From assembly GCA_965246875.1 (NCBI GenBank), contig CBDFFU010000006.1:133664-197663 (forward strand): 64,000 nucleotides of DNA. The letters run 5' to 3'. The position numbers and the translations under genes are program-made. A model generated the notes under the pieces. That model ran no database searches. It was not told the origin of the DNA and saw only the letters and a program-made list of their open reading frames with translations. The DNA is from Alphaproteobacteria bacterium. GTDB taxonomy: Bacteria > Pseudomonadota > Alphaproteobacteria > Micavibrionales > SZUA-601. Positions 1 through 64,000 of the stretch are shown one piece after another (positions within the stretch are counted from its first letter, which is position 1; the number at the start of each line of letters is the position of its first letter).

Positions 1-537
1 GTCGGTGGAAAAGGCGAGAATGGGAATATTGGTTTTGGCCGTGACAGGTTCCACTTCGCGCACATTGGCGGCAAAGATCGGGCCCAGCATAACCGTTGCA
101 CCATCGCGCAGGGCCTGTTGTGCGGCTTGGGGCGCACTGGGGTTGGTGTCACGCGGGATCAGCGTGACATGATCGGCATGCAAATCACTCAACGCCAATT
201 GTGCGGCGTTCAACATGGCTTGACCCAATGGAGCCTGTCCACCGCTGAGTGGCACCAGCAAACCGACTTTGACCGGTATGGTTTTAGCGGAAGCGGCTGG
301 CATGTCTTTGGAGGGGGTGGTTACTAGTGGCGCGCTGTCGATCGTGCTGGCCGGCATGGCTTCAAATTTAGGCACATCGTAAATATCGGTCGCGCTGGAT
401 TGCGCGCTTGGCAGATGGGATGTGGGTCTTGTGGTCGAGGTCGCGCATCCGGCTAATAATAATGTACCCAGCAAGCCAGACAGTATCGCACGATGCAGAG
501 TTTTGGTAGAATGAGGGAGACCGGAGTGGGCAGGCAT
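1..537 (-). CDS. Penicillin-binding protein activator LpoA-like / periplasmic-binding-fold lipoprotein (N-terminal part, runs off the window)
   Basis: Manual translation: MPAHSG...LLGTLLLAGC (lipobox) ...VKVGLLVPLSGGQAPLGQAMLNAAQLAL...LIPRDT...MLGPIFA...ILAFSTD. It is divergent from rsmI-yraN-BON, the conserved yra-type context. Absent from the ORF track because its stop lies outside the window. Confidence 0.8.
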   Translation of the reverse strand, partial: MPAHSGLPHSTKTLHRAILSGLLGTLLLAGCATSTTRPTSHLPSAQSSATDIYDVPKFEAMPASTIDSAPLVTTPSKDMPAASAKTIPVKVGLLVPLSGGQAPLGQAMLNAAQLALSDLHADHVTLIPRDTNPSAPQAAQQALRDGATVMLGPIFAANVREVEPVTAKTNIPILAFSTD

Positions 538-1474
538 GAAGGTTAATCCCTATTTTTATTTTAGTGGCAGTGACGTGACCGACGAGACATCCAATTTATG
601 GCCACAGGGCTTAAAAGCAAGCGCAGGCCAGTTGGTGCCGGCGCTTTATGTGGTGCCGACGCCGATCGGCAATTTGCGTGATATCACGTTGCGGGCGTTA
701 GATGTGTTAACGCATTGTCATGTCGTCTATGCCGAAGACACACGGGTCGCGTCGCGCCTGTTACAGGCCTATGCGTTGAACACGAAAATCGCCCGGTATG
801 ATGAGCATGTGCATGACGCGGTGTCTGGCCAGATTATTCAAGCCATCCAGAACGGGCAAATTGTTGCACTGATCAGCGATGCCGGAACGCCGGCAATCAG
901 TGACCCCGGGCAATATCTGGTGCAGGCCTGCCGTGCAGCAAATGTTACAGTGATTGCCTTGCCCGGTGCGTCAGCCATGACCACGGCCTTGAGTGGGGCC
1001 GGTTTGCGCACCAACAGTTTTTCCTTTATCGGATTTCTGCCGACGAAAAGCAAAGCGCGGCAGACGCTTTTAGCGGAATGGCAGGCGCGCCGTGAAACGC
1101 TGGTGCTGTTTGAATCACCCAACCGCATTGCCGCCATGCTAAACGATGTCGCCGCGGTGATGGGCCCATTGCGCCGGATCGCCATTGCGCGCGAATTGAC
1201 GAAAAAATTTGAAGAATATTTGATCGGCAGCGTCAGCGACGTGCAACAAACGATCGACACCCATACGCATCTCAAAGGCGAAATGGTAGTATTGATCGAA
1301 GGCAATGACAATGATGCCAAACCGCTGGGTGACCCGGATATCGATGCCTTGTTGCGCGGAGCGTTGCAGACGCAATCCCTGCGCGACGCGGTACAACATG
1401 TCGTGGCTGCCACCGGATTGAAAAAACAGATGGTTTATCAACGCGCATTGACATTGAGCGGCGATGACGATTGA
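536..1474 (+). CDS. rsmI: 16S rRNA (cytidine1402-2'-O)-methyltransferase
   Basis: LYVVPTPIGNLRDITLRAL, AEDTR, LISDAGTPAISDPG, FESPNR, ARELTKKFEE motifs. True start may be GTG at 575. Confidence 0.95.
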   Translation: MKVNPYFYFSGSDVTDETSNLWPQGLKASAGQLVPALYVVPTPIGNLRDITLRALDVLTHCHVVYAEDTRVASRLLQAYALNTKIARYDEHVHDAVSGQIIQAIQNGQIVALISDAGTPAISDPGQYLVQACRAANVTVIALPGASAMTTALSGAGLRTNSFSFIGFLPTKSKARQTLLAEWQARRETLVLFESPNRIAAMLNDVAAVMGPLRRIAIARELTKKFEEYLIGSVSDVQQTIDTHTHLKGEMVVLIEGNDNDAKPLGDPDIDALLRGALQTQSLRDAVQHVVAATGLKKQMVYQRALTLSGDDD

Positions 1475-1823
1475 GCGTTTGCACCGTTACAAGACCGGTT
1501 TGTGGGCCGAATGGCTGGCGGCGGCGTATCTGTGGTGCAAGGGTTATAAAATTCTGGCGTGGCGTTACAAGACGAGGCTTGGCGAAATTGATTTGATTGC
1601 GTCCAAAGGACGGGCTTTGGTCTTTATCGAGGTCAAGGCGCGCCGGCAGCGTGATAGAGGGCTGGACGCTGTCTCCATGACGGCTTGGCAACGCATTGCG
1701 CGGGCTGCCAGTCATTTCCACGCCCGACAATACGCCGGAACCTGGACGGATTGGCGTTATGATCTGATAGTTGTCACCCCGTGGCGGTTGCCGTATCATC
1801 AGAAAGATACTTATCGTCCTTAA
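1464..1823 (+). CDS. yraN: YraN family (UPF0102) putative endonuclease
   Basis: G..AE..AA.YL..KGY.IL..RYKT..GEIDLIA....LVFIEVKAR; follows rsmI. Confidence 0.9.
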   Translation: MTIERLHRYKTGLWAEWLAAAYLWCKGYKILAWRYKTRLGEIDLIASKGRALVFIEVKARRQRDRGLDAVSMTAWQRIARAASHFHARQYAGTWTDWRYDLIVVTPWRLPYHQKDTYRP

Positions 1824-1852
1824 AGGTCGCCCCTAAAGATTATTGTTGGAGA

Positions 1853-2650
1853 ATGTCGATGCGCGTTTTATCTGTTGCCTTGTTGTCTGTTTTGATGACG
1901 ACCGCCTGTGCGCCGGTGGGCTTACTAGTCGGTGCCGGAGCAACCGTGGGTACAGCCGCGTCGAAAGAAGGCGGTTTGAGCCAGTCCGTCTCTGACAAAC
2001 GCATAACGTTGTATATTCAAGACGCCTGGTTCCGTTATGACACCTCGATGCTGCGCAAATTGAATGTGACCTCGACCGAAGGCCGCGTGTTGTTGACGGG
2101 GATCGTGCAAAATTCACAAGCGCGGGTTGATGCGGTGCGTTTGGCATGGCAGGCCCCGGGCGTGAAACAGATCATCAACGAAATCAAAGTCGAAGGCAGC
2201 GAAGGCCTCAGCGGTTACAGCCGTGACAAATGGATCGCCGCCCAACTGCGCAGCAAACTGGTGTTCGACAAGGACATCGAATCCATCAATTACACCACTG
2301 AAACCGTCGGCGGCATCATCTATATCATGGGCGTCGCGCAAAACCAGGCCGAGCTGGACCGCGTGATGGGCTATGCCCGCTCGATCCGCTATGTGAAAGA
2401 TGTCGTGTCGTATGCCCGCGTCATCGATCAGAATGGCGGCTATAACAGCAAGACGAATAGTGCGCCGATGCAGACCAATAATTACACCAGCAGCACATCG
2501 TCGTCGGGGTCATACAATAACGCGGCGTCCAGTGCGCCGGTGTCTTCGTCGTCTTCATCAAATGCGACCAATGGTGGCGGGTATGATTATCAGCCGGAAT
2601 CACGTCGTGGCGCGCTGGTGGAGAGTGGCGATCTGGCGCCGGTGAAATAG
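1853..2650 (+). CDS. BON-domain lipoprotein (YraP/DolP-like) with Ser-rich C-terminal tail
   Basis: Lipobox MTTAC; two BON-like repeats (GRVLLTGIV...AVRLAW..GVKQIINEI; GIIYIMG...ELDRV...ARSIRYVKDVVSY); yra-type context. Confidence 0.88.
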   Translation: MSMRVLSVALLSVLMTTACAPVGLLVGAGATVGTAASKEGGLSQSVSDKRITLYIQDAWFRYDTSMLRKLNVTSTEGRVLLTGIVQNSQARVDAVRLAWQAPGVKQIINEIKVEGSEGLSGYSRDKWIAAQLRSKLVFDKDIESINYTTETVGGIIYIMGVAQNQAELDRVMGYARSIRYVKDVVSYARVIDQNGGYNSKTNSAPMQTNNYTSSTSSSGSYNNAASSAPVSSSSSSNATNGGGYDYQPESRRGALVESGDLAPVK

Positions 2651-2659
2651 TTTTTAATC

Positions 2660-2772
2660 TCATCCTGGGAGCAGTAAAGCGAATACCGGTAGCAATCGAC
2701 CGTCGGAATCTGTCTTTTAAAATTTATTGAATTAATATCCCGGATATTTGATTTGCAAATTCCGGGATGACA
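2660..2772. repeat. REP-like palindromic element / bidirectional terminator between convergent BON and hflC genes
   Basis: Hairpin ATCCCGGA-T-ATTTG...CAAAT-TCCGGGAT at 2737-2768; outer TCATCC (2660) is complementary to GGATGA (2765); shares GGGATGACA end with the hairpin at 55649-55688. Confidence 0.55.
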
Positions 2773-2792
2773 TAGTCTTTATAATTAGAGAC

Positions 2793-3782
2793 TTATTTTT
2801 GACTCTCAAAATACTTCAAAAAATCATTTTTCGGCGACAAAACAAACGTTTTATCCGTGCCGCCCAATGCACTGCGATAAGCGTCCAGTGACCGGTAAAA
2901 GGCATAAAAATCGGCATCACGGTTATAGGACTGGTTATAGATAGTACCCGCTTCGGCGTCGCCCTGGCCGCGCAGGATGTTGGCGTCGCGGTGCGCTTCG
3001 GCCAGCAGCACAGTACGTTCTTTTTCTGCAGAAGACCTGATTTCCAAAGCGCGTTTTTCACCGAATGACCGGATTTCAGCGGCGCGTTGGGCGCGTTCCG
3101 ATTGCATGCGGCTGAAGGTGGATTCTTTGAGGTTGGCGGTGAGGTCGGCGCGGTTGATGCGGACATCGACAATTTCCAGGCCAAAGTTTTTGACCTGTGC
3201 ATTCACGCGTTCCTTGATATTTTGCATCAATTTCACACGGTCGCTGGACAGGAGTTGTTCCAGTGTGGCACGGCCCAAGACATCGCGCGTCGTACTGTCG
3301 ATCTCGTTGGTCAGACGCAATTCCGCCGCGTCTTCGGTGCTGAGACGTTGGCGAAATTTCAGCGGGTCGGTGATGCGATAACGGGCAAAAGTGTCGACGA
3401 TGACCGGCAAGCCGTTGACGGAGCTGTCATCACGATTGAACGGATCATAAGCTACTTCGGCCGTTTTGATATCGGCTGATGGAGTTGCTGTAACAGGTAC
3501 GGGGGCGGCGACCAGGCTTGCCAGGCTGCCGCGTTCGTTGGCGAGCAAAATGCGTTCCGGGCGCGGGTCGACATCCAGAATGCGTTTGTCGAAATATTGC
3601 GCCTGTTGCAGAAACGGCCATTTAAAATGCGGGCCGGCGGTGCGGATGATGCGTTTCGGTTCACCCAATTGCAGCACCAGAACCTGTTCATATTCACGCA
3701 CGATGAACAAGGTGCTGTTCAACAGGAAAATGACAGCAAAACCCAGGAAGATGTAAAGCAAGGTGTGACGTGAGGCGTTCAT
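2793..3782 (-). CDS. hflC: Protease modulator HflC (SPFH domain)
   Basis: N-terminal TM, GPHFKWPFLQ, YRITDPLKF, DVRINRADL, RMQSERAQRAAEIRS, FYAFYRSLDAY; downstream of hflK. Confidence 0.95.
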   Translation of the reverse strand: MNASRHTLLYIFLGFAVIFLLNSTLFIVREYEQVLVLQLGEPKRIIRTAGPHFKWPFLQQAQYFDKRILDVDPRPERILLANERGSLASLVAAPVPVTATPSADIKTAEVAYDPFNRDDSSVNGLPVIVDTFARYRITDPLKFRQRLSTEDAAELRLTNEIDSTTRDVLGRATLEQLLSSDRVKLMQNIKERVNAQVKNFGLEIVDVRINRADLTANLKESTFSRMQSERAQRAAEIRSFGEKRALEIRSSAEKERTVLLAEAHRDANILRGQGDAEAGTIYNQSYNRDADFYAFYRSLDAYRSALGGTDKTFVLSPKNDFLKYFESQK

Positions 3783-3787
3783 GGCGA

Positions 3788-4921
3788 TTAATCCTTGTCG
3801 CTTGGGCTGCGCGGTGTGATGGGCGTTGCGCGTTGCAGATCATTCAAATTGAGAAAGGACACGGGGGCTGAGCCGCTGCCATCGGTGATAATCACGCGAT
3901 TTTTTTCTAAAACTTCCTGAACCGCATCGATATAGAGACGTGACCGCGTAACGGCCGGCGATTTCACATAGACGGAATACACATCGTCAAAGCGTTTGGC
4001 TTCACCCTTGGCTTGGGAGACGACTTGTTCCTTGTAGCCTTCGGCTTCCTTGGTCAGGCGAATCGCGTCACCCTGCGCACGCGGCACAATTTCGTTGCGG
4101 TATTTATAGGCTTGGTTCTTATTGGTTTCAGCCTGTTGGGTGGCGCGGATGACATCTTCAAAGGCTTCCAAAACGGGCGGCGGGACGCTGGCGTCTTGGA
4201 TTAAGACTTGCGTGATCGACACGCCCGACTGATAGCTGTCGAGAATGGCCTGCATATTGGCGCGCACGCGGTTGGCGACGTCTTCACGCTGATCAGTAAT
4301 AATATCCTGTAAATCATGCTGGCCAACGATTTCACGCATGGCGCTTTCGGCGACTTTTTTGATCGTGTTTTCCGGGTCGCGAATGTTATAGAGAAAATCA
4401 CGCGCCGTACCGATTTTCCATTGCACGACAAAATCAATGTCGACGATGTTCGCGTCGCCCGTCAGCATTTCGCTTTCTTCGGGCGTATCGAGGCGTTCGC
4501 CATTCGCACCGCGAAAACCGATCTCTAGGCGTTGTTCGAACGTGACATTCAATTTTTGCGCAGTTTCAAACGGCCACGGCCAATGATAATTCAAACCCTG
4601 TTCTTCGACCGTATCGGTGTAACGGCCAAAACGGGTAATGATCGCTTGTTGTTCCGGTTCAACACGATAGAGGCCGCTGGCCAGCCATAACAATAAAACG
4701 GCGAGCAATCCCAAAGCGATTTTTTGGGAATTGTCGCCCGATTGACGCAGCCAGTTCAGAAAGGGTGGTGTGCCACCGCCATTGTTGAAACTCTGCCAGT
4801 TTTTCGGCGGGATCGGACCTTTTGGGCCAAATGGTTTTGCGGCATCGGGTTTTTGATTGTCCGCTGGCCGTGGCCCCCATGGATTATCAGTCATCAGAAG
4901 GTGATTGTTATCATGGGCCAT
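3788..4921 (-). CDS. hflK: FtsH protease modulator HflK
   Basis: MAHDNN...NPWG, SGLYRVEPEQQAIITRFGRY, GLNYHWPWPFE, MLTGDANIVDI, AESAMREIVG. Start set at 4921; the track's longer ORF is a shadow extension over mrp. Confidence 0.95.
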   Translation of the reverse strand: MAHDNNHLLMTDNPWGPRPADNQKPDAAKPFGPKGPIPPKNWQSFNNGGGTPPFLNWLRQSGDNSQKIALGLLAVLLLWLASGLYRVEPEQQAIITRFGRYTDTVEEQGLNYHWPWPFETAQKLNVTFEQRLEIGFRGANGERLDTPEESEMLTGDANIVDIDFVVQWKIGTARDFLYNIRDPENTIKKVAESAMREIVGQHDLQDIITDQREDVANRVRANMQAILDSYQSGVSITQVLIQDASVPPPVLEAFEDVIRATQQAETNKNQAYKYRNEIVPRAQGDAIRLTKEAEGYKEQVVSQAKGEAKRFDDVYSVYVKSPAVTRSRLYIDAVQEVLEKNRVIITDGSGSAPVSFLNLNDLQRATPITPRSPSDKD

Positions 4922-4991
4922 GGTTTTTACTTTCTGACGTGATATTCTAAAGTCATCCTCTTCTCTATCATTTTCGACTGTCTTTGCCAAC

Positions 4992-6128
4992 ATGCCTTCA
5001 ATATTCACACGTTTCCGCCAAGCGGTGCAGACGGCAAGACATGCCGCTGTCATGGAACGCATCCAACAATGTCTGGCGCAGGTCGCCGGTTTTCCAGTGG
5101 CTGGGATTGAAAATATTTTGTGTGAAAACGGCCATGTGCTGGTGACAGTGCAAATTGACACAGCGCAGGCTGAGGCGATGCAACAGCTTGCCTCACAAGC
5201 GGAGCAAACATTGCAACAACTGCATGGTGTGCAATCGGCGCGGGTGATTTTAACGGCGGAACGTGAAGCAAAACCGCCTGTGGCAGATGGACATGTCGCC
5301 ATTAAAATGGGTGATAATAAATCAAACAGTGAACGATTATTGGCACCGCAGGTGAAGCATATTATCGCGGTTGCGTCGGGCAAGGGCGGGGTTGGTAAAT
5401 CGACGGTGGCGGTCAATCTGGCGGTCGCGCTGCAACAGCAAGGTTTGACGGTTGGTTTATTGGACGCGGATATTTATGGTCCATCCATCCCGACGATGTT
5501 AGGCATTGCTGACCAAAAACCGGAACAAGCACCAGGCGCAGACGGTGGCGATTATTTGCAGCCGTTGCAAGCGCATGGCCTACATGTGATGTCGATGGGG
5601 TCACTGGTCGGTGGTGATGCGCCTATGATCTGGCGCGGGCCGATGGTGCAATCGGCGATCCAGCAAATGCTGCGCGACGTTGCGTGGGGTGCCTTGGATA
5701 TATTGGTGTTGGATATGCCACCGGGAACGGGTGACGCGCAATTGACCGTGGCGCAAAAAGTGCCACTGAAGGGGGCGGTGATTGTCTCGACGCCACAGGA
5801 CATTGCCTGGCTGGATGCGACCAAGGGGATCGCGATGTTCCGCAAGGTGGGTGTGCCGATTTTGGGTGTCGTTGAAAATATGAGTCAGTTCTGTTGCCCA
5901 AACTGTCATCATGTCACACCGCTGTTTGGTGCCAGCCGTGCGCCGGAACGAGCAAGAGTGTTAAATGTCGATTATCTGGGCGATATTCCGCTGGACCCGG
6001 AGTTGCAACAAAGCGCAGACCGCGGCCGGCCGTTGGTTTTGACTAACGGACACCCGGTAGCCGCGGCATTTTCGAATTTAGCATTTGCAATCAAACAGAA
6101 ATTGGATGCCCGAACCGATGCAAGATGA
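4992..6128 (+). CDS. mrp: Mrp/NBP35 (ApbC) iron-sulfur cluster carrier ATPase
   Basis: IAVASGKGGVGKST, LLDADIYGPS, MIWRGPM, LDMPPGTGD, STPQD, ENMSQFCCPNC. Confidence 0.95.
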   Translation: MPSIFTRFRQAVQTARHAAVMERIQQCLAQVAGFPVAGIENILCENGHVLVTVQIDTAQAEAMQQLASQAEQTLQQLHGVQSARVILTAEREAKPPVADGHVAIKMGDNKSNSERLLAPQVKHIIAVASGKGGVGKSTVAVNLAVALQQQGLTVGLLDADIYGPSIPTMLGIADQKPEQAPGADGGDYLQPLQAHGLHVMSMGSLVGGDAPMIWRGPMVQSAIQQMLRDVAWGALDILVLDMPPGTGDAQLTVAQKVPLKGAVIVSTPQDIAWLDATKGIAMFRKVGVPILGVVENMSQFCCPNCHHVTPLFGASRAPERARVLNVDYLGDIPLDPELQQSADRGRPLVLTNGHPVAAAFSNLAFAIKQKLDARTDAR

Positions 6129-6245
6129 TTCGCTAAACTATTGTATTTTATGTTAAAAGTCAAAATATTAAACATTTATATTATAATACATTTGACATTT
6201 GTATAAAATTGTATAAGAATGAATTGAATAGTCCTATTCCATTGA

Positions 6246-7757
6246 TTGAAGGACACGGCGATGGCAACACAGTATCAAACGGCTTTTTCCGCACCTGTTT
6301 GGGCCTTGACGCCCACTGTGCAAACGCCTGTCTCTTATGCGTCGCGCGTCGGATTAGGCATTGCGGGGACTGTGAATGGCAAATCTCTCAAAGATCATCT
6401 CGCATTAACCGTCAGCACCAGAGCCTTAAAGTTACCAACTCCGGCCAACGCGAATCAAAAACATTACGACGCATTTCGCAAACAGGTCGAGCGCAACGCC
6501 GAATGGAAAAATCTTTCTGTTGCCGAGGTAAAACAGGACGAAGCCAAGACAATTGCTAAAGCTGACGTTGACGATGCGCCAGAACCCCTAGAGCTGACGG
6601 CACCTGATATTCAACCTGTTGTGATTGAAGATACTCTCCCTGATGAGCCTGAGATCGACATGGCTACGCCGCAGGGTGATGCATTGGAAGCAGAAGAGAT
6701 GTTGCTTCAACAGCTGATGACGCGCGCACAGCAACGTACCTTGATCGCATTGGACGTGATGACGCAATATCTGGACGATGTGTTGCAAGCGCAATCTCAA
6801 GGCGGCTTGAACAGCAAAGCGGCGATTAAGGACTTTCTGGATTATGCGGTGGCGCAAGAGGCGATGCAGTTTATGGCCTCTGATGCCAACCCTGCCGAAA
6901 TGGTCAATCCGCTGGCTTTGCAAGCCTTGGGGCAACGCATTGAAACGCTGGCACTTCCATTTTCGGTGGGACATGCAGAAGCAAAGCCAGCTGCCTTTGT
7001 ACAAAACCAGCATGACATGACCGCACCACAAACGGTGGCACAGTCCCAAAGCCTGTCGGCACAGTTGAAAAATGATCTTGCCATCATTGCGGTTAGCACG
7101 GATTTTGATCCGCTGGTCGTGCAACAGGCGGCATTGCAACTGCAAGCACTGCCTGAATTGAATAAAGGTTTGAATGTTGCACAGGATGCAGCTGTTGCGC
7201 CAATAGCGCCTGTCAGTGCAACACCTGCTCCGTCCATAGGTCCAAATGAAAATGCCGTTGTTAGTTTGATTGCGAAAGCGAAAGAACAGAAGGCGGAGCA
7301 GAATAGAGAGATTTTGCAAAAAGAATTTGATGGTCAAACAGATACGCGTCAATTGAATGCCGCTTATTTTTATAATGGCCAACGTGTAAATTATGGCGAA
7401 ACACTTCAGGGAACGACAATCAAAGTTGCTGCTGAAACACCATCCGGGGCAGATAATTCGTTATTGAGTCGCAAAACCATTAAGCCTCATGCGCTTGTCC
7501 GTAGCATTGCTGAACAGCGCATTCAGGCGTTTGCTGGAACTGTTAGTGATCATACAGCGTCAACACCAGGTTTAATCGTAACAGTCATTAATTCTGATGG
7601 CGCAACAGTAAAAGATAATTTATTACAGAAAAAAATAGAGTTCAATTTAAATGCTTATAAAATTGGCAACGTTGACAATAACCTTAAAGATCATACAGCA
7701 CACACCATTTATAAAAATCCAGACCTGCGTCAAATGGGCTTAAGCGTATCGTTCTAA
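6246..7757 (+). CDS. Hypothetical protein, 503 aa, Ala/Gln-rich
   Basis: Long open frame with GAAGGA RBS after an AT-rich upstream region; no family recognised. Confidence 0.75.
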   Translation: MKDTAMATQYQTAFSAPVWALTPTVQTPVSYASRVGLGIAGTVNGKSLKDHLALTVSTRALKLPTPANANQKHYDAFRKQVERNAEWKNLSVAEVKQDEAKTIAKADVDDAPEPLELTAPDIQPVVIEDTLPDEPEIDMATPQGDALEAEEMLLQQLMTRAQQRTLIALDVMTQYLDDVLQAQSQGGLNSKAAIKDFLDYAVAQEAMQFMASDANPAEMVNPLALQALGQRIETLALPFSVGHAEAKPAAFVQNQHDMTAPQTVAQSQSLSAQLKNDLAIIAVSTDFDPLVVQQAALQLQALPELNKGLNVAQDAAVAPIAPVSATPAPSIGPNENAVVSLIAKAKEQKAEQNREILQKEFDGQTDTRQLNAAYFYNGQRVNYGETLQGTTIKVAAETPSGADNSLLSRKTIKPHALVRSIAEQRIQAFAGTVSDHTASTPGLIVTVINSDGATVKDNLLQKKIEFNLNAYKIGNVDNNLKDHTAHTIYKNPDLRQMGLSVSF

Positions 7758-7944
7758 GCTAAACGCTGACTGGCCAGAAACACTTCTCCAAATCCTAGAC
7801 ACGCCAAAACTCTGCATGATCGAGATGCAGCAAGCGCACAGCTCTATGAGCTGACTTTATATCGGCTCTGGTCAACACCTTGCGCAGCATTCGCAATTTA
7901 TCAGGCTGCGCTTGATGCGACTGTGTTATGATGTGACAGTATCG

Positions 7945-8271
7945 TCAGGCGTCTTCTTTGACGTGCACCGCTTCATCATGATCAGCGGATGATGCCTCGG
8001 GCGCTTTTTCGGCCGGGGCTTCATAGGCTTTCAGCTCTGATTTCGTCGGCGGGGATTGGCGCGTGACTTCACCGGTCGATTTATCGCGGTACTGGATAAT
8101 CGCTGTACTCGTCGAACGATCGATCTTAATGACAGGTGAAAAATAGACGACAGAGGGTTTATTCGCGATCTGGGCTTCGGCTAGTTTCTGTTCCTTGGCT
8201 TGATCGGTTGTGACGTCTTGGACCGGTGGCACCGGAACCGCAACGGCGGCAATCAGTGGTGTAATGTTCAT
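7945..8271 (-). CDS. Small FlaG-like / flagellum-associated hypothetical protein
   Basis: FSPVIKIDRSTSTAIIQYRDKSTGEVTRQSPP resembles the FlaG C-terminal D..TGEVIRQ.P motif; divergent from fliF. Confidence 0.5.
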   Translation of the reverse strand: MNITPLIAAVAVPVPPVQDVTTDQAKEQKLAEAQIANKPSVVYFSPVIKIDRSTSTAIIQYRDKSTGEVTRQSPPTKSELKAYEAPAEKAPEASSADHDEAVHVKEDA

Positions 8272-8464
8272 GAGCCTTCTCCTGCTCAAGTGATTGAGAA
8301 TCGATTCTCGATTCCCTTCCATACACTTATTATGACTTATAAATGTGAATCGCTGGTGAATCAGAGGGATAAGTCAGTTCACAGTCATTTACCGGCAGTT
8401 TCTGCAGTGTGACCTCCCCGTCTTGCGATAATGAACGAGACGATAGGCAAAATTTTCCCGTATC

Positions 8465-8528
8465 TTAACGGCTCTTTTACGAGCCGCGCGCCACACTAAG
8501 AGCAGAAAGACGCTTAACCGCTGTTTCA
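8465..8528 (+). promoter_or_regulatory. Two CtrA-like boxes upstream of fliF
   Basis: TTAA-CGGCTCT-TTTA (8465-8479) and TTAA-CCGCTGT-TTCA (8514-8528), each one mismatch from TTAA-N7-TTAA. Confidence 0.55.
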
Positions 8529-8557
8529 TCGCTGTTTTGGCCAACGGAGAAAACCCC

Positions 8558-10240
8558 GTGCAAAGTCTGTTTAATCTGCTCTCGCGTATCGGGCCGCTGC
8601 GTCTCGCCGTCATGGGTGCTGTCACGTTGGGGATGGTGCTGTTCTTCGTTTTTGTCATGGCGCGCTTGTCTAGCGGCGATATGAAGCTCCTCTATGCCGA
8701 CCTGTCGCCACAGAACCAGAACGCCATGGTGCGTGAGCTGGAAGCCGCCAAGATTAATTACCAGATCAATGACACGCGTCAGGAGATTAAAGTGCCGGCG
8801 CAGGATGTTGGCCGGGCGCGGATGTTATTGGCTGAAAAAGGCCTGCCCGATGGCGGTTCGATCGGTTATGAGATTTTTGACAAAGACAGCGGGTTGTCAT
8901 CCACCCGGTTTGACCAGGATATCCGCCAGTTGCGCGCCTTGGAAGGTGAACTGGTACGTACGGTTTCGACTTTAAAATCCGTTGAAAATGCGCGGATTCA
9001 TTTAGTATTACCAAAGCGCGAATTGTTCAGCCATGACGAACAGACGGCTTCCGCCAGTGTGTTCCTCAAGCTGCGTTCCGGTAAACGTCTGGACGATGAG
9101 CAGATTGCCGCCATTCAATATTTGATTGCGGCGGCTGTTCCCAATCTCGATCCGAAACACGTTTCAATCGTTGACCAGAACGGCACCTTGCTGGCCACGG
9201 GTCGTGCAGATACGAATGCCGATGGCACGGGCGGTGGTGGCGGGTCAGATAATGTCGAACGGATGCGCACGGCGTATGAGCAACGCATGACCATGGCCAT
9301 CGAAGATATTATCGGCAAGATTGTGGGTTACGGTAAAGTCCGCGCGCATGTCACCGCCGACATCGACTATGATAAAGAAAGCACGAGTGCCGAGATTTAC
9401 GATCCGGAAGGTCAGGTCGCCCGGTCAACCCAAAGCGTGAGCGAAAATGAAAAAGAGGGGGCTGCGTCAGCCTCGACTGTGTCGGTGCAAAACAATCTGC
9501 CCGGCCTGCCAGATGGCGGCGGGGCCGGCGACAAGCGCGACAGCAACCGCAACGAAGAGATCACCAATTTTGAGATCAGTAAAACGGTCAAAAGTCATAC
9601 GCGCGAAGGTGGCGAAGTCAAACGCATCTCCGTTGCCGTGTTGCTGGACGGTTTATATAGCAAAAACGACAAAGGCGAGACGGTTTACAAACCGCGTGAC
9701 CAGAAAGAACTGGACAATATTAAAGCGCTCGTCTCATCCGCTATCGGCTTTGACACGAAACGCGGCGACAGCCTGGAGATTAAAAACCTGCAGTTTGCCA
9801 GCGGTGATGACACACCAGGCGGGCCATTATCAGATGCCATCTTTATGGGCTTGAACAAAGACGATCTGTTCCGCATGTCGGAAACGGCTGTGATGGGGAT
9901 TGTGGCTTTGCTGGTTATTTTATTAGTGCTGCGTCCGTTAGCCAACAAATTGCTCAGCGGCCCTATCGGTGGCAGTAACAATAATGCCAACCAGCAATAT
10001 GGTGCCGATGGCATGCCGTTGCTGAGCGGGGAAATGCGCGCAGCGTTAACAGGGCCACAAGGAAATTCATCCGGTCTGGACAGCATGAATAACAGTATGA
10101 GCGGTGACGATATGCTGGATGTGGCATCCGTTGATGGCCGCATCAAGTCATCATCAATCAGCAAAGTGAATGAGATTATTGACCGCTATCCGGCCGAGAC
10201 GGTATCGATCGTCCGCAGCTGGATGATGCAGGAGAATTAA
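8558..10240 (+). CDS. fliF: Flagellar MS-ring protein
   Basis: [54 protein letters not shown]; GTG start with GGAG RBS. Confidence 0.97.
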
Positions 10241-10242
10241 CC

Positions 10243-11280
10243 ATGGCCACAGCAGCCGTACCCGCCCGCGTCCGTGAAGACATCCGTACATTAAGTGGCA
10301 CGGAAAAGGCCGCCATCTTTTTATTGTCGCTGGGCGAAGAATATTCGACCAAGATTTTCGAAAAAATGGCCCAAGACGAAATCATGGAATTGTCGCAAAG
10401 CATGGCTAATCTGGGCAAGATCGGCTCTAATGTCGTTGAAAAAGTCTTCGTCGAGTTTGTCGATCAGATGTCGGCGACGGGGTCTTTGGTCGGATCGTAT
10501 GACAGCACCGAACGTTTGTTGCGTCAGGTGTTGGGCGACGAAAAAGTCGGCAGCATCATGGACGAGATTCGTGGGCCCGCTGGCCGCACCATGTGGGATA
10601 AATTGGGCAACGTCAATGAAGAAGTGTTAGCCAACTACCTGAAAAACGAATATCCGCAAACGGTGGCGGTCGTCTTGATGAAGATCAAATCCGATCATGC
10701 CGCGCGCGTGATCAGCCATCTGCCCGAAGGATTTGCCTTTGAGGTCATCAGCCGCATGTTGCGCATGGAATCGGTGCAAAAAGAGGTGCTGGACGATGTT
10801 GAGCGTACCCTACGTGAAGAATTTATGACGACTCTGGCACGCACCCAACGCCGCGACAGCCATGAAATGATGGCGGATATCTTCAACAACATGGATCGTA
10901 CAAAAGAAGCCCGCTTCATGGAAATCCTGGAGGAACGCCAAAAAGACTCGGCGGAAAAAATCCGCAGTCTCATGTTTACGTTTGAAGATCTGGGCCGCGT
11001 GGATGCGATGGGTATTCAAGCGATCCTGCGTGCGATGGACAAAGAGAAATTGCCGATCGCACTTAAAGGCGCCAGCGATACAATGAAAGATTTGTTCTTC
11101 AGCAACATGTCTGAACGTGCTGTAAAAATTATGAAAGAAGATATGGGCGCACGTGGGCCGATCCGTTTGCGCGATGTCGAAGAGGCGCAGCAGCATATCG
11201 TCAGCGTGGCAAAAGGCCTGTCTGAACGTAACGAGATTGTCTTGATCGATAAGAATGCCCAAGACGAAATGATTTATTGA
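10243..11280 (+). CDS. fliG: Flagellar motor switch protein
   Basis: [59 protein letters not shown]. Confidence 0.97.
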
Positions 11281-11287
11281 GGGTGAT

Positions 11288-11995
11288 GTGCAATTGAGCA
11301 GTAAATTCCTTTTTGATCGTGATTTCGACGTCGAAAAAGTCCGGCAGCAACAGCTGCTGGAAGACCCGGCTGTGGAATTGCCACCAGCACCCATGTACAG
11401 CGAAGAGATGCTGGCCATGGCGCGCGCGCAAGCTTATGAGCAGGGGGTCAGCGATGGGTTGCAACAGGCCGATCAAAGCCAGCAGCAAATTTTGCTGCAA
11501 TTGTGGGACAGGGCCGGACATCGTTTAGCCGGTCTCATTGAGCTGGAAATTGCGCGGGAGCAACGCGCTATGAGTTTGGCAGTGCAATCGGCGTTTCACA
11601 TCGTCAAAAAATTCTGGCCCCGTTTGCAAAAAATCACGGGTGAAAAAGACCTGGAAACCTTTATTGCGGACAGTTTAGCGCATAATAATGATGAAACGCG
11701 GATCGTGTTGCGCGTCAATGATACCCAGCTGGACACGGTTGCCGCGCAATTGCCACGCTTGAAAGAACTGCAAGGCTTTCCCGGGAAAGTCATTACGCTT
11801 GCCGATGACAGCGTTTTACCCGGCGATTGCAAAATGGAATGGGCCGATGGCGGATCGGAAAAACTGGGCCGCCATGTCATGCAACAACTGGAACAATTAC
11901 TGGACCGCTTGCTGGGTCATCTGGCTAATCCGACAACGATGCTGTCAAGCGAACACCATTTATCAGATCATACGACAGAGGAGACATCCGAATGA
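11288..11995 (+). CDS. fliH: Flagellar assembly protein FliH
   Basis: KFLFDRDFD start, AYEQG, ADDSVLPGDCKMEWADGG; position between fliG and fliN. Confidence 0.85.
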   Translation: MQLSSKFLFDRDFDVEKVRQQQLLEDPAVELPPAPMYSEEMLAMARAQAYEQGVSDGLQQADQSQQQILLQLWDRAGHRLAGLIELEIAREQRAMSLAVQSAFHIVKKFWPRLQKITGEKDLETFIADSLAHNNDETRIVLRVNDTQLDTVAAQLPRLKELQGFPGKVITLADDSVLPGDCKMEWADGGSEKLGRHVMQQLEQLLDRLLGHLANPTTMLSSEHHLSDHTTEETSE

Positions 11996-12336
11996 CCCCA
12001 TCCGAAACCGAAAATCTGGCCTTTGCCGAAATTCCGGCCGATGCGCCAAAATCAACATTAGGCGACCACTATGACATGGACACTATTCGTCCGGAAAAAG
12101 ATTTGCATGCCATTTATGATGTGCCAGTCCAAGTGTCTGCCGTATTAGGTCGCACCACGATGCAGGTCAGCCAGTTGCTGAAACTGGGCCGTGGTGCGGT
12201 GGTTGAACTGGATAGACGCGTCGGTGAACCGATTGATATCTACGTGAACAACCGCCTGGTGGCGCGTGGCGAAGTTGTTGTTGTGGACGAAAAACTGGGT
12301 ATCACCATGACGGAAATCGTCAAGTCGGAATCCTAA
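11992..12336 (+). CDS. fliN: Flagellar motor switch protein FliN
   Basis: IYDVPVQVSAVLGRTTMQVSQLLKLGRGAVVELDRRVGEPIDIYVNNRLVARGEVVVV. Confidence 0.97.
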   Translation: MTPSETENLAFAEIPADAPKSTLGDHYDMDTIRPEKDLHAIYDVPVQVSAVLGRTTMQVSQLLKLGRGAVVELDRRVGEPIDIYVNNRLVARGEVVVVDEKLGITMTEIVKSES

Positions 12337-12373
12337 ACGACACAATCGAACGAGAAAAACAAGGTTTAACACT

Positions 12374-13732
12374 ATGCGTTTGATGATCATCGGGCCATTG
12401 GAAGGGTATATCAGCGAGGCAGGTAAAATCGCATTGCGCAAAGGCGTGAAAGTCATGCATTGCGAATCGATTGCCCAAGGGTTGGCAGCCCTCCGCAGCA
12501 CGGGTGCTGATTTGGTGATGGCCGATGTCAAAATGGATATTCCACAATTGATGGCAAGCCTGAATTTGGAACGTATCGCCGTGCCGGTTGTGGCTTGCGG
12601 GATTGGCAATGACGCGGCGGCGGCTGTGGCCGCGATTAAAGCCGGTGCCAAAGAATATGTGCCATTGCCGCCAAATGCTGATCTGATTGCTGCGGTCATC
12701 GAAGCGGTGACGCAGGATGACCGGGCGATGATTACCGAAGATCCAACCATTCGCGCCGTGATGGACATGGCGGATCAGGTTGCACCAAGCCATGCGACCG
12801 TGTTGATCAGCGGCGATAGCGGCACGGGCAAGGAATTGATGGCGCGTTATTTGCACCAAAAATCACTGCGCAAAAACGGACCATTTATTTCGTTGAACTG
12901 TGCCGCCATTCCTGAAAATCTATTAGAGTCAGAACTGTTCGGCCATGAAAAGGGTGCCTTTACTGGTGCTGTCGCACGTCGTTTAGGTAAATTTGAAGAG
13001 GCCAGTGGCGGGACATTGTTTCTCGATGAAATTTCCGAGATGGATATTTCGTTGCAGGCAAAGTTATTACGTGCCATTCAGGAAAAAGAAGTGGATCGCA
13101 TTGGCTCCAACCGGCCGGTCAAGGTCGATATCCGTTTGATTGCGACGACCAACCGCGATTTGGAAAAAGAAGTGAAAGCTGGAACGTTCCGGCAGGATCT
13201 TTATTTCCGGCTCAACGTGATCAACTTGCATTTGCCCTCCTTGAAAGACCGCAAAGGCGATATCCCGCGCCTGGCGAACATGTTTATCGAACGCTACGTG
13301 CGCCAGAATGAATTGCCGCCGAAAGCGATGTCGGAAGCGGCCTTGGATAAATTACTCAACCATACCTGGCCGGGCAATATTCGTGAGCTCGAAAACACAT
13401 TGCATCGGGCCGTGCTGATTTCGCGCACCGATATCATTGGCCCGGAAGCGATTTTGATCAGCGGGCAGCCATCTGTGGCTGTGGCTCTTGCTGAAACAGC
13501 AGGTACGGCGACCATCGGTTCGACGTCTGCAGCGCCGGCGAATGATGCGTCTGATGCCATGGTCGGGCGGACAGTGGCGGACATGGAACGTGACCTGATT
13601 TTGAAAACACTGGATAAATGTCTGGGCAATCGCACACATGCCGCAACCATATTAGGGATTTCCATCCGTACCTTGCGTAATAAATTGAAACAATACGGTG
13701 ATGGCGCTGCTGCTTATGGTGATGCGTCCTAA
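12374..13732 (+). CDS. flbD: Sigma-54-dependent flagellar transcriptional activator
   Basis: Atypical REC + AAA+ (GDSGTGKE, GAFTGA, LFLDEI) + Fis HTH (GNRTHAATILGISIRTLRNKL); Caulobacter-type fliF operon position. Confidence 0.92.
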   Translation: MRLMIIGPLEGYISEAGKIALRKGVKVMHCESIAQGLAALRSTGADLVMADVKMDIPQLMASLNLERIAVPVVACGIGNDAAAAVAAIKAGAKEYVPLPPNADLIAAVIEAVTQDDRAMITEDPTIRAVMDMADQVAPSHATVLISGDSGTGKELMARYLHQKSLRKNGPFISLNCAAIPENLLESELFGHEKGAFTGAVARRLGKFEEASGGTLFLDEISEMDISLQAKLLRAIQEKEVDRIGSNRPVKVDIRLIATTNRDLEKEVKAGTFRQDLYFRLNVINLHLPSLKDRKGDIPRLANMFIERYVRQNELPPKAMSEAALDKLLNHTWPGNIRELENTLHRAVLISRTDIIGPEAILISGQPSVAVALAETAGTATIGSTSAAPANDASDAMVGRTVADMERDLILKTLDKCLGNRTHAATILGISIRTLRNKLKQYGDGAAAYGDAS

Positions 13733-15858
13733 TGGCTGACCCCGCCACACTCGACGGCACGGCCAGCTCCAGCGCGTCGCTTGGGTCGATGTTCGACTGG
13801 CTGAACGGGTTGCAGCGTTATCGTGAATTGCTGCTGCCGATATTCGTATTGTGCGTTGTCGTCGCCATGGTTTTGCCCATGCCGACATGGCTGTTGGATA
13901 TCTCATTAGCGATATCCATCACACTTGCCGTTCTGATTTTAATGACGATCATGTTCATCGATAAGCCATTAGAATTATCGGCATTTCCAACTATTTTACT
14001 GTTGACCACGGCGTTACGCTTGGCACTCAACATTGCATCAACGCGTTTGATTTTGACAAATGGACACACCGGAACAAACGCCGCGGGTCATGTGATCGAG
14101 GCCTTTGCCGGTTTCGTGATGGGCGGCAATTTTGTCATTGGCCTCATCGTTTTTATTATTCTGATCATCATCAATTTTATGGTGATTACCAAGGGATCGG
14201 GCCGGATTGCGGAAGTGGCCGCGCGTTTCAGTCTGGACGCCATGCCGGGCAAGCAGATGGCAATTGATGCCGATTTGTCATCGGGTTTGATTGACGAAGA
14301 CGATGCCCGGACACGTCGCAAAGAGTTGGAACAGGAAAGCGCGTTCTATGGCGCCATGGACGGGGCGGCAAAATTCGTGCGTGGCGATGCGGTCGCCGGT
14401 ATCATGATCACCATGATTTGCATTGTCGGCGGTATCATTATCGGCGTCGTGCAGAAAGATCTGGCCCTGTCACAAGCCGCGCATAATTATACCAACCTAA
14501 CAGTCGGCGACGGTCTGGTGTCGCAAATTCCAGCTTTGATTATTTCGATTGCCGCTGGTTTGATGGTGGCGAAAGCCGGAACATCGGGTGCCACAGATAA
14601 GGCCGTTATTAAACAGCTGGGCCAATTTCCAAAAGCGTTGGGTCTGTGTTCTGGCACGATGACGATTTTGGCGTTGCTGCCAGGTATTCCGTTTATCCCA
14701 TTTGCAATTTTGGCGGGTCTGACTGGCAGTGCCGCCTATTATCTGCCACGCATTCAAGCGCGTGAAAAAGCCGAAGTGGTGGCGCAAAAGGTCGCCAAGG
14801 ATCACAAACCAGCACCAGCCGAAGCGCCGATTGCGGCAACGCTTGCCATCGACATGATCCGCCTGGAATTGGGTTACGGTTTGCTGGCCCTCGCGACACA
14901 AGGTGAAAGCGGCAACCGTCTGACCGACCAGATCAAGGGGTTGCGCCGCCAATTGGCACAAGAATACGGTTTTATTCTGCCATCCGTGCGGATACAAGAT
15001 GATCTGCAAGTGGCGCCAAATGCCTATCGGATTCGCATCAAGGAAATCGTGTCGGGTGCCGGTGATTTGCGCCCCAATATGTTGCTGTGTATGGACCCGA
15101 AAGGCCAGGCGATTTCTTTGCCCGGTGAACGCACGAAAGAACCGACCTTCGGTTTACCCGCCATGTGGATCGACAAACGCTATCGCGAAGAAGCGCATTT
15201 CAAAGCCTATACGGTCGTTGATCCGCAAACGGTGATTACGACGCATCTGACCGAAATCATCAAAGACCATATGGCCGAATTGCTGTCGTACACCGAGACC
15301 CAGAAATTGCTGGATGAGATGGATAAATCGGCACAGAAATTGGTGTCTGATACCATCCCGACACTGATCTCGTTGATGGGTGTGCAGCGTGTCTTACAGA
15401 ACTTGCTGGGCGAACGTGTGTCGATCCGCGATCTGCCGACGATTTTAGAAGGCATTGCCGAAGCATCTGTGCAGACGAAGAATCTGACCTTGATTACCGA
15501 ACATGTGCGCACGCGTCTGGCGCGCCAGATTTGTGATCAATATACGGGCCCATCTGGTTTATTGTCGATGACACCGATGTCGCCGGAATGGGAACAGGCG
15601 TTTTTAGAGTCGCTTGCTGGTACTGGCGAAGAAAAACAACTCGCCATGCCGCCAAGCCAGCTGCAAGGGTTTATCGCGCGTTTGACACAGGTGTTTGAAG
15701 ACCAGGCAAAACAGGGTGAGGCGCCGGTGTTGTTGACAAGCCCGACGATCCGTCCGTATGTCCGTTCGATTATCGAACGTATCCGCCCAAGCCTGCCGGT
15801 GATGTCGCAAAGCGAAATTCATCCAAAGGCCCGCATTAAAACAGTGGCGCAAATCTGA
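13732..15858 (+). CDS. flhA: Flagellar export gate protein FlhA
   Basis: RIAEVAARFSLDAMPGKQMAIDADL, FYGAMDGAAKFVRGDA, VSIRDLPTILE. Confidence 0.97.
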   Translation: MADPATLDGTASSSASLGSMFDWLNGLQRYRELLLPIFVLCVVVAMVLPMPTWLLDISLAISITLAVLILMTIMFIDKPLELSAFPTILLLTTALRLALNIASTRLILTNGHTGTNAAGHVIEAFAGFVMGGNFVIGLIVFIILIIINFMVITKGSGRIAEVAARFSLDAMPGKQMAIDADLSSGLIDEDDARTRRKELEQESAFYGAMDGAAKFVRGDAVAGIMITMICIVGGIIIGVVQKDLALSQAAHNYTNLTVGDGLVSQIPALIISIAAGLMVAKAGTSGATDKAVIKQLGQFPKALGLCSGTMTILALLPGIPFIPFAILAGLTGSAAYYLPRIQAREKAEVVAQKVAKDHKPAPAEAPIAATLAIDMIRLELGYGLLALATQGESGNRLTDQIKGLRRQLAQEYGFILPSVRIQDDLQVAPNAYRIRIKEIVSGAGDLRPNMLLCMDPKGQAISLPGERTKEPTFGLPAMWIDKRYREEAHFKAYTVVDPQTVITTHLTEIIKDHMAELLSYTETQKLLDEMDKSAQKLVSDTIPTLISLMGVQRVLQNLLGERVSIRDLPTILEGIAEASVQTKNLTLITEHVRTRLARQICDQYTGPSGLLSMTPMSPEWEQAFLESLAGTGEEKQLAMPPSQLQGFIARLTQVFEDQAKQGEAPVLLTSPTIRPYVRSIIERIRPSLPVMSQSEIHPKARIKTVAQI

Positions 15859-16883
15859 TGCGGCTGAAAACCTACCAAGCTAAAACAATGAATGCCGTCA
15901 TGGCGCAAATCCGTGACGAGCTTGGTGACGATGCAGTGATTGTCTCGACACGCACATTAGACAATGGCGATATCAAGGTGACAGCGGCTGAAGATGAGCA
16001 GATCGAAGACGCGTTGGAAATCTTGGATGATGCAGCTGTCGAATATGACACCCATGTGTTTTTTCATGGCATCCGTGATTACGACCATGTACCGAATGAG
16101 CCTGTTGACAGGATCGTGGCACATAGCGACGAGGTGATGCGTGTTTTGCTGAAACACGGCGCGCCGGCAGCCATTCAGGAAAAAATATTGGCGTTGATCG
16201 ATGTCGCGCCATCAACCGATCCACGTCAAAGTTTTATTGCGGCTCTAGAACATGCGTTTACGTTCGATGGATTGCCGGTCACGCACTATGAGCGTCCCAT
16301 TATGCTGGTCGGGCAACCGGGTGCTGGCAAAACCATGACGATTGCAAAACTGGCAACGCGCGCCGTGATGCACGGTTTGAAACCGGTGGTGATTACGGCA
16401 GACACGGTCAAAGCAGGTGCTGTCGAACAGTTGGCGGCGTTCACCAAAGTGTTGGGTTTGCAATTGCTTAAGGTCAATTCACCTGAGCAATTAAAACGCG
16501 CGTTGCAGGATCACAGTGGTGCCGATCAGATTTTGATTGATTGTCCGGGCATGAATGCGTTCAAGGCGGATGATATGAAAGACTTGTATGCCTATAGCCG
16601 CGTCGTGCCAATGGATTTGGTGGTCGCATTGCCCGGCGGTTTGGACGCCGATGAAGCTGCCGAAATTGCGCGCGCCTTTGCCGTGATTGGGGCAAAATGG
16701 CTGATCCCGACACGGCTTGATCTGGCCCGTCGTTTGGGCAGTGTGTTAAACGCGGCCGATCAGGCCGGCTTGGCATTTGCTGCGGCTGGCACCAGTGCCG
16801 ATGTGGCTGACGGTTTAATAGCACTGGACGCTGCATCACTTGCCGATATTTTATGGCCGTTACAGGAAAGAGGTCCGTCATGA
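15858..16883 (+). CDS. flhF: Flagellar biosynthesis SRP-type GTPase
   Basis: MRLKTYQA...IRDELGDDAVIVSTR, GQPGAGKT, DTVKAGAVEQL, LIDCPG, TRLD. Confidence 0.9.
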   Translation: MRLKTYQAKTMNAVMAQIRDELGDDAVIVSTRTLDNGDIKVTAAEDEQIEDALEILDDAAVEYDTHVFFHGIRDYDHVPNEPVDRIVAHSDEVMRVLLKHGAPAAIQEKILALIDVAPSTDPRQSFIAALEHAFTFDGLPVTHYERPIMLVGQPGAGKTMTIAKLATRAVMHGLKPVVITADTVKAGAVEQLAAFTKVLGLQLLKVNSPEQLKRALQDHSGADQILIDCPGMNAFKADDMKDLYAYSRVVPMDLVVALPGGLDADEAAEIARAFAVIGAKWLIPTRLDLARRLGSVLNAADQAGLAFAAAGTSADVADGLIALDAASLADILWPLQERGPS

Positions 16884-17698
16884 ATCAAACCGACATGAAA
16901 ACGGCTAACCGCACACCAATGCGCGCCAGTAATTTGATTGCTGTAGCATCCGGCAAGGGCGGTGTCGGCAAAACCTGGTTTTCGATTACGCTGGCCCATG
17001 CCATGAGTAAACAGGATAAAAACATTCTGTTGTTCGATGGTGATCTGGGGCTGGCGAATGTCGATGTGCAATTGGGCTTGATGCCGCAACATGATCTGCG
17101 TCAGGTGGTTGATAATAAACTTCCATTATCGCGCATTGTTCAACATCATACAGCAACCGGTCTCAACGTCATTGCCGGGCAATCAGGTGCTGCGTCACTG
17201 GCGAACATGCCGATAGAAAAAGTCATTGAATTGCGGGATCAGTTGATTCCACTGTGTAATGCTTACGACCGCGTGATCATTGATCTGGGTGCGGGTATTG
17301 ACCGGACAACGCGGATTTTATCAGGTGCGGCAAAACATACGCTTATTATCGTCAATGAGGAACCGACGTCGTTGACCGATGCCTATGCCTATATCAAATT
17401 GACGCATATGGCTGGGCTTGCCGACAGCATTCATATCATTGTCAATAATGTAGAGCAAAAAGCCGATGGCGAACGCGTCTATCAAACGATCAGCAAAGTC
17501 TGCCAGAATTTCCTGAAAATCCGGCCACCCTTGGCCGGTATTATCCGGCATGACAAGAAAATACCGGAATCGATCCGCAACCAAACGCCGCTCTTGACGC
17601 GTTATCCAAACAGCACAGCGGCGTTCGATATCGAGATTATTGCCAATTATATTTTGAATTTGACGGATACAGCACCACCACTCTCCAGCAATGGATAA
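16880..17698 (+). CDS. flhG: MinD/ParA-family flagellar number regulator FlhG/FleN
   Basis: IAVASGKGGVGKT, DGDLGLANVD, IDLGAGI, EPTSLTDAYAYIK; follows flhF. Confidence 0.88.
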   Translation: MNQTDMKTANRTPMRASNLIAVASGKGGVGKTWFSITLAHAMSKQDKNILLFDGDLGLANVDVQLGLMPQHDLRQVVDNKLPLSRIVQHHTATGLNVIAGQSGAASLANMPIEKVIELRDQLIPLCNAYDRVIIDLGAGIDRTTRILSGAAKHTLIIVNEEPTSLTDAYAYIKLTHMAGLADSIHIIVNNVEQKADGERVYQTISKVCQNFLKIRPPLAGIIRHDKKIPESIRNQTPLLTRYPNSTAAFDIEIIANYILNLTDTAPPLSSNG

Positions 17699-17701
17699 GA
17701 T

Positions 17702-19711
17702 ATGAGCGGTGATGTCCCCTCAGTGAACAACAAAACAGGGGCGATGCCTGCCTCTGCTGCACCGACAGCGAGCAGCAGTGCGCTTGATTTAGGGCAGGCG
17801 GTCATCGTCAGCATGCCGAAAGAGGTGCTGGACACAGCCACCAATGCACGTCAGGCTGGGCGTATTCTAGCTGAAGTCATTGCGCAGCAAGGCCAGAATG
17901 CAACGTTAAAAACGCCTGATGGCGCCTTTATTATCAAGACAAATTCGGCCTTGAATGTCGGCCAGGTCGTGATGTTGCGCCTCGACCCGGAACAGTTGCA
18001 GGCGCAAGCGGTGCGGTTGTCACCGGTCGATAATCTGGCCATCAGCAATCCGGTATCACCAGTGTATAATGTGCCGTTGTCACCACGCCTGACGCCACAT
18101 ATAGCGCCGATTGATCAGGCTGAACCTTTGCCACAACCGTATTGGCGCGGGCAACTGGCACCGGTGGAGATACCGGATGATCCAACGGAATTATTGCATG
18201 TCTTGCGGGATGTCTATAACCCTGGCACACCATTGGAACCCGGACGTGCCGCACCGGTCACAACATTGCCCCCGGCGATCAATGAAGGTGTCGCCAAGTT
18301 TTTTGCCTTGACGCAATTGTTGCGCGAGATGGATATGTTGCCACCGCAATTGCAAAACGACTTTTTGTTTGCCGGTTTGCCGCCCGAAGATGCCAGCAGC
18401 TTTGCACCGCTTGGCCTGTCGAAAATCACACAATCGATTCAAGGTTTCACGCAAACGTTGCAGGATGCTGTGGGCCCTGCCGCGAAACAAGCAACCGAAC
18501 AAGCCGGTGCCTGGTTGAAAGCAAAGTTGCCATCGAATTTACTAGGGAAAATTGACCAGTTGAAAGATGCCTTACAAAAGAGTGTTATCGTTCCCATTCA
18601 GGAAGCGACGCAAGCAAACGCACCTGCTTTTGTAATTCCAATAATGATGTCATTCACGTTTCCACCGGGGACAAGCTTGCTGCAAGTCTGGCAAAATGCG
18701 ATGCAAGGGCAAAGTGCCGCCGATGGACAGGCGCCGTTTTTATTGTTGAATATGCTGGGCCTGCAAAAACCGGGGCAGACAGGTGGCGCGGCGCAAAGCG
18801 GTTTGTCGCAATTGATGGCACAATTTAAAAGCCTGCAACAACAACGCAATGATGCATCCGTTATTCCAACATTGGTCTTGCCCGGCAACGGCAATCGCAA
18901 CCCGGTGCTGTTCTCGCCTTATGGTTTGCTGTTCAGCAATACGTCGACTGTCTTGGGTGGCACGGCACCGCTCTTGCCGGGAACTGTGATTTTCTGGCAG
19001 CCCGTGGCGAACCCGCACCCGGTGACGGTAACCGGGCCGCTTGGTGCATTACCTTTATGGCCAGCCGGCAAAGCGATGCCCGCCAGCGTGTTTGAATGGC
19101 CGTGCCTGAATGAGTTATTTGCGAATAAGGGCAGCGATCCAACCGTTTCCAGCACCTGGCAAAATCTGGTGCAAACTTTAATTCCGAATATGTTGCAGCC
19201 CGATAGACTGGGGGCCAGCATTGTGTTGATGCTGCACGGTCTCAATCGTAATTCCGTCAATGGCTGGCTGGGTGACAAAGCCGCCGATGCGCTGCGCGAC
19301 GGTGGCAAACAGGATATGCTGGCGAAACTGGTCAGCGATTTTGCAACCTCTGCCGGGCGCGTGATGGACCCGGCATTGCCCGAAGCGCAACGCTTTGTCC
19401 TGCCGCTGATCTTGCCGGAACAGATGGCGAAAATGGTGTGGCAGGTGCGCCGTGATTTCCCTGAAGGCGGCGAACGCGAAACAGACGCACAGGAGCGCCA
19501 GAAAAACACCCGCACCCATTTTACCGTGGATGTTCCTACCGCCACACTCGGCGACCTGCATATGCAGGGTACGGTGTGGAAGCAGCAGCTCGATTTGAAT
19601 TTACAAACGGCGCAGCCACTGGATGCCACCATGCAAACCGGCATCCGCGAACGGTTTCGTACGGCGTTGGAGATCACGGGAATGAGTGGGCAGATTGTGT
19701 TTAATCACTAA
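17702..19711 (+). CDS. Large Pro/Ala/Gln-rich protein with FliK-like C-terminal domain
   Basis: C-terminus HFTVDVPTATLGDLHMQGTVWKQQLDLNLQT...IRERFRTALEITGMSGQIVF resembles the hook-length-control C domain; last gene of the flagellar operon. Confidence 0.55.
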   Translation: MSGDVPSVNNKTGAMPASAAPTASSSALDLGQAVIVSMPKEVLDTATNARQAGRILAEVIAQQGQNATLKTPDGAFIIKTNSALNVGQVVMLRLDPEQLQAQAVRLSPVDNLAISNPVSPVYNVPLSPRLTPHIAPIDQAEPLPQPYWRGQLAPVEIPDDPTELLHVLRDVYNPGTPLEPGRAAPVTTLPPAINEGVAKFFALTQLLREMDMLPPQLQNDFLFAGLPPEDASSFAPLGLSKITQSIQGFTQTLQDAVGPAAKQATEQAGAWLKAKLPSNLLGKIDQLKDALQKSVIVPIQEATQANAPAFVIPIMMSFTFPPGTSLLQVWQNAMQGQSAADGQAPFLLLNMLGLQKPGQTGGAAQSGLSQLMAQFKSLQQQRNDASVIPTLVLPGNGNRNPVLFSPYGLLFSNTSTVLGGTAPLLPGTVIFWQPVANPHPVTVTGPLGALPLWPAGKAMPASVFEWPCLNELFANKGSDPTVSSTWQNLVQTLIPNMLQPDRLGASIVLMLHGLNRNSVNGWLGDKAADALRDGGKQDMLAKLVSDFATSAGRVMDPALPEAQRFVLPLILPEQMAKMVWQVRRDFPEGGERETDAQERQKNTRTHFTVDVPTATLGDLHMQGTVWKQQLDLNLQTAQPLDATMQTGIRERFRTALEITGMSGQIVFNH

Positions 19712-20355
19712 AGATTGCCACGGCTCTGCAACGCTAGCGTCAATGTGCCTTCATCCAGATAATCCAGTTCACCGCCAATCGGGATACCTTGGGCAAGGCG
19801 GGTGATTCTGAGCTCGTGCGGCAGGTTTAAAGCGGCGCATTGATCAGCGATATAATAGGCCGTGGATTGTCCGTCGACCGTTGTCGAGAGGGCCAGAATA
19901 ATTTCACTGACCGGCTGGCCATTGGTCTGGGATTCCGCATGGGTGGCATCCTGCAAGCGGCGCAACAATTGCGGGATGCGTAAATCGTCTGGGCGGATGC
20001 CATCCAAAGCAGACAGCGTACCGCCTAAAATATGGTAGACCCCTTCATAGGCCGCCGTGCGTTCCATGGCCCAGATATCGTCGACATCCTCGACGATGCA
20101 AATGACGGTTTGCAGGCGTTTTGGATCGGTGCAAATTAAACATGGATCATGCAGCGACAAATTGCCACAGATATGACAGGTTTTAATTTGTTCCGAGGCT
20201 GTCAGCATTTGATTAGCTAGCGGCATCAGCAATTGTTCGCGCTTTTTCAACAGATGCAACGCGGCACGGCGCGCCGACCGCGGACCAAAACCCGGTAAGC
20301 GCGACATGGTTTTGATCAACACATCCAACGGATCGTTTGCATCATTGTTTGCCAT
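19708..20355 (-). CDS. recR: Recombination mediator RecR
   Basis: LPGFGPRSARR, CHICGN...CLIC zinc finger, ICIVE, YHILGGTLSALDG, TRLAQGIPIGGELDYLDEGTL. Confidence 0.95.
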   Translation of the reverse strand: MANNDANDPLDVLIKTMSRLPGFGPRSARRAALHLLKKREQLLMPLANQMLTASEQIKTCHICGNLSLHDPCLICTDPKRLQTVICIVEDVDDIWAMERTAAYEGVYHILGGTLSALDGIRPDDLRIPQLLRRLQDATHAESQTNGQPVSEIILALSTTVDGQSTAYYIADQCAALNLPHELRITRLAQGIPIGGELDYLDEGTLTLALQSRGNL

Positions 20356-20356
20356 G

Positions 20357-22843
20357 TTAATACAACCCACCGGTACCAAGGGTTGGGTCAGCATCAACTG
20401 GCAAGCGTTGATCGCCGCCGGCTGACTCACTGTTCGGATTGGAGTTCAACCCCTCATCACCATTGCCGCCGTATAGAACGCTTGGGTCAACGGCGACAGA
20501 GCTATTCCGGAGACCTTGGTTATCCAAGACGAGATCATGTTCGCCTGGTTCCGTTCCCGGCAAAAACGCTTCCCACAAACTGTTTGGGTCAGTTGGGTCG
20601 GCTATCTTGCCGCCATGGTCAATCTTGACCATCAACAACCCTTCGGGAACACGAAATGGAATTGGTGGTACATTTTTCAATGCGTTATCCATGAAATCGC
20701 GCACAATCGGTGCTGCAACAGCGGCTCCCGTTTGACCTTTGCCCAGTGTTTTCGGGTCATCGAATCCGACATTGGCAGCAATGACCAGATCGGGTGTAAA
20801 ACCAACGAACCACGCATCTTTAAAATCATTCGTCGTACCCGTTTTACCGGCAAATGGACGTCCGACGCCTTTGAATGCGGCCTGACCGGTGCCACGTTGG
20901 ACGACACCCTCTAACATTGACACCATTTGATACAGCGTGCGCGGGTCGGCGATCGGTTGGCGTTTGTCGTCGACCATCGGCACAGTTTGCTCTTTCCAGG
21001 GCAGGCGTCCACCGCAATTGTCACAGCTGCGCGGATCGTGCCGGTATAACGTGACGCCATGACGGTCCTGCACACGGTCGATCAAGGTTGGTGTAATGGG
21101 AATGCCACCATTAACAATCATGCCATAGCCGTTCGCCATGCGCAGCAACGTGGTTTCACCACTGCCCAGCGAATAGGAAATATAGGTTGGCAGATTATCG
21201 TAGATGCCAAAACGATGCGCGAAATCGGACACGGTTTTCATGCCGATATAATCCGCCAGACGCACGGTCATCAAATTGCGCGAATGCTCCAGACCGCGCC
21301 GCATAGTGGTCAGCCCATAAAAATCTTTTTCGTAGTTTCCCGGATGCCACATCGCCAGACCCGGCCCCTGGCTCAAGGAAATCGGACCATCTAAAATCAA
21401 GCTGGCCGGGGTAAAACCGGCGTTGAGACCGGCCAGATATACGAACGGTTTGAATGACGATCCCGGCTGGCGCAACGCTTGGCTCGCGCGGTTAAATTCA
21501 CTCATGCTGTAATCATAGCCACCTTGCATTGCGAGAACACGACCGGTGTGCGGATCAAGCACGACAATGGCCCCTTGCACTTTGGGAATTTGTTGCAATA
21601 CCCATTCTGATTTACTGTCTGATTTTTTATCATTGTGATCCAGCAGAATGACATCGCCCTTTTTCAGTTTCTCCGATACAGCTTTGGCACCGGTCCAACT
21701 CATCCCGCTGGCGGTGAGCGTATCGGTCTTACCTGTCGTTAAGCCAACCGTCGCTTTATCAGCAGACACGGAAATAACAACGCCCATCGTCCAGTTTTTA
21801 ATCCCATTCGGTGGTGTGACTGTTTTTAATTGTTCCTGCCAGTTTTCAACGGTGATGTCAGGCAGGTTTTTAATCGCGCCGCGCCAGCCGTGACGGCGGT
21901 CATAGGCGGTTAAGCCTTTGGTCAATGCATTGGCCGCAAATTTTTGATAGGTCGGGTCAAGTGTACTGCGCACCGACAGGCCACCCTGATACAAAGCCGC
22001 CTCGCCATATTTGTCGATGATGAAACGGCGCACATCTTCGTTGAAATAACGCGCATCAACGCCTTCGAGGGCGATATGCGGGTGCAGGGTAATCGGCTCG
22101 GCCTGAGCGGCGTCGCGCTCTTCGCGGGTGATATAACCATCTTCCTGCATACGGCCAATCACCCAATCGCGGCGGATTTTTGCGGCTTCGGGGTGCACAT
22201 CGAGCTGATAATTATTCGGCGCTTTTGGTAATGTGGCCAAATACGCGATTTCACCGATATCCAGTTCGTCGAGTGATTTGTTGAAATAACCGAGGGCTGC
22301 GGCAGCCACCCCATAACGGCCTTTGCCCAGATAAATCTGGTTTAAATAAAGTTCCAGAATTTTGTCTTTGGAAAACGTTTTTTCCATGCGAAACGAAATA
22401 ATCACTTCGCGAATTTTACGTTTGTAGCTGACCTCGTTCGTCAGCAAAAAGTTTTTGGCTACTTGTTGTGTGATGGTCGAGGCACCGACCGGGCGTTTGT
22501 CGCCGTGATTGCGCAGGTTTGTCAAAATAGCGCGGCCAATGCCAAAGGCGTCGATGCCGGGGTGCGTGTAAAAATTGCGGTCTTCGGCAGACAAAAACGC
22601 CTGTTTGACTTTTTTCGGCATGGCGTCGACGGGAACGAACACGCGCTGTTCGGTCGCAAATTCTTCGGTCAGCTGTCCGTCACTGGCATGCACACGGGTG
22701 GAGATCGGTGGTTCGTAATGCGCCAGCACCCGGTAATCGGGCAGGTCGCGCGAAAATTCGTGCACGACATAGAACACAACAGCGAGGCCCAAAAAGAGAC
22801 CAATCGCACCGACAGAGAGGAGACCAAGGAGGAATTTTTTCAT
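20357..22843 (-). CDS. mrcA: Class A penicillin-binding protein 1A
   Basis: N-terminal TM, AEDRNFY, GASTITQQVAKN, RQPGSSFK (SxxK), SRN, GKTGT. Confidence 0.93.
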   Translation of the reverse strand: MKKFLLGLLSVGAIGLFLGLAVVFYVVHEFSRDLPDYRVLAHYEPPISTRVHASDGQLTEEFATEQRVFVPVDAMPKKVKQAFLSAEDRNFYTHPGIDAFGIGRAILTNLRNHGDKRPVGASTITQQVAKNFLLTNEVSYKRKIREVIISFRMEKTFSKDKILELYLNQIYLGKGRYGVAAAALGYFNKSLDELDIGEIAYLATLPKAPNNYQLDVHPEAAKIRRDWVIGRMQEDGYITREERDAAQAEPITLHPHIALEGVDARYFNEDVRRFIIDKYGEAALYQGGLSVRSTLDPTYQKFAANALTKGLTAYDRRHGWRGAIKNLPDITVENWQEQLKTVTPPNGIKNWTMGVVISVSADKATVGLTTGKTDTLTASGMSWTGAKAVSEKLKKGDVILLDHNDKKSDSKSEWVLQQIPKVQGAIVVLDPHTGRVLAMQGGYDYSMSEFNRASQALRQPGSSFKPFVYLAGLNAGFTPASLILDGPISLSQGPGLAMWHPGNYEKDFYGLTTMRRGLEHSRNLMTVRLADYIGMKTVSDFAHRFGIYDNLPTYISYSLGSGETTLLRMANGYGMIVNGGIPITPTLIDRVQDRHGVTLYRHDPRSCDNCGGRLPWKEQTVPMVDDKRQPIADPRTLYQMVSMLEGVVQRGTGQAAFKGVGRPFAGKTGTTNDFKDAWFVGFTPDLVIAANVGFDDPKTLGKGQTGAAVAAPIVRDFMDNALKNVPPIPFRVPEGLLMVKIDHGGKIADPTDPNSLWEAFLPGTEPGEHDLVLDNQGLRNSSVAVDPSVLYGGNGDEGLNSNPNSESAGGDQRLPVDADPTLGTGGLY

Positions 22844-22883
22844 GCCGCAATTTTGCCACAGGGATACCGTGATGGAAAGCGGT

Positions 22884-23579
22884 TTAAGGGTTTAAATCGT
22901 CCAATAATTGCAGCATGACTCTGGCCAGCAACGGGATGGCGATCAAGCCGGCACACAGGGAATAAAGGTAAAACCGCCCGGTTTGCACCAGCTTATACTG
23001 GCCAAGCGGGATGAGACGATCCACTAATTTGGTCTGATACAGCATTTCCAGCAAGCACAGCAGGGCAACGCCGCACAAAACCGGAGCGGCATGCGACCAA
23101 AGGCCGACGGCGAGCAGGATCAGCAACCACAGGCTGGCGTCTGTTTTGGCAAGCGTCAGCGAGGCCGGCGGTGACAGGGAAACCGTTTCTGCAACGGTCT
23201 CGCTGGTCTCGCTTTGCCGACGTTCGGCACGTGCCAGCATGTCGCCAAAAGATCGGGTTGGTAATAGATTAACCGTCGTGTACGGCACAGCACAGACAAA
23301 GGTATCCCAATTGCTGGAGGGCTGACCGGCCACGGCATAGGCTTTGGCCACGACGACTCGGTCAAAGAGCTGGCTGCGGTTAGCACTGTCCATAGCGTGA
23401 ATCGCGTCTGGCATCTGATCAATACGCGGCACGATGGTGTGCCAACGTACACCGCGTCGTCCCAATAATGTGTAGATCATTTGGCTGGGTGCGGGTAACG
23501 GTGCGTGCGTCAGATGGTCATCGGTAACGGGCGTTTGCCAGACCGGATGGTTTTCAATGATCAGCCGCAGAGCTGTCAT
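22884..23579 (-). CDS. Hypothetical membrane protein (C-terminal TM helices)
   Basis: Open frame overlapping the hisS stop (ATGA-type coupling); hydrophobic C-terminal segments. Confidence 0.65.
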   Translation of the reverse strand: MTALRLIIENHPVWQTPVTDDHLTHAPLPAPSQMIYTLLGRRGVRWHTIVPRIDQMPDAIHAMDSANRSQLFDRVVVAKAYAVAGQPSSNWDTFVCAVPYTTVNLLPTRSFGDMLARAERRQSETSETVAETVSLSPPASLTLAKTDASLWLLILLAVGLWSHAAPVLCGVALLCLLEMLYQTKLVDRLIPLGQYKLVQTGRFYLYSLCAGLIAIPLLARVMLQLLDDLNP

Positions 23580-24895
23580 ATAGCCGGCTGCCAGTGTTGT
23601 GGATCAGCAACCATTTGTTCGCCGCTCGTCATATTTTTGACCTGATGTTGCGGCTGGTCGGCGTTGGGCAGGAACCACACATACGGAATTTGTTTTTTAT
23701 CGGCATAGGACATTTGCTTTTGCAGCTTGGTCGCTGAATGATAAACCTCGATATTGAATTTGCGTTGACGCAAGTGTTGCGCCAGGGCGAGGGCGTCGGC
23801 GCGTTGCGCATCGTCGAAAACCGTGATCAAAATATCGGTACGCCCGGCACGAATAGGCTGCACCAGTCTGCGCGCCAGCAAAATACCCAGCAAACGGGTC
23901 ACGCCGATCGAAATGCCGACACCGGGCAGTTTTTTGTTGATATAGCTGCCAGCCAGATCGTCATAACGGCCACCGGCGACAATCGTTCCCATTTCCGGAT
24001 AATCGTTGAATTTGGTCTCATAGACGGTGCCGGTGTAGTAATCGAGGCCGCGCACGATAGACAGATCAGCCATTACGCGATTGCCGACATGGCCTTGTAA
24101 CGAATTCAACACATAGGCCAATTCGGTGAGGCCGTCTTCAAACATTGGGTTGCTGACGCCCAAGGCTTTGGCTTGTGTAATAACATTTATATCATTGCCG
24201 CGAATTTTGGCCAAGGCTAACGATTGCTGCGCCAAAGTCTCGCTTAAGCTTAGTTTTTGTGTCAGTTCAGCCATAACGTTGGCATCACCGATTTTGTCAC
24301 GCTTGTCGAGGATGCGCAGGACGCTGGCGGCCTGATCGGTCAGGCCCAAGCCTTCCATATAGCCCAACAAAATTTTGCGGTTGTTGATGTAAATGGTATA
24401 AGCCGGAAGTTCCAACGCCTGCAAAATTTCATCGATGACAGCCGGAATTTCGGCATCGAAATGCAGCGGCAGATTTTCCGGGTTGATAACGTCGATATCG
24501 CACTGGTAAAATTCACGATAGCGGCCTTCCTGCGGGCGTTCACCGCGCCAGACTTTTTGTATCTGGTAACGCTTGAATGGAAAGCTCAGCTCATTGAAAT
24601 GTTGTGCGGTGTAACGCGCAAACGGCACCGTGTTGTCAAAGCGCAAGGCCAATCGCGCGTCGCTTTTATCTTTTTCGTCGGCCTGCAAACGGTGCAGGGT
24701 GTAAATCTCATTTTCGACTTCGCCCTTGGCCAGCAAGACATCCAAGGCTTCGACCGCCGGGGTCTCGATGCTGCAAAATCCATAGGACTCAAACACGCGG
24801 CGGATGTGGTCCAGCCATTGCAATTCCAAGGCGCGGGTTTCAGGCAACCATTCGGGAAAGCCGCTAATCGGGGTCGGTTTGTAAATTTTGCTCAT
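23576..24895 (-). CDS. hisS: Histidine--tRNA ligase
   Basis: LRFDNTVPFARY, YQIQKVWRGERPQEGRYREFYQCDID, IVRGLDYYTG, GGRYD, GVGISIG. Confidence 0.96.
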   Translation of the reverse strand: MSKIYKPTPISGFPEWLPETRALELQWLDHIRRVFESYGFCSIETPAVEALDVLLAKGEVENEIYTLHRLQADEKDKSDARLALRFDNTVPFARYTAQHFNELSFPFKRYQIQKVWRGERPQEGRYREFYQCDIDVINPENLPLHFDAEIPAVIDEILQALELPAYTIYINNRKILLGYMEGLGLTDQAASVLRILDKRDKIGDANVMAELTQKLSLSETLAQQSLALAKIRGNDINVITQAKALGVSNPMFEDGLTELAYVLNSLQGHVGNRVMADLSIVRGLDYYTGTVYETKFNDYPEMGTIVAGGRYDDLAGSYINKKLPGVGISIGVTRLLGILLARRLVQPIRAGRTDILITVFDDAQRADALALAQHLRQRKFNIEVYHSATKLQKQMSYADKKQIPYVWFLPNADQPQHQVKNMTSGEQMVADPQHWQPAI

Positions 24896-25017
24896 AAATG
24901 CCGGAATCTTGAAATGAACTTAGACTCAAGCCTAGCCGTTTCAGCACCTAAAAAAAAGCGTGTAAATGAAAATATGTCTAACTAAAGTCTGTGCGTCAGG
25001 TGTAGCCACTCCCGATC

Positions 25018-25560
25018 TCATAAACGAAAATGTTCTTTTAGTGTGATATAAGCTGCTGTAATGATCTTAAATCTCTCGGTCGCGCGCGGGTCGTCTGGCC
25101 GGGCGTCAGGATGATATTTCTTGACCAACTGGCGAAATTTCTGTTTTACCGCTGTAAAATCGACATCAAAAGTCAGGCCAAGCGCCTTGAATGCCTCACG
25201 AACCGGGCTTTTTAACGCCTGCTCCTCAGCTTTTTTCTGTTCGGCCTTCAAGTCAAACGCGGCACCCCAAAAATTGGCCGCCCGTTTGATGGTCTGCTCA
25301 AAATTGGGCTTATGGGCCGGCCAGGTGGGCCGTTCACCGATGGCCGCGTCGCGCATATGGGCATAAATCGCGTCTTCTTCGTAATCCTTGAAGTAATCCC
25401 ATTTTTTATTGTATTCACGCACATGATCCAGGCAAAAATGATGATAATCACGCAGATTGTCGCGCGACTTTGGTGCACGGTAGAGGCCGGGCAGGTTGCA
25501 GTCCGGGTCATCGCATAACGTCTTGGATTCGACGGGTGGGGGCTTGAAAAAAGTGCGCAT
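25018..25560 (-). CDS. J-domain (DnaJ-like) protein, alphaproteobacterial type
   Basis: N-terminal C..PDC...G.YRAPKSR...FCLDHVREYN..WDYF; C-terminal J domain with HPD. Confidence 0.88.
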   Translation of the reverse strand: MRTFFKPPPVESKTLCDDPDCNLPGLYRAPKSRDNLRDYHHFCLDHVREYNKKWDYFKDYEEDAIYAHMRDAAIGERPTWPAHKPNFEQTIKRAANFWGAAFDLKAEQKKAEEQALKSPVREAFKALGLTFDVDFTAVKQKFRQLVKKYHPDARPDDPRATERFKIITAAYITLKEHFRL

Positions 25561-25613
25561 CGGCTGAAATATAAAGATCGCGTCGATTTAAACCAGACCA
25601 GCAGGAGCAGACA

Positions 25614-26414
25614 ATGCCATTTAAGGATAAAATTCTGGACGGCAAAGTCGCCCTCGTCACCGGGTCGACCAGCGGCATCGGGCTTGGTATTGCCAAAGCT
25701 CTGGCAGCGCAGGGTGCCTCCATCATGATCAACGGTCTGGGCAAGCCGGAAGACATTGCCAAGGCGCAGCAAGAGATCAAGGATGCCGGCGCGCCACAGA
25801 TTGCATTTCATGGTGCTGATCTGACCAAGGTCGACCAGATTGAAGATCTGGTCAAAACATTAAAGGATACATTTGGCCGTGTGGACATCGTCATCAACAA
25901 TGCCGGTATTCAGCATGTCGCACCGCTCGATGAATTTCCACCCGATATGTGGGAGTTGATCATTCAATTGAATTTGGTCGCGGCGTTCCATGTGTTGCGC
26001 CTGACTATTCCGATGATGAAGCAACAGGGCTGGGGCCGTGTGATCAACATGGGGTCAGCGCATTCGCTGGTCGCCTCGCCATTTAAATCCGCTTACGTCG
26101 CGGCGAAGCATGGTTTGGCCGGTCTTGGGAAAACCCTGGCTTTGGAAGTGGCCGAGAAGAATATTACGGTGAATACGATTTGCCCGGGCTATGTGAAAAC
26201 GCCGTTGGTCGAAGGGCAAATCGCCGATACCGCCAAAGCGCGCGGCATGACGCCGGAGCAAGTGGTCAAAGATGTGATTTTGGCAGCTGAACCAACAAAG
26301 CATTTTACAACCGTCGAGCAAGTGGCCGATTTGACCGTTTTCTTATGCAGCGATGCAGCAGCAAACATCACCGGTTCACTGCAATCGATCGATGGCGGCT
26401 GGACAGCGCAGTAA
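25614..26414 (+). CDS. bdhA: 3-hydroxybutyrate dehydrogenase (SDR)
   Basis: TGSTSGIG, NNAGIQHVAP, SAHSLVASPFKSAYVAAKHG, ICPGYV. Confidence 0.92.
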   Translation: MPFKDKILDGKVALVTGSTSGIGLGIAKALAAQGASIMINGLGKPEDIAKAQQEIKDAGAPQIAFHGADLTKVDQIEDLVKTLKDTFGRVDIVINNAGIQHVAPLDEFPPDMWELIIQLNLVAAFHVLRLTIPMMKQQGWGRVINMGSAHSLVASPFKSAYVAAKHGLAGLGKTLALEVAEKNITVNTICPGYVKTPLVEGQIADTAKARGMTPEQVVKDVILAAEPTKHFTTVEQVADLTVFLCSDAAANITGSLQSIDGGWTAQ

Positions 26415-26421
26415 GCAGAAC

Positions 26422-28779
26422 TTACAAGGTCAGATGATCCGCCATGTAAGCGGTACGTGTAAAGCCGTCTTGCAAGTGACGCATATGCGCTTCCGTCACA
26501 ACCTGATGGATAGCATCCTGTTGCAGATTTTCTGCGATCATGCCCAGGTGTAAACAGCAGGCGGATCGCGCGGCGCCCTTGAGAGAGTGCGCGATGTTTT
26601 TGAGCTTGTTCCAGTCGCGTTCGGTGTAAGCTGTATGCATTTGGTCGATATGGGTTTGCGACATCTGAACAAACATTTTGACCATGTCGATCGCATCATG
26701 ATCAAAGGCACCAAATTGTTGTGCAGCCAAAACCCGATCGAAAACCGGCATGCTGCTGTCGACACCAAAATGTGTCTCATTGACAGGAGGCGGCTTCACA
26801 GATTTGTCAGCAGTTGCATCAGGTGTAATTGCATCAGAACTGGTTTCAGCAATTACGCCCCAGCGGATCAATAATTGCCGTAATTGCCCAACACTGACCG
26901 GCTTTAGCAAGCATTCATCAAACCCATGTTCCAGATAAACCTGTTGATGCACCAATTGCACATCGGCTGTCATGGCGATAACTGGCAGACGGTCAACCGC
27001 GTTTCCGTTATCCAGTTGTTGCTGTTCATGCGCACGGATGGCTTTGACCAGGCCATAGCCATCCATGACCGGCATGTGCAGATCTGTAATAATCACCGTG
27101 TGTTCACCAGCTTGAATTTTATCCAGACCTTGCTGACCATTTTCAACAAAATCGGCGGTCAGATCCAGCTTGGCCAGTTGCCGCTGAATAATGTCACGTA
27201 CCGATTCATTGTCTTCGCAAACCAATAATTTTTGTGGCTTTGCCGACATCGGGCGGACACGTTTCGCGGCACCCTTGACCGCTTCGCCAATACTGAAACG
27301 ACTGGTCGGTTTTTCCAGATATTTTGCGCCCATAAACTTGCACGCCTGCAACAAAGCGTAATCATTTTTGACCGTATATAAAATCAGGCCGATAAATGGA
27401 CGCAGTTCATGCAGTTTTTTCATGACCTGTAGACCGTCCATGCCAGGCAGGCCATAATCAATCAGCGCCACATCGAAAGGTCGTTTTACAGCTAATGCAA
27501 TCGCTTCTGCCGCGCTGTTCACGCTGATGACATCCGCTTTCATGTGTTGTAACGCGACATGGACATCATGCTGGCCATTCGGATTATCGTCGACAGCCAA
27601 TACACTAATCCCCGTCAGATCCGGCAATTCGACAACGGTATGGGCTTCGGTAATCAGTGTTGGAATTTCAAACCAGAATGTTGCGCCCTTATTCAACTGG
27701 CTGGCCACACCGATTTGTCCGCCCATCAATTCAACCATGCGGTGCGCAATCGACAATCCTAATCCTGTGCCGCCGAATTTGCGCGTCGTGCTGTTGTCGG
27801 CTTGTGTAAAAGGCTGAAACAAGCGGCTGGCGGTGTCGTGCGTCATGCCAACGCCGGTGTCGATGATTTCGAAACGCAATGGCACATGCGTGCTGTCCGT
27901 TGTGATATATTTTGCACTTGTCGTGACACGGATGGTGACACCACCCGTTTCGGTGAATTTCAACCCGTTGCTGATGAGATTGGTCAGGATCTGGCGCAGG
28001 CGTTTCGGATCGCAGATCACAATGTCCGGCACAGCATCGCTAAACACGGCATTGAGATACAGCTTATTCTCACGCCGTCTGGCATCCATCGACTCGACCA
28101 AGCCATTCAGCAGCAAGCGGATCGGTACCTCAAACATATCCAATTCCATCTTGCCAGCATCAACTTTGGCCAGATCAAGGATGTCGTCAAGAATACTCAA
28201 TAAGCCATTGGCCGACGCCTGCGCGCCACCCACCATTTCCAGCATGCGCGGAATGGATTCTTCTTCCTTCATGAGTTCCAGCAGGCCAAAAATCGTTTGC
28301 ATCGGCGTGCGAATTTCGTGACTCATAGTCGCCAGAAATGCAGATTTCGCCTGTGCCGCAGCATCCGCCGCCGCCGCTTCACGACGGGCGATGGTTTCCA
28401 GTTCCTTGGTTTCCGTGACATCGGTGAACCAGAAAAAATGTGCGCTTTCACCCATGATGCTGGTTGGCTGGGCGCGGACTTCGACCCACATCGATTTGTC
28501 ATCAGGCAAAGAAATGCGCACGAAAATCGATTTCATGTCATTGGGATCTCTAGCCAATGGCAACAGGGAATGACCGTCTTCATCCGTACAAAAATCACGG
28601 ATCACGCTGACAAAATCAAAATTATCCGGGCTTTTGTGCGCCATGATCTGCAGCATAACCGGGTTGGCGTAAAGCAGCATGGCGTTGTCCAATGCGCCAT
28701 CGCCCGTTTGCAGCACCACCGCAACGCCCAAAGGCGAATCCTGAAAGATCAAACGGAAACTATCGGGTAACGTGCTCAT
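26422..28779 (-). CDS. Unorthodox hybrid sensor kinase (PAS-like, HisKA, HATPase, 2x REC, Hpt)
   Basis: FLATMSHEIRTPM, GGTGLGL, two receiver domains (DYGLPGMDG; TDLHMPVMDG), AHSLKGAAR. Confidence 0.92.
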   Translation of the reverse strand: MSTLPDSFRLIFQDSPLGVAVVLQTGDGALDNAMLLYANPVMLQIMAHKSPDNFDFVSVIRDFCTDEDGHSLLPLARDPNDMKSIFVRISLPDDKSMWVEVRAQPTSIMGESAHFFWFTDVTETKELETIARREAAAADAAAQAKSAFLATMSHEIRTPMQTIFGLLELMKEEESIPRMLEMVGGAQASANGLLSILDDILDLAKVDAGKMELDMFEVPIRLLLNGLVESMDARRRENKLYLNAVFSDAVPDIVICDPKRLRQILTNLISNGLKFTETGGVTIRVTTSAKYITTDSTHVPLRFEIIDTGVGMTHDTASRLFQPFTQADNSTTRKFGGTGLGLSIAHRMVELMGGQIGVASQLNKGATFWFEIPTLITEAHTVVELPDLTGISVLAVDDNPNGQHDVHVALQHMKADVISVNSAAEAIALAVKRPFDVALIDYGLPGMDGLQVMKKLHELRPFIGLILYTVKNDYALLQACKFMGAKYLEKPTSRFSIGEAVKGAAKRVRPMSAKPQKLLVCEDNESVRDIIQRQLAKLDLTADFVENGQQGLDKIQAGEHTVIITDLHMPVMDGYGLVKAIRAHEQQQLDNGNAVDRLPVIAMTADVQLVHQQVYLEHGFDECLLKPVSVGQLRQLLIRWGVIAETSSDAITPDATADKSVKPPPVNETHFGVDSSMPVFDRVLAAQQFGAFDHDAIDMVKMFVQMSQTHIDQMHTAYTERDWNKLKNIAHSLKGAARSACCLHLGMIAENLQQDAIHQVVTEAHMRHLQDGFTRTAYMADHLTL

Positions 28780-28882
28780 CGAGACGACTCATCAGCAAAA
28801 ACAAAACGACGTGATCCATACCACCAGAAAGACTTTAATTTCTCGCCAAGAAACGTTTAAAGCATTGCCTAATTATGCTTAA

Positions 28883-29821
28883 TTAGCGTATCAGGCTGGC
28901 AAACCAAGGAATTGTTTTATCAAGGCCGGCTTCGAGATTGACCATGGGTTGCCAGTTCAAAACTGTCTGCGCGCGGGTAATATCCGGACGGCGTTGTTTT
29001 GGATCATCAGCCGGCAAGGGCTGGTAGATAATTTTTGATGCTGTGTCGATCTTGCCCAGGATTTTCTCAGCCAATTCGCGCATCGTAAATTCAACGGGAT
29101 TGCCCAGATTAACGGGTTGATTGCAATCGTCCGACGCATCCATGCAGGCAATAATGCCGGTGACCAAATCATCCACATAGCAAAAGGAACGCGTTTGGGT
29201 GCCATTGCCATACATGGTGAGATTATCGCCACGTAACGCCTGACAGATAAAATTTGACACGACGCGTCCATCATAGGGGTCCATTTGCGGGCCATAGGTG
29301 TTAAAAATGCGGATCAGTCGGGTGTTAACGCCGCGGGTGCGATTGTAATCCATAACAAGAGTTTCGGCAGCACGCTTGCCTTCATCATAACAGGAGCGAA
29401 TACCGATTGGATTGACCAGACCCCAGTAAGCTTCCGGTTGTGGATGGACTTCCGGATCGCCATATATCTCTGATGTCGAGGCTTGCAGGATTTTAGCGCC
29501 GGTTTTTTCGGCGGCATCCAACACATTCATCGCACCGATGACACTGGTTTTCCACGTATAAATTGGGTCGCGCTGATAATGCGGTGGGGAGGCGGGACAC
29601 GCCATGTTGTAAATTTCGTCACCGACGAAATCAATGGGCTCCAATACCGATCGGTCATGTAACGTGAAATGCGGGTGGTCGATGATGCCAGCCAGATTGC
29701 GGCGATGGCCAGTGTAAAAATTATCGAGCGCGGTAACCTGATGACCCTGATCCAGCAGACAACGGCACAGATGCGACCCCAAAAAGCCGGCACCGCCGGT
29801 GACCAGAATTTTTTTCGCCAT
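28883..29821 (-). CDS. uxs: UDP-glucuronic acid decarboxylase (UDP-xylose synthase)
   Basis: [65 protein letters not shown]. Confidence 0.93.
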
Positions 29822-29868
29822 ATCATCAACCCTTTTGCCGTTCTCTTACAAGGTTAACGGGCCAGGGG

Positions 29869-29883
29869 TTAAAGACGCTTTAA
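29869..29883 (-). promoter_or_regulatory. Perfect CtrA box upstream of uxs
   Basis: Minus strand reads TTAA-AGCGTCT-TTAAC; extra TTAAC half-site near 29854. Confidence 0.65.
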
Positions 29884-29892
29884 GCCGTGTGT

Positions 29893-30633
29893 TTACGCGG
29901 CCCGGTCGTGCCAGTGATCGAGCAGCCAAGGCGCGGCGCGTAAGTATTTGCCCTTTTGCGGCCAGACGCCATTAGCAGCGTCAACGGGTTTTGGCGGGCC
30001 GTGAAAGACCAGAATTTTACAGCCGTCCGGTAACGCTGGACGCACGAAATAGCGTAATAGACGGGATGGCAGGCTGTGACGTTTGAAGCTGCGGCACCAA
30101 GTCTCCGGCCAATACGAGACTTTGTTAGTTTTAGCCACCATCTTGGTCAGATATTCCTGCTCATTGATGTAGTCCTTATAGACCTGTTCGTAATGGGTGC
30201 AGAAATGGTCGAAGACATCCGCATGTGTGTTCGCTTGATAGCGGTAGACGGACGAATTGCCGATACCCTGGCCCAGTTGCGTCCAGTTCTCGATAATACA
30301 AAATTCACCCGGTTTATAAGTGAAGAAGCCATCAATATTATCGGTGATCACCAGATCGACATCGAGGAATAAGACTGTGCTGCCATCCTCCAAGCCCATT
30401 TGCGGCGAGAGGGAAATCAGCTTGCGCCAGCCGGAAAAGCTGGCGGCCGACCCCAATGGCATATCCGGAATGGCACGCGTTTCAATGCCCGGTGCTACGC
30501 CCGTTGTGTCATCGGTGTAGCAGAGGAAAGTATAAGGGACGGTCAAATGGCGTTTCACCATGGCACTGAGAATATTCACATACTCCGGGCCATAAAGTGT
30601 TCCCCATTTCATGCAGATGACGTAGTTTTTCAT
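29893..30633 (-). CDS. Putative glycosyltransferase (GT-A fold)
   Basis: ICMKWGTLYGPEYVN.L..MV.RHL..P..F.C.TDD, LFLDVDLVI (DxD), NSSV, EQEY, VFHG.PKP. Confidence 0.8.
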   Translation of the reverse strand: MKNYVICMKWGTLYGPEYVNILSAMVKRHLTVPYTFLCYTDDTTGVAPGIETRAIPDMPLGSAASFSGWRKLISLSPQMGLEDGSTVLFLDVDLVITDNIDGFFTYKPGEFCIIENWTQLGQGIGNSSVYRYQANTHADVFDHFCTHYEQVYKDYINEQEYLTKMVAKTNKVSYWPETWCRSFKRHSLPSRLLRYFVRPALPDGCKILVFHGPPKPVDAANGVWPQKGKYLRAAPWLLDHWHDRAA

Positions 30634-30713
30634 GGACTGTCCTGTTTTAAGCAAATGTGACAGCACCATACCAAAAACAGGTCAACAGGTAAATTGTGAA
30701 AGATGATAGATAG

Positions 30714-31685
30714 TTAAGTCGCACCTTCAGGTGTCGGCCCATGATCGGCGAAGCCATCAACGCACAAAACTTGCCAGGCATCGCGTAGTTGCGGCAGCAT
30801 GGCTTCGACGGCCAACTCACCGGCGCGGATGATTTCGTCGACTTTTTCAAATTCCAGCAGGCCAACATGGCCGATGCGCGGGGCGATATAGACATCCGGC
30901 GGTTCACCAGCAAGGCGGGAGCGCGCGAGACGGTCCTGAATAATATTGAGCGACGAAAACATGACGCCAAACAAGGATGGCGATTCATCATCGCGTTTGA
31001 AAATGCGTTTCGCCAGTTTGGCACTGGTTGAACCGTCCTGTTGCAGTTTTGGGTCAAAGCCGGCAACCGTTGGCACGCTGTGGCCGCTTTTGCGTACCTT
31101 GCCGACGATGTCACCATTTAAATTGACAGCAATAATCATGTTGGCACCCAAGGCCTGACAGGCTGAGACCGGCACCGGGTTCACCAAGGCGCCATCGACC
31201 AGTAATTTATTGCCGTATTTGACGGGCGGAAAGACGCCAGGCAAAGCAAAGGATGCCGACATAGCGGAGATCAAATCACCACTGCGCAACCAGACTTCAT
31301 GGCCGGTAATCATATCCGCGGCAGCCGCCACATATTTGAGATCCATGTCTTCAATGTTCACATCACCAAATTGGTCGCGCATCAAATTTTGAAAGCGTTT
31401 GCCGCTGATCAGCCCACCGCGAGAAAATTTGATATCCAGATAGCTGGCGACTTTGAGGCGGTTGAGGGAGCGTGCCCAATCTTCCAGTGCGTCCAGCCGG
31501 TCGATGCAATAAGCCCCGCCAACCAAAGCACCAATTGACGTGCCGCAGACAATATCCGGTTTAAAACCATGTTTGACCAAGGCACGGATCACACCGATAT
31601 GCGCCCAGCCGCGCGCCAAACCACTGCCCAACGCCAGGCCGATTTTAGGGCCACCATCATTATAATCCGTAAACATCTTGTTCAT
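30714..31685 (-). CDS. Patatin-like phospholipase (RssA/NTE family)
   Basis: LALGSGLARGWAHIGV, GTSIG (GxSxG), DGAL. Confidence 0.9.
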   Translation of the reverse strand: MNKMFTDYNDGGPKIGLALGSGLARGWAHIGVIRALVKHGFKPDIVCGTSIGALVGGAYCIDRLDALEDWARSLNRLKVASYLDIKFSRGGLISGKRFQNLMRDQFGDVNIEDMDLKYVAAAADMITGHEVWLRSGDLISAMSASFALPGVFPPVKYGNKLLVDGALVNPVPVSACQALGANMIIAVNLNGDIVGKVRKSGHSVPTVAGFDPKLQQDGSTSAKLAKRIFKRDDESPSLFGVMFSSLNIIQDRLARSRLAGEPPDVYIAPRIGHVGLLEFEKVDEIIRAGELAVEAMLPQLRDAWQVLCVDGFADHGPTPEGAT

Positions 31686-31836
31686 GTTTTTATCCTTATC
31701 CGTTCATTGTAGGCCACAGAGTCTCTAGATTTCCTTTAAGGATCATGGTGCAGTGCCATAAAAGATGCTGTCGTTTGGCAAGGTTTGTTTGACGTTTGCC
31801 GTGCTATGATCAGCTTTGTTCTTGTGTGAGGTTGCC

Positions 31837-33519
31837 ATGATACAGATGCTAGAGACAGGACCGTTTCGCGTTGATCGTGATGTGATGCCGTATGATGTGG
31901 TGATCGTCGGTGCGGGTCCGGCTGGCCTCAGTTGTGCCATTCGTTTGAAGCAAATCGCGCAAGCCGAGAACAAAGACTTAAGCGTTTGCATTGTAGAAAA
32001 AGGATCGGCGGTCGGCGCGCATTTGATGTCGGGCGCCGTTCTGGAACCGCGTGCATTGAATGAACTGATTCCGGACTGGAAAGACAAGGGCGCGCCGTTG
32101 CGTGATCCCGTTGTCAGCGACCGGTTTTTATTTCTGACACGTACCAAAGCGTTCCGTCTGCCAACGCCGCCGTTCATGCGCAATCATGGTAACTCTATTA
32201 TTTCTCTTGGTAAATTTGGCCAATGGCTGGCGACACAGGCAGAAAGTTTGGGCGTTGAAATTTTTCCCGGCTTTGCCGCGACAGAATTATTATTCGGCGC
32301 TGATAATCAGGTGGCCGGTATTGCGACCGGTGATCTGGGTATCGATAAGCACGGCGAGAAAACGACCCGCTTCACACCCGGCGTTGAAATTCACAGCAAG
32401 CAAGTGGTGCTGGCGGAAGGGTGCCATGGCAGCTTGAGCAAGCAGCTGATCAAGCGGTTTCATTTGCGCTCTGTAGATGCACCGCAAACTTATGGCTTGG
32501 GTATCAAAGAGATTTGGGACATTCCCAAGGAGCAGCATAAGCCCGGTCACACGCTGCACAGCATCGGCTGGCCGCTGGATACCAAAACCTATGGCGGATC
32601 GTGGCTGTATCATTACGGTGATAACAAGGTGTCGTTGGGGTTTGTGACAGGTCTGGATTACGCCAATCCGCATCTGTCGCCATTTGAAGAAATGCAACGC
32701 TGGAAAACGCATCCGTCGATTGCAGCGGTGTTGAAAAACGGCCGCCGCATATCGTACGGCGCGCGGGCATTGGTTGAGGGTGGTCTGCAAGGTCTGCCAC
32801 AATTGGCCGTGCCAGGAGCCTTATTGATCGGTGACAGTGCAGGGTTTTTGAACGTGCCAAAAATCAAAGGGACGCACACGGCCATGAAATCCGGCATGCT
32901 GGCCGCTGAAGCATTATATCGGCATTTAGGCGAAGAGAATGCGGCTGTGCGGCCTTGTACCCATTACGAAACATTATTTAAAACATCCTGGCTGTACAAA
33001 GAGCTGCATGCCGTACGCAATATTCGCCCCGGTTTTCAGCGGGGCTTGTGGCGGGGCTTGGTGAATGCGGCTTGGGAAACCGTGACCAAAGGTTTCAGCC
33101 CATGGACATTGCGCCATCACGCCGATCACAAGGCGTTGCAACCGGCAGCATTAATGCCGAAAATTACCTATCCCAAACCAGATGGCGTGTTAACCTTCGA
33201 CCGGCTGTCGAGCGTTTATGTTTCGAATACCAATCACACTGAAGACCAGCCGGTGCATTTGCAATTGCAAGATCCGGCTGTGGCCGTTGACGTGAATTTG
33301 AAAACCTACGACTCGCCGGAAAGCCGTTATTGCCCGGCGGGGGTGTATGAAATTGTCTATGATGCGCCGGATGATAGCGGTTTGAACAAAGCGCCACGTC
33401 TGCAGATCAATGCGCAAAACTGTGTCCATTGCAAAACCTGCGACATCAAAGACCCGACACAAAATATCAACTGGGTCCCACCGCAAGGCGGCGAGGGGCC
33501 GCGTTACACGGGCATGTGA
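31837..33519 (+). CDS. Electron transfer flavoprotein-ubiquinone oxidoreductase
   Basis: DVVIVGAGPAGL, HLMSGA, AEGCHGSL, NVPKIKGTH, YCPAGVYE, NCVHCKTCDIKDP. Confidence 0.96.
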   Translation: MIQMLETGPFRVDRDVMPYDVVIVGAGPAGLSCAIRLKQIAQAENKDLSVCIVEKGSAVGAHLMSGAVLEPRALNELIPDWKDKGAPLRDPVVSDRFLFLTRTKAFRLPTPPFMRNHGNSIISLGKFGQWLATQAESLGVEIFPGFAATELLFGADNQVAGIATGDLGIDKHGEKTTRFTPGVEIHSKQVVLAEGCHGSLSKQLIKRFHLRSVDAPQTYGLGIKEIWDIPKEQHKPGHTLHSIGWPLDTKTYGGSWLYHYGDNKVSLGFVTGLDYANPHLSPFEEMQRWKTHPSIAAVLKNGRRISYGARALVEGGLQGLPQLAVPGALLIGDSAGFLNVPKIKGTHTAMKSGMLAAEALYRHLGEENAAVRPCTHYETLFKTSWLYKELHAVRNIRPGFQRGLWRGLVNAAWETVTKGFSPWTLRHHADHKALQPAALMPKITYPKPDGVLTFDRLSSVYVSNTNHTEDQPVHLQLQDPAVAVDVNLKTYDSPESRYCPAGVYEIVYDAPDDSGLNKAPRLQINAQNCVHCKTCDIKDPTQNINWVPPQGGEGPRYTGM

Positions 33520-33562
33520 TTTAATCTTTTATTTAGCTTTATGCTCCCCTTACAGAAAAACT

Positions 33563-33591
33563 TTGACATTTTTATCCGGCTTTGCTACACT
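33563..33591 (+). promoter_or_regulatory. Sigma70-type promoter for the leader-like sORF
   Basis: TTGACA (33563-33568), 17 nt, TACACT (33586-33591); predicted +1 falls at about the ATG at 33598. Confidence 0.6.
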
Positions 33592-33597
33592 GAATAA

Positions 33598-33732
33598 ATG
33601 CTGATCGTTTTAACCACACTACTGATCACTGTTGCAGCCGCTTCGGCGCTGCAAGCGCAGCCCAAAGCTGTACGCGTGAAGGCTCGCCGTGATAACGGAC
33701 GCTGCGCTGGCAAAGGGTCTAATGGCCGTTAG
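33598..33732 (+). CDS. 44-aa small ORF, probably leaderless; leader peptide or secreted peptide
   Basis: MLIVLTTLLITVAAASALQAQPKAVRVKARRDNGRCAGKGSNGR*; stop lies within the hairpin ATGGCC-GTTA-GGCCAT, which is followed by a T-rich run. Confidence 0.5.
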   Translation: MLIVLTTLLITVAAASALQAQPKAVRVKARRDNGRCAGKGSNGR

Positions 33733-33823
33733 GCCATCGTTCTTATTTTCTAAATGACAATTTGATTTGATCTATCCGTTTTATGGATTGCCATTTCTTG
33801 ATTAAATTTCAAGGAGATTACAC

Positions 33824-34441
33824 ATGATGCCTGACTTGATTTTACGTGATCTGCCTATGCCTATTCGAACGCCGCGTTTGCTGATAACGCCACCAGCGGC
33901 GGGTATGGGTGCTGCCTTTCATGAAGCAAAAATAGAAACTTTAGAAAGTAATAAGGAATGGCTGGGTTGGGCGCATCATGCATCAAACCCTCACATCGAA
34001 GAGGCAATGATGCGCAAACAAGCAGCAAAATTCATGGCCCGCGAAGATTTGATGTTGATTGTTTTTAATCATAATGGGCGTCTGATTGGTTCGACAGGCT
34101 TTCATTTTTTGAACCAGTTTGCCACACCGATCCTGCATATGGGCTATTGGTGTCGCCAGTCGGAACAAGGCAAAGGATATGTGACGGAATGGGTCAATGC
34201 CCTAACACAATATAGTTTTGATATTCTAAACTTAAAAAAACTTTCTATTGAAGCCAATAGCGAAAATTTAGCGTCAATTGCTGTTGCCAAAAGACTTGGC
34301 TTTGATTTTGAATATGGTGTCAAATGGGGAATTACTAAACCTGGCACTGACGAGATGCAGGTACGCAATGTCTACAGCCGTTTTGATACAGTTGGTCTGC
34401 CGTCATTGGATGTCAGCTGGGGCGACAAGCCAAGCCCCTGA
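33824..34441 (+). CDS. RimL/RimJ-type GNAT N-acetyltransferase
   Basis: IRTPRLLI, LIGSTGF, MGYWCRQSEQGKGYVTE, N..S.AVAKRLGF.FE. Confidence 0.88.
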   Translation: MMPDLILRDLPMPIRTPRLLITPPAAGMGAAFHEAKIETLESNKEWLGWAHHASNPHIEEAMMRKQAAKFMAREDLMLIVFNHNGRLIGSTGFHFLNQFATPILHMGYWCRQSEQGKGYVTEWVNALTQYSFDILNLKKLSIEANSENLASIAVAKRLGFDFEYGVKWGITKPGTDEMQVRNVYSRFDTVGLPSLDVSWGDKPSP

Positions 34442-34561
34442 AATACAAGGGGAGAGGAATGTTTTTGCCGCCCTTTCCCCACTCTTTCAATCATCCTTAA
34501 CATCTGCACGATTTAATGGCATGTTATAAAGGCTGTTATTGCGTATCCAATCGGGGTTCCC

Positions 34562-36463
34562 GTGTTTAATTTTATGTCTAGCTTTAATCGTCCCGTCGTT
34601 TGTGCCGCTCTGGCTCTGACGCTTGCTGCGTCTGTCAGCGGGTGTGATAAAATCCAGAAGCGGGCAACGCGTCTGGAACAGAAAACGTTGCAACAGGCCG
34701 GCGTCGATGTGATGAGCCTGCCGATCTGGCCGCCATCATCGGCAGGGCAATATCTGGCAGCGCGCGTGGCCGTGGGCAATGACGATCTGGAAACGGCTAA
34801 CAAGGCCTATCAGGAGGCTATCGAAGCCGCACCGGATGAGACGATTGCCGCTTACTTGGCAGAGCGCGCTTTGCCAGTCGCTATTGGCGCCGGGGATCAT
34901 GATACCGCCTTGCGTCTGGCCAAGGCGCTGCCGAACCTTGAGCAAACGGCAACTGGACAATTTTCCGTGCTGCTGCAATTGCGCGATGCGTTTGATAATG
35001 AAAACTGGGACACGGCCACGCAATTGGCGACAAAATTACGCGCTGACGGGTTTGGCCAGTTTACCAAGCCATTGGCGCAAGTCTGGCTGCTAGTCGGGCA
35101 GAAAAAATTTGACGCCGCCCTGGCGCAACTGGATCAGGCCGAACAGAAAAATCCGTCTTTGCAAGGGTTATTCATCGTGCATCGTGCGCTGGTGCTGGAA
35201 CAAGCAGGTCGCATCGACATGGCTGATAAAACCTATCGCGCTATTTTGAACAATAATTTCACGCTGGGTGGTGCCTTGGCAGCGGCCAATTTCTTTGCGC
35301 GTCAGCATGACGATGCGGCCCTCAAAGGCATTTACGATCTGTTACATGCCAAACTGACGTTGCCGGTGTCATACGATAATTTCGTGGCATCCTTCCCATT
35401 TGATAAAGAGAAAATGACGGCGGCGCGCGGCTATGCGACCAGCCTGTTTGATTTGGCAACCGTCTTGCAATCCGAAAATTCCAGTCGTTTGGCACTGCTC
35501 TATGCGCGGATCGCGGAACCGGAGTTACGCCTGTATCCAACGCTTGCCATCCTGTTGGGTGATGTCGCGATGGACATGCATGATTATGATCAGGCGCGTC
35601 ACGCGTTTGATCTGATTGCAAAAGACACCTTGTTCTACGCCACTGCGCAATTACGCAAAGCTGATGCATTTGCCGCTGAAAATAATATTCAAGCCGCTCT
35701 TGATGTCTTGAAACCGCTGGCCGTTGATCCAAGTATGAAACGGCAGATTTTGACACAAATGGCTGATTTGTTGCGCGCTGATAAACAATATAAAGAAGCG
35801 GTAACGGCTTATACGCAAATCATTGATGGGATCGCCACACCCATTAAAAAAGACTGGGGCCTGTTTTATGCGCGCGCCATTTGTTATGAGACTTTAAAAG
35901 ACACGGACAAATCAGAAGCAGACTTGCAAGCGGCCTTGAAGATCAGCCCCGATCAGCCGGAAGTGTTGAATTATCTGGGTTATTCCTGGGCTGATAAGAG
36001 CGTTAATCTGGAGCAGGCCTATACCTATATTGCGCGGGCGCATAACCAGAACCCGGAAGACCCCTATATCACCGACAGTTCTGGGTGGGTGTTGTACCAG
36101 TTGGGTTATTTCATCAAAGCCGTGACGCTGCTGGAGCAATCCGTCCAGCAATTGCCAGCTGATCCGACGATCAACGATCATCTAGGTGATGCTTATTGGC
36201 AGGTGGGCCGTGAAACCGAAGCGCGTTTCCAGTGGGATCGGGCGCTGAAAAACGACAGTCATGAAGATCCTGATTTCCCGGCAAAGATTGCTGAAAAAAT
36301 CAAGGCGGGTCTGCCGAAAAAAGCGGCACATAATGGGCCGTTGCCGGCTGTCAAAACCAGTCAAAACCTGGACACGCTGTTACAGCGTTTGCAACTGCCG
36401 CCGGGTGCGCGTGCAAAAGAAAACATGACGCCGTTCGCGCCAAAACCTCGCCCTGTTCGTTAG
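34562..36463 (+). CDS. TPR-repeat lipoprotein
   Basis: Lipobox-like VSGC; C-terminal TPRs (PDQPEVLNYLGYSWAD, DSSGWVLY, TINDHLGDAYWQVGR..EARFQW). Confidence 0.88.
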   Translation: MFNFMSSFNRPVVCAALALTLAASVSGCDKIQKRATRLEQKTLQQAGVDVMSLPIWPPSSAGQYLAARVAVGNDDLETANKAYQEAIEAAPDETIAAYLAERALPVAIGAGDHDTALRLAKALPNLEQTATGQFSVLLQLRDAFDNENWDTATQLATKLRADGFGQFTKPLAQVWLLVGQKKFDAALAQLDQAEQKNPSLQGLFIVHRALVLEQAGRIDMADKTYRAILNNNFTLGGALAAANFFARQHDDAALKGIYDLLHAKLTLPVSYDNFVASFPFDKEKMTAARGYATSLFDLATVLQSENSSRLALLYARIAEPELRLYPTLAILLGDVAMDMHDYDQARHAFDLIAKDTLFYATAQLRKADAFAAENNIQAALDVLKPLAVDPSMKRQILTQMADLLRADKQYKEAVTAYTQIIDGIATPIKKDWGLFYARAICYETLKDTDKSEADLQAALKISPDQPEVLNYLGYSWADKSVNLEQAYTYIARAHNQNPEDPYITDSSGWVLYQLGYFIKAVTLLEQSVQQLPADPTINDHLGDAYWQVGRETEARFQWDRALKNDSHEDPDFPAKIAEKIKAGLPKKAAHNGPLPAVKTSQNLDTLLQRLQLPPGARAKENMTPFAPKPRPVR

Positions 36464-36480
36464 ACACAGACGGTTATATC

Positions 36481-38046
36481 ATGAGCGATAAAACACCATC
36501 CCGACTGGTTTCTTTTCTTCCCGGTGAAGAGGAAATTACAGTCAGTGATCCGCGCGACGCCATCAAACAGCTCGAAAAAATCTATCAGAATAATGTTGGT
36601 TACCTGCGGCAGGAATTTTCCAGTTTTGCCAATGGTGACCCGCACTGGCAGCCGCTGCCCGGCGCAAAATGCGCGGCGTTTTACCCCTTTATCCGTGTCG
36701 ATATCGGTCAGGCGGCAACGCCTGTAAAAACCCGTATGGCGTTTGGCCATACCTCAACACCTGGCCGTTATGTGACAACCGTCACCCGGCCTGATATGTT
36801 TGGCCGTTATTACTTGGAACAGCTGGAACTTTTGCAGCAAAACCATAAGGTGCCATTTACGATCGGGGTCAGCCCGGTGGCGATTCCCATCCACTTTGCG
36901 CTTGGTGGGGACACGCGCGACACCAGCGGTGGTTTAGGCTATACCGACAGCGCACTGACCGCAGATAAAATCGCGCAACTGCCACTGTATTTTGACCTGC
37001 CGAACCTGTCCGATATTGATGACCGCATTGCCAATGGCGATTATGATGTGCATGCGCTGGAACAGCCTTTATCCCTGTTCACCGCACCACGCACCGATAT
37101 CAGCTTGCAGCGTTTGCGCCATTATACGGGTACCCATGCCGATTATTTTCAGAATTTTATTATCTTCACCAATTACGGGTTTTACGTTGATGAATTTGCG
37201 CGCTTTGCTAAAAACCTGTTTGCACAGTTAAGCACTGAAAACGTCACCGATTATCACAAGGCTTATACAGCCTTGGTCGAACCGGGCAATATCATCACGC
37301 CAAATGCCAATTTGCCAGAACAGTATTGGCCCGAAGGCAAAGCTCTGCCGCGCCTGCCGCAAATGCCGGCGTATCATTTATTGCGTGACGACAACAGCGG
37401 CATTACGTTGATCAATATCGGCATTGGCCCGTCGAATGCCAAGAATATTACGGATCACGTCGCCGTGTTGCGTCCACATGCCTGGCTGATGCTGGGCCAT
37501 TGTGCCGGCTTGCGCAAAACGCAAGCATTGGGTGATTATGTGCTGGCGCATGGTTATTTGCGCAATGATCATGTGCTGGATGCTGATATTCCAACTGATA
37601 TTCCCATTCCCGCTCTGGCCGAAGTGCAGATTGCCCTGCAGCGTGCGGTGGCAGACGTCACAGGCTGCACTGGCCCTGATTTGAAACAGGTGTTGCGTAC
37701 CGGTACAGTGGCGACGACCGACGACCGGAACTGGGAGTTACAGGATCAGCGCATCCCGTTGCGCCGCTTGAAACAAAGCCGTGCCATCGCGCTGGATATG
37801 GAATCGGCCACCATTGCCACCAACGGCTACCGCTTCCGGGTGCCCTATGGCACCTTACTGTGTGTGTCCGACAAGCCGTTGCACGGCCAGATCAAGCTGC
37901 CGGGCATGGCGGACGAGTTCTACCGCAAACGGGTGGAACAGCACCTCCAGGTTGGCATCCGCGCCATGGAAAACTTACGCGCCCTGGACATGGCCGATCT
38001 CCACAGCCGCAAGTTGCGCTCATTCAACGAAGTGCCGTTTCAGTAA
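36481..38046 (+). CDS. amn: AMP nucleosidase
   Basis: RLRHYTGT, FQNFIIFTNY, QMPAYHL, NIGIGPSNAKNITDH, MLGHCAGLR, DMESAT, LLCVSDKPLHG. Confidence 0.95.
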   Translation: MSDKTPSRLVSFLPGEEEITVSDPRDAIKQLEKIYQNNVGYLRQEFSSFANGDPHWQPLPGAKCAAFYPFIRVDIGQAATPVKTRMAFGHTSTPGRYVTTVTRPDMFGRYYLEQLELLQQNHKVPFTIGVSPVAIPIHFALGGDTRDTSGGLGYTDSALTADKIAQLPLYFDLPNLSDIDDRIANGDYDVHALEQPLSLFTAPRTDISLQRLRHYTGTHADYFQNFIIFTNYGFYVDEFARFAKNLFAQLSTENVTDYHKAYTALVEPGNIITPNANLPEQYWPEGKALPRLPQMPAYHLLRDDNSGITLINIGIGPSNAKNITDHVAVLRPHAWLMLGHCAGLRKTQALGDYVLAHGYLRNDHVLDADIPTDIPIPALAEVQIALQRAVADVTGCTGPDLKQVLRTGTVATTDDRNWELQDQRIPLRRLKQSRAIALDMESATIATNGYRFRVPYGTLLCVSDKPLHGQIKLPGMADEFYRKRVEQHLQVGIRAMENLRALDMADLHSRKLRSFNEVPFQ

Positions 38047-38166
38047 ATACTCTTGGATAGTAAAATAGATTGCTTTGTAGGGAGTTTTAACGCTTCCTGA
38101 GCAATTTCCTCTTATAATGGGGGCATCTTTCCCACTCCGGGACCTGGACCAGATTGTTCGATTTGA

Positions 38167-40236
38167 ATGACGTCAGACGCCGCACCCTTATCCCCGTTTC
38201 ACAATCGCGCTGTAGCCAAGCCAGCTGATACCGCGCGGCTGGACGATTTTCTGAAATTATCACCAGATATGTTTTGGGAGTGTGACAATAATGCGGTGTT
38301 GCGTTATTTGTCACCGGATTTTCAAATCCATTTTCCGCAGATGCAGGTCACTTTGCATCAACCGCTCAAAGAGCTTTTCACCCAAGCCAGCTGTTGTGTG
38401 GAATGGCAAGAGTGGGTGCATATTTTAACCGGCCTGCACGACGCCGACCAAATTGCCCCGTCGTGTTTGCTGGTGATCGACAGTGGTGAAACGGAACCGT
38501 TTTATATTCAAATTGCAGCCAAAGTGACGCAGGATGATGCCGGTAATATTCAAGGCTGGCGCGGCATCATTCGCGACATCTCGCGTGAAGCGGCCAATGC
38601 GATCAATGCTGAATTGGTCGAACAGCAGCTTAGTGACACCATCGAGTCGATTCCCTATGGCGTTGCCGTCTTCGACCCCGATGACAAACTGATTTTCATC
38701 AATAATAAAAGCCGTGATGTCTTCCCGGATTTGCAGGACAAGCTTGTCCCCGGCACATCGTTTCAAGATTTGATCCGTGCCAATTTCGAACGTGGGATAC
38801 AAAGTATCGATAATCGTGACAGTGAAAGCTTGATTCAGAAACGTTTGTCGCTGCACCGGCGCAATTACGGTACACGCGAGATTGAGCTGGCGAACGGTTA
38901 TTGGGTCGAACTCAGCGAGCATGTTACCTCCGATGGTGGCACCGTGATCAGCTGGTCAGACATTACGCCGAACAAACGCCGCGAACAGGCTTTGGCATCG
39001 CTGCTCAGCCATTCTGATGATGAAGTGTTTGACAATAGTCCGCATCATGCGGCCGAGCGTGCCGTCAAAGCCTTGGCCGCCGCATTTGATTGCCGCTGGG
39101 CGGGTGTCGCGCGCCGTGATAAAGCTGATCCGTCTGAAGCGGTTATTCTGGCGTTGTGGGAACAAGACCATTTAGCAGAGCCCCGCATTTATGCCTTGGC
39201 GGATACGCCGTGTCAGCTGGTCTACGCGCATCCGCAACGCGGGTGTGAATTGGATGTAGCCACGACCGTGCATCCGCTGTTTCATTATGCCGAAATCGCT
39301 TATTATTATGGTCATGTCGTGCGCAACGGGCAGAACCAGATTATCGGCCATGTGTTCATTGCCCATGATCACCCGATCCCACGCCAGAGCCGTCGGCATA
39401 TTGATGAGGTCTTTCACCTGGTGACACGCTGGCTGGAAATGGAATTTCACCGGCACGATGTGCATCACATGATGGTGCAGGCCTTGCAACAGGCTGAAAG
39501 TGCCAACCGCAGCAAGAGCGAATTTCTGGCCAACGTTAGTCATGAATTGCGGACACCGCTCAATGCCATCATCGGTTTTTCCGAGATGATCCGCGATGGG
39601 TTGGTTGGACCGGCCGGTAGTGCGAAATATATTGAATACATCCATGATATTCATGGCAGCGGCATGCATCTGATGGAGCTGATCAACGATATTCTGGATC
39701 TGTCCAAAGCCGAAGCCGGGTCGATTGAAGGCCAGCCGCGCGAAACGCAGGTCGATGACACCATTCAATCCTGCCTGAAAATCATTGCCCCCAAAGCACA
39801 GATGGCACAGGTCAAAGTGTATAGCGATTTGGCCAACAACTTGCCACCCTTATGGATTGATACAAAACATCTCCGTCAGATTATCACGAATATCTTGTCG
39901 AACGCTGTTAAATTCACGCCTGAAGGTGGTGAGGTAACAATCAGTACGGAACAGGACGCGGCAGGGTTGGCTATTCGCATTCACGATACCGGCATTGGTA
40001 TGGCGCCCGATGACATTCCCAAAGCGCTGTCGCCATTCGGTCAAATCGATAGCTCGCTGGCACGCAAATATAACGGCACCGGTTTAGGGTTGCCACTGAC
40101 AAAACGTCTGGTTGAAAATTACGACGGGGAATTGTCGATTGACAGCACTATAGGTGAGGGAACAACAATCACAGTTCAGTTTCCATTGCAGCGATTGGTT
40201 ATTGAGGGCAACCGCCGTTTTGCCGATACCAAGTAA
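38167..40236 (+). CDS. Cytoplasmic PAS/GAF sensor histidine kinase (PleC/DivJ-like kinase core)
   Basis: PAS-like segments; KSEFLANVSHELRTPLNAIIGFSEM; NAVKFTPEGG; GTGLGLPL. Confidence 0.9.
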   Translation: MTSDAAPLSPFHNRAVAKPADTARLDDFLKLSPDMFWECDNNAVLRYLSPDFQIHFPQMQVTLHQPLKELFTQASCCVEWQEWVHILTGLHDADQIAPSCLLVIDSGETEPFYIQIAAKVTQDDAGNIQGWRGIIRDISREAANAINAELVEQQLSDTIESIPYGVAVFDPDDKLIFINNKSRDVFPDLQDKLVPGTSFQDLIRANFERGIQSIDNRDSESLIQKRLSLHRRNYGTREIELANGYWVELSEHVTSDGGTVISWSDITPNKRREQALASLLSHSDDEVFDNSPHHAAERAVKALAAAFDCRWAGVARRDKADPSEAVILALWEQDHLAEPRIYALADTPCQLVYAHPQRGCELDVATTVHPLFHYAEIAYYYGHVVRNGQNQIIGHVFIAHDHPIPRQSRRHIDEVFHLVTRWLEMEFHRHDVHHMMVQALQQAESANRSKSEFLANVSHELRTPLNAIIGFSEMIRDGLVGPAGSAKYIEYIHDIHGSGMHLMELINDILDLSKAEAGSIEGQPRETQVDDTIQSCLKIIAPKAQMAQVKVYSDLANNLPPLWIDTKHLRQIITNILSNAVKFTPEGGEVTISTEQDAAGLAIRIHDTGIGMAPDDIPKALSPFGQIDSSLARKYNGTGLGLPLTKRLVENYDGELSIDSTIGEGTTITVQFPLQRLVIEGNRRFADTK

Positions 40237-40257
40237 ACGAACGATAATTCTCAAAAA

Positions 40258-40935
40258 TTAAAATCGGATCCAATGCATCAACGGCCGCAGCATGGCCGGA
40301 CAGCCGCGTTTCTTGGGTTTCAGGTCCCAGGCACGCGCCACATCATACGTACAATCGTTCATTAGCGCCCAGAAAATCGGCGGTTCTTTGCTTTGAATCG
40401 CCATGCGTTGCATGCGCCATTGTTTGACATGGTCAGGTGTCGTGACATGTGTCATGCGGATCGTGTCCAGCAATTGCTGATACTGTGTCACCAGCACATC
40501 ATGCTCACGCGCCTTGTGTGAAAAATTCCACACCATGCTCAATGCGCCCAGACCGATAACGCCAAATCCCAGCAAGCCTTGATGTGTCATGTTCAGCAAA
40601 AACGCCGCGGCTGACAACATCAACGTACTGAAGACGAGAACTTTGTAGACGCCATCGTAATGATGCTTGCGGCGTTTGTGGTAGCGCATGGAGATTTCAG
40701 CAGCAACAACCAGTTTATCGACAACGGACAGGCCTTCATCATTTGCCGGTTGTGGCGGCGGTATGACAGTTGGCATTGTATCAGCGCGGTTCTGAATTTT
40801 TTCGTCGGTGTTCTGCGGACGAAAGGCTTCGCCATAAAAGCTTTCCTCGAAACCATGCAGACCAACGGTTCGCAGCGCAGTCTGGCTGCGCGCGGCGGTC
40901 GATACGATTACCTGCTGCGAAGAGGCAGCATTCAT
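40258..40935 (-). CDS. Putative SLATT-like 2TM protein
   Basis: S.RYH.RR..HYD, two hydrophobic helices, AREH..L..QY..L, EPP...AL...C...VA.A; true start may be downstream of 40935. Confidence 0.55.
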   Translation of the reverse strand: MNAASSQQVIVSTAARSQTALRTVGLHGFEESFYGEAFRPQNTDEKIQNRADTMPTVIPPPQPANDEGLSVVDKLVVAAEISMRYHKRRKHHYDGVYKVLVFSTLMLSAAAFLLNMTHQGLLGFGVIGLGALSMVWNFSHKAREHDVLVTQYQQLLDTIRMTHVTTPDHVKQWRMQRMAIQSKEPPIFWALMNDCTYDVARAWDLKPKKRGCPAMLRPLMHWIRF

Positions 40936-41152
40936 GAGGGTCCATCCTGCTTAGAGATGTTCGAAAGCATCAACAGTGCGGTGCATGCCGCATCAGTCTG
41001 ACGAGAACGTTCAGGAATAACAGCGTATTTGTTCACAAAGGTCAATAACTATTTTTTAAATTTTTTCTACAGCTTTGTTTTTGAATCATTCTTACATTTT
41101 AGCGGACACAATGATATTCACAAAGTCACAAGTCTTTTTTGACGTAAAATCA

Positions 41153-41600
41153 ATGTCTCAACAAATTTACAAGGCAGCCAAGCATTTTACGATAGAAATC
41201 ATGCGCAGTGCAGACTCCTTTGGCGCTCTTATGCTGTTTGGTTGTGTATTGACCAGTATTGTGTGGCTGCCAGTTCTGATCATATTTTTCAAATTCCGTA
41301 ATCGGTCACGCGCTTTCCCGTGGACCGTTGGCAAAGTTGTCGTATAAATAGCAAGTTATGTGATGGTCACTATTGCGTTTTTCGGCGGTGTGTTGGCTGG
41401 CTGTAGGTGTCTGAGGCAAATAATGTTTATTTGACTATCGTTCTGGCTGTCTGTAGCGCATGTCTGATAATCGTGGTCTTTGCCTGCCGGGCAGACGTCT
41501 TGGCACTTTACAAGTACAAACTTTTGAAGCATGCAGGTTATCTGTTTTTGTGCTGGCTGGCTATGGTGCGGTGTTGCAGCTTTTCCAGGCATGGCATAAG
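41153..41600 (+). pseudogene. Possible degraded multi-TM membrane protein gene
   Basis: Hydrophobic segments continue through the TAA at 41345-41347 and across a frame change near 41405. Confidence 0.35.
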
Positions 41601-41661
41601 AATGTCTTTACTGGATATTGACCCTGATTCTCCTATAATGAAGCTGGCTTTCGCTTTTCAT

Positions 41662-41738
41662 GACTCCATAGCTCAATCGGATAGAGCAACTGCCTTCTAA
41701 GCAGTAGGTTGCAGGTTCGATTCCTGCTGGGGTCGCCA
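41662..41738 (+). tRNA. tRNA-Arg(TCT)
   Basis: 77 nt; acceptor GACTCCA/TGGGGTC, D arm, anticodon stem ACTGC-CTTCTAA-GCAGT, GGTTCGATTCC T arm, encoded CCA. Confidence 0.97.
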
Positions 41739-41812
41739 TTCTCTTGGCTGCAGAAAAGAACAGGTTCTTTTTACATCCATAAGAAACACATGACCCAGAT
41801 AATTTTGGCCGT

Positions 41813-44800
41813 TTAAGCTGCAGCTTGTTTCGCTTGAATCACCGTCTCCAACAACGCGCGCAACTCTTTTGGATTAAACGGCTTGGCAATGTAATGATCC
41901 ATGCCGGCGGCCAGGCAGCGTTCTTTGTCGCCAACCAGGGCATGGGCCGTCATGCCGATGATGGGCAAGCGTTGGCGGCTGTGCTGTTGTTCCCAGTCGC
42001 GAATACGTTGTGTGGCATCCAGGCCGCTTAAACCCGGCATTTGCACATCCATCAACGCGGCGGCATAGGACGCGGTTTTGACTTTTGCAATGGCATCATG
42101 CCCGTTATTCGCAACATCGCAGCTATAGCCGAAACTTTCGAGAAAAGCCGTGGCGACCAGTACATTCGGCGCGTAATCTTCAACCAGTAACAGGTGCTTG
42201 GCGTAATCGGTTGCCGGCAGTGCTGATACAGATAGTGATGTATCAATACGTAATGGCTGAGGCGCCAATTTCCGCAGCGGGATGGATAGCATAAAGACAG
42301 ACCCTTTACCCAATACGCTTTCGACGTGCAACGTGCCGCCCATGATTTCGGTCAGGGTTTTCGTGATCGCCAAGCCAAGCCCGGTGCCGCCATATTTGCG
42401 GTTGATGGAACTGTCGGCTTGCATGAATTTGTGGAAAATCGTGTCCAGTTTGTCAGATGCAATACCAATCCCGGTGTCGGTTACGCGTAGTTGAATCGTT
42501 TCAATATCGGCGTCATCCGTGTCGGTACAACTGATTGCCAGATCGATTCCGCCGTATTCTGTGAATTTAACGGCGTTGCTGCATAAATTGAGAATGATCT
42601 GGCGCAAACGGGCCGGATCACCCAAATAGGTTTGATGTTCGACACATTCGCCGTGTAATTGAAAGGACAGGTTTTTCTCACGTACCCGCACCGCCATCAT
42701 GCTGGCAACTTCTGCTACCAACTGGTGAACATTGAATGGGATCTGTTCCAGTTCGACAGTGCGCGCTTCAATTTTTGCAATATCCAATAGATCGTTGATC
42801 AGTGCCAGCAATGAATCCGCGCTCATTTGCAGAGTTTTGATAAATTCTGTCTGTTTAGAGGTTAATGGCCGGCTCATGGCTAAAATGTTTGACAAGCCGA
42901 TGACGGCGTTCATAGGTGTCCGAATTTCGTGGCTCATATTGGTGAGAAATTCGGTTTTCGCAATGTTCGCGGCTTCGGCCGCTTCGGTTGCATTTTTTTG
43001 GTCTTCAATGTCGGTGTTGGTGCCAATCCAGCGCAAGCCATGATCAGTTTCAACAGCGACAGCGCGAATGATATGCCAGCGATACGTGCCATCATGTTGG
43101 CAAATACGGAACTGTGTTTCATACGGCTGACCGGTTTGCACCGCCTGCGTCCACAATGCCGCACTGGCATTCAAATCATCGGGATGGACGATCTGTACCC
43201 ATTTGTTGCCGGACAGATCAGCATGTGTCAAACCGCTATATTCATAGGTGCGGTCGTTGAACCAATCCAGCTCACCGTTGGGCAATGCGGTCCAGACTTG
43301 GTTCGGCATGGCTTGTGCCATCGTGCGGAACTGGTTTTCTTTCTCTTTCAAGGCATCGACCGCCAGTTTGCGCTCGGTGATATCCTGAATAACACCCAGC
43401 ATTTGTATCGGTTTGCCCGTTTCGTCATGGACAAATTTGGCACTACGTGCCAGCCAGCGCAATTTGCCATTCTGGCCATGACGAATGCGATATTCGACAT
43501 CTAACGGCGAGGTGCCATTGGCGCGCGTTTCAGGGGTTGAGCGAATATGCAGATCTGCCGGGTAAAAAAGTGCCTCAACGGTTGTGGCAGACACGGTTTC
43601 TGCTTCAGGTAAACCAAACAGGCAGCAGAATTCTGGTGTAACCGTCATGAGATTAGTCTGCAAATCAATGGAAAAAACACCGATCCCGCCGGCTGCCTGG
43701 GCAAACCGGAAATCCTCTTCGGTCTTGCGCAGTTTTTGTTCCGCTTCACGCCGTTCCGTGATATCGATAGCGACTCCTGGAAAGCGAGCAGGTTTCCCGC
43801 TTTCATCTTGCTGGGTGCGGCCTTTAGCAACTACCCAGCGCACGGAACCATCGGGCTGCATCAAACGGTATTCTTCGTTGAAAGTGCCGCCTTCGGTGCA
43901 TAGGCGTTCTATGACAGGCTCAACACGGCGTTTATCGTCGGGATGTACGGCATCTGTAAAATTTTCGATTGGAACGCCGGTTGCGGCTAATGCTGGATCC
44001 ACCGAATACAACCGGGCAAACCGTTCATCGGCTGTCACTTTGTTATGAACCAGATCCCAATCCCAGATCCCGACAAAGTCAGAGGCTTCCAATGCAATCG
44101 CGCGCCGTTCTTCGCTGAGACGGAGTGCGTTTTCTGTTTCTTCTTGCTCCGTAATGTCGCGTGTCGTACCGGCAATGGCGGTAATGTTGCCTTGATCATC
44201 CAAGACAGGGGCAAAAATGTAATCATAAATCCGGCGGCCATTCGTGCCGGTAAAGGGGATTCTGTTTTGCACGGGCTTATGGGTTGTAATGACCTGGTCA
44301 ATTTCCCGCTCGTGCATGTCGGCATGCCATATTTCATAGTCAAGCTCGTAAAACGTTCGTCCAATAACGTTTTCAAGTGTTTTGCCCCACATCGTAATAA
44401 GTGCATCGTTTGCGTAAATAAAACGTTTGTCGAGACCAATGATGTAAACAAAATCAGGTGTGTGCGTCAGAAACGTTTCATAGACACGTTGCCAATATTC
44501 TGCATGAGCTTTTTCGGCTTCGCGTTCTTTCAATATGCGACGCAATTCAAGATGGCTCATGACCTGATCAGCCAGCGTCTGTAACGCAAAATGTTGCTGT
44601 TCGGTCAATACACGCGGTTTGTAATCCAGCACACATAATGTCCCTAAAGGAATACCATCAGGTGTCCGCAGCACAGCGCTGGAGTAAAAGCGAAAATGTG
44701 GCTCACCGGCGACAAGCGGATGATCGGCAAATTTTGTATCTTCTGACGCATCGGGTATCTCAAAGCTATCGCCTTGTTCAATCGCATATTTGCACACAGA

Positions 44801-45040
44801 CAAATCCAGCGGTGTTTCGCGTATGCCCATGCCAGTTTCCGCTTTAAACCACTGTCGATCCCGATCAACCAGACTGATAAGAGAAACAGGTGCGTCACAG
44901 ATTTGCGAGGCTAATATGACGACATCGTCAAATTGTTTTTCAAAGGGCGTATCCAGGATGTCATAGCGCGCCAATGCCGCCAGGCGTTCAGCGTCGCTCC
45001 GACGGATAGCAGGATCAGTCGTGGATATCGATGCAGTCAT
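41813..45040 (-). CDS. Hybrid sensor kinase (GAF, multiple PAS/PAC, HisKA, HATPase, REC)
   Basis: ERLAALARYDILDT GAF; repeated PAS with WDWD and EYR motifs; FLTNMSHEIRTPMN; GGTGLGL; MDVQMPGLSG. Confidence 0.93.
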   Translation of the reverse strand: MTASISTTDPAIRRSDAERLAALARYDILDTPFEKQFDDVVILASQICDAPVSLISLVDRDRQWFKAETGMGIRETPLDLSVCKYAIEQGDSFEIPDASEDTKFADHPLVAGEPHFRFYSSAVLRTPDGIPLGTLCVLDYKPRVLTEQQHFALQTLADQVMSHLELRRILKEREAEKAHAEYWQRVYETFLTHTPDFVYIIGLDKRFIYANDALITMWGKTLENVIGRTFYELDYEIWHADMHEREIDQVITTHKPVQNRIPFTGTNGRRIYDYIFAPVLDDQGNITAIAGTTRDITEQEETENALRLSEERRAIALEASDFVGIWDWDLVHNKVTADERFARLYSVDPALAATGVPIENFTDAVHPDDKRRVEPVIERLCTEGGTFNEEYRLMQPDGSVRWVVAKGRTQQDESGKPARFPGVAIDITERREAEQKLRKTEEDFRFAQAAGGIGVFSIDLQTNLMTVTPEFCCLFGLPEAETVSATTVEALFYPADLHIRSTPETRANGTSPLDVEYRIRHGQNGKLRWLARSAKFVHDETGKPIQMLGVIQDITERKLAVDALKEKENQFRTMAQAMPNQVWTALPNGELDWFNDRTYEYSGLTHADLSGNKWVQIVHPDDLNASAALWTQAVQTGQPYETQFRICQHDGTYRWHIIRAVAVETDHGLRWIGTNTDIEDQKNATEAAEAANIAKTEFLTNMSHEIRTPMNAVIGLSNILAMSRPLTSKQTEFIKTLQMSADSLLALINDLLDIAKIEARTVELEQIPFNVHQLVAEVASMMAVRVREKNLSFQLHGECVEHQTYLGDPARLRQIILNLCSNAVKFTEYGGIDLAISCTDTDDADIETIQLRVTDTGIGIASDKLDTIFHKFMQADSSINRKYGGTGLGLAITKTLTEIMGGTLHVESVLGKGSVFMLSIPLRKLAPQPLRIDTSLSVSALPATDYAKHLLLVEDYAPNVLVATAFLESFGYSCDVANNGHDAIAKVKTASYAAALMDVQMPGLSGLDATQRIRDWEQQHSRQRLPIIGMTAHALVGDKERCLAAGMDHYIAKPFNPKELRALLETVIQAKQAAA

Positions 45041-45174
45041 TCAGCCTGAGAAAATTGCCGGAGGAAAATTACGGGCATAATACCATTAATGAGAACAATT
45101 GGGTACTCTTTTTCAAACGAAAATAAGCATCTGGAATACATGGAACTATGAGTGTGTCGGCAGCCTTTATATGA

Positions 45175-47880
45175 CTATGCAGCACTGTCTTTCTTTAAGG
45201 CGTACAAGAAATCCAACGCCTCTTTGGCATTTAACTGGTCTGGTTGCAACGTTTTGAGTTGTGCTAAAACGGTCTGGTCACCAAGCGATAAAATGGGCGA
45301 GGCAGTTTCAGACAGACCTGTCGGTACTGGCGAAATAATATGGTCTTTTTGTGCTTCCAGATCGTGCAGAATATGTTGCGCGCGTTGCGTGACGCTTATC
45401 GGCATGCCAGCCAGTTGTGCGACGTGAATGCCGTAGGAACCGGCTGCTTTGCCTTTGATGATGTGATGCAGAAAAATAATTTCTCCCTGGCCAGCGGCGT
45501 TCTGCCAGTCCTTGATCTCTAACGTATAACAGGTGACCCGCGCCAGATCATGTTCCAACTGTGTCAATTCATGATAATGCGTCGCGAACAGGCCGCGGCA
45601 TTGGTTGGTGTTGTGCAAATGTTCCAAGGTGGCCCAAGCGATGGCCAGACCATCATAGGTCGCGGTACCGCGACCGATTTCATCCAGAATGACCAATGAT
45701 TTAGCGGTTGCCTGATGGAGAATGCTGGCCGTTTCCACCATTTCAACCATAAAAGTTGATTTCCCTTGCGCCAGATCGTCAGCCGCACCCACACGGCTGA
45801 AAAGTTTATCGACGATACCAATCGTGGCAGATGTCGCTGGCACATAACTGCCAATTTGCGCCAAGAAGACGATCAACGCATTTTGCCGTAAAAACGTTGA
45901 TTTCCCGGCCATGTTTGGGCCGGTGATCAACCAAAGCGCTTCATCCTTTTCCAGACAGCAATCATTCGCCACAAACTGGGTCTGTGTTTTCTGCCGCAAC
46001 GATTGTTCAACGACGGGGTGACGTCCGTCTGCAATCGAAAAATCAGCACCTAAAGTCAACATCGGGCGGCAATAATTATTCTCTTTTGCCAAAACAGCGC
46101 CAGATAAAGCGACATCAATCGTCGCCAAAGCCTGTGCCGCGGCGCGAACAGGAGACGCATGCGCTTCAACGCGTGAGACCAGGTCGGCAAACAATTGCAA
46201 TTCGATCTGCATGGCTTTGACGCTGGCTGTCGTGATCTTTTCTTCCAGCGCTTGCAATTCCAGCGTGGTAAAACGTGTTGCCGACGCCAGGGTTTGGCGG
46301 TGGACAAACAATTTGCCGTCTGCATTGTTCGGGTCGCGCGTCTGCATCGCCTGTTCACTGTTGGTTGGCGACACTTCGATAAAATAACCCAGCACATTAT
46401 TGTGTTTGATCTTTAACGTCGGGATGCGGCTGTGGGCGCAGTATTGCTGCTGTAAATTCGCCATAATCCGGCGGGTATCATTTTGCAATGACCGGTATTG
46501 GTCGAGGTCAGTGTGATACCCGTCTTTAATAAATCCACCATCACGCGCCTGATACGGCAATTCATCATTCAATGATTGCGCCAGATCATTGACCAGTTGC
46601 GCCATTGCAGCATTTGTTTGCAACGCTTCACAGGCATTGTGTAACAGTGGCGGTTTTGGCAAGGCGTTTAGCGTGTCAGCAATTTGGGTGCCGATGGTTA
46701 AGCCTGTTCCCAAAGCGGCCAGATCGCGCGGCCCGCCACGGCCCCATAACAAGCGTGACAAACTGCGCTCTAAATCGGGCAGGCGCGGCAAACTGTCGCG
46801 CAGTGATTTTTGCAGGAGGGGCTGATCCAGAAAAAACGCGATGGCATCCTGTCGTTGTATCAGTGGCGCGATGTCAGCCAATGGGGTGGCCACGTGCGCC
46901 TGCAACATGCGGCAACCGGCAGCGGTTTGGGTGCGGTCAATCGTGTGCAAGACACTGCCGTGTTTGTCGCCATTTAATGTTACTGTTAATTCCAGATTGC
47001 GCCGTGTCGCACTGTCGATTAATAGAACACCTTGCATGACTGTTTTTTGCGGCGTGGCCAGCTGTAATCCATCCCGTTTTTGCGTCAGGGCAATGTAATC
47101 AATCAAACCGCCAAGCGCGGCAAAATCAACGGCATCAAAATTCCCGAACCCGTCCACGCTTTGCACATTATACAGTTGCTGCAAGCGTTTTTCGCCTTGT
47201 ATAGCGTTGAAACGCTGCACCGGCTGGTTGGTCAGAACGATGTTTGATAGAGTCTGGTTTTTAATCAGCTGCGTGATGATATCATCTGCCGCGATGATTT
47301 CGCGCGGCTGGATTTGCGCCACGGCATTTAATAAATCGGTATATTGCACACCGCTTTGCACCTGGACAGAACCGGTGGAGAGGTCGGCCCAGGCGATAGA
47401 CCAGCCTTGTTTATCCATCGCCACACTGGCCAGATAATTGCTGTCACGCGCGGATAATAAACTGTCTTCGGTGACGGTGCCGGGTGTGACAATACGGATG
47501 ACATCGCGGTTGACCAGTTTGCCGCCGCGTTGCTTGGCCTGTTCCGGTGTTTCCGTTTGCTCGCAGATCGCGACCCGATGCCCGGCACGGATCAGTTTCG
47601 CCATGTAGGTTTCATGCGCATGCACCGGTACACCGCACATGGGGATATCGGTGTCTTGTAACTTGCCACGCTTGGTGAGGGTGATATCCAGCAGCTTGCT
47701 GGCTGTCACGGCATCGTCGAAAAATAATTCATAAAAATCACCCATGCGGTAAAACATCAGGCAATCCGGATGGGCCGCTTTCAACTCGTGATATTGCTGC
47801 ATCATGGGCGTTAATAACAGCTGCGCGGCATCTTCGGCTATATTGGCAAAGAGACTGGCCTGATGTGCCGCAGAACTCAT
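45175..47880 (-). CDS. mutS: DNA mismatch repair protein MutS
   Basis: [59 protein letters not shown]. Confidence 0.98.
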
Positions 47881-47883
47881 AAT

Positions 47884-48333
47884 TTACTTCACACCGGTCG
47901 AGCCGAAACCGCCTTCACCGCGTTCGGTGGCTTCCAGTTCGGTAACCGGTTCCCACAAGATGCGTTCGTATTTTGTCAGCATGCCTTGGGCGATGCGCAT
48001 GCCGCGTTCAACCGTGAAATCCTCGGTGCCGTGATTGATCAGCGGCACACCAATTTCGCCACGGTAATCGGCGTCAATCGTGCCGGTGCCATGTACGACG
48101 CTCAAGCCATTTTTACGTGACATGCCTGAGCGGCCAGTGATCAGAAACACATGTCCATCCGGCAACGCCGTACAGATGCCCGTGGGAAAGGTGTAAAATT
48201 CCTGCGGCTTTAACGTCACCGGCGTATCGATGGCGGCTAGCAGATCAACACACGCCGATTGCGATGTCCCATAGGATGGCAAGGGCAAGCCCTCATAATG
48301 GGGCAGTGTTTTGATGCGGACGGTCGTGAGCAT
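47884..48333 (-). CDS. dut: dUTP diphosphatase
   Basis: ACVDL, RSG, GTIDADYRGEI, RIAQG, RGEGGFGSTG. Confidence 0.93.
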   Translation of the reverse strand: MLTTVRIKTLPHYEGLPLPSYGTSQSACVDLLAAIDTPVTLKPQEFYTFPTGICTALPDGHVFLITGRSGMSRKNGLSVVHGTGTIDADYRGEIGVPLINHGTEDFTVERGMRIAQGMLTKYERILWEPVTELEATERGEGGFGSTGVK

Positions 48334-48426
48334 GAGAGGGCCCTTAATTTGATTATGCTCGCAACATACCCGATTCGTACCCAAATGGCACGTCGGCAGA
48401 TACAAGTTAACGTATTATCTCACTAG

Positions 48427-48726
48427 TTATGAATAGCGCTGAACTCTTGATTGTCTAACAGGTTTTGATGATATTTTACGCCCAACCTTGTGAGCTTGAA
48501 ATGTAGGTTGTGCCATAGCCTGTAAGTTTTTCTTGGCACGTTGGACCATTAATTCTCTTTGCTGCTGTTCTTGTTGTGCTAAGCGCGAAATCATTGTCTC
48601 ATGTAAAATTTTTTCATGTTTGGAAAGACGTGGCTCACTAATAAGAGAATGATAATGAACAGCATTTAACAACGCATCATAATGGCGAGGGAACAGGAAT
48701 TCTTGGACCACATATTGATGCATCAT
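48427..48726 (-). CDS. Hypothetical protein, 99 aa, AT-rich
   Basis: Open frame between ubiE and dut with GGAG RBS; coiled-coil-like middle. Confidence 0.5.
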   Translation of the reverse strand: MMHQYVVQEFLFPRHYDALLNAVHYHSLISEPRLSKHEKILHETMISRLAQQEQQQRELMVQRAKKNLQAMAQPTFQAHKVGRKISSKPVRQSRVQRYS

Positions 48727-48772
48727 TTGTACTCCTAAATGTTGATATTTAAACGAAAATCATGAGAGTCAA

Positions 48773-49543
48773 TTAAATCTTCGTTCCCCAATGAATAGCC
48801 ACGATACCGGCGGACAGATTATGATGGCCACACTCTTTAAACCCGGCCTGTTGTAATTTCTTGACCAGCGTTTTTTGATCCGGGAACTGGCGGATGGATT
48901 CGACGAGATATTGGTACGATGCACGGTCCTGCGCCACTTTCTCACCCAGCCATGGGATAACATTAAAGGAATAGAGGTCGTAAATTTTGCGCAAAATGCT
49001 GGTCACGGGCCGTGAAAATTCCAGGCAGAAAAAGCGACCGCCGGGTTTGAGGATGCGATAGGCATCGGCCAGGGCCTTGTCGATTTGCGCCACGTTGCGC
49101 AGGCCGAACGCGATGGTATAGAGATCAAAGGAATTGTCCGCAAAGGGCAGGGCTTCGGCATTGCCTTCGACCCAGTGCAATTTGCCCAATAGGCCACGAT
49201 CGGTGGCGCGTTGCTGGCCGACCTCCAACATGGCGGGGTTGATATCAGAGACGGTGATCTGGCTGCGGCCAGCGGCATCTTTGGTTTTGTCATGCAAGAG
49301 AAACGCGATGTCACCCGTACCACCGGCCACATCCAGACATTGCATGCCACTACGTGGACGAATAAATGACAGCAGCCGGCGTTTCCAGATACGGTGCAAC
49401 CCGCCCGACATCAAATCGTTCATGATATCATATTGGCCGGCGACACTGGCAAACACCTCGCGTACCCGGCTGGTTTTTTCCGCAGGGCTGCCCACTTTTT
49501 CAAAGCCGAAAAAATGCTCGTCAGATTTTGATTTTGCACTCAT
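48773..49543 (-). CDS. ubiE: Ubiquinone/menaquinone C-methyltransferase
   Basis: VFASVAGQYDIMNDLMSGGLHRIWK, LDVAGGTGD, IAFGLRNV, YLVESIRQFP. Confidence 0.96.
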   Translation of the reverse strand: MSAKSKSDEHFFGFEKVGSPAEKTSRVREVFASVAGQYDIMNDLMSGGLHRIWKRRLLSFIRPRSGMQCLDVAGGTGDIAFLLHDKTKDAAGRSQITVSDINPAMLEVGQQRATDRGLLGKLHWVEGNAEALPFADNSFDLYTIAFGLRNVAQIDKALADAYRILKPGGRFFCLEFSRPVTSILRKIYDLYSFNVIPWLGEKVAQDRASYQYLVESIRQFPDQKTLVKKLQQAGFKECGHHNLSAGIVAIHWGTKI

Positions 49544-49546
49544 GTG

Positions 49547-51052
49547 TTACGCCTTGTTCCGCATCGTCGGGAAGGCAATGACGTCGCGGATGCTTTGGCT
49601 GTTGGTCAACAACATAACCATCCGGTCGATGCCGATACCTAAACCACCTGTTGGTGGCATGCCGAACTCCAATGCCGTCACAAAATCCAGATCCAGATAT
49701 TGCGCTTCGTCATGACCGGCTTCGCGTTTGGCCACCTGATCGGCGAAACGCTCATATTGGTCGATCGGATCGTTGAGTTCCGAAAAGGCATTGGCGATTT
49801 CCCAGCCGTTGACATACGATTCAAAGCGTTCCGTCAAGCGCGGCTCGTTGCGATGCACTTTGGCGAGTGGTGAAATATCGCGCGGCAAGTCGGTCACATG
49901 AATTGGTTGAATGAGTGTATGTTCCACTTTCTCGCCGAAGAACACTTCAACGATCTCGCCCCATGTCATGAACTTCTCGACATGAATCTTGTGCTCTTTC
50001 GCAACCTTGCGTGCTTCGTCATCGGTCGTAATCGTCATGAAATCAACACCGGTAACCTCTTTGACCAGGTCGACCATGCGCTTGCGTGGCCAGCCAGTGG
50101 CAAAGCTGATTTGCTTGTCGCCATAGGCAATGTCCAGCGAACCATTCGCGGCCAGACATGCATTGGCGACGATCTCTTCGGTAATGTCCATGATGTCATG
50201 ATAATCCGTATAGGCGACATACAATTCCAGCATGGTGAATTCCGGATTGTGCTTGACAGACGTGCCCTCATTGCGAAACACGCGGCCGATTTCATACACG
50301 CCATCGGCCAACCCGCCTACAATCAAACGCTTGAGGTGCAATTCCAAGGCAATGCGCAAAGACAGCGGCATATCCAAAGCATTGTGATGCGTCATAAACG
50401 GTTTCGCTGTCGTGCCACCGGGAATGACATGCAACGCCGGCGTTTCGACCTCGATGTACTCTTTGGCATTCAACGTTTCACGCACCGACTGAATGATGCG
50501 CGAGCGCTTGCGCAAGGTGTCGCGGCTGTCTTCGTTCGCGATCAAATCGGCATAACGCTGGCGGTAACGCTGTTCAATGTCGCTCAAGCCATGATATTTT
50601 TCCGGCATTGGCTGCAATGATTTTGTCAGCAGCGTCACTTTTTTTGCATTAACTGTTAATTCGCCACGCGGTGTGCGGCGAACAATGCCGGTGACACCAA
50701 TAATATCGCCTAAGTCCAGATGCGCGATTTGTTCCAGTTGATCGGCATCCAGATCCTGCTTGTGGCAAAAAATCTGCACCTTGTCGGTGACATCTGATAG
50801 ATCAATAAACATGCCGGAATTGCGATAAGCTGTAATCCGTCCGGCCACAGTTACGGTGTCTTCCGTCACATCGCCATCGGCCAATTCTTTATACTTATCA
50901 TGCAATGCATTGGCCTTGCTATCGGGCTTGAAGGAATGCGGATACGGGTCAATGCCTTTCCCTTTGAAATAGCTGAGATTGTGCAGTTTGCCGTCGCGGA
51001 CGATGTTGCTGTCCAGTCCGTTGATCAATTGCGGCGCGGAAGTATCGGTCAT
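49547..51052 (-). CDS. lysS: Lysine--tRNA ligase, class II
   Basis: OB-fold N-terminus, RYRQRYADL, EVETP, LRIALELHLKRLIVGG, FRNEG...HNPEF, GMPPTGGLGIGIDR. Confidence 0.96.
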   Translation of the reverse strand: MTDTSAPQLINGLDSNIVRDGKLHNLSYFKGKGIDPYPHSFKPDSKANALHDKYKELADGDVTEDTVTVAGRITAYRNSGMFIDLSDVTDKVQIFCHKQDLDADQLEQIAHLDLGDIIGVTGIVRRTPRGELTVNAKKVTLLTKSLQPMPEKYHGLSDIEQRYRQRYADLIANEDSRDTLRKRSRIIQSVRETLNAKEYIEVETPALHVIPGGTTAKPFMTHHNALDMPLSLRIALELHLKRLIVGGLADGVYEIGRVFRNEGTSVKHNPEFTMLELYVAYTDYHDIMDITEEIVANACLAANGSLDIAYGDKQISFATGWPRKRMVDLVKEVTGVDFMTITTDDEARKVAKEHKIHVEKFMTWGEIVEVFFGEKVEHTLIQPIHVTDLPRDISPLAKVHRNEPRLTERFESYVNGWEIANAFSELNDPIDQYERFADQVAKREAGHDEAQYLDLDFVTALEFGMPPTGGLGIGIDRMVMLLTNSQSIRDVIAFPTMRNKA

Positions 51053-51096
51053 GTGGTCTATCCCGTTAAACGTATAATACCCAACAGTTTAAAGCC

Positions 51097-51387
51097 TCAA
51101 TTGCAAAGGTCAAAGGCTTCACAGGCTTTTTGGCGGTATAACGTCAGGGTTTCGCCATGCAGCCGCAACCGGTGCCAGCGATAAGGGTGAGGGCGCAACC
51201 GCCAATTCCCGATGATGGACAAGACATTTAAAATGCGGTTGTGAAAATTAGCCTCCGCACGGCGGGCGAGAGTGTTGGTATAGGCTGCCATGTCCGCATA
51301 GCGCGACTGGGCAATAAATTCTGGCGGAATAAAGCCGTCATACTGGTTTTCAAGCGAGCGAAATGGCGTAACACCGGGAGGCAACAT
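51097..51387 (-). CDS. Hypothetical protein, 96 aa
   Basis: GGAG RBS 7 nt before ATG; co-oriented directly downstream of the HTH-S24 repressor. Confidence 0.6.
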   Translation of the reverse strand: MLPPGVTPFRSLENQYDGFIPPEFIAQSRYADMAAYTNTLARRAEANFHNRILNVLSIIGNWRLRPHPYRWHRLRLHGETLTLYRQKACEAFDLCN

Positions 51388-51432
51388 GTCTGATCTCCAT
51401 GTTTAAAATCCCCCCGGATTTTTTATTCAAAG

Positions 51433-52119
51433 TTATTGGCTGACCCACAGAATACGGGCGATCCAGGCCACATCCTTGCGCGGCAACGGGATATCATCGA
51501 AATGATCGTTCAGCGATTTCAGTGTGATTTGCGTCGGGCTGAGACGCGCCAGATGTTTGGCCATCACTTCGCCTTTTTTCGTGCGCACCACAACACGATC
51601 ACCACGGCGCAATTGCGTGGGGTTTGGTGAGACGATCAGGATATCGCCATCACGATACAACGGTTCCATCGAATCACCGGCGACTTCCAATGCGTAAATT
51701 GAGGGGTCATCCAGTTTGGGAAACTCGATGGTATCCCAGCCAGCGCCTGCCGGGTAACCGGCATCGTCGAAAAACCCAGCCTGGCCCGCTTGCGCGCAGC
51801 CGATAATCGGAATGTGGCGCAACGTGCGCGACCCGGTATCGCTTTGTTCACCGCGAATAAAACCAGCAATCGTGTCCAGCGACTCACCCGTAATGTCCAG
51901 AATTTTCGACAGCGATTCGGTCGATGGCCAACGGGGGCGGCCTTCCGGTGTCGCACGTTTGCTGGGGTTAAACGATGTCGGGTCAAGGCCCGCGCGGCGC
52001 GCCAATCCAGAGGCCGACAAACCGTGGCTTTCGGCCAGCAAATCAATCGCGCGCCAGATATCGTCATGATGCAAACCCTGTTGCGCAACCGTTTCATCTT
52101 TGTCTTTGCGTTTTGCCAC
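51433..52119 (-). CDS. HTH + peptidase S24 (LexA/CI-like) transcriptional repressor, RogA-like
   Basis: IWRAIDLLAESHGLSASGLARRAGLDPTSFNPSKR...RPRWPSTESLSKIL; S24 domain with VAGDSMEP (Ser) and VMAKHL (Lys). Confidence 0.88.
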   Translation of the reverse strand: MAKRKDKDETVAQQGLHHDDIWRAIDLLAESHGLSASGLARRAGLDPTSFNPSKRATPEGRPRWPSTESLSKILDITGESLDTIAGFIRGEQSDTGSRTLRHIPIIGCAQAGQAGFFDDAGYPAGAGWDTIEFPKLDDPSIYALEVAGDSMEPLYRDGDILIVSPNPTQLRRGDRVVVRTKKGEVMAKHLARLSPTQITLKSLNDHFDDIPLPRKDVAWIARILWVSQ

Positions 52120-52155
52120 GTTGTCTCTCCCATTGGCACATCGTCACAACTTAAA

Positions 52156-52238
52156 TAGGAATATAATCTTTTTTATGCTTGACGTAGGAATAAATTCATA
52201 GTAGAAAGGATTATCTTCATAATATAGGACGGCTGTCA
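52156..52238. promoter_or_regulatory. Four operator-like boxes over the divergent promoter region
   Basis: GGAA-TATA-ATCT (52158), GGAA-TAAA-TTCA (52187), GGAT-TATC-TTCA (52208), GGAC-GGCT-GTCA (52227); TTGACG -35 candidate at 52179. Confidence 0.55.
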
Positions 52239-52293
52239 GGAAATCAAGCGAAAATTTCATCACAGCCGCCTGCCAATCACGGGGGAATCGACC

Positions 52294-52734
52294 ATGCGGA
52301 TGACAAAAATCAAGGTGCCAATGGTAGCTGCACAACACGCGAACCAACTGGGTGAGCCACGCGAAGCGTGGGTGTGTTTTACCGGCGAAACGGAACTGTG
52401 GTGGCTGCATGCTCTGAAAAAGGGCTTTCGCCATTGTTTCGTCATCGCGCGCAACGCCGACCATTGGCTGGCCATAGACCCGCTCTCGCCACATTTGGAG
52501 ATTACCATCCTGCCGATTCCACAGGCGTTCGATTTGCCACGCTGGCTGGAAAAAAATGGGGTGACCCTGTCGCGGGCCGCAATTCGCCGGGACCAGCATA
52601 AATCGGCCCCGCTGTTTTTGTGTTCCTGCGTCGAGGTCATCAAACGCTTTCTCGGCATTCACAACCGCTCAATTGTCACGCCGCACCAACTGTATCAATT
52701 CCTGATCCAGCAAAACGCGTTGCTGCCCAGCTAA
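52294..52734 (+). CDS. Phage-module protein, putative permuted papain-like (His before Cys) peptidase
   Basis: GFRHCFV ... CSCVEVIKRFLG ... TPHQLY; GGGGGA RBS; first gene of the portal operon. Confidence 0.55.
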   Translation: MRMTKIKVPMVAAQHANQLGEPREAWVCFTGETELWWLHALKKGFRHCFVIARNADHWLAIDPLSPHLEITILPIPQAFDLPRWLEKNGVTLSRAAIRRDQHKSAPLFLCSCVEVIKRFLGIHNRSIVTPHQLYQFLIQQNALLPS

Positions 52735-52761
52735 TTTCACGCCACTTTTATGAGGTTCATC

Positions 52762-53064
52762 ATGGCCAAAATTGTCTCTGCCGTCCCAAAACTTTTAACT
52801 GCCACGCTTGGTGGCCTGGCCAGTAACCCGCCAAAACCGGTGGCAATGACGCCGGCTGTCGCCACGACCGTCACGCCTGCAACGGCGGAGATAAAGTCAA
52901 ACACTGATATTGCCGGACCGGATTTGTCTGATGATCTTGCCAAGGATCTGGGCGGCATTGACGCGCGCAGCAAAGGCCGCGTCGGCACGATCACCACATC
53001 GTTTCGTGGCGTGTTGAATGACACCCACAACGCGCTGCCACGCCGCACCTTGTTGGGAGAATAA
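52762..53064 (+). CDS. Small podoviral pre-portal virion protein (T7 gp7.3-like position)
   Basis: Low-complexity Ala/Thr/Pro N-terminus; C-terminal KGRVGTITTSFRGVL...RRTLLGE; directly before the portal. Confidence 0.6.
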   Translation: MAKIVSAVPKLLTATLGGLASNPPKPVAMTPAVATTVTPATAEIKSNTDIAGPDLSDDLAKDLGGIDARSKGRVGTITTSFRGVLNDTHNALPRRTLLGE

Positions 53065-53065
53065 A

Positions 53066-54535
53066 ATGGAACCATCACATGTCATGGATGCAACGCGTTT
53101 AAGTGCGTTGTATCACGATGCGAAAACGGCGCGTGAACCGTGGGACAGTCTGTGGCAGGATTGTTATGATTACGCCCTGCCGACGCGCACAACCCAAAAT
53201 GGTTTGCAACGCAGCTGGCGGCAGGCCTATCAGCATTTATACGATGCAACCGCCGCTGATGCGGTTGATCAATTAGCGGCATGTTTGTTGTCGCAACTGG
53301 TGCCGCCCTGGTCACCGTGGGTCGAAATCGCGGCGGGTCCGGCATTAACGGATGACGAAAAAACGCGTATCGCGCCAACGCTGCAAACTGTCAACCGCAT
53401 GCTGCACGATCAATTGCGGCACAGTAATTTTACCGTAGAATTGCATCAGGCGTTGCTTGATATGGTGACGATCGGCACGGCCTGCTTGTGGGTCGGACGC
53501 AATGTGCCGGGACAACTCAGCGCCTTGAATTTTCAAACCGTACCGCTTAATCAATTCTTTGTGCTGGGCCATGATTTGCAGCATTTGTTTATGCCGTTTC
53601 ATTGGACAGTCAGCAAAGTGCGGCAAACCTTTTCAGGTGTTAATGTGCCCGAGACACTGGCGGAAACAGATATGATCGAGGGTGTCTATGCCGTCATCCG
53701 CGAAGAACATGCCTGCCATCAGTGTGTCATCATGAATCCATCCGCCACACCGGAGATTATCTGGCAGGAGGTGTCAGAATTTTCACCGTTCATGCCATTC
53801 CGCTGGCAAAAAACTGCCGGGGAGATATATGGCCGCTCCCCGGTGATGAAAGCCTTGCCCGACATCAAAACGGCCAACAAAGTGGTTGAGCTGGTGTTAA
53901 AAAATGCATCAATTGCGGTCACCGGGATTTGGCAGGCGGATGATGACGGTGTGCTGAATCCCGCCAACATCAAATTGACGCCAGGCACGATTATTCCCAA
54001 AGCCGTTGGCTCGTCCGGTTTGACGCCACTGAAAATGCCTGGAAATTTTGATCTGTCGCAATTGGTGCTGAACGATTTGCGCCAGCGGATTAAACAGGCG
54101 TTACTGGCTGACCGCTTGGGTGCAACGCCGGGCAAACGCATGACGGCGACAGAAATTCTGGAGCGCAATGCCGATATGGTGCGTGCACTCAGCGCCGTTT
54201 ACAACCGGCTGCAAAGCGAATTGCTGGTGCCACTGGTCACACAGATTATATCGGTATTGAAACAGCGCGGCGATTGTCCGGACATCATGCTGGACGGTCA
54301 ATATTTCACGCTGAATTTTCTCTCGCCTTTGGGCCGCGCGCAACAACAGGATGATGTGCAAGCGACATTAAACTGGCTGATGACGGCACAGCAATTTGGT
54401 GCCGAGGCGTTATCCAACATCAATGTGCCACACATGGTGTCGTGGCTTGGCCAGCAACTGGGTGTGCCGGCGCATCTGCTGACGCCGCCTGTACCCGTTT
54501 CACTACCAGCGGAGATCATCCATGAAACAGCCTGA
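53066..54535 (+). CDS. Podovirus-type portal / head-tail connector protein
   Basis: HLYDATA..AVDQLA, ELHQALLDMVTIGTAC, RWQKTAGEIYGRSPVMKALPDIKTAN, MTATEILER, LQSELLVPL (T7 gp8-like connector motifs). Confidence 0.88.
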   Translation: MEPSHVMDATRLSALYHDAKTAREPWDSLWQDCYDYALPTRTTQNGLQRSWRQAYQHLYDATAADAVDQLAACLLSQLVPPWSPWVEIAAGPALTDDEKTRIAPTLQTVNRMLHDQLRHSNFTVELHQALLDMVTIGTACLWVGRNVPGQLSALNFQTVPLNQFFVLGHDLQHLFMPFHWTVSKVRQTFSGVNVPETLAETDMIEGVYAVIREEHACHQCVIMNPSATPEIIWQEVSEFSPFMPFRWQKTAGEIYGRSPVMKALPDIKTANKVVELVLKNASIAVTGIWQADDDGVLNPANIKLTPGTIIPKAVGSSGLTPLKMPGNFDLSQLVLNDLRQRIKQALLADRLGATPGKRMTATEILERNADMVRALSAVYNRLQSELLVPLVTQIISVLKQRGDCPDIMLDGQYFTLNFLSPLGRAQQQDDVQATLNWLMTAQQFGAEALSNINVPHMVSWLGQQLGVPAHLLTPPVPVSLPAEIIHETA

Positions 54536-54818
54536 GTCACACCAAATGGAACAACGATCAGCGTTGCGGAAATTCCTGTTCGGCAATCTGCCGCCGGACG
54601 ATATCAGTAAAGCCTATGCACGCTGTTTCAACGGCCGTGACGGGCAGACAGTGCTGGAGCATCTGCACCAGATCACGCTGTTCCGCATCACTGATCCGAC
54701 CATGGACCCGACGGCGTTACGCCAGCTGGAAGGCCAACGCCAATTGGTGTTGTTCATGTGCCAGCAAATCGCCAAGGCCAGCCATGGTGTGCCCACACCA
54801 GCAAAAGGACAGGCATGA
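54522..54818 (+). CDS. Bbp19-like phage protein
   Basis: YARCFNGRDGQTVLEHL...LRQLEGQRQLVLFM, typical of the small gene after BPP-1-like portals. Confidence 0.7.
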   Translation: MKQPESHQMEQRSALRKFLFGNLPPDDISKAYARCFNGRDGQTVLEHLHQITLFRITDPTMDPTALRQLEGQRQLVLFMCQQIAKASHGVPTPAKGQA

Positions 54819-54854
54819 CACATTTTTAATTCACAACCAACGGGGGATACGACC

Positions 54855-54959
54855 ATGACAGACAACCAGATACGCCGCACGGAAACGATGCTGCGCACCT
54901 TTCTTTCCCACATCTTCTTTCACAATGGAGACCTGATATGCAAGAAGACAATCTCTTGA
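54855..54959 (+). CDS. Possible 34-aa small ORF
   Basis: GGGGGA RBS; MTDNQIRRTETMLRTFLSHIFFHNGDLICKKTIS*; overlaps the scaffold start. Confidence 0.3.
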   Translation: MTDNQIRRTETMLRTFLSHIFFHNGDLICKKTIS

Positions 54960-55639
54960 TTGCCACACACGATGCAGCAGACGTTGCACCGAAAAACGCG
55001 TCTGCTAAATTGACTGTTCCTGAAAAATTCTGGGACAAGGAGAAACAGGAAGTCCGCATCGACGCCTTGTTAAAATCCTATCTTGAGCTGGAGAAGAAAT
55101 TCTCGGCGAATGAAAAGGCAAAACCGGCCGTGCCAGACACGCCGCGTGACTATAGCGTCAAACTGGAACATGATTTGTTTACAACCGACGACGAAATCAA
55201 CGATCGTTTGCATCAAGCCGGCTTTACCGATACGCAAGTGCAATTGGTCTATGATCTGGCTACCGAAAAAATGGTGCCGCTGATCATTGAGTTGGCGCGC
55301 GATTTTGAAGCCGACCGTGAGATCGAAAAACTGGTCAAGACATTCGGCGGCATGGATAAATGGCGCGCAGTGTCCAAACAGCTTTTGGCCTATGGCCAGA
55401 AACATCTGCCAGCCGATGTCGTCAACGGTTTGTCTGGCTCCTATGAAGGCGTCATGGCGTTATACCGCATGATGCAAAGCGGTGCTAATCCAAACATGCA
55501 GGATAATGTGACAATTGATGGTGCCGTCGACGAAAAAGGCCTGAAAAAGATGATGCAGGACCCGAAATACTGGCGCGACCGCGATGCCGAGATGGTGAAG
55601 AAGGTAACCGCCGGGTTCAAGCAAATTTTTAATAATTAG
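54938..55639 (+). CDS. Putative podoviral capsid scaffolding protein
   Basis: PEKFWD...DALLKSYLELEKK; acidic helical core; C-terminal MMQDPKYWRDRD...VKKV...F. Confidence 0.7.
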   Translation: MQEDNLLIATHDAADVAPKNASAKLTVPEKFWDKEKQEVRIDALLKSYLELEKKFSANEKAKPAVPDTPRDYSVKLEHDLFTTDDEINDRLHQAGFTDTQVQLVYDLATEKMVPLIIELARDFEADREIEKLVKTFGGMDKWRAVSKQLLAYGQKHLPADVVNGLSGSYEGVMALYRMMQSGANPNMQDNVTIDGAVDEKGLKKMMQDPKYWRDRDAEMVKKVTAGFKQIFNN

Positions 55640-55648
55640 GAAGCAGTC

Positions 55649-55692
55649 GTCATCCCAGATTTTACGACTAGCAAAATCTGGGATGACATTTT
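55649..55692. terminator. Strong bidirectional hairpin closing the phage module
   Basis: Perfect 15-bp stem GTCATCCCAGATTTT / AAAATCTGGGATGAC, 9-nt loop, followed by ATTTTT; between convergent genes. Confidence 0.75.
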
Positions 55693-55699
55693 TCGATTT

Positions 55700-57859
55700 T
55701 CAATTCAAATGCTCTTCATTATCCGGCGTCACTTCACCGCCGCTGTTGATGACGTTATTCAGCAAACTATCGAACGCTGATGGTTCTGTTGCAGGTGCGA
55801 CTTGGCCGTTATTTTCTGGTGTGACTTGCGGGTCGCGTGAGGGCGGTAAACCGTCACTCATGATGCCTTCGGGCGGTGTGCCATCAGGGGCTGCGCCATA
55901 GGTTGCACCGGAAAAATTATGATACGGCACACTGCGATGCGCAAATTCCATGATGTTGTGCCAAATTTGTGCCGGCAGCGTCCCGCCGGTGACTTTCTTC
56001 ATTGACACATTATCATCATTGCCAACCCACACACCGGTTGCGATATCGGGTGTATAACCAACAAACCACGCGTCACGATAATTTTGGGTTGTACCCGTTT
56101 TACCGGCGGCCGGGCGATCCAGTCTGGCTTTCATGCCTGTGCCATATTGCACAACACCTTGCAGCATCTGGTTCATCATCGCGACATACATCGGCTCGAC
56201 GAGAGGCGCTGGCGCATAGTCAGGACGTTTGAACAACATTTTGCCGTTGCCGCCGCGAATATCGCGAATGCCATACGGCTCAACGGCAAAGCCATTATTC
56301 CCGAATGTGGCATACGCCGCTGTCAACGACATCAAATGCACATCGGATGTCCCCAGTGCCAGACTGAGATCGCTGTTCAAGCTTTCAGTAATGCCCAAAC
56401 GTTGTGCTGTCCGTTTAACACGACCAACACCCACATCATGCAACAAGCGCACAGCGACTGTATTAATGGAATGGGCGAGGGCCGATTGCAATGACATGCC
56501 GCCGCTATATTTGCCGCTGTAATTGGTCGGGCTGTAGCCATTAATCGAAAATGGCGCATCTTCCACCCAGCTGTCAGGCCTGTATTCACCGGTTTCGAGG
56601 GCGGCCAGATAAACGAAGGGTTTGAACGCTGAACCCGGCTGGCGCAAGGCCTGGGTCGCGCGGTTAAATTGACTGTCGCCATAATCCGCACCGCCGACCA
56701 TCGCCAAAATCGCGCCGTCGATGCGTAACGATAATACCGCCCCTTGTGTGGCCGACACTTTCGCGCCATCTGTTTCCAAGGTTTTTTGCAGTTGTTGTGC
56801 CGCATAATGTTGTAACCCGCCATCCAGTGTCGTGCGGATAATTAAATTCTGTGAATTCTCGCCGATATAGCCTTCGGCTTGCGAAACGACCCAATCGGTG
56901 AAGTAATGAATGTCCTGTGTGCCGCCGACATTGTAATCTTTTTTCGGCAACGGTTTGACGATGGTGGCTTTCGCTTCCTTGTCCGTCAAAAATCCGGCAT
57001 CGTGCATGGCACCAATCACGATTTGTGCGCGTTTGGCCGCCAGAACCGGATCATTATCTGGCGAATAACGGGCAGGCGCCTTTAATAATCCGGCCAAGAG
57101 TGCGGCTTGTTGCAAAGTCAATTTGCGGGCTGTCGTATTGAAATAAATCCGCGACGCGGCGTCGACGCCATACGCTCCGGCACCGAAATACACCCGGTTT
57201 AAATAAGCGGCCAAAATTTCGTCTTTGGTGTATTTGTATTCTAAGTAGAATGCCAGCGCGGCCTCTTTCACTTTACGTGAGACGGTGCGTTCGGGCGACA
57301 AGAACAAATTTTTCGCCAATTGTTGTGTGATCGTCGAGCCGCCTTGCATGCCGCCGGATCCGGTCAAGTTACGCCATAGCGCGCGCGCCAAGCCAAACGG
57401 GTCGATGCCCCAATGTTTGTAAAACCGCCGGTCTTCAATCGCCTGTACCGCTTCAATCATATGGGGCGAAATTTGTTTGACGGTGAGAATATCGCCTTGC
57501 GTATCGCCAAGCCGTGCGACTTCACGATCGTCTTTATCGAGAATGATCACGGACGGACGACTGTCCATGTCCACCACCTGATTAATATCGGGCAGGCTGA
57601 TGAACAAATAGAGTGCCGCAATCAGCATCAGGGCGGCCAGCCAGAACGCGCTTAAAAATCCGTATTTGACCAGACGGCGCGGTTGGCCGTGATAAGTCCA
57701 CCACCGGTTCCAGCGTTTGCGCAATTCCTGTTTAAACGCCGCAAACGATGCACCGTGATCGTGTTTCGCGCGGGATGCCGCTGGACGATTGACGGTAATT
57801 GGTTTGCGCCGGCGGCGGGGCGGTTTGCTTTTCGGCGGACGGGGCGGAGCGTTTAACAT
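55700..57859 (-). CDS. Class A penicillin-binding protein (PBP1A family)
   Basis: IEDRRFY, GGSTITQQLAKN, RQPGSAFK, SIN, AGKTGTTQ. Confidence 0.93.
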   Translation of the reverse strand: MLNAPPRPPKSKPPRRRRKPITVNRPAASRAKHDHGASFAAFKQELRKRWNRWWTYHGQPRRLVKYGFLSAFWLAALMLIAALYLFISLPDINQVVDMDSRPSVIILDKDDREVARLGDTQGDILTVKQISPHMIEAVQAIEDRRFYKHWGIDPFGLARALWRNLTGSGGMQGGSTITQQLAKNLFLSPERTVSRKVKEAALAFYLEYKYTKDEILAAYLNRVYFGAGAYGVDAASRIYFNTTARKLTLQQAALLAGLLKAPARYSPDNDPVLAAKRAQIVIGAMHDAGFLTDKEAKATIVKPLPKKDYNVGGTQDIHYFTDWVVSQAEGYIGENSQNLIIRTTLDGGLQHYAAQQLQKTLETDGAKVSATQGAVLSLRIDGAILAMVGGADYGDSQFNRATQALRQPGSAFKPFVYLAALETGEYRPDSWVEDAPFSINGYSPTNYSGKYSGGMSLQSALAHSINTVAVRLLHDVGVGRVKRTAQRLGITESLNSDLSLALGTSDVHLMSLTAAYATFGNNGFAVEPYGIRDIRGGNGKMLFKRPDYAPAPLVEPMYVAMMNQMLQGVVQYGTGMKARLDRPAAGKTGTTQNYRDAWFVGYTPDIATGVWVGNDDNVSMKKVTGGTLPAQIWHNIMEFAHRSVPYHNFSGATYGAAPDGTPPEGIMSDGLPPSRDPQVTPENNGQVAPATEPSAFDSLLNNVINSGGEVTPDNEEHLN

Positions 57860-58048
57860 GGACAGGATCGAATAAATTCAACAGGATAAAATTGGGCGAA
57901 TGGGAATGAAACCACTATGACGGAACAGCGCTGGAAGAGCAACCGCACAGACCGTTACACTCTTGGCAAAACTGTCGCACTCGGCTTACAATCGCCAACA
58001 GATCAAAAACAAATTCCTCAAGAACAAAGTCCAAAGGCTCCTCCTGTC

Positions 58049-59269
58049 ATGTCACTTGTTGCAGAACGTATCAAACGGTTGAAACCGTCGGCCACTCTGG
58101 CTATTTCCGCCAAGGCCCGTCAACTTAAAGCTGAAGGTAAGCCCGTTATCTCGCTATCCGCCGGTGAGCCGGATTTCGATACACCAGACAACATTAAACA
58201 GGCAGCGATCACCGCCATTCAAAATGGTGACACGAAATACACCGACGTTGGCGGTACACCGGCCTTGAAAAAGGCCGTGATCGCGAAATTTCAGCGTGAA
58301 AACAACCTGACTTACACAGCCGAACAGATCATCATCGGCGTCGGTGCCAAGCATATTTTGTTTAATGCATTTCTGGCCAGTCTTAACGCGGGTGATGAAG
58401 TGATTATTCCGGCACCCTATTGGGTCTCTTATCCCGAAATGGTGTTGGTGGCCGATGGTACGCCCGTAATTGTCACCTGTGACGAGGCCAGCCATTTTAA
58501 ACTGACACCACAGCAATTGGACGCGGCCATTACACCAAAAACCAAATGGCTGATATTGAATTCACCCAGCAATCCAACAGGGGCCTTATACAGCGCGGCA
58601 GAGTTGAAAGCCTTGGCCGATGTATTAGCGAAACATCAGCATGTCTATGTGATGACCGATGACATGTATGAGCATTTGCGTTTTGACGGGCAGGGTTATG
58701 CGACCATCGCCGAGGTTGCACCGGAATTATTTGACCGCACCTTGACCATCAACGGTGTGTCGAAGTCGTATGCCATGACCGGCTGGCGCATCGGTTTTGC
58801 CGGCGGGCCTGTCGAGTTGATCAAAGCCATGACACTGATGCAAAGCCAAAGCACGACGAATGCGACATCAATTGCGCAGGCTGCCGCCGTTGAAGCTTTG
58901 AACGGCCCGCAAGACAAAGTCGAAGAGATGCGCCAGGCCTATGAACGCCGCCGCAACACCATGGCCGATGGCATCAATGCCTGTGAGGGCCTGACCGTCG
59001 CACGCCCGGCCGGTGCGTTCTATTTGTACGTCAATTGCAATGGCATTTTGGACAAAGCAACAGTGTCAGGTAAAATCCTGACCACCGAAGCCGATGTCTG
59101 CGCCTACCTGCTGGATGACTATCACTTGGCCGTTGTGCCCGGTGCAGCGTTTGGCTTATCACCTTACTTCCGCGTCTATTTCGCAATCAGCGATGACATG
59201 ATCACGGAGAGCTGCCAGCGTTTGCAGGACGCCTGTAACAGTCTCAAAAATGCGTCCGCTGCCGCGTAA
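58049..59269 (+). CDS. aspC: Aspartate aminotransferase (class I/II PLP enzyme)
   Basis: LSAGEPDFDTP, NSPSNPTGA, DDMYEH, NGVSKSYAMTGWRIG; start set at MSLVAERIKRL. Confidence 0.92.
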   Translation: MSLVAERIKRLKPSATLAISAKARQLKAEGKPVISLSAGEPDFDTPDNIKQAAITAIQNGDTKYTDVGGTPALKKAVIAKFQRENNLTYTAEQIIIGVGAKHILFNAFLASLNAGDEVIIPAPYWVSYPEMVLVADGTPVIVTCDEASHFKLTPQQLDAAITPKTKWLILNSPSNPTGALYSAAELKALADVLAKHQHVYVMTDDMYEHLRFDGQGYATIAEVAPELFDRTLTINGVSKSYAMTGWRIGFAGGPVELIKAMTLMQSQSTTNATSIAQAAAVEALNGPQDKVEEMRQAYERRRNTMADGINACEGLTVARPAGAFYLYVNCNGILDKATVSGKILTTEADVCAYLLDDYHLAVVPGAAFGLSPYFRVYFAISDDMITESCQRLQDACNSLKNASAAA

Positions 59270-59292
59270 TATTATTATTGCATAATATTTAA

Positions 59293-59320
59293 ATGTCCCT
59301 ATGATGAGGGACGTTTTTTT
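59293..59320 (+). terminator. Rho-independent terminator after aspC
   Basis: GTCCCT-ATGATG-AGGGAC followed by GTTTTTTT. Confidence 0.75.
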
Positions 59321-60527
59321 ATTGTGAGATAGATTATGATTTATAATTCAGATGCGGATCAACATGATGACGATCCATATAAAAACGATGAACTAATTGT
59401 AAATGTCAAAAAAAATGGCATGAGTTTGAAATTTGATTGGAAATCGTTTGGCACAGAATTGAATAATAAACTAGAAGACATACCATTTGCTGCTGAAAAG
59501 TTAGACTATCTGATAGCTGTCAATGATGCTGTTGGGTACATCAAACCGATTATAGAAGTTACTATCCCAATTATGATGTCTTTATATGACGACTTTGTAA
59601 GTATAGAGGATAAAGTTAGGTGTGCGGGCTTTGTTTGCAGTTATTCGGCGAATAAAAATTTTCGTCAGCAAGGCTTAAACATACTAGAAGAAAATTACGA
59701 TTCATGTTTCGACACTGGATTTAGAATTACGGCTTTAACAAATCTGCTTAATGACGACCGTCCAAGACACAGGACACAGACAGAACATTATAACAAACAA
59801 GTTGATTATTATAATGAATGGACTACTTTGATCGAGGAAGAGGATGAGCCTAAAGATAAAGCGTTTTCGGCTTATCTCCTGCTTGAGCCTATGAAGCTCT
59901 GTAATATTTTTAAAGCACCTTTGTTAAGTATGATTATTAATAATCTCGATTTTTGTGAAGACTTGGATAATAAAATAGACATCATTACGTTTTGCAATCG
60001 AGAGTTTGAAAATAAGTCTGGAAAAAAAGGCTATATAAACTCAAAAGCAAACAAAACCTTTTTTCCAACTGCATCTAATTTTGATTGGGAGAGCCGGTTT
60101 CTGGATGCTGGATTTCAATTGATGCACAAAACAGGTTATAATGCAGCTATAAAATTTATGTGTTCTCGCGTTGCTGAATGCGACCATCAAGACTGGGTTC
60201 ATAGGGCATATGGTATATTCGACTTTTTATGTGATACATTTGCAGAAAAAGAATATTCACCTTTAGCAGATCTTTTGAGTGTTGAAAAAGGATTTATAAG
60301 CAAATCTGTCCAACAACCTTTTGATTTAATAAAGCAAAGCGACACGTATCTCAATTGGGCCAAAAATTTAAAAAAGAAAGCGCACAAAGATGGTCTAATT
60401 AGTGAATTAAATGCGTTTGAAAATTTACGGTCTAGCTACCAGCATGTGAAGGACATCTCCAAACAAGAAGCTGAAAATAATTCATTAGTTTTGCAAGCTT
60501 CGCTCACAACGTTTAAATATAATTTTT

Positions 60528-61231
60528 GGGGCTGGTATAGATTAGCTGAGTTTAGCCCATAGCTTGAGAGTTGTCAGCTGGCTTTTGGGTGAGCCGTAAT
60601 TGAAGCGGAAGACACATTCCTGAAGGAAGTAAGCGAAGTTCTGTTTCGGGATGCCGTTGTATTTGCGCAAAACTCGTTTTGATTGATTCCAGAAGTTTTC
60701 AATCCCATTGATGTGATTAGTTTTATCAGCGAACAGTTCGCTGTGATTGATGCGATAATGTTTAAACTCAGAGACATCTAGCACGTTATACGAACGATAG
60801 CTGTCCGTGTAGACGATGCTATCAGGCTGGATTTTACGGCGTATAACCGGCATGAGCGTCCGGCTTTTTGTATCGTCGACCATGGCGGCATAGACTTTAC
60901 CACCCCGCTTGAGCAGGCCGAAAACAGGAACCTTGCCGGCAGCACCTCGGCCTCGCTTGCCCTTTCGGACACCGCCAAAGTAACTCTCGTCAAGCTCAAT
61001 CTCGCCGTCGAATGGCTCTTCATCGATCATTTTATCGCTGATCAGGACACGCAATTTATGATAAAACAAGTGGGCCGTATGATAGTTGATACCGACCAGA
61101 TCAGCAGCTGTTCGGGCCGTTACCTGGCCGACGAACATCTCCAGCAGCTTTAACTGAATTTTATGCGATAATTTACAACGATTTAATCCCATCACACCAG
61201 CATAAATTAGATCCTAATCTATACCAGCCCC
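60528..61231 (-). mobile_element. IS1595-family insertion sequence (IS1016-like), 704 bp
   Basis: Perfect 18-bp TIRs GGGGCTGGTATAGATTAG (60528-60545) / CTAATCTATACCAGCCCC (61214-61231); 8-bp TSD TAATTTTT (60520-60527, 61232-61239). Confidence 0.95.
60542..61195 (-). CDS. IS1595-family DDE transposase
   Basis: IELDESYFGG, VYTDSYRSY, HINGIENFWNQSKR, LQECVFRFN. Confidence 0.93.
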   Translation of the reverse strand: MMGLNRCKLSHKIQLKLLEMFVGQVTARTAADLVGINYHTAHLFYHKLRVLISDKMIDEEPFDGEIELDESYFGGVRKGKRGRGAAGKVPVFGLLKRGGKVYAAMVDDTKSRTLMPVIRRKIQPDSIVYTDSYRSYNVLDVSEFKHYRINHSELFADKTNHINGIENFWNQSKRVLRKYNGIPKQNFAYFLQECVFRFNYGSPKSQLTTLKLWAKLS

Positions 61232-61665
61232 TAATTTTTTTTTAATGACAGCAATGACCGGGAAAATAAATTCAACAGAAGATGAATTCTTAAAAAGTAC
61301 CGAAAACAAAAAAAGCGATCGCGCCATGTTTGCTTATGGACGCGCAGAATTAGTTAAAAACGAGTTGATACACGAGCATCTTGTTGATCAGATTTCCTTG
61401 GTTACTGCGCAAAAACAGATAATTGATGATTCTATTCCATATCGCAAATGTGAAACGACTGATTCAAAACAAAAAGCCTTAATAAGGTTGGAAAAAATTG
61501 AAAATCTAGATTTTAGTCCTTACCCATTTGCGCATGCATCAAAGCTTACAATATCACAAGAATTTTCGGTTAAAGAATGGTTTGATGTAGATGATCATGA
61601 TAAAAGCTTGGTGTCATTTGCGGTGTTGCCTTTAAATCCCCGTTTGAATTAGAATTATTTAGCGA

Positions 61666-62151
61666 TCATGGGTCTATCAGTTTAATCTCAAAACTCACCT
61701 TATGCGGCTTGAATCCTGATTTGATAAACAACTCTTGCATCCGCGTGTTGGTGGCCAGGGTGCTGAAGGTCAGACGATCCAGGCCCTTTGCCGCAAAATG
61801 CTGTGCGGCGATGCGACCCATAGTTTTGAATGTATAAAAATTGCGATAGGCCGGTTTGATATAGGCGTCTGAAATTTCACCGACCTGGCCACAGCCGCTA
61901 TCCAGGCCGTCACTGTCGACGACCCAGCCGGTTAGAAAGCCGATGGCATTGTTTTTGTCATCAAGTGCTAATAAGGCAATGCCATTTTTGGCAGTGACAT
62001 TATCTTTCAGATACTGGAAACTGCCTTGGGAGATTTCTAAAAACGGTTTGCGTTCCGGGCGGATGGATTGTTCAAAGAGTTGCAGTTCTTTTGAAAGCTC
62101 GCGCAATTGGTTCCAATGTTGCTCGGTGTGAACCTGGAAAACAGCTGTCAT
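61666..62151 (-). CDS. GNAT family N-acetyltransferase
   Basis: AIGFL, EISDAYIKPAYRN, N.RMQELF.KSGF. Confidence 0.75.
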   Translation of the reverse strand: MTAVFQVHTEQHWNQLRELSKELQLFEQSIRPERKPFLEISQGSFQYLKDNVTAKNGIALLALDDKNNAIGFLTGWVVDSDGLDSGCGQVGEISDAYIKPAYRNFYTFKTMGRIAAQHFAAKGLDRLTFSTLATNTRMQELFIKSGFKPHKVSFEIKLIDP

Positions 62152-64000
62152 TATTTCTTTTTCGCTTCCAGCAAGCTCTGTAAATCGGCTAAACCGGCAA
62201 AGGCTTGATGACCGGCTGGCTTGACGGCTTTAACCGGGATCACGTTGTCGCGCGGATTACCGGAATGTTTGTCGCTGGATTTTTTCTTGTTGAACTGGCC
62301 CGGCGACTGTTTGGTTTTGAATTTCTGTTCGAAATCGGCTTTTTTGTCTGAGCCATACGATTTGTGTGATGACTGGTCATCGCGTTTAAACTCACGGGCC
62401 TGACGCGGCCCGGCCTGGCGCGGCTCGGCAGAGCGTTCGTCACGCGGCGCGCGTAAAAAGAATGGCGTTGCTTTTTTGAGATGATACACACGCACAAGTT
62501 TCGCTTCAGCAGCATCCGGTTTGGCCGACACTTCGGTGTTATCTAATTTTTCTGCATCCGATACGGCAGGTGGTGTGATCTCTGCAACTTCTGCAGCTTC
62601 TGGCACAGCCGCGACTTCGGAATTTTCCAATGTATCGCTTGTAGCCTCTGTTGCTGTGGCAACATCTGTGTCTAAGGCTCGTTCTTCATAGCGGAAACCG
62701 AGGCCATGCAATACGGCCTGCAACGCATCGACCGAGGTGCCGATGGTTGAAGCCAGTGCCGGGTCGAAACTATAGACGCCGTTGACGGCTTTATCATAGA
62801 CGCTGGAATTGACGCGTTCGACCATATCGGCACGTACCGCAATCGGATCCGTATGCACGGCGCCAACACCCTCTTTGTTCAAGAAAACCGGGAAACCCAA
62901 ATGAAAATAAAAATCGCGCGGACTGTCTGCCGGCACTTTGGCAGAGACATTGCCTTGTGCCGGTAATGGCGTTTGTTCGGCCGTGTAGCCGTTCGCCAAA
63001 CGTGACAGGATGGCGCGCTGTTTGAGCGCTGCGGTTTTCAACATCTCGCGGTGATAGACGAAATAGGCACCCAGCTTAATGCCCAGATTGTGCAGTGCCT
63101 GACGGTCTTCGGTGGTCAGGGATGTAATCAAATCCTGCACGGTCTGGCGCAACATGATGCCGCCATGTTCATACAATTGAAACGCAATACCGCGCGGGGT
63201 GCTGGCAATGGCTGGCAAATCCTTGAGTGCCAATAATGGCTGCAGAATCTTGCCTTGGTAAACGGTGAACCAGTCTTCCAGAAATTGCTGCAGGTTTTTC
63301 TGCTGTTCGTCTTTCAGAAAAGACGGGTCGTTTAACACGATTTTCGGCTGATAGACATTATCTGTGGCCACCAGTTTAGCGACGATCATCTCTTCAACGT
63401 TCAGGGGATTGTTATCGATCTTTGTCGACCAGACCAGCAGGCCGTTATCGTTGATCGCAAGATGATCTTTTGCATGGGTGATGAAATCGGTGAGTGCCGC
63501 TTCGATCTGGCCTTGCAACAGATTCTGTGCAGCCTTGGTTAATGCTGCTTTGTCTGCCTTATTGTCCACTAAGCCCATCTGTTCGTCCGCCATGAAAATC
63601 CATCCTTTGAGCGTTCCAATAGGGCGGCCATTGATCAGCACCGTCCCATCAGTATTTATTGTCGGGGTGATCGTACCGTCATTTTTAGCCTCTTGCAACA
63701 AAACCTGGCGCAATAAATGCCGCGCTGACCGGTCAACAAAGCGCTGGGTCAGCCGGTCATGCAGCGCATCAGAGAGCGTGTCCTCCACCCGGCGGGTTTT
63801 GTCCTGCCACTCCTCGGGGTTGTTCAACCATTCGTTAATGTGGGTCACATACGTCCAGGTGCGGATATGCGCGATGCGGGAGAGCAGCGTGTCGATATCA
63901 CCATCCGTGCGGTTCAAACGCTTGATATTCTGTGCGACCCAGTCTTCATTCAGCTTGTGATTGTCTTCGGTCAAATAGCGGAAAATCTCACCGAGGAAAA
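62151..64000 (-). CDS. SUV3-like (MgpS-type) helicase, C-terminal part; N-terminus lies beyond the window
   Basis: DGDIDTLLSRIAHIRTWTY...W....R.VEDTLSDALHDRLTQRFVDR; AVRADMVERV; low-complexity basic tail. Confidence 0.8.
   Translation of the reverse strand, partial: FLGEIFRYLTEDNHKLNEDWVAQNIKRLNRTDGDIDTLLSRIAHIRTWTYVTHINEWLNNPEEWQDKTRRVEDTLSDALHDRLTQRFVDRSARHLLRQVLLQEAKNDGTITPTINTDGTVLINGRPIGTLKGWIFMADEQMGLVDNKADKAALTKAAQNLLQGQIEAALTDFITHAKDHLAINDNGLLVWSTKIDNNPLNVEEMIVAKLVATDNVYQPKIVLNDPSFLKDEQQKNLQQFLEDWFTVYQGKILQPLLALKDLPAIASTPRGIAFQLYEHGGIMLRQTVQDLITSLTTEDRQALHNLGIKLGAYFVYHREMLKTAALKQRAILSRLANGYTAEQTPLPAQGNVSAKVPADSPRDFYFHLGFPVFLNKEGVGAVHTDPIAVRADMVERVNSSVYDKAVNGVYSFDPALASTIGTSVDALQAVLHGLGFRYEERALDTDVATATEATSDTLENSEVAAVPEAAEVAEITPPAVSDAEKLDNTEVSAKPDAAEAKLVRVYHLKKATPFFLRAPRDERSAEPRQAGPRQAREFKRDDQSSHKSYGSDKKADFEQKFKTKQSPGQFNKKKSSDKHSGNPRDNVIPVKAVKPAGHQAFAGLADLQSLLEAKKK

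Follow-up and report, generated by a model that had tools for sequence, protein, structure and literature searches.

The repressor gene at 51433..52119 (minus strand, 228 aa) belongs to the RogA family and faces a T7-type portal-scaffold operon in the window, the whole 64,000-nucleotide stretch of DNA analyzed. The best explanation, regarded as probable, is a RogA ortholog in CI-like form that directly silences a dispersed set of particle genes. Judged by its predicted boxes, the "head module" beside the gene is one of at least five dispersed loci with the same operator, and direct repression in the manner of CI appears well supported in silico. The repressor is of a known type (RogA/CI); the novelty lies in its wiring and in the kind of virion. 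The evidence comprises orthology, domain architecture, catalytic and cleavage residues, motif positions and statistics, the absence of gafYZ and conserved synteny. To our knowledge, RogA has been described solely from Caulobacter, as an uncleavable repressor of two activator genes. No description of a podovirus or T7-like GTA, or of RogA paired with a portal, was found in the literature.

RogA (CCNA_00080) of Caulobacter crescentus represses the GTA activators gafYZ (Gozzi et al. 2022, PMC9632790; Tran and Le 2024, PMC11150451). GTA gene activation is thus controlled by RogA in an indirect cascade via gafYZ (PMC9632790; PMC11150451). The published RogA operator is an inverted repeat, GGAA-N4-TTCC (PMC9632790). 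In ChIP-seq of Caulobacter RogA, its own promoter yielded no peak. The primers in S3 Table of PMC9632790 led to the true RogA of Caulobacter vibrioides DSM 9893, a protein of 213 aa that starts with MATLSHG.IW and ends with IVWVSQ and the stop. BLASTP aligned the repressor with RogA over 214 aa, the full length, with 51% identity (E 2e-68). RogA as query on this genome matched the repressor ORF only (4e-59), and the repressor ORF as query on the Caulobacter genome found the RogA locus (5.9e-60), with a runner-up at 4.7e-5. In the family tree, RogA is nested among Ser/Lys-bearing members. A preliminary description had called the protein RogA-like; reciprocal best hits, identity and tree position bear this out, and on sequence grounds the repressor is a true RogA ortholog.

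The repressor gene occurs once in the genome. Its GTG start (52119) is preceded by a Shine-Dalgarno-like GGGAGA. An alternative TTG start at codon 16 fits the N-termini of the homologs; the GTG has the better ribosome-binding sequence. The translation includes DIWRAIDLLAESHGLSASGLARRAGLDPTSFNPSKRATPEGRPRWPSTES, identical to the signature quoted in the preliminary description. Pfam Peptidase_S24 matches residues 104-223 (E = 1.2e-23), and PHROG phrog_4, "transcriptional repressor", matches with E 3.9e-28. The N-terminal HTH domain (residues 18-88; 51856..52068, minus strand) was delimited by AlphaFold, Foldseek and alignment, and its five helices are modeled with pLDDT >90, a level that holds for residues 20-90. 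Pfam HTH models gave no match to the repressor at E 0.01 or better, and HTH_26 is present in two homologs; the assignment as "XRE-like HTH" stems from the AlphaFold model and a structural match. A putative recognition helix lies within LDPTSFNPSKR, nearly identical to LDPTSFNRSKR of Caulobacter RogA. Invariant HTH residues in the family alignment are G44, L45, T48, F50, N51, K54 and R55. The best solved structure for the whole model is the full-length lambda repressor (3bdn_A, Foldseek E 1.4e-8), with further matches to LexA and 186 CI. Comparison of the repressor sequence with the PDB returned zero matches.

The C-terminal domain contains the catalytic Ser150 (GDSME; codon 51670..51672, minus strand), invariant in the family alignment, and the nearly invariant Lys188 (MAKHL; codon 51556..51558, minus strand). 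The earlier reading of an HTH joined to an S24 domain retaining Ser and Lys holds accordingly, the HTH on the strength of the AlphaFold model. A putative self-cleavage site, Ala111-Gly112 within AQAG (51784..51789, minus strand), was located by alignment and co-variation. A109, Q110, A111 and G112 are all invariant in the family alignment, and the site lies inside a low-confidence loop of the AlphaFold model (residues 108-127). The family was compared over 108 homologs and, for its gene neighborhood, over 100 repressor-bearing alphaproteobacterial genomes. The Ser/Lys dyad is retained in 70 of the 108 homologs; its loss is therefore a peculiarity of Caulobacter, not a family trait, and Caulobacter RogA is an atypical member. 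Cleavage site and dyad co-vary (both present in 68 homologs, neither in 30, mixed in 10). A link between dyad retention and portal adjacency was not found, as 36 of 49 adjacent and 34 of 59 non-adjacent members retain the dyad. A recA gene was found in the genome. As part of the favored explanation, the repressor is predicted to keep the ancestral lambda-CI-like form, an HTH head with a catalytically competent, self-cleaving S24 tail, and cleavage of the repressor would be a step of its inactivation.

The gap between the repressor gene and the first ATG of the operon (52294) measures 174 bp (52120-52293), matching the head-to-head arrangement with a phage head module across about 175 bp in the preliminary description. 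Operators were predicted with a matrix trained on the two PgafYZ sites of Caulobacter (tAGGAATATCTTCCTc and cGGAATATAAACCTa) and on three promoters of this genome outside the repressor locus. The scan covered 2.18 million genome positions, and the intergenic boxes were left out of the training. Three boxes were predicted in the gap. Box 1 (TAGGAATATAATCTTT, 52156..52171) scored 16.9 bits and rank 18 of 2.18 million, box 2 (TAGGAATAAATTCATA, 52185..52200) 17.1 bits and rank 17, and box 3 (AAGGATTATCTTCATA, 52206..52221) 14.8 bits and rank 26. A weak fourth box (AGGACGGCTGTCAG, 52226..52239) was read from the sequence over the -35 of the repressor promoter. It consists of a left half-site only and is doubtful because it has no score in the matrix scan.

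A promoter scan yielded CTGACA-18-GATAAT (52210..52239, minus strand, 10/12 matches) as candidate repressor promoter and TTCATA-17-CATAAT (52195..52223, plus strand, 9/12 matches) as candidate module promoter. Box 2 overlaps the -35 of the latter or, alternatively, occupies the spacer of TTGACG(52178)-17-TAGAAA. Box 3 covers part of the -10 element in each of the two divergent promoters and ends at the -10 of the module promoter, a geometry shared with the other regulon promoters and with Caulobacter PgafYZ. Of the 76 matches that reach 11 bits genome-wide, three fall within the gap, which makes it the sole 174-bp interval in the genome with that many. Across the family, 37 operator-like sites were found upstream of repressor genes versus 1 in gene-body controls. 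The right halves of the three intergenic boxes are degenerate, with TCTT or TCAT in place of TTCC, and this degeneracy counts against the proposal. The boxes at four other promoters are near-perfect.

The other promoters belong to four or more loci, each with a GGAA-N4-TTCC-type box at the same position as at the portal operon. The box lies in the 17-18-nt spacer of a TTGACA or TTGCAA -35, and its last base is the first T of a TAnnnT -10; the box in Caulobacter PgafYZ abuts the -10 in the same geometry. Boxes C3:906260 and C3:906283 are located upstream of the genes for a capsid (PF19821), tail tubular proteins A and B, a tailspike, TerL and a holin. Box C6:14880 precedes the gene of a 126-aa PG_binding protein, which is 51% identical to a gene in the contiguous module of the relative G006. 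Box C3:139959 is situated upstream of a 112-aa ORF and a 506-aa SASA-esterase protein, and box C6:200350 upstream of a 363-aa PG_binding/Mu-F-like protein. Between them, the four loci complete a podovirus particle set: capsid, tail tube, tailspike, terminase and holin, along with a pair of peptidoglycan-binding proteins of virion or lysis type and an esterase fiber. The top-scoring boxes of the genome lie away from virion genes, inside the 11 copies of a 75-nt repeat that is specific to the lineage and also carries a perfect parS, so the motif may serve another factor or role. This composite element was found in 0 of 30 relatives and is therefore uninformative on the family as a whole. Weaker boxes are present near uvrA, a Y-family polymerase gene and a DUF763 gene.

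The divergent operon (52294..55639, plus strand) comprises five genes, as delimited by Pfam and PHROG matches. The first two, orf146 (52294-52734) and orf104 (52750-53064), have no family match; they are conserved at the operon head and kept at the equivalent place in Azospirillum brasilense, whose repressor locus has the same split architecture. Boxes close to the capsid homolog of that species, a 138-aa ORF, are no commoner than in shuffled sequence, a point against the proposal. In the operon, a T7-type portal gene (53018-54535; PF12236, 2.3e-105), a Bbp19-like gene (54522-54818; profile match) and a T7-type scaffold gene (54938-55639; profile match) follow. On the repressor side, the host flank consists of a 96-aa ORF and a lysyl-tRNA synthetase gene (49547..51387, minus strand).

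Such an arrangement might also be left by an ordinary defective prophage, its CI repressor persisting among decaying temperate-podovirus genes without host function. All genes are indeed phage-type, and the operon stops abruptly after the scaffold gene. The capsid homolog of A. brasilense looks truncated, and the portals of a few relatives carry one in-frame stop. A remnant of this kind is nevertheless unlikely. At least 43 genomes, spread over many families, show the adjacency, and their portals are 46-51% identical with mostly open frames. The lysyl-tRNA synthetase gene lies on the same side of the repressor in G006 (67% identity), and this host flank is kept between genera. No integrase, tRNA or replication genes were found near the repressor and operon, and the repressor and module genes are single copy in the genome. 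The GC content is 0.53 versus 0.495 for the genome. A complete set of full-length particle genes over five loci, each with a predicted operator, would not be maintained by drift.

The pairing of repressor and portal recurs throughout the class, and it and gafZ exclude each other. A T7-like portal is adjacent and divergent to the repressor in 43 of the 100 repressor-bearing genomes, and also in nearly all relatives within the order. None of these 43 genomes contains gafZ, versus 23 of the other 57, and the T7-like module and gafZ never occur together in the 401 sampled genomes. Neither module nor gafZ is present in 34 of the 57; functions of the family independent of the module therefore exist. 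A search for gafY and gafZ homologs, proposed in the preliminary description, came out negative in this genome: GafY matched only the C-terminus of DnaA, and GafZ gave a best E of 0.6. The absence is not absolute because the genome is 95.8% complete. An HK97-type capsid gene (PF05065) is likewise absent from the genome.

An indirect action, as in Caulobacter, would require an unrecognized activator, e.g. orf146 or orf104, which is repressed by the RogA ortholog and turns on the other loci. The cascade from RogA via gafYZ to the GTA genes sets the precedent (PMC9632790; PMC11150451), and the two ORFs are conserved at the operon head despite having no family match. This route is judged slightly less likely even than a prophage remnant. 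Each of the four other loci carries a RogA-type box in its core promoter in the same geometry, the TTGACA -35 hexamers are good and the promoters thus do not look activator-dependent, and GafY and GafZ homologs were not detected in the genome.

Under the favored explanation, direct silencing, repressor dimers would bind the GGAA-N4-TTCC-type boxes. The three intergenic boxes overlap the promoter of the portal-scaffold operon and that of the repressor itself; shut-off of the operon and autoregulation are therefore proposed. The same box in the spacer and -10 of sigma-70-type promoters at no fewer than four other particle loci suggests that the repressor acts there too. Since predicted boxes lie on the particle-gene promoters, the repressor probably silences these genes directly and not via activators of the GafY/GafZ type. 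This supports the preliminary description, which had suggested direct, CI-style repression of phage-derived structural genes; those of its proposed checks that were feasible in silico all turned out favorable. A single repressor would thus keep a dispersed, integrase-less, chromosomally inherited, T7/BPP-1-like set of particle genes silent. Induction would most likely occur by RecA-stimulated self-cleavage at Ala111-Gly112 after DNA damage. From the features described, we infer DNA binding, repression, cleavage and, finally, particle production.

Most family members keep the self-cleavage apparatus, predicted to be working, and nearly half of the family stand head-to-head with a T7-like portal operon. 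In a genome with no detected GafYZ, the published RogA operator appears to mark every promoter of a scattered podovirus particle set. This points to a possible SOS-type trigger for particle production and to a candidate for a second class of domesticated particle in Alphaproteobacteria, one derived from podoviruses. The direct-repression wiring may be ancestral to the Caulobacter cascade. The exclusion of gafZ suggests that a change of virion type went along with reuse of one regulator family; if true, phage domestication would here offer a rare example of regulatory rewiring that can be traced. A broader scenario is offered tentatively and is held to be possible rather than probable. The RogA family would ancestrally be a self-cleaving, DNA-damage-sensing master repressor of a hitherto undescribed, vertically inherited podovirus-type (T7/BPP-1-like) particle system in Alphaproteobacteria, a second kind of GTA, with direct control at every structural promoter. 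The lineages with the HK97-type RcGTA/CcGTA would have retained the repressor but rewired it onto gafYZ, and the dyad-less Caulobacter RogA would be a late derivative. In the present genome, the repressor may also dock beside ParB at the 11 "RogA-box + parS" elements.

Among known systems, Caulobacter RogA is the closest. Both proteins share the head IW.AID...GLDPTSFN.SKR...RWPSTES, a C-terminus in WVSQ and the length class. The predicted operator is likewise of the GGAA-N4-TTCC type, with a box abutting the -10 hexamer, and the predicted targets are again phage-derived particle genes. In contrast to the repressor described here, Caulobacter RogA has Asp at the position of Ser150 and Arg at that of Lys188, and is therefore incapable of self-cleavage. 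The only targets bound by RogA are PgafYZ and the CCNA_02002 promoter, and its action on an HK97-type, RcGTA-like siphovirus cluster runs via GafY/GafZ. Here, the boxes are on the promoters of the structural genes themselves, gafYZ and the HK97 capsid are absent, the particle genes are T7/BPP-1-like, and the repressor gene is head-to-head with the portal operon.

LexA shares the self-cleaving S24 domain at the C-terminus, and in the present case, too, the trigger is probably RecA-dependent inactivation. The N-terminal domain of the repressor is CI-like instead of a winged helix. The alphaproteobacterial LexA box, searched as GTTC-N7-GTTC or GAAC-N7-GAAC with at most one mismatch, was found at none of the five promoters, and co-control by LexA is rejected for this genome. 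A role mainly in the DNA-damage response of the host or in global regulation, as another LexA-like factor with a historical module adjacency and a wider regulon including the virion-gene boxes, would fit the family members in 57 of 100 genomes without the module, the boxes near uvrA and the polymerase gene, the 11 best boxes unrelated to virion genes and the intact dyad beside recA, but is the least likely reading, as the genome has a separate LexA-like ORF at C6:646589-647293 (found with an approximate E. coli LexA query), the repressor scores 29.6 bits against the equivalog cutoff of 110.95 of the NCBIfam lexA model TIGR00498, the five sites that are clustered or embedded in promoters are all those of particle genes, and the portal-operon adjacency is far beyond chance.

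In structure, lambda CI comes closest (3bdn_A); like it, the repressor has a helical HTH head, an S24 tail bearing the Ser-Lys dyad and an Ala-Gly site. As in lambda CI and other S24 repressors of temperate phages (186 CI, 434 cI), the gene is divergent from the genes which it is predicted to repress. Several operators over two face-to-face promoters, with predicted autoregulation, are a further likeness. Unlike lambda CI, the repressor does not belong to an excisable prophage; integrase, replication and cro-like genes are absent here. The genes that it is predicted to control are late structural ones, scattered over at least five loci of the chromosome, whereas lambda CI controls early lytic genes, and the repressor gene is passed on with the chromosome throughout a bacterial class.

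The HTH-S24 protein encoded on the minus strand at 51433-52119 very probably represses a dispersed regulon of T7-like particle genes directly. The reading frame starts with GTG and yields a product of 228 amino acids. A helix-turn-helix (HTH) signature and an S24 domain retaining serine and lysine had been proposed in the preliminary description and were found again: the protein carries the signature DIWRAIDLLAESHGLSASGLARRAGLDPTSFNPSKRATPEGRPRWPSTES, a Pfam Peptidase_S24 domain (residues 104-223, E 1.2e-23), Ser150 (GDSME), Lys188 (MAKHL) and an Ala111-Gly112 site in AQAG. The PHROG family phrog_4, 'transcriptional repressor', matches with an E-value of 3.9e-28. None of the Pfam HTH models matches the protein, and the HTH itself is taken from the AlphaFold model (mean pLDDT 80), which has a five-helix head (residues 18-88, pLDDT above 90), a disordered loop (108-127) with the Ala-Gly site in it, and a tail rich in beta structure. 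Among solved structures, full-length lambda repressor matches the whole model best (3bdn_A, 1.4e-8), ahead of LexA and 186 CI. LexA identity was rejected on the NCBIfam lexA model (29.6 bits vs a cutoff of 110.95). A separate LexA-like ORF is present on contig C6 of the same genome (C6:646589-647293; query, E. coli LexA), as is recA. A further, weak HTH/S24-like ORF outside the window (C6:22680-23444, E 0.022 to RogA) has no obvious GDSM motif.

RogA (CCNA_00080), the repressor of the Caulobacter gene transfer agent, has 213 amino acids and comprises an HTH and a LexA/CI-like domain from which the key catalytic residues are missing; its binding is confined to PgafYZ and the CCNA_02002 promoter (PMC9632790). 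Its gene was located in Caulobacter vibrioides DSM 9893 by an exact-pattern scan of the genome contigs, using the S3 Table primers of PMC9632790. The ORF encodes 213 amino acids, starts with MATLSHGEIW and ends with IVWVSQ*, as the primers demand. RogA and the window protein share 51% identity over 214 amino acids (BLASTP, E 2e-68). They are reciprocal best matches: RogA finds the window ORF as its sole match in the window's genome (4e-59), and the window protein finds the RogA locus in the Caulobacter genome (5.9e-60; next match 4.7e-5). RogA is nested inside the core group of a family tree of 108 members. The RogA-like identity was thus borne out, and the sequence features mark the window protein as a RogA orthologue in ancestral, CI-like form, predicted to be cleavable.

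The repressor gene and the phage module were described as head-to-head across about 175 bp, and the intergenic region (52120-52293) measures 174 bp. The divergent operon, starting at 52294, comprises five genes: orf146, orf104, a T7-type portal (PF12236, 2.3e-105), a Bbp19-like gene and a T7-type scaffold. It is followed by a convergent PBP1A gene, while a 96-aa ORF and lysyl-tRNA synthetase flank the repressor on its other side. Further along the window, an IS1595-family (ISXO2-like) transposase gene (60542-61195) is located between unannotated ORFs at 59336-60562 and 61245-61652.

The RogA operator has been published as the inverted repeat GGAA-N4-TTCC (PMC9632790). Read from the SPR probes and from the DSM 9893 locus, the actual sites are tAGGAATATCTTCCTc and cGGAATATAAACCTa, the latter adjoining a TATAGT -10 hexamer in Caulobacter. 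In the intergenic region, predicted operators start at 52156 (box 1, TAGGAATATAATCTTT), 52185 (box 2, TAGGAATAAATTCATA) and 52206 (box 3, AAGGATTATCTTCATA); a weak fourth box at 52226 (AGGACGGCTGTCAG) has the left half-site only. Training of a position matrix used only the two Caulobacter sites plus three promoters from other parts of the window's genome, the intergenic boxes being excluded. Boxes 1-3 ranked 17th, 18th and 26th among 2.18 million genome positions, just 76 of which reach 11 bits. No other 174-bp stretch of the genome holds three matches of at least 11 bits. A promoter scan gave the candidates CTGACA(52239)-18-GATAAT(52210) for the repressor and TTCATA(52195)-17-CATAAT(52223) for the module. 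Box 3 covers the -10 elements of both divergent promoters and box 2 the module -35, an arrangement by which the protein is predicted to repress both the operon and its own gene. The stretch from the operators to the start codon of orf146 contains a 15-nt inverted repeat (52230-52268; CGGCTGTCAGGAAAT / ATTTCATCACAGCCG, 87% complementary, with 9 nt between the arms), which would give the module transcript a hairpin in its leader.

No capsid gene was found within the window. The genome (2.18 Mb, 11 contigs, 95.8% complete) contains a single PF19821 capsid gene, on another contig, with genes 3' of it for tail tubular proteins A and B, a pectate-lyase-type tailspike, a T7-type large terminase and a GTA_holin_3TM holin. 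The promoter of this locus reads TTGACA-TTTTAGGAATAATATCC-TAGGAT, and another box lies 23 bp off. Here and at three other loci the box occupies the spacer, its last base being the first T of the -10 hexamer. The box at C6:14880 precedes the gene for a 126-aa PG_binding protein that shares 51% identity with a gene within the contiguous module of a relative, G006; that at C3:139959 (contig C3) precedes a 112-aa ORF together with the gene for a 506-aa protein whose SASA esterase domain is of the sort found in receptor-destroying fibres; that at C6:200350 precedes the gene for a 363-aa PG_binding/Mu-F-like head protein. Because this geometry recurs, at least five dispersed loci have the predicted operator in common, and between them they encode a full podovirus particle and lysis functions. 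The alphaproteobacterial LexA box is absent from all of the particle-locus promoters checked. Weaker, single RogA-type boxes occur 5' of uvrA, a Y-family (IMS) polymerase gene and a DUF763 gene (C3:306918, C6:657460, C8:7953); these may be extra DNA-damage-linked regulon members or chance matches.

At odds with a particle regulon, the genome's best-scoring boxes are located not at particle genes but within a 75-nt element present in 11 copies, TTAGGAATrTATTCCTATAA-N5-TTGATTT-N9-AAAAGGGC-AAATGTTTCACGTGAAACATTT. Each copy combines a perfect RogA-type palindrome (TAGGAATnTATTCCTA) with a perfect ParB site, parS (TGTTTCACGTGAAACA), at a start-to-start distance of 48-52 nt. All copies lie outside the window (C3:476607, 541037, 841741, 980384, 1095017 and 1215568; C6:91137, 310175, 430347, 571933 and 719185), nine of them directly after the stop codon of a co-oriented gene. 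They hold 11 of the 14 genomic parS sites, that is, all outside one cluster of three. The element was absent among 30 relatives. Possible readings are a lineage-specific mobile repeat, a group of sites that titrate the repressor, and a site bound jointly by repressor and ParB.

Homologues of the activator genes gafY and gafZ were searched for in the window's genome and neither was found: Caulobacter GafY matches the DnaA C-terminus only, and GafZ has no match in this 95.8% complete assembly. An HK97-type capsid was likewise missing from the genome, while the same search finds one in Caulobacter. Given these absences and the operator common to the particle loci, direct, CI-style control of the particle genes is the simplest reading.

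Within the order, genomes that have both repressor and portal show the two side by side and divergent, essentially without exception. In G006, the repressor is likewise flanked by LysRS (67% identity), and the module is contiguous, with portal, scaffold, PG-binding gene, capsid, tail genes and holin. Azospirillum brasilense GCA_008365405.1 (loci L128, L129) has the same split architecture as the window: repressor and portal-Bbp19-scaffold half-module lie beside the succinate dehydrogenase operon, the half-module stops after the scaffold, and the capsid homologue, encoded at another place in the genome, is a 138-aa ORF that appears truncated. A full-length family member was detected in 100 of 401 sampled genomes of the class. 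A T7-like portal is adjacent and divergent in 43 of these (gap 0.6-4.4 kb) and nowhere in the genome in 46. Portal adjacency requires 21 changes on the family tree vs 35.8 for shuffled labels (0/500 shuffles as low), and portal-adjacent members are interleaved with non-adjacent ones, Caulobacter among the latter. Few changes combined with interleaving fit an old linkage that was lost repeatedly. Operator-like sites numbered 37 in the 300 nt upstream of family repressor genes vs 1 in gene-body controls. In the order of the window's genome, relative G025 (L004:14687-15619) has the RogA-type HTH head joined to a phosphoribosyltransferase domain (PF00156) in place of S24; in G019, G020, G026 and G030 the head occurs with no S24 seen, PF00156 being identified in G025 alone. 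All five genes adjoin a T7-like portal, and the input domain of the repressor switch seems to have been swapped in these relatives.

GafZ homologues were detected in 40 of the 401 genomes, in none of the 43 with a portal-adjacent repressor, in none of the 63 with a strong T7-like portal, and in 23 of the 57 other repressor-bearing genomes (Fisher's exact p = 2.8e-7, an optimistic value because genome kinship is uncorrected). Wherever matches share a contig in gafZ-positive genomes, repressor and gafZ are unlinked, as in Caulobacter. Neither module nor gafZ accompanies 34 family members. The suggestion that one regulator family serves a different virion type agrees with the zero co-occurrence of gafZ and T7-like portal module in 401 alphaproteobacterial genomes; one repressor family is thus tied to two virion types, lineage by lineage. 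As far as sequence analysis reaches, the earlier interpretation is supported; limits on it are set by the weaker boxes at uvrA, the polymerase gene and the DUF763 gene, by the 34 members with neither partner, and by the seemingly truncated A. brasilense capsid homologue.

The Ser/Lys dyad is retained in 70 of the 108 family members. Dyad and Ala-Gly site are both present in 68, both lacking in 30 and mixed in 10, a co-variation that reads as the signature of selection on autoproteolysis. Retention showed no dependence on portal adjacency (36/49 adjacent vs 34/59 non-adjacent). This kind of regulator was already known. New against the searchable literature are the predicted direct wiring without GafYZ, the putative podovirus-type target, and the class-wide repressor-portal pairing with its exclusion of gafZ. 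In Caulobacter RogA, GDDLA and an arginine take the place of the GDSME and the lysine of the window protein. Since most homologues keep the dyad, including 22 of 23 in gafZ-bearing genomes, Caulobacter RogA is, by its dyad loss, atypical of its own family.

Follow-up and report, generated by a model that had tools for sequence, protein, structure and literature searches.

Tandem palindromes between a RogA-like repressor gene and a T7-type head module, putative operators of dispersed particle genes in an alphaproteobacterium

Introduction

In Caulobacter crescentus, the repressor RogA controls a siphovirus-type gene transfer agent indirectly, through the activator operon gafYZ (Gozzi et al. 2022; Tran & Le 2024). 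The purified protein binds DNA of the gafYZ core promoter, where GGAA-N4-TTCC occurs twice, and ChIP-seq yielded two RogA peaks only, none of them at its own gene (PMC9632790; PMC11150451). Homologues of RogA occur widely in Rhodospirillales and Rhizobiales (PMC9632790). What is known of RogA so far comes from one organism, those two peaks and that indirect mode of control.

The locus described here resembles RogA/gafYZ in that a GGAA-N4-TTCC inverted repeat is present in more than one copy on a core promoter, next to the gene of a repressor with HTH and S24-like domains that would silence phage-derived particle genes. The two proteins are likened on the basis of the published description of CCNA_00080. 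The differences are as marked. The sites lie in the divergent region of the repressor gene itself, unlike the RogA peaks, and they sit directly on structural-gene promoters, those of a portal module and of a capsid-tail-terminase operon, rather than on an activator operon; no gafYZ-like gene adjoins the boxes. The particle genes are of the T7/podovirus type, and the repressor keeps the catalytic Ser/Lys pair, whereas RogA lacks the catalytic residues.

Two other systems share features with this locus. As at OR1-OR3 of phage lambda, which serve CI and Cro, three putative dimer sites lie side by side here, flanked by the gene of a CI-type, self-cleaving repressor and by lytic or structural genes. 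A distance of two helical turns separates two of the sites and would suit cooperative binding, and autoregulation is likely. Like alphaproteobacterial LexA, the repressor is a predicted self-cleaving S24 protein with probable negative autoregulation and candidate operators in the core promoters of a dispersed regulon. The LexA SOS box GAAC-N7-GAAC is a direct repeat, however, whereas the motif found here is a palindrome, and no such SOS box occurs between positions 52120 and 52293 even if one mismatch is allowed.

New with respect to RogA are the conservation of a RogA-kind putative operator beside the repressor gene across Alphaproteobacteria and a promoter cassette of rigid layout (TTGACA-N3-box, in which the -10 begins with the final TA of the box) that is placed directly on T7-like, host-inherited particle genes. 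The cassette defines a regulon open to testing and can serve as a query for dispersed particle genes in other genomes.

Results and Discussion

Three conserved palindromes separate the repressor gene from the head module

The window, that is, the whole 64-kb stretch of DNA that was analyzed, contains a repressor gene and, divergently oriented, a module of phage head genes (Table 1). An earlier note on this DNA had described four operator-like AGGA-N6-TC(A/T) boxes between them. All four strings were found at the exact starts it gave, 52158, 52187, 52208 and 52227. Boxes 1 to 3 are 16-bp imperfect palindromes of the form TAGGAAT-N2-ATTCCTA, with the core GGAA-N4-TTCC. Since this consensus contains GGAA-N4-TTCC, the statement in the note that the RogA operator is close to that sequence was correct, and it agrees with the published site (PMC9632790). 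Box 2, quoted there as GGAATAAATTCA, is indeed one base off, with 7 of the 8 core bases matching, and boxes 1 and 3 match at 6 of 8 bases each. A repeat finder also related the boxes to one another, boxes 2 and 3 forming an 18-nt direct repeat (78% identity, 21 bp apart) and boxes 1 and 2 a 13-nt direct repeat (85% identity, 29 bp apart).

Table 1. Coordinates of the features discussed. Positions without a prefix are those of the window; C3 and C6 refer to other parts of the genome.
Feature	Position	Strand	Description
Repressor gene	51433..52119	-	N-terminal DNA-binding domain and Peptidase_S24; 228 aa, GTG at 52119
Box 1	52156..52171	.	TAGGAATATAATCTTT; 21.7 bits with the relatives-only matrix
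-35 of the rightward head-module promoter	52179..52184	+	TTGACG; CTTGAC invariant in the same-family alignment
Box 2	52185..52200	.	TAGGAATAAATTCATA; 23.7 bits; occupies the 17-nt promoter spacer
-10 of the rightward promoter	52202..52207	+	TAGAAA; predicted, 17 nt from the -35
Box 3	52206..52221	.	AAGGATTATCTTCATA; 14.3 bits; 21 bp from box 2
Candidate repressor promoter	52210..52239	-	CTGACA-18-GATAAT; consensus scan, 10 of 12 matches
Box 4 of the earlier note	52226..52238	+	AGGACGGCTGTCA; <3 bits; not conserved
Head module	52294..55639	+	146-aa and 104-aa proteins, T7-type portal, Bbp19-like protein, T7-type scaffold
Capsid-tail-terminase operon	C3:897690-906146	-	Major capsid (PF19821), tail tubular A and B, fiber/spike, large terminase
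Boxes of the capsid operon	C3:906259, 906282		23 bp apart
Genes with N-terminal PG_binding_1	C6:98995-100110, C6:199247-200338, C6:14924-15304		Three paralogues behind boxes
LexA gene	C6:646586-647245		Canonical GAAC-N7-GAAC box in its promoter
Composite elements, parS starts	C3:476655, 540987, 841789, 980334, 1094965, 1215616
Composite elements, parS starts	C6:91085, 310125, 430395, 571883, 719135

The boxes were scored with a 16-column matrix built from 35 sites, all of them taken from intergenic regions of relatives. The seed of the matrix was a consensus picked by eye. In the 2.18-Mb genome (approximately 2.2 million positions), 41 positions reached at least 14 bits and two reached at least 23.7 bits. 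None of 20,000 shuffles of the intergenic region produced two sites of at least 14.3 bits.

Repressor orthologues were found in 32 of 41 related genomes. The usual order in these relatives is repressor gene, divergent gene for a small 110-175-aa protein, 146-aa gene, 104-aa gene and portal gene, and the synteny of repressor and module is maintained in the order as well as in Azospirillum and Magnetospirillum. An alignment of five same-family regions revealed four invariant blocks, TAGGAAT (box 1), CTTGAC, TAGGAAT..TCATA (box 2) and AGGA.TA..TCA (box 3), with flanks that could not be aligned; box 2 was invariant save for two central bases. The 29-bp spacing of boxes 1 and 2 recurs in three relatives (L002-L004) and the 21-bp spacing of boxes 2 and 3 in one (L003). 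De novo word counts, which do not depend on the seed, gave TAGGA, ATAGGA and TAGGAAT as the commonest 5-, 6- and 7-mers in the intergenic regions of relatives, which are rich in TAGGAAT..TC(C/A)TA words. TAGGA was present in 15 of 15 regions, compared with 4.0 in shuffles (maximum, 9).

The conservation in orthologous regions that the note had called for was thus found for boxes 1 to 3 and for the TTGAC of the -35 element, but not for box 4. Given its low score and absent conservation, the array consists of three sites rather than four and, judged by these two measures, box 4 is not an operator. The TGTCAG within it is CTGACA on the opposite strand, the -35 of the candidate leftward promoter. 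A hairpin with 15-nt arms at 52230-52268 was also considered and rejected, as it folded no better than shuffles (z = -1.28), was not followed by a T-run and had no match in Rfam.

We estimate at about 0.8 the probability that boxes 1 to 3 are tandem operators of the adjacent HTH-S24 RogA-like (CI/LexA-type) repressor. Repressor dimers would bind the three boxes, each 16-bp palindrome being of a kind that suits a dimer.

The motif accompanies the repressor gene across Alphaproteobacteria

In a scan that took one genome from each species, 596 repressor relatives were retrieved across Alphaproteobacteria, the best 79 of which were used. They came from Azospirillum, Magnetospirillum, Brucella, Mesorhizobium, Xanthobacter, Hyphomonas and others. 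Among these best 79 of 596 loci, the density of matrix hits was 3.95 per kb within 250 bp upstream of the repressor gene and 0.106 per kb in the remainder of those loci, a 37-fold enrichment. Upstream hits were present at 28 of the 38 loci that have an adjacent phage module and at 24 of the 41 that do not, showing that the motif travels with the repressor gene and not with the module. The commonest position of the box in this set was approximately 40 to 55 nt before the repressor start codon. Box 1, located 36 nt upstream of the GTG and 7 nt ahead of the rightward -35, corresponds to it. In Azospirillum and Magnetospirillum the entire cassette is recognizable, with a box, 6 nt, TTGACG, a box in the spacer and a -10.

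Compared with its orthologues, the repressor has 15 additional codons at the N terminus (window positions 52074-52119). A GGGAGAG ribosome-binding-like site precedes the GTG at 52119; the ATG at which the orthologues start is CAG in this gene, and an in-frame TTG comes after it at 52074.

The boxes might be genuine conserved sites that are read by another factor, such as a nucleoid-associated, partition-linked or unknown regulator, while the repressor binds elsewhere. In line with this, the strongest copies of the motif are found off promoters. They occur in 11 dispersed composite elements of 66 to 80 bp, all outside the window, in which a perfect parS consensus, TGTTTCACGTGAAACA, is followed by TTTGSCCYTTT, an IHF-consensus sequence, WATCAANNNNTTR, and a near-perfect box, TAGGAATAYATTCCTA. 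The IHF consensus is exact in 8 of the 11 elements and its offset is constant. The genome's best-scoring boxes are those of the composite elements, away from promoters (8 of the 11 elements lie between convergent genes), and the motif therefore has at least one use besides promoter occlusion. Nevertheless, we regard another reader of the boxes at the repressor gene as unlikely. The 37-fold enrichment is upstream of that gene and includes the 24 of 41 loci that have no module, no other gene accompanies the motif so consistently, and the motif core equals the site on the DNA bound by purified RogA (PMC9632790).

The composite element is genus specific, with 11 copies here, one in a congener and none in 39 other relatives; near-perfect palindromes number 14 in this genome and 0 to 5 elsewhere. 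The three centromere parS sites at the parAB locus (C3:341279-341716) have no box, and the intergenic region between repressor gene and head module has no IHF consensus. An insertion sequence was considered as the source of the boxes and ruled out. The single copy of an IS1595-family element (C3:541036-542866, transposase and a 228-aa ORF) has inserted into the pre-existing box of a composite element, with GGAATACATTCC directly duplicated on both sides. The elements may titrate the repressor, or they may have a function of their own. That ParB, IHF and the repressor assemble on them, and could in this way tie the induction of particle genes to chromosome organization, is a doubtful proposition drawn from the arrangement of the sites. 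If true, the elements could set the threshold of induction by acting as a titration sink, or could mark the points at which packaging of host DNA into the particles begins.

The boxes overlap the predicted promoter of the head module

As the earlier note had proposed, box 2 lies in the spacer of a TTGACG-17-TAGAAA promoter, the 17 bases of which are box 2 plus one base. At the equivalent place relatives have TAGAAA, TAAGAA, TATAAC or TATAAA as -10, and promoters of the form TTGAC[AG]-16..18-TAnAAn were found at this place in L003, L006 and L014-L018. TTGAC was present in 12 of 15 intergenic regions of relatives, compared with 4.2 in shuffles. The rightward promoter, predicted to be of the sigma-70 type, is well supported. 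It would drive the genes for the 146-aa, 104-aa, portal, Bbp19-like and scaffold proteins; in Pfam the module matched PF12236 (E = 2.3e-105), PF25181 and PF05396.

Repressor bound at boxes 2 and 3, which are separated by two helical turns, would block RNA polymerase at this promoter: with the spacer occupied by box 2 and the expected start site by box 3, the polymerase would be excluded. The operators would in this way silence the head module and, probably, the repressor's own promoter as well. For the latter the argument is one of position. Box 1 lies between the promoter and the repressor start codon, so the repressor transcript would start at the boxes or pass through them, which suggests negative autoregulation. 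Box 1 would then throttle transcription of the repressor gene, together with boxes 2 and 3 if the leftward candidate is real.

All three boxes are present beside the well-supported rightward promoter, whereas the leftward promoter is only a candidate. CTGACA-18-GATAAT, the -10 of which is covered by box 3, could be the promoter of the repressor gene, but a consensus scan of 14 orthologous regions found no consistent position for a leftward promoter. The candidate has a counterpart at the equivalent place in L002 (TTGATA-16-TATAAT) and, by eye, in the L003 and L004 sequences, and none further afield. If this candidate is real, the two promoters overlap and face each other, their start sites being approximately 11 bp apart.

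The note had gone on to propose a multioperator, lambda-like switch that controls both the module and the repressor itself. In such a bistable arrangement, a second regulator encoded by the module would compete with the repressor for four operators. Three adjacent putative operators between repressor gene and phage module, and a CI-like repressor with its cleavage residues intact, would fit this idea, as would the conserved small protein that most relatives encode directly after the operators. We nevertheless consider it very unlikely. Box 4 fails on both score and conservation. No Cro-like gene was seen, and neither the 146-aa nor the 104-aa protein matched a family, DNA-binding families included (a missing family match does not rule out DNA binding).

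The small protein is itself absent from this genome. It is 110 to 175 aa long and defined by the motif F..AEEAWFWF..GAR..RPCEP.DI..L.R..L. In most relatives, which range from Micavibrio-like genomes to Azospirillum, its gene comes first after the operators, and in L002-L019 and L031-L098 it lies between the repressor gene and the 146-aa gene (e.g., L064:1961-2350, minus strand). In this genome and one other, the gene is missing beside the repressor, and tblastn found no match anywhere in the assembly at E < 0.05. CAGGAAATCAAGCGAAAA, the DNA that follows box 4, aligns with the ribosome-site and start region of the gene that relatives have and that was lost here. The protein had no match among Pfam, NCBIfam and PDB sequences. 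Its AlphaFold model is confident (pLDDT, 90.6) and has five helices, and a fold search with it returned nothing significant, the best E value being 2 and the phage 21 Q antiterminator aligning at a TM score of 0.32.

The lambda-like switch thus exceeds the evidence, as no Cro-like partner is evident, and the inconsistent placement of the repressor's own promoter also speaks against it. The comparison with lambda fails on further points. The lambda promoters are back to back, whereas those here appear to be face to face if the leftward candidate is right; positive autoregulation and bistability are features of lambda for which there is no evidence here; and the gene set is chromosomal and vertically inherited, not a prophage.

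The same cassette precedes capsid genes and other dispersed genes

The note had suggested a genome-wide scan for the motif as a way to find the missing capsid, terminase and tail loci. The matrix scan located them in a single operon behind two boxes (Table 1). It also found five more TTGAC-plus-box promoters beside those of the head module and the capsid operon. A TTGACA promoter with a box lies upstream of each of three paralogous genes, the products of which share an N-terminal PG_binding_1 domain. A Mu-F-like domain is present in two of the products and a phage lysozyme domain in one. Judged from these domains, the trio may be particle proteins that are internal to the virion or degrade the wall. 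Two boxes precede an operon that codes for 112-aa and 506-aa proteins, and one box precedes a DUF763 gene. In the head-module, capsid, 126-aa, 112-aa-operon and DUF763 promoters, TTGA[CA] begins 6 to 9 nt ahead of the box, and in the promoters of the 363-aa and 371-aa PG-binding/Mu-F genes the box overlies the -10. A weaker box, TAGGATTATAGTCCTG (17.4 bits), follows TTGCAA ahead of a Y-family polymerase gene (IMS family, 420 aa; C6:657447-657520), and the same promoter has a LexA-type GAAC-N7-GAAC repeat. With the same promoter-box cassette at the capsid operon and at other genes, one protein would silence the entire dispersed particle kit directly.

The capsid gene of relatives lies 4 to 5 kb from the repressor gene in one contiguous cluster, which in this genome is split after the scaffold gene. 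Among 17 relatives, 14 have a capsid box of at least 17.6 bits, 210 to 300 nt upstream of an anchor motif near the N terminus of the capsid protein. In 13 of these 14, TTGAC precedes the box by 9 to 10 nt (exactly 9 in 12), and a TATAAT-like -10 begins with the final TA of the box. The presence of the cassette at the capsid genes of relatives indicates that this internal promoter-operator cassette is old. The split of the cluster would then have left both halves under the same control.

A chance origin of the boxes in AT-rich promoter DNA, with no role as operators, is scarcely credible: the motif was defined post hoc from the region itself, and its count in the 64-kb window (11 matches compared with 6.9 +/- 2.4 expected) is not significant alone, but 4 of the 11 matches lie on one strand inside 82 bp, the frequency in 454 other AT-rich intergenic regions of the genome is 0.055 per 175 bp, no other region (0 of 926 intergenic regions) has at least three copies, a matrix from other genomes selects boxes 1 to 3, the boxes are conserved and their flanks are not, and the same cassette occurs at capsid promoters across the order. 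The background frequency that the note had named as a possible refutation is therefore well exceeded.

Features of the repressor point to probable self-cleavage upon DNA damage

The repressor matched Pfam PF00717 with an E value of 1.2e-23, and a profile of its orthologues matched the S24 cleavage domains of lambda CI and LexA. Its N-terminal domain was found in no other protein of the genome. The protein retains the GDSM serine, the AKHL lysine and the AQAG stretch. Since the Ser/Lys pair and the Ala-Gly site are kept, release of the operators would most likely occur by RecA-stimulated self-cleavage. The predicted inducing signal is DNA damage, acting through this cleavage.

We considered whether the repressor is LexA itself and ruled this out, as it scored 29.6 bits against the lexA equivalog model (cut-off, 110.95) and the genome has a LexA of its own (Table 1). 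A UmuD-like protein is encoded as well. The catalytic serine is kept in the closer orthologues and in the repressor of this genome; in the distant orthologues of L016, L017, L018 and L022 it has been lost, GDSM being replaced by GNNF, DSDV or TNKA, a loss also reported for RogA of Caulobacter.

Both kinds of site, LexA type and box, are found on the module promoter of some distant relatives, and these LexA-type GAAC repeats point to DNA damage as the signal. In L014, L017, L011, L013, L007 and L064, the small first gene has a TTGAC promoter that is followed by runs of a GAACA repeat, some of these runs with the LexA spacing GAAC-N7-GAAC. Judged from these repeats, LexA and the RogA-like repressor may act on one promoter in the lineages that have such runs.

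Follow-up and report, generated by a model that had tools for sequence, protein, structure and literature searches.

Head operon of a candidate domesticated T7-like podovirus particle system in a chromosome of the order Micavibrionales

Gene content and flanks of the head operon

The window analyzed here is a 64,000-nucleotide stretch of the genome of an alphaproteobacterium of the order Micavibrionales. Positions 52294 to 55639 of the window are occupied by five co-oriented ORFs on the + strand (Table 1), all of which are intact, as expected from a preliminary description of this DNA that had reported tightly coupled co-oriented genes. The operon is preceded by the core genes mutS, dut, ubiE, and lysS and followed by core genes for PBP1A and an aminotransferase; Pfam matches and the synteny of relatives both agree with the earlier placement of the module between core genes (i.e., a lysS side and a PBP side). 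The sole tRNA in the window lies 10 kb from the head module. The composition of the module, likewise described as host-like, proved to be so: the GC3 values of its genes fall between the 47th and 74th percentiles among the ORFs of the genome, and their codon usage is typical. We also considered whether the adjoining PBP gene is the one found upstream of the element in other Micavibrionales (i.e., a simple inversion). This was rejected as a single-linkage artifact, and the ortholog of the element-flanking PBP of other Micavibrionales was located at C6:292 kb by tblastn.

Table 1. Features of the head operon in the window and of the associated loci in the source genome
Feature	Position	Strand	Basis or remark
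HTH + S24 (LexA/CI-like) repressor	51433..52119	-	PF00717 S24 peptidase, E = 1e-23; phrog_4 transcriptional repressor, E = 4e-28
Putative operator and promoter region P1	52156..52200		Read directly from the sequence
146-aa conserved protein	52294..52734	+	ORF; first gene of the head operon
104-aa small protein	52750..53064	+	Directly upstream of the portal gene; position as for T7 genes 6.7 and 7.3
Portal (head-tail connector), T7 gp8 type, 505 aa	53018..54535	+	PF12236 Head-tail_con, E = 2e-105; phrog_332, E = 2e-81
Bbp19-like small protein, 98 aa	54522..54818	+	PF25181 Bbp19, E = 4e-14
Scaffold, T7 gp9-type capsid assembly protein, 233 aa	54938..55639	+	PF05396, E = 7e-10
Hairpin ending the head operon	55649..55695		Read directly from the sequence; faces the convergent PBP1A gene
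Locus 2, first part	C3:896.6-906.1 kb		Gene order: major capsid, 81-aa protein, tail tube A, tail tube B, 222-aa protein, tailspike
Locus 2, continued (within the same interval)	C3		123-aa candidate small terminase, T7-type large terminase, 93-aa protein, endolysin, holin
Locus 3, peptidoglycan-binding protein	C6:14.9 kb		Inside the cluster in relatives

Orthologs of the 146-aa protein (31 to 61% identical) occupy the same position in nearly all related loci, and residues H47, C48, D62, C112, and E114 are invariant in their alignment. Profile searches of Pfam, PHROG, NCBIfam, and PDB gave no match, and a Foldseek search of PDB with the confident AlphaFold model (pLDDT, 83) returned nothing significant, the weak matches (E > 0.5) being mostly cysteine peptidases. 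The gene had been called a putative peptidase gene; its conservation stands, while the peptidase identity is a lead only, the protein possibly being a papain- or transglutaminase-like cysteine peptidase. A 172-aa ORF on the - strand (52144 to 52662) was discarded as an antisense shadow of this gene, given that tblastn matches lie in the + frame.

The 104-aa protein has weakly conserved orthologs in the same position (30 related ORFs), with conservation mainly in the ~35 C-terminal residues, and it matched no family in Pfam, PHROG, or NCBIfam; its earlier label, "gp7.3-like," holds as a statement of position and not of family. The portal gene is present as a single copy in the source genome, and the proposed HMM search assigned its product to the Head-tail_con/T7 gp8 type rather than to the HK97 type. 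In most related loci, a Bbp19-like gene is found between the portal and scaffold genes, and all of these loci have scaffold orthologs (35 to 56% identical). The hairpin 3' of the scaffold gene consists of a 15-bp perfect stem (55649-55663 / 55673-55687), a 9-nt loop, and a T-rich tail; it is absent from our pattern scan, in which the loop limit was 8 nt. Where the hairpin stands here, the cluster of unsplit relatives continues from the scaffold gene to the capsid promoter and capsid gene. The cluster is broken at this hairpin.

Additional loci and a shared operator in the source genome

A tblastn search of the source genome with the genes of relatives revealed a second locus on another contig (C3), which contains the capsid, terminase, and tail genes that the preliminary description had proposed to look for. 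The large terminase matches the T7 terminase equivalog NF033889 (389 bits), the tail tube A and B proteins match phrog_394 and phrog_376, the tailspike is of the pectate-lyase type, and the holin is a member of the Pfam family GTA_holin_3TM. Host genes bound this locus, with an aldehyde dehydrogenase gene at one end and genes for an EAL protein and an Opp transporter at the opposite end. The lysis cassette, the tailspike, and the peptidoglycan-binding accessory proteins, of which one is encoded at the third locus, are conserved. Because the capsid, terminase, and tail genes, together with the lysis genes, sit on C3, the locus is truly split, as had been suggested, and the whole system occupies three or more sites in the source genome. 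The distances to the contig ends place loci 1 and 2 at least about 600 kb apart, which is more than one particle could carry; to our knowledge, ~600 kb exceeds any tailed-phage head of the T7-like type. Many Azospirillum genomes show the same break between scaffold and capsid while keeping the genes intact. Neither the head operon, for which this had been noted before, nor the second locus nor any of 94 related genomic loci contains integrase or replication genes. In the unsplit relatives (~14 kb), a T=7 head could hold the whole cluster, and the formal definition of a gene transfer agent (GTA) there depends on head size.

The S24 repressor gene is divergent from the head operon. Its product retains the GDSMEP serine and the downstream lysine and is 45 to 63% identical to the module-adjacent repressors of Micavibrio, Azospirillum, and Magnetospirillum loci. 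An identity as the host LexA was rejected, since the protein scored 29.6 bits against a cutoff of 110.95 (TIGR00498) and a separate, true lexA with its own GTTC-N7-GTTC box is present at C6:646.6-647.3 kb (C6:646610). No LexA box was detected in promoters P1, P2, or P3. P1 contains TAGGAATA half-sites at 52156 and 52185, of which the latter begins the 16-mer TAGGAATAAATTCATA directly 3' of a TTGACG -35 box (52179-52184), and P2, at the capsid locus, has the arrangement TTGACA-17-TAGGAT within the operator. The 16-bp palindrome TAGGA-N6-TCCTA overlaps the promoters at both main loci and at the third locus. Within the 2.18-Mb genome, paired TAGGAWWA half-sites are confined to 6 places, P1, P2, and P3 among them, so that the predicted operator sites comprise the three particle loci and three other loci. 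The palindrome is found in the intergenic region between the repressor gene and the first gene in 59 of 77 related loci (background, 0.02 per kb) and is conserved at both promoters in relatives. The nonparticle genes near operator pairs are those for an SASA esterase and a DUF4142 protein and a phosphomannomutase neighborhood. Since the 112-aa and 506-aa SASA-esterase genes behind the operator pair have no PHROG match and no homolog in related loci, their membership in the particle system is unproven. We infer that the S24 repressor binds the shared TAGGA-N6-TCCTA operators, and it is presumably the master repressor of all loci in the system.

Inheritance, selection, and competing explanations

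The T7-type portal, scaffold, tail tube A/B, and terminase bear out the proposed derivation from a podovirus. The best phage matches of the portal (26 to 34% identity) are from pelagiphage, Methylophilales, and Yersinia phages of the T7 supergroup; no clustering with free phages was observed, the best sequenced phage portal being 34% identical versus 45 to 53% for chromosomal homologs. No record of BPP-1 occurs among the best 25 phage portal matches. Given that the terminase is a T7 equivalog and that the gene order is that of T7, the label "BPP-1-type" given to the portal was imprecise; the nearest portals are T7-supergroup, pelagiphage-like ones, though a Bbp19-like domain is present. In IMG/VR, the best 80 relatives are all pieces of 4 to 25 kb with the same architecture.

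Among 146 high-quality Micavibrionales genomes, 107 carry the portal gene, with 48 of 61 genera represented; it is almost invariably single copy and also occurs in Azospirillum and Magnetospirillum. The proposed synteny comparison found the module in close relatives, including a genome of another genus of the same family (G006), in which it lies beside the same mutS-dut-ubiE-lysS flank. Distances for the element correlate with those for the host, which, like the host tree, were built from linked flanking genes (Mantel r = 0.86; 0 of 5,000 permutations as high), and the mean divergences are equal (0.33 for the element versus 0.36 for the host flank). The element and host-flank trees, whose agreement had been named as a further check, are congruent, with 12 of 18 splits in common (0.19 expected by chance), and the portal tree tracks genus labels with the minimum number of changes. 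The dN/dS ratios (0.03 to 0.15) equal those of neighboring host genes, with similar dS values, indicating purifying selection with no relaxation relative to the flanking host genes. These comparisons indicate that the element is vertically inherited and under purifying selection.

The relatives, the trees, the dN/dS ratios, and the second locus support the earlier view of domestication rather than of a decaying prophage. We consider it most probable (at roughly 0.6) that the element is a domesticated, vertically inherited, T7-like podovirus particle system, most likely GTA-like, of which the window contains the head-proximal operon and which would have been inherited since before the Micavibrio-, Azospirillum-, and Magnetospirillum-like groups diverged. 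Each locus has a promoter of its own on which a copy of the palindromic operator is superimposed, and the dedicated S24 repressor would keep all loci off until it is lost from a small number of cells, whether by RecA-stimulated self-cleavage after DNA damage or in response to another signal. Such cells would assemble short-tailed heads, and the T7-type terminase would fill these with DNA, most likely host DNA since there are no loci for self-replication or excision. The holin and endolysin would then release the particles. Induction, particle formation, random packaging of host DNA, and transfer are thus predicted.

Signs of erosion bear on a different reading, in which the family is domesticated but the copy in the source genome is on its way out (i.e., torn apart and yielding no functional particle, with genes not yet degraded). 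In the source genome, a frameshift at an A5 run (C3:~900,500) interrupts the tailspike gene, and particles from this genome may therefore adsorb poorly or not at all. An assembly error was rejected as the cause of the frameshift, since independent contigs assembled from a public run, though probably from the same sample, carry the same sequence. Moreover, the portal of the source genome has a long branch and an unusual composition in the portal tree. Among relatives, about 5% have an in-frame stop in the portal gene (e.g., G012, G013, and G024), G014 has a capsid-TerL fusion, G018 has a scaffold gene without a capsid gene beside it, others are missing tail genes through deletion or no longer have the capsid, and the element is mostly absent from two families of the order; loss of the element is thus tolerated. 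However, the remaining genes of the system in the source genome (about 17) show no truncation relative to their orthologs, the promoter and operator are kept at all three loci, which is unexpected for drifting fragments, the split recurs with intact genes in Azospirillum, and G017, from which the tailspike is wholly absent, retains the rest of the cluster. We therefore regard a dying copy as unlikely.

Alternatively, the domesticated particle may have been selected for a function other than gene transfer, such as killing or altruistic lysis that sets free DNA or enzymes, a bacteriocin-like role, or a decoy or abortive-infection defense against related podoviruses. The conservation of the lysis cassette, tailspike, and peptidoglycan-binding accessory proteins would suit such functions, as would the putative regulon with its SASA esterase, DUF4142 protein, and phosphomannomutase neighborhood and the lack of homologs of the T7 ejection proteins gp15 and gp16 at either locus or at related loci. 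This explanation is nevertheless quite improbable, because the portal, scaffold, capsid, and T7-type large terminase are under strong purifying selection, and a killing or lysis device needs no DNA-packaging parts; known tailocins do without them. An ordinary mobile element (i.e., a temperate podovirus that is active or only recently became defective, or else a helper-dependent satellite repeatedly inserting near the same genes) has very little chance of being correct: virus-prediction pipelines do call the regions proviruses of about 13 to 25 kb, a CI-like repressor is present, and temperate phages are among the HTVC019P-type relatives of the portal, but integrase, att site, replication, primase, and RNA polymerase genes were found in none of the 94 genomic loci or the best 80 IMG/VR loci, the trees of element and host agree and their dS values are equal, and the element is single copy, ameliorated in codon usage, and split over distant loci in the source genome.

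If the domesticated, GTA-like reading is true, the element represents a new viriform family, and podoviruses, not siphoviruses alone, have been recruited as particle systems; the GTAs known so far trace back to just a few independent domestications. Azospirillum, Magnetospirillum, and Micavibrio aeruginosavorus would then be culturable models for particle function. With two repressor-controlled promoters, the cluster could split between scaffold and capsid yet stay regulated in trans, and the operator motif offers a simple way to locate other dispersed components.

Comparison with known particle systems

We found no publication describing this particle system in the literature. The T7-supergroup podoviruses that provide the best portal matches (i.e., HTVC019P-type pelagiphages, Pelagibacter phage Hodr, and Methylophilales phage MEP301) and T7-like phages in general have the late-gene order of portal, scaffold, capsid, tail tube A/B, fibre/spike, and small and large terminase in common with the element. 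Unlike T7-like phages, the element has no RNA polymerase, DNA polymerase, primase, or integrase gene and no gp14-gp16 core/ejection proteins at its loci, with only the 222-aa protein after tail tube B, and it totals about 13 to 14 kb, fixed in the chromosome and vertically transmitted, versus 35 to 40 kb for T7-supergroup podoviruses. It differs from phage satellites (PICIs and capsid-forming PICIs) in the lack of an integrase, att sites, and a replication initiator or primase of its own, in its fixed position, and in its cophylogeny with the host, and from tailocins in the presence and conservation of the capsid, portal, scaffold, and large terminase. What it has in common with GTAs is a set of chromosomal particle genes without self-replication, excision, or integration; both loci and the 94 related loci consist solely of structural, packaging, lysis, and repressor genes set among host genes.

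RcGTA of Rhodobacter capsulatus and CcGTA of Caulobacter (Rhodogtaviriformidae), which represent the well-studied GTA type of Alphaproteobacteria, are likewise made up of head, tail, packaging, and lysis genes of phage origin, with no replication or integration genes among them. Both these systems and the element are ancient, vertically inherited, under purifying selection, and scattered over several loci, and the GTA_holin_3TM holin is a further likeness. However, RcGTA-type systems have an HK97-type portal, prohead protease, and capsid and a siphovirus-like tail with a tape measure, while the element has a PF12236 portal, a PF05396 scaffold, tail tube A/B, and an NF033889 terminase; with no HK97-type portal, prohead protease, or tape measure at its loci, the element falls outside the RcGTA type. 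RcGTA-like large clusters have been reported to be absent from Rhodospirillales and Micavibrio (PMC5721377). The element occurs exactly where this absence is reported.

CcGTA is held off by RogA, a repressor with HTH and S24-like domains (PMC9632790), to which the repressor of the element is comparable in domain makeup. RogA is without the catalytic residues and exerts its effect via GafYZ, whereas the repressor of the element keeps the catalytic Ser and Lys, adjoins the structural genes, and probably acts directly on their promoters. By description, the element also resembles FpGTA of Faecalibacterium prausnitzii, a reportedly GTA-like system of probable podovirus-like morphology with two loci, a holin, and an endolysin (PMC12946183, 2026); FpGTA has a Firmicute host and is supported by packaged host DNA and proteomics, whereas the element is predicted from its genes.

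In Azospirillum lipoferum and Azospirillum sp. B510, mitomycin C induces particles with about 10 kb of DNA that are suspected to be GTAs (Boyer et al. 2008, as summarized in PMC3899980); the genes for these particles were never assigned, and the authors pointed to HK97-type regions. Azospirillum genomes carry the same element with its S24 repressor, and a DNA-damage-inducible particle carrying random host DNA would be its expected product, and we offer the hypothesis that the element is the source of these particles. In its fullest form, our proposal is that Alphaproteobacteria have a second, ancient lineage of GTAs whose ancestor was a T7-like podovirus. This lineage would be fixed in deep-branching groups of the Micavibrio, Azospirillum, and Magnetospirillum types, from which RcGTA-type clusters are reportedly missing; a dedicated, self-cleaving S24 repressor would govern it through TAGGA-N6-TCCTA at two built-in promoters, so that repeated splits of the cluster across the chromosome would leave its control intact; and the ~10-kb Azospirillum particles would be its product. 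To this tentative combination we give slightly less than an even chance.

Particle genes at two separate loci

The genome (2.18 Mb, 11 contigs, ~50% G+C) carries on contig C6, in the window (C6:133664-197663), five co-oriented ORFs, including those for a portal, a Bbp19 protein, and a T7-type scaffold, next to a divergent gene for an S24-type repressor (see table). The genes lysS, ubiE, dut, and mutS form the upstream flank, and on the downstream side a hairpin (15-bp perfect stem, T tail) separates the scaffold gene from a convergent class A PBP gene. The module lacks an integrase gene, a replication gene, and a nearby tRNA gene, and the GC3 and codon usage of its genes lie within the genome's typical range. 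Thus, the ORF calls, Pfam/PHROG matches, and codon usage bear out the preliminary description of podovirus-type head genes of host-like composition placed between core genes. The sole tRNA gene of the window, tRNA-Arg(TCT) (41662 to 41738), is 10 kb from the module and has no association with it. A stretch of low G+C content (59000 to 61700; 0.35 to 0.43 versus ~0.50 for the genome) contains several small ORFs and a 408-aa ORF (59336 to 60562) without a Pfam match, and may be a horizontally acquired islet.

In a complete genome from another genus of the same family (G006), the same mutS-dut-ubiE-lysS flank leads into an S24 repressor and small genes, the portal and scaffold genes, three accessory genes, a Phage_capsid_2 capsid gene, and further genes, the last of which encodes a GTA_holin_3TM-type holin. 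With relatives' genes as tblastn queries, we located the missing half on contig C3, at least ~600 kb from the module as judged from the positions on both contigs. The tblastn hits and annotation of capsid, tail tube, and terminase genes at this site confirmed the earlier proposal of a split-locus system. The C3 locus has an aldehyde dehydrogenase gene at one border and, at the other, an EAL-domain gene and an Opp transporter; the EAL-domain (c-di-GMP phosphodiesterase) gene (C3:895495-896577) lies immediately downstream of the holin gene. The gene order of the T7 late region is kept across the two loci, from which homologs of RNA polymerase, of the replication genes, and of the large internal core proteins are absent. 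The tailspike frame is broken at an A5 run (i.e., frames of 500 and 212 aa versus ~675 aa in relatives), and the break has an identical sequence in contigs of the sole public run that holds it.

Features of the particle system and paired operator sites (positions without a contig name are those of the window)
Feature	Location	Strand	Match or remark
HTH + S24 peptidase protein	51433-52119	- (divergent from module)	PF00717, E=1e-23; phrog_4 'transcriptional repressor'
146-aa ORF	52294-55639, first ORF	+	No family match (Pfam, PHROG)
104-aa ORF	52294-55639, second ORF	+	No family match (Pfam, PHROG)
Portal, 505 aa	52294-55639, third ORF	+	PF12236 Head-tail_con, E=2e-105
Bbp19 protein, 98 aa	52294-55639, fourth ORF	+	PF25181, E=4e-14
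T7 capsid assembly (scaffold) protein, 233 aa	52294-55639, fifth ORF	+	PF05396, E=7e-10
Major capsid	C3 locus (~896.6-906.1 kb for the locus as a whole)	-	PF19821, E=8e-81
81-aa protein	Same C3 locus	-	phrog_18004
Tail tube A-like	Same C3 locus	-	phrog_394
Tail tube B-like	Same C3 locus	-	phrog_376, E=8e-144
222-aa protein	Same C3 locus	-	
Pectate-lyase-type tailspike	Same C3 locus	-	
123-aa protein, candidate small terminase	Same C3 locus	-	phrog_31793; candidacy from position
Large terminase	Same C3 locus	-	NCBIfam NF033889 'termin_lrg_T7' equivalog, 389 bits
93-aa protein	Same C3 locus	-	
Endolysin	Same C3 locus	-	PF07486
Holin	Same C3 locus	-	PF11351
Paired site 1	Module promoter region (P1), in window		
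Paired site 2	P2, upstream of capsid gene		
Paired site 3	C6:14.88 kb		Upstream of 126-aa PG_binding_1 gene (C6:14879-15304)
Paired site 4	Within C3:138064-139959		TAGGATTA half-site pair + TTGACA, upstream of 112-aa and 506-aa genes
Paired sites 5 and 6	C3:980320-980400 and C6:719120-719200		Paralogous promoter regions, ~70 bp each

A shared operator

The promoter regions of the two loci have in common a TTGAC(A/G) box followed by TAGGAWTA repeats. Upstream of the capsid gene, a TTGACA box lies between two 16-bp palindromes, TAGGATATTATTCCTA and AGGAATATTATCCTA, and the predicted -10 box (TAGGAT) falls within an operator. Genome-wide, only six sites have TAGGAWWA pairs at most 100 bp apart. 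At the third of these, the 126-aa PG_binding_1 gene is preceded by a TTGACA box and the TAGGAATATTATCCTA operator, and its homologs lie within the cluster in several relatives (i.e., in the scaffold-capsid gap or among the tail genes); on these two grounds we assign it as a third scattered locus. In this genome, the system is thus spread over at least three sites that share one operator. The 506-aa gene behind the fourth site encodes a SASA carbohydrate-esterase domain (PF03629) and could specify an accessory fiber or receptor-destroying enzyme of the particle system; neither it nor the 112-aa gene has a PHROG match or a homolog in related loci. The fifth and sixth sites, each with a perfect TAGGAWTATATTCCTA palindrome and a second palindrome, ATGTTTCACGTGAAACAT, adjoin a DUF4142 lipoprotein gene and a phosphomannomutase gene and may be further members of the S24 repressor's regulon.

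The S24 repressor retains the catalytic S24 serine (GDSMEP) and lysine, and we infer that it binds the palindrome and undergoes RecA-dependent cleavage. It is not LexA. The genome has a separate lexA elsewhere, with a canonical GTTC-N7-GTTC box; this box is absent from the promoter regions of the module, the capsid gene, and the PG_binding_1 gene.

When one mismatch was allowed, TAGGA-N6-TCCTA was present in the intergenic region between the repressor and the first gene in 59 of 77 related loci and ~200 bp (median, 207 bp) upstream of the capsid gene in 29 of 56, compared with 0.02 sites per kb elsewhere. The motif at both positions suggests that the unsplit cluster already comprises two operator-controlled units, one from the small genes to the scaffold gene (P1) and one from the capsid gene to the holin gene (P2), and this would explain the tolerance of a break between scaffold and capsid. 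The recurrence of this break fits two-unit control: many Azospirillum loci stop after the scaffold gene, and other genomes have insertions at the scaffold-capsid junction.

Distribution, descent, and relation to free phages

The portal gene is present in 107 of the 146 high-quality genomes of the order (48 of 61 genera; 45 to 51% identity), nearly always as a single copy, and is missing from most members of two families. One in-frame stop occurs in about five portal copies. A scan with one genome per species recovered at least 578 relatives, of which the best 80 belong to Micavibrio, Azospirillum, Niveispirillum, Magnetospirillum, Telmatospirillum, Terasakiella, Tagaea, and Rhodospirillales-type MAGs; nearly all such loci share the repressor-to-terminase architecture between host genes. 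Two loci (L016, from related genome G014, and L036), in which the N-terminal part of the capsid is fused straight onto terminase sequence and the tail genes are deleted, are cases of decay in single lineages. MAG OFTM66 has two copies on two contigs (L068 and L069), both flanked by the same host genes; more likely, two related strains were binned together than the element was truly duplicated. The portal of a contig labeled uncultured Mycobacteriaceae (L074) was placed within the Azospirillaceae clade, and this contig is probably mis-binned or mislabeled.

Synteny, dN/dS, and tree comparisons, as called for by the preliminary description, pointed to vertical descent under purifying selection. 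The upstream flank is the same gene run in ~20 Micavibrionales loci. For 21 loci, we compared concatenated portal, scaffold, capsid, and tail tube B sequences (1,618 columns) with host flanking genes (1,532 columns), which are markers linked to the element. The distances were correlated with those of the linked flanks (Mantel r = 0.86; 0 of 5,000 permutations as high), mean divergence was 0.33 for the element and 0.36 for the flank, and the two trees had 12 of 18 splits in common (random mean, 0.19; maximum, 3). In eight pairs, dN/dS was 0.03 to 0.15 for element genes and 0.02 to 0.14 for host neighbors, with similar dS. In an 81-row portal tree, the Micavibrio, Azospirillaceae, and Magnetospirillum-type rows grouped by label, and the number of label changes was the smallest possible; the window's portal forms a long branch.

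Clustering with recent free phages was not observed, in line with the earlier proposal. In a comparison with 50,697 sequenced phage records, the portal best matched those of Pelagibacter phage Hodr (34%), Methylophilales phage MEP301 (32%), Yersinia YeP4-6 (28%), and HTVC019P-type pelagiphages (26 to 28%); the sole closer record was a 5-kb unannotated fecal fragment (46%). IMG/VR contained 434 relatives, the best 80 of which are all contigs of 4 to 25 kb with the same architecture; given this size and architecture, we regard these 80 as the same element called as provirus. Neither the phage records nor these 80 contigs showed a replicating phage genome whose structural genes are close to those of the element.

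A gene-transfer-agent-like system and its known counterparts

The evidence rules out a prophage, whether recent or in neutral decay, because the genes serve only particle, packaging, lysis, and repressor functions, because the chromosomal position is fixed and the phylogeny follows that of host genes, and because divergence equals that of host genes under strong purifying selection with host-like codon usage. The domesticated, podovirus-derived system proposed in place of a decaying prophage is upheld on the same grounds. That the portal, scaffold, capsid, and T7-type terminase have been kept speaks for a particle that packages DNA and against a tail-only or lysis-only device. We consider the best-supported reading to be a gene-transfer-agent-like viriform derived from a podovirus, in which the dedicated S24 repressor would keep the particle system off and the holin and endolysin would let particles out. 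With its frameshifted tailspike, this particular organism may no longer make adsorbing particles.

Our literature search found no published description of this cluster. The element is analogous to RcGTA-type GTAs in logic but differs from them in ancestry; with RcGTA, uptake depends on competence genes. Large clusters of the RcGTA type are reported to be absent from Rhodospirillales and Micavibrio (PMC5721377). The Caulobacter GTA repressor RogA combines an HTH with an S24-like domain but lacks catalytic residues; homologs of RogA are described as enriched in several orders, Rhodospirillales among them (PMC9632790). In Azospirillum, mitomycin induces particles with ~10 kb of DNA that are suspected GTAs, although no firm assignment of their genes was ever made (PMC3899980); our element is a candidate for the origin of these particles.
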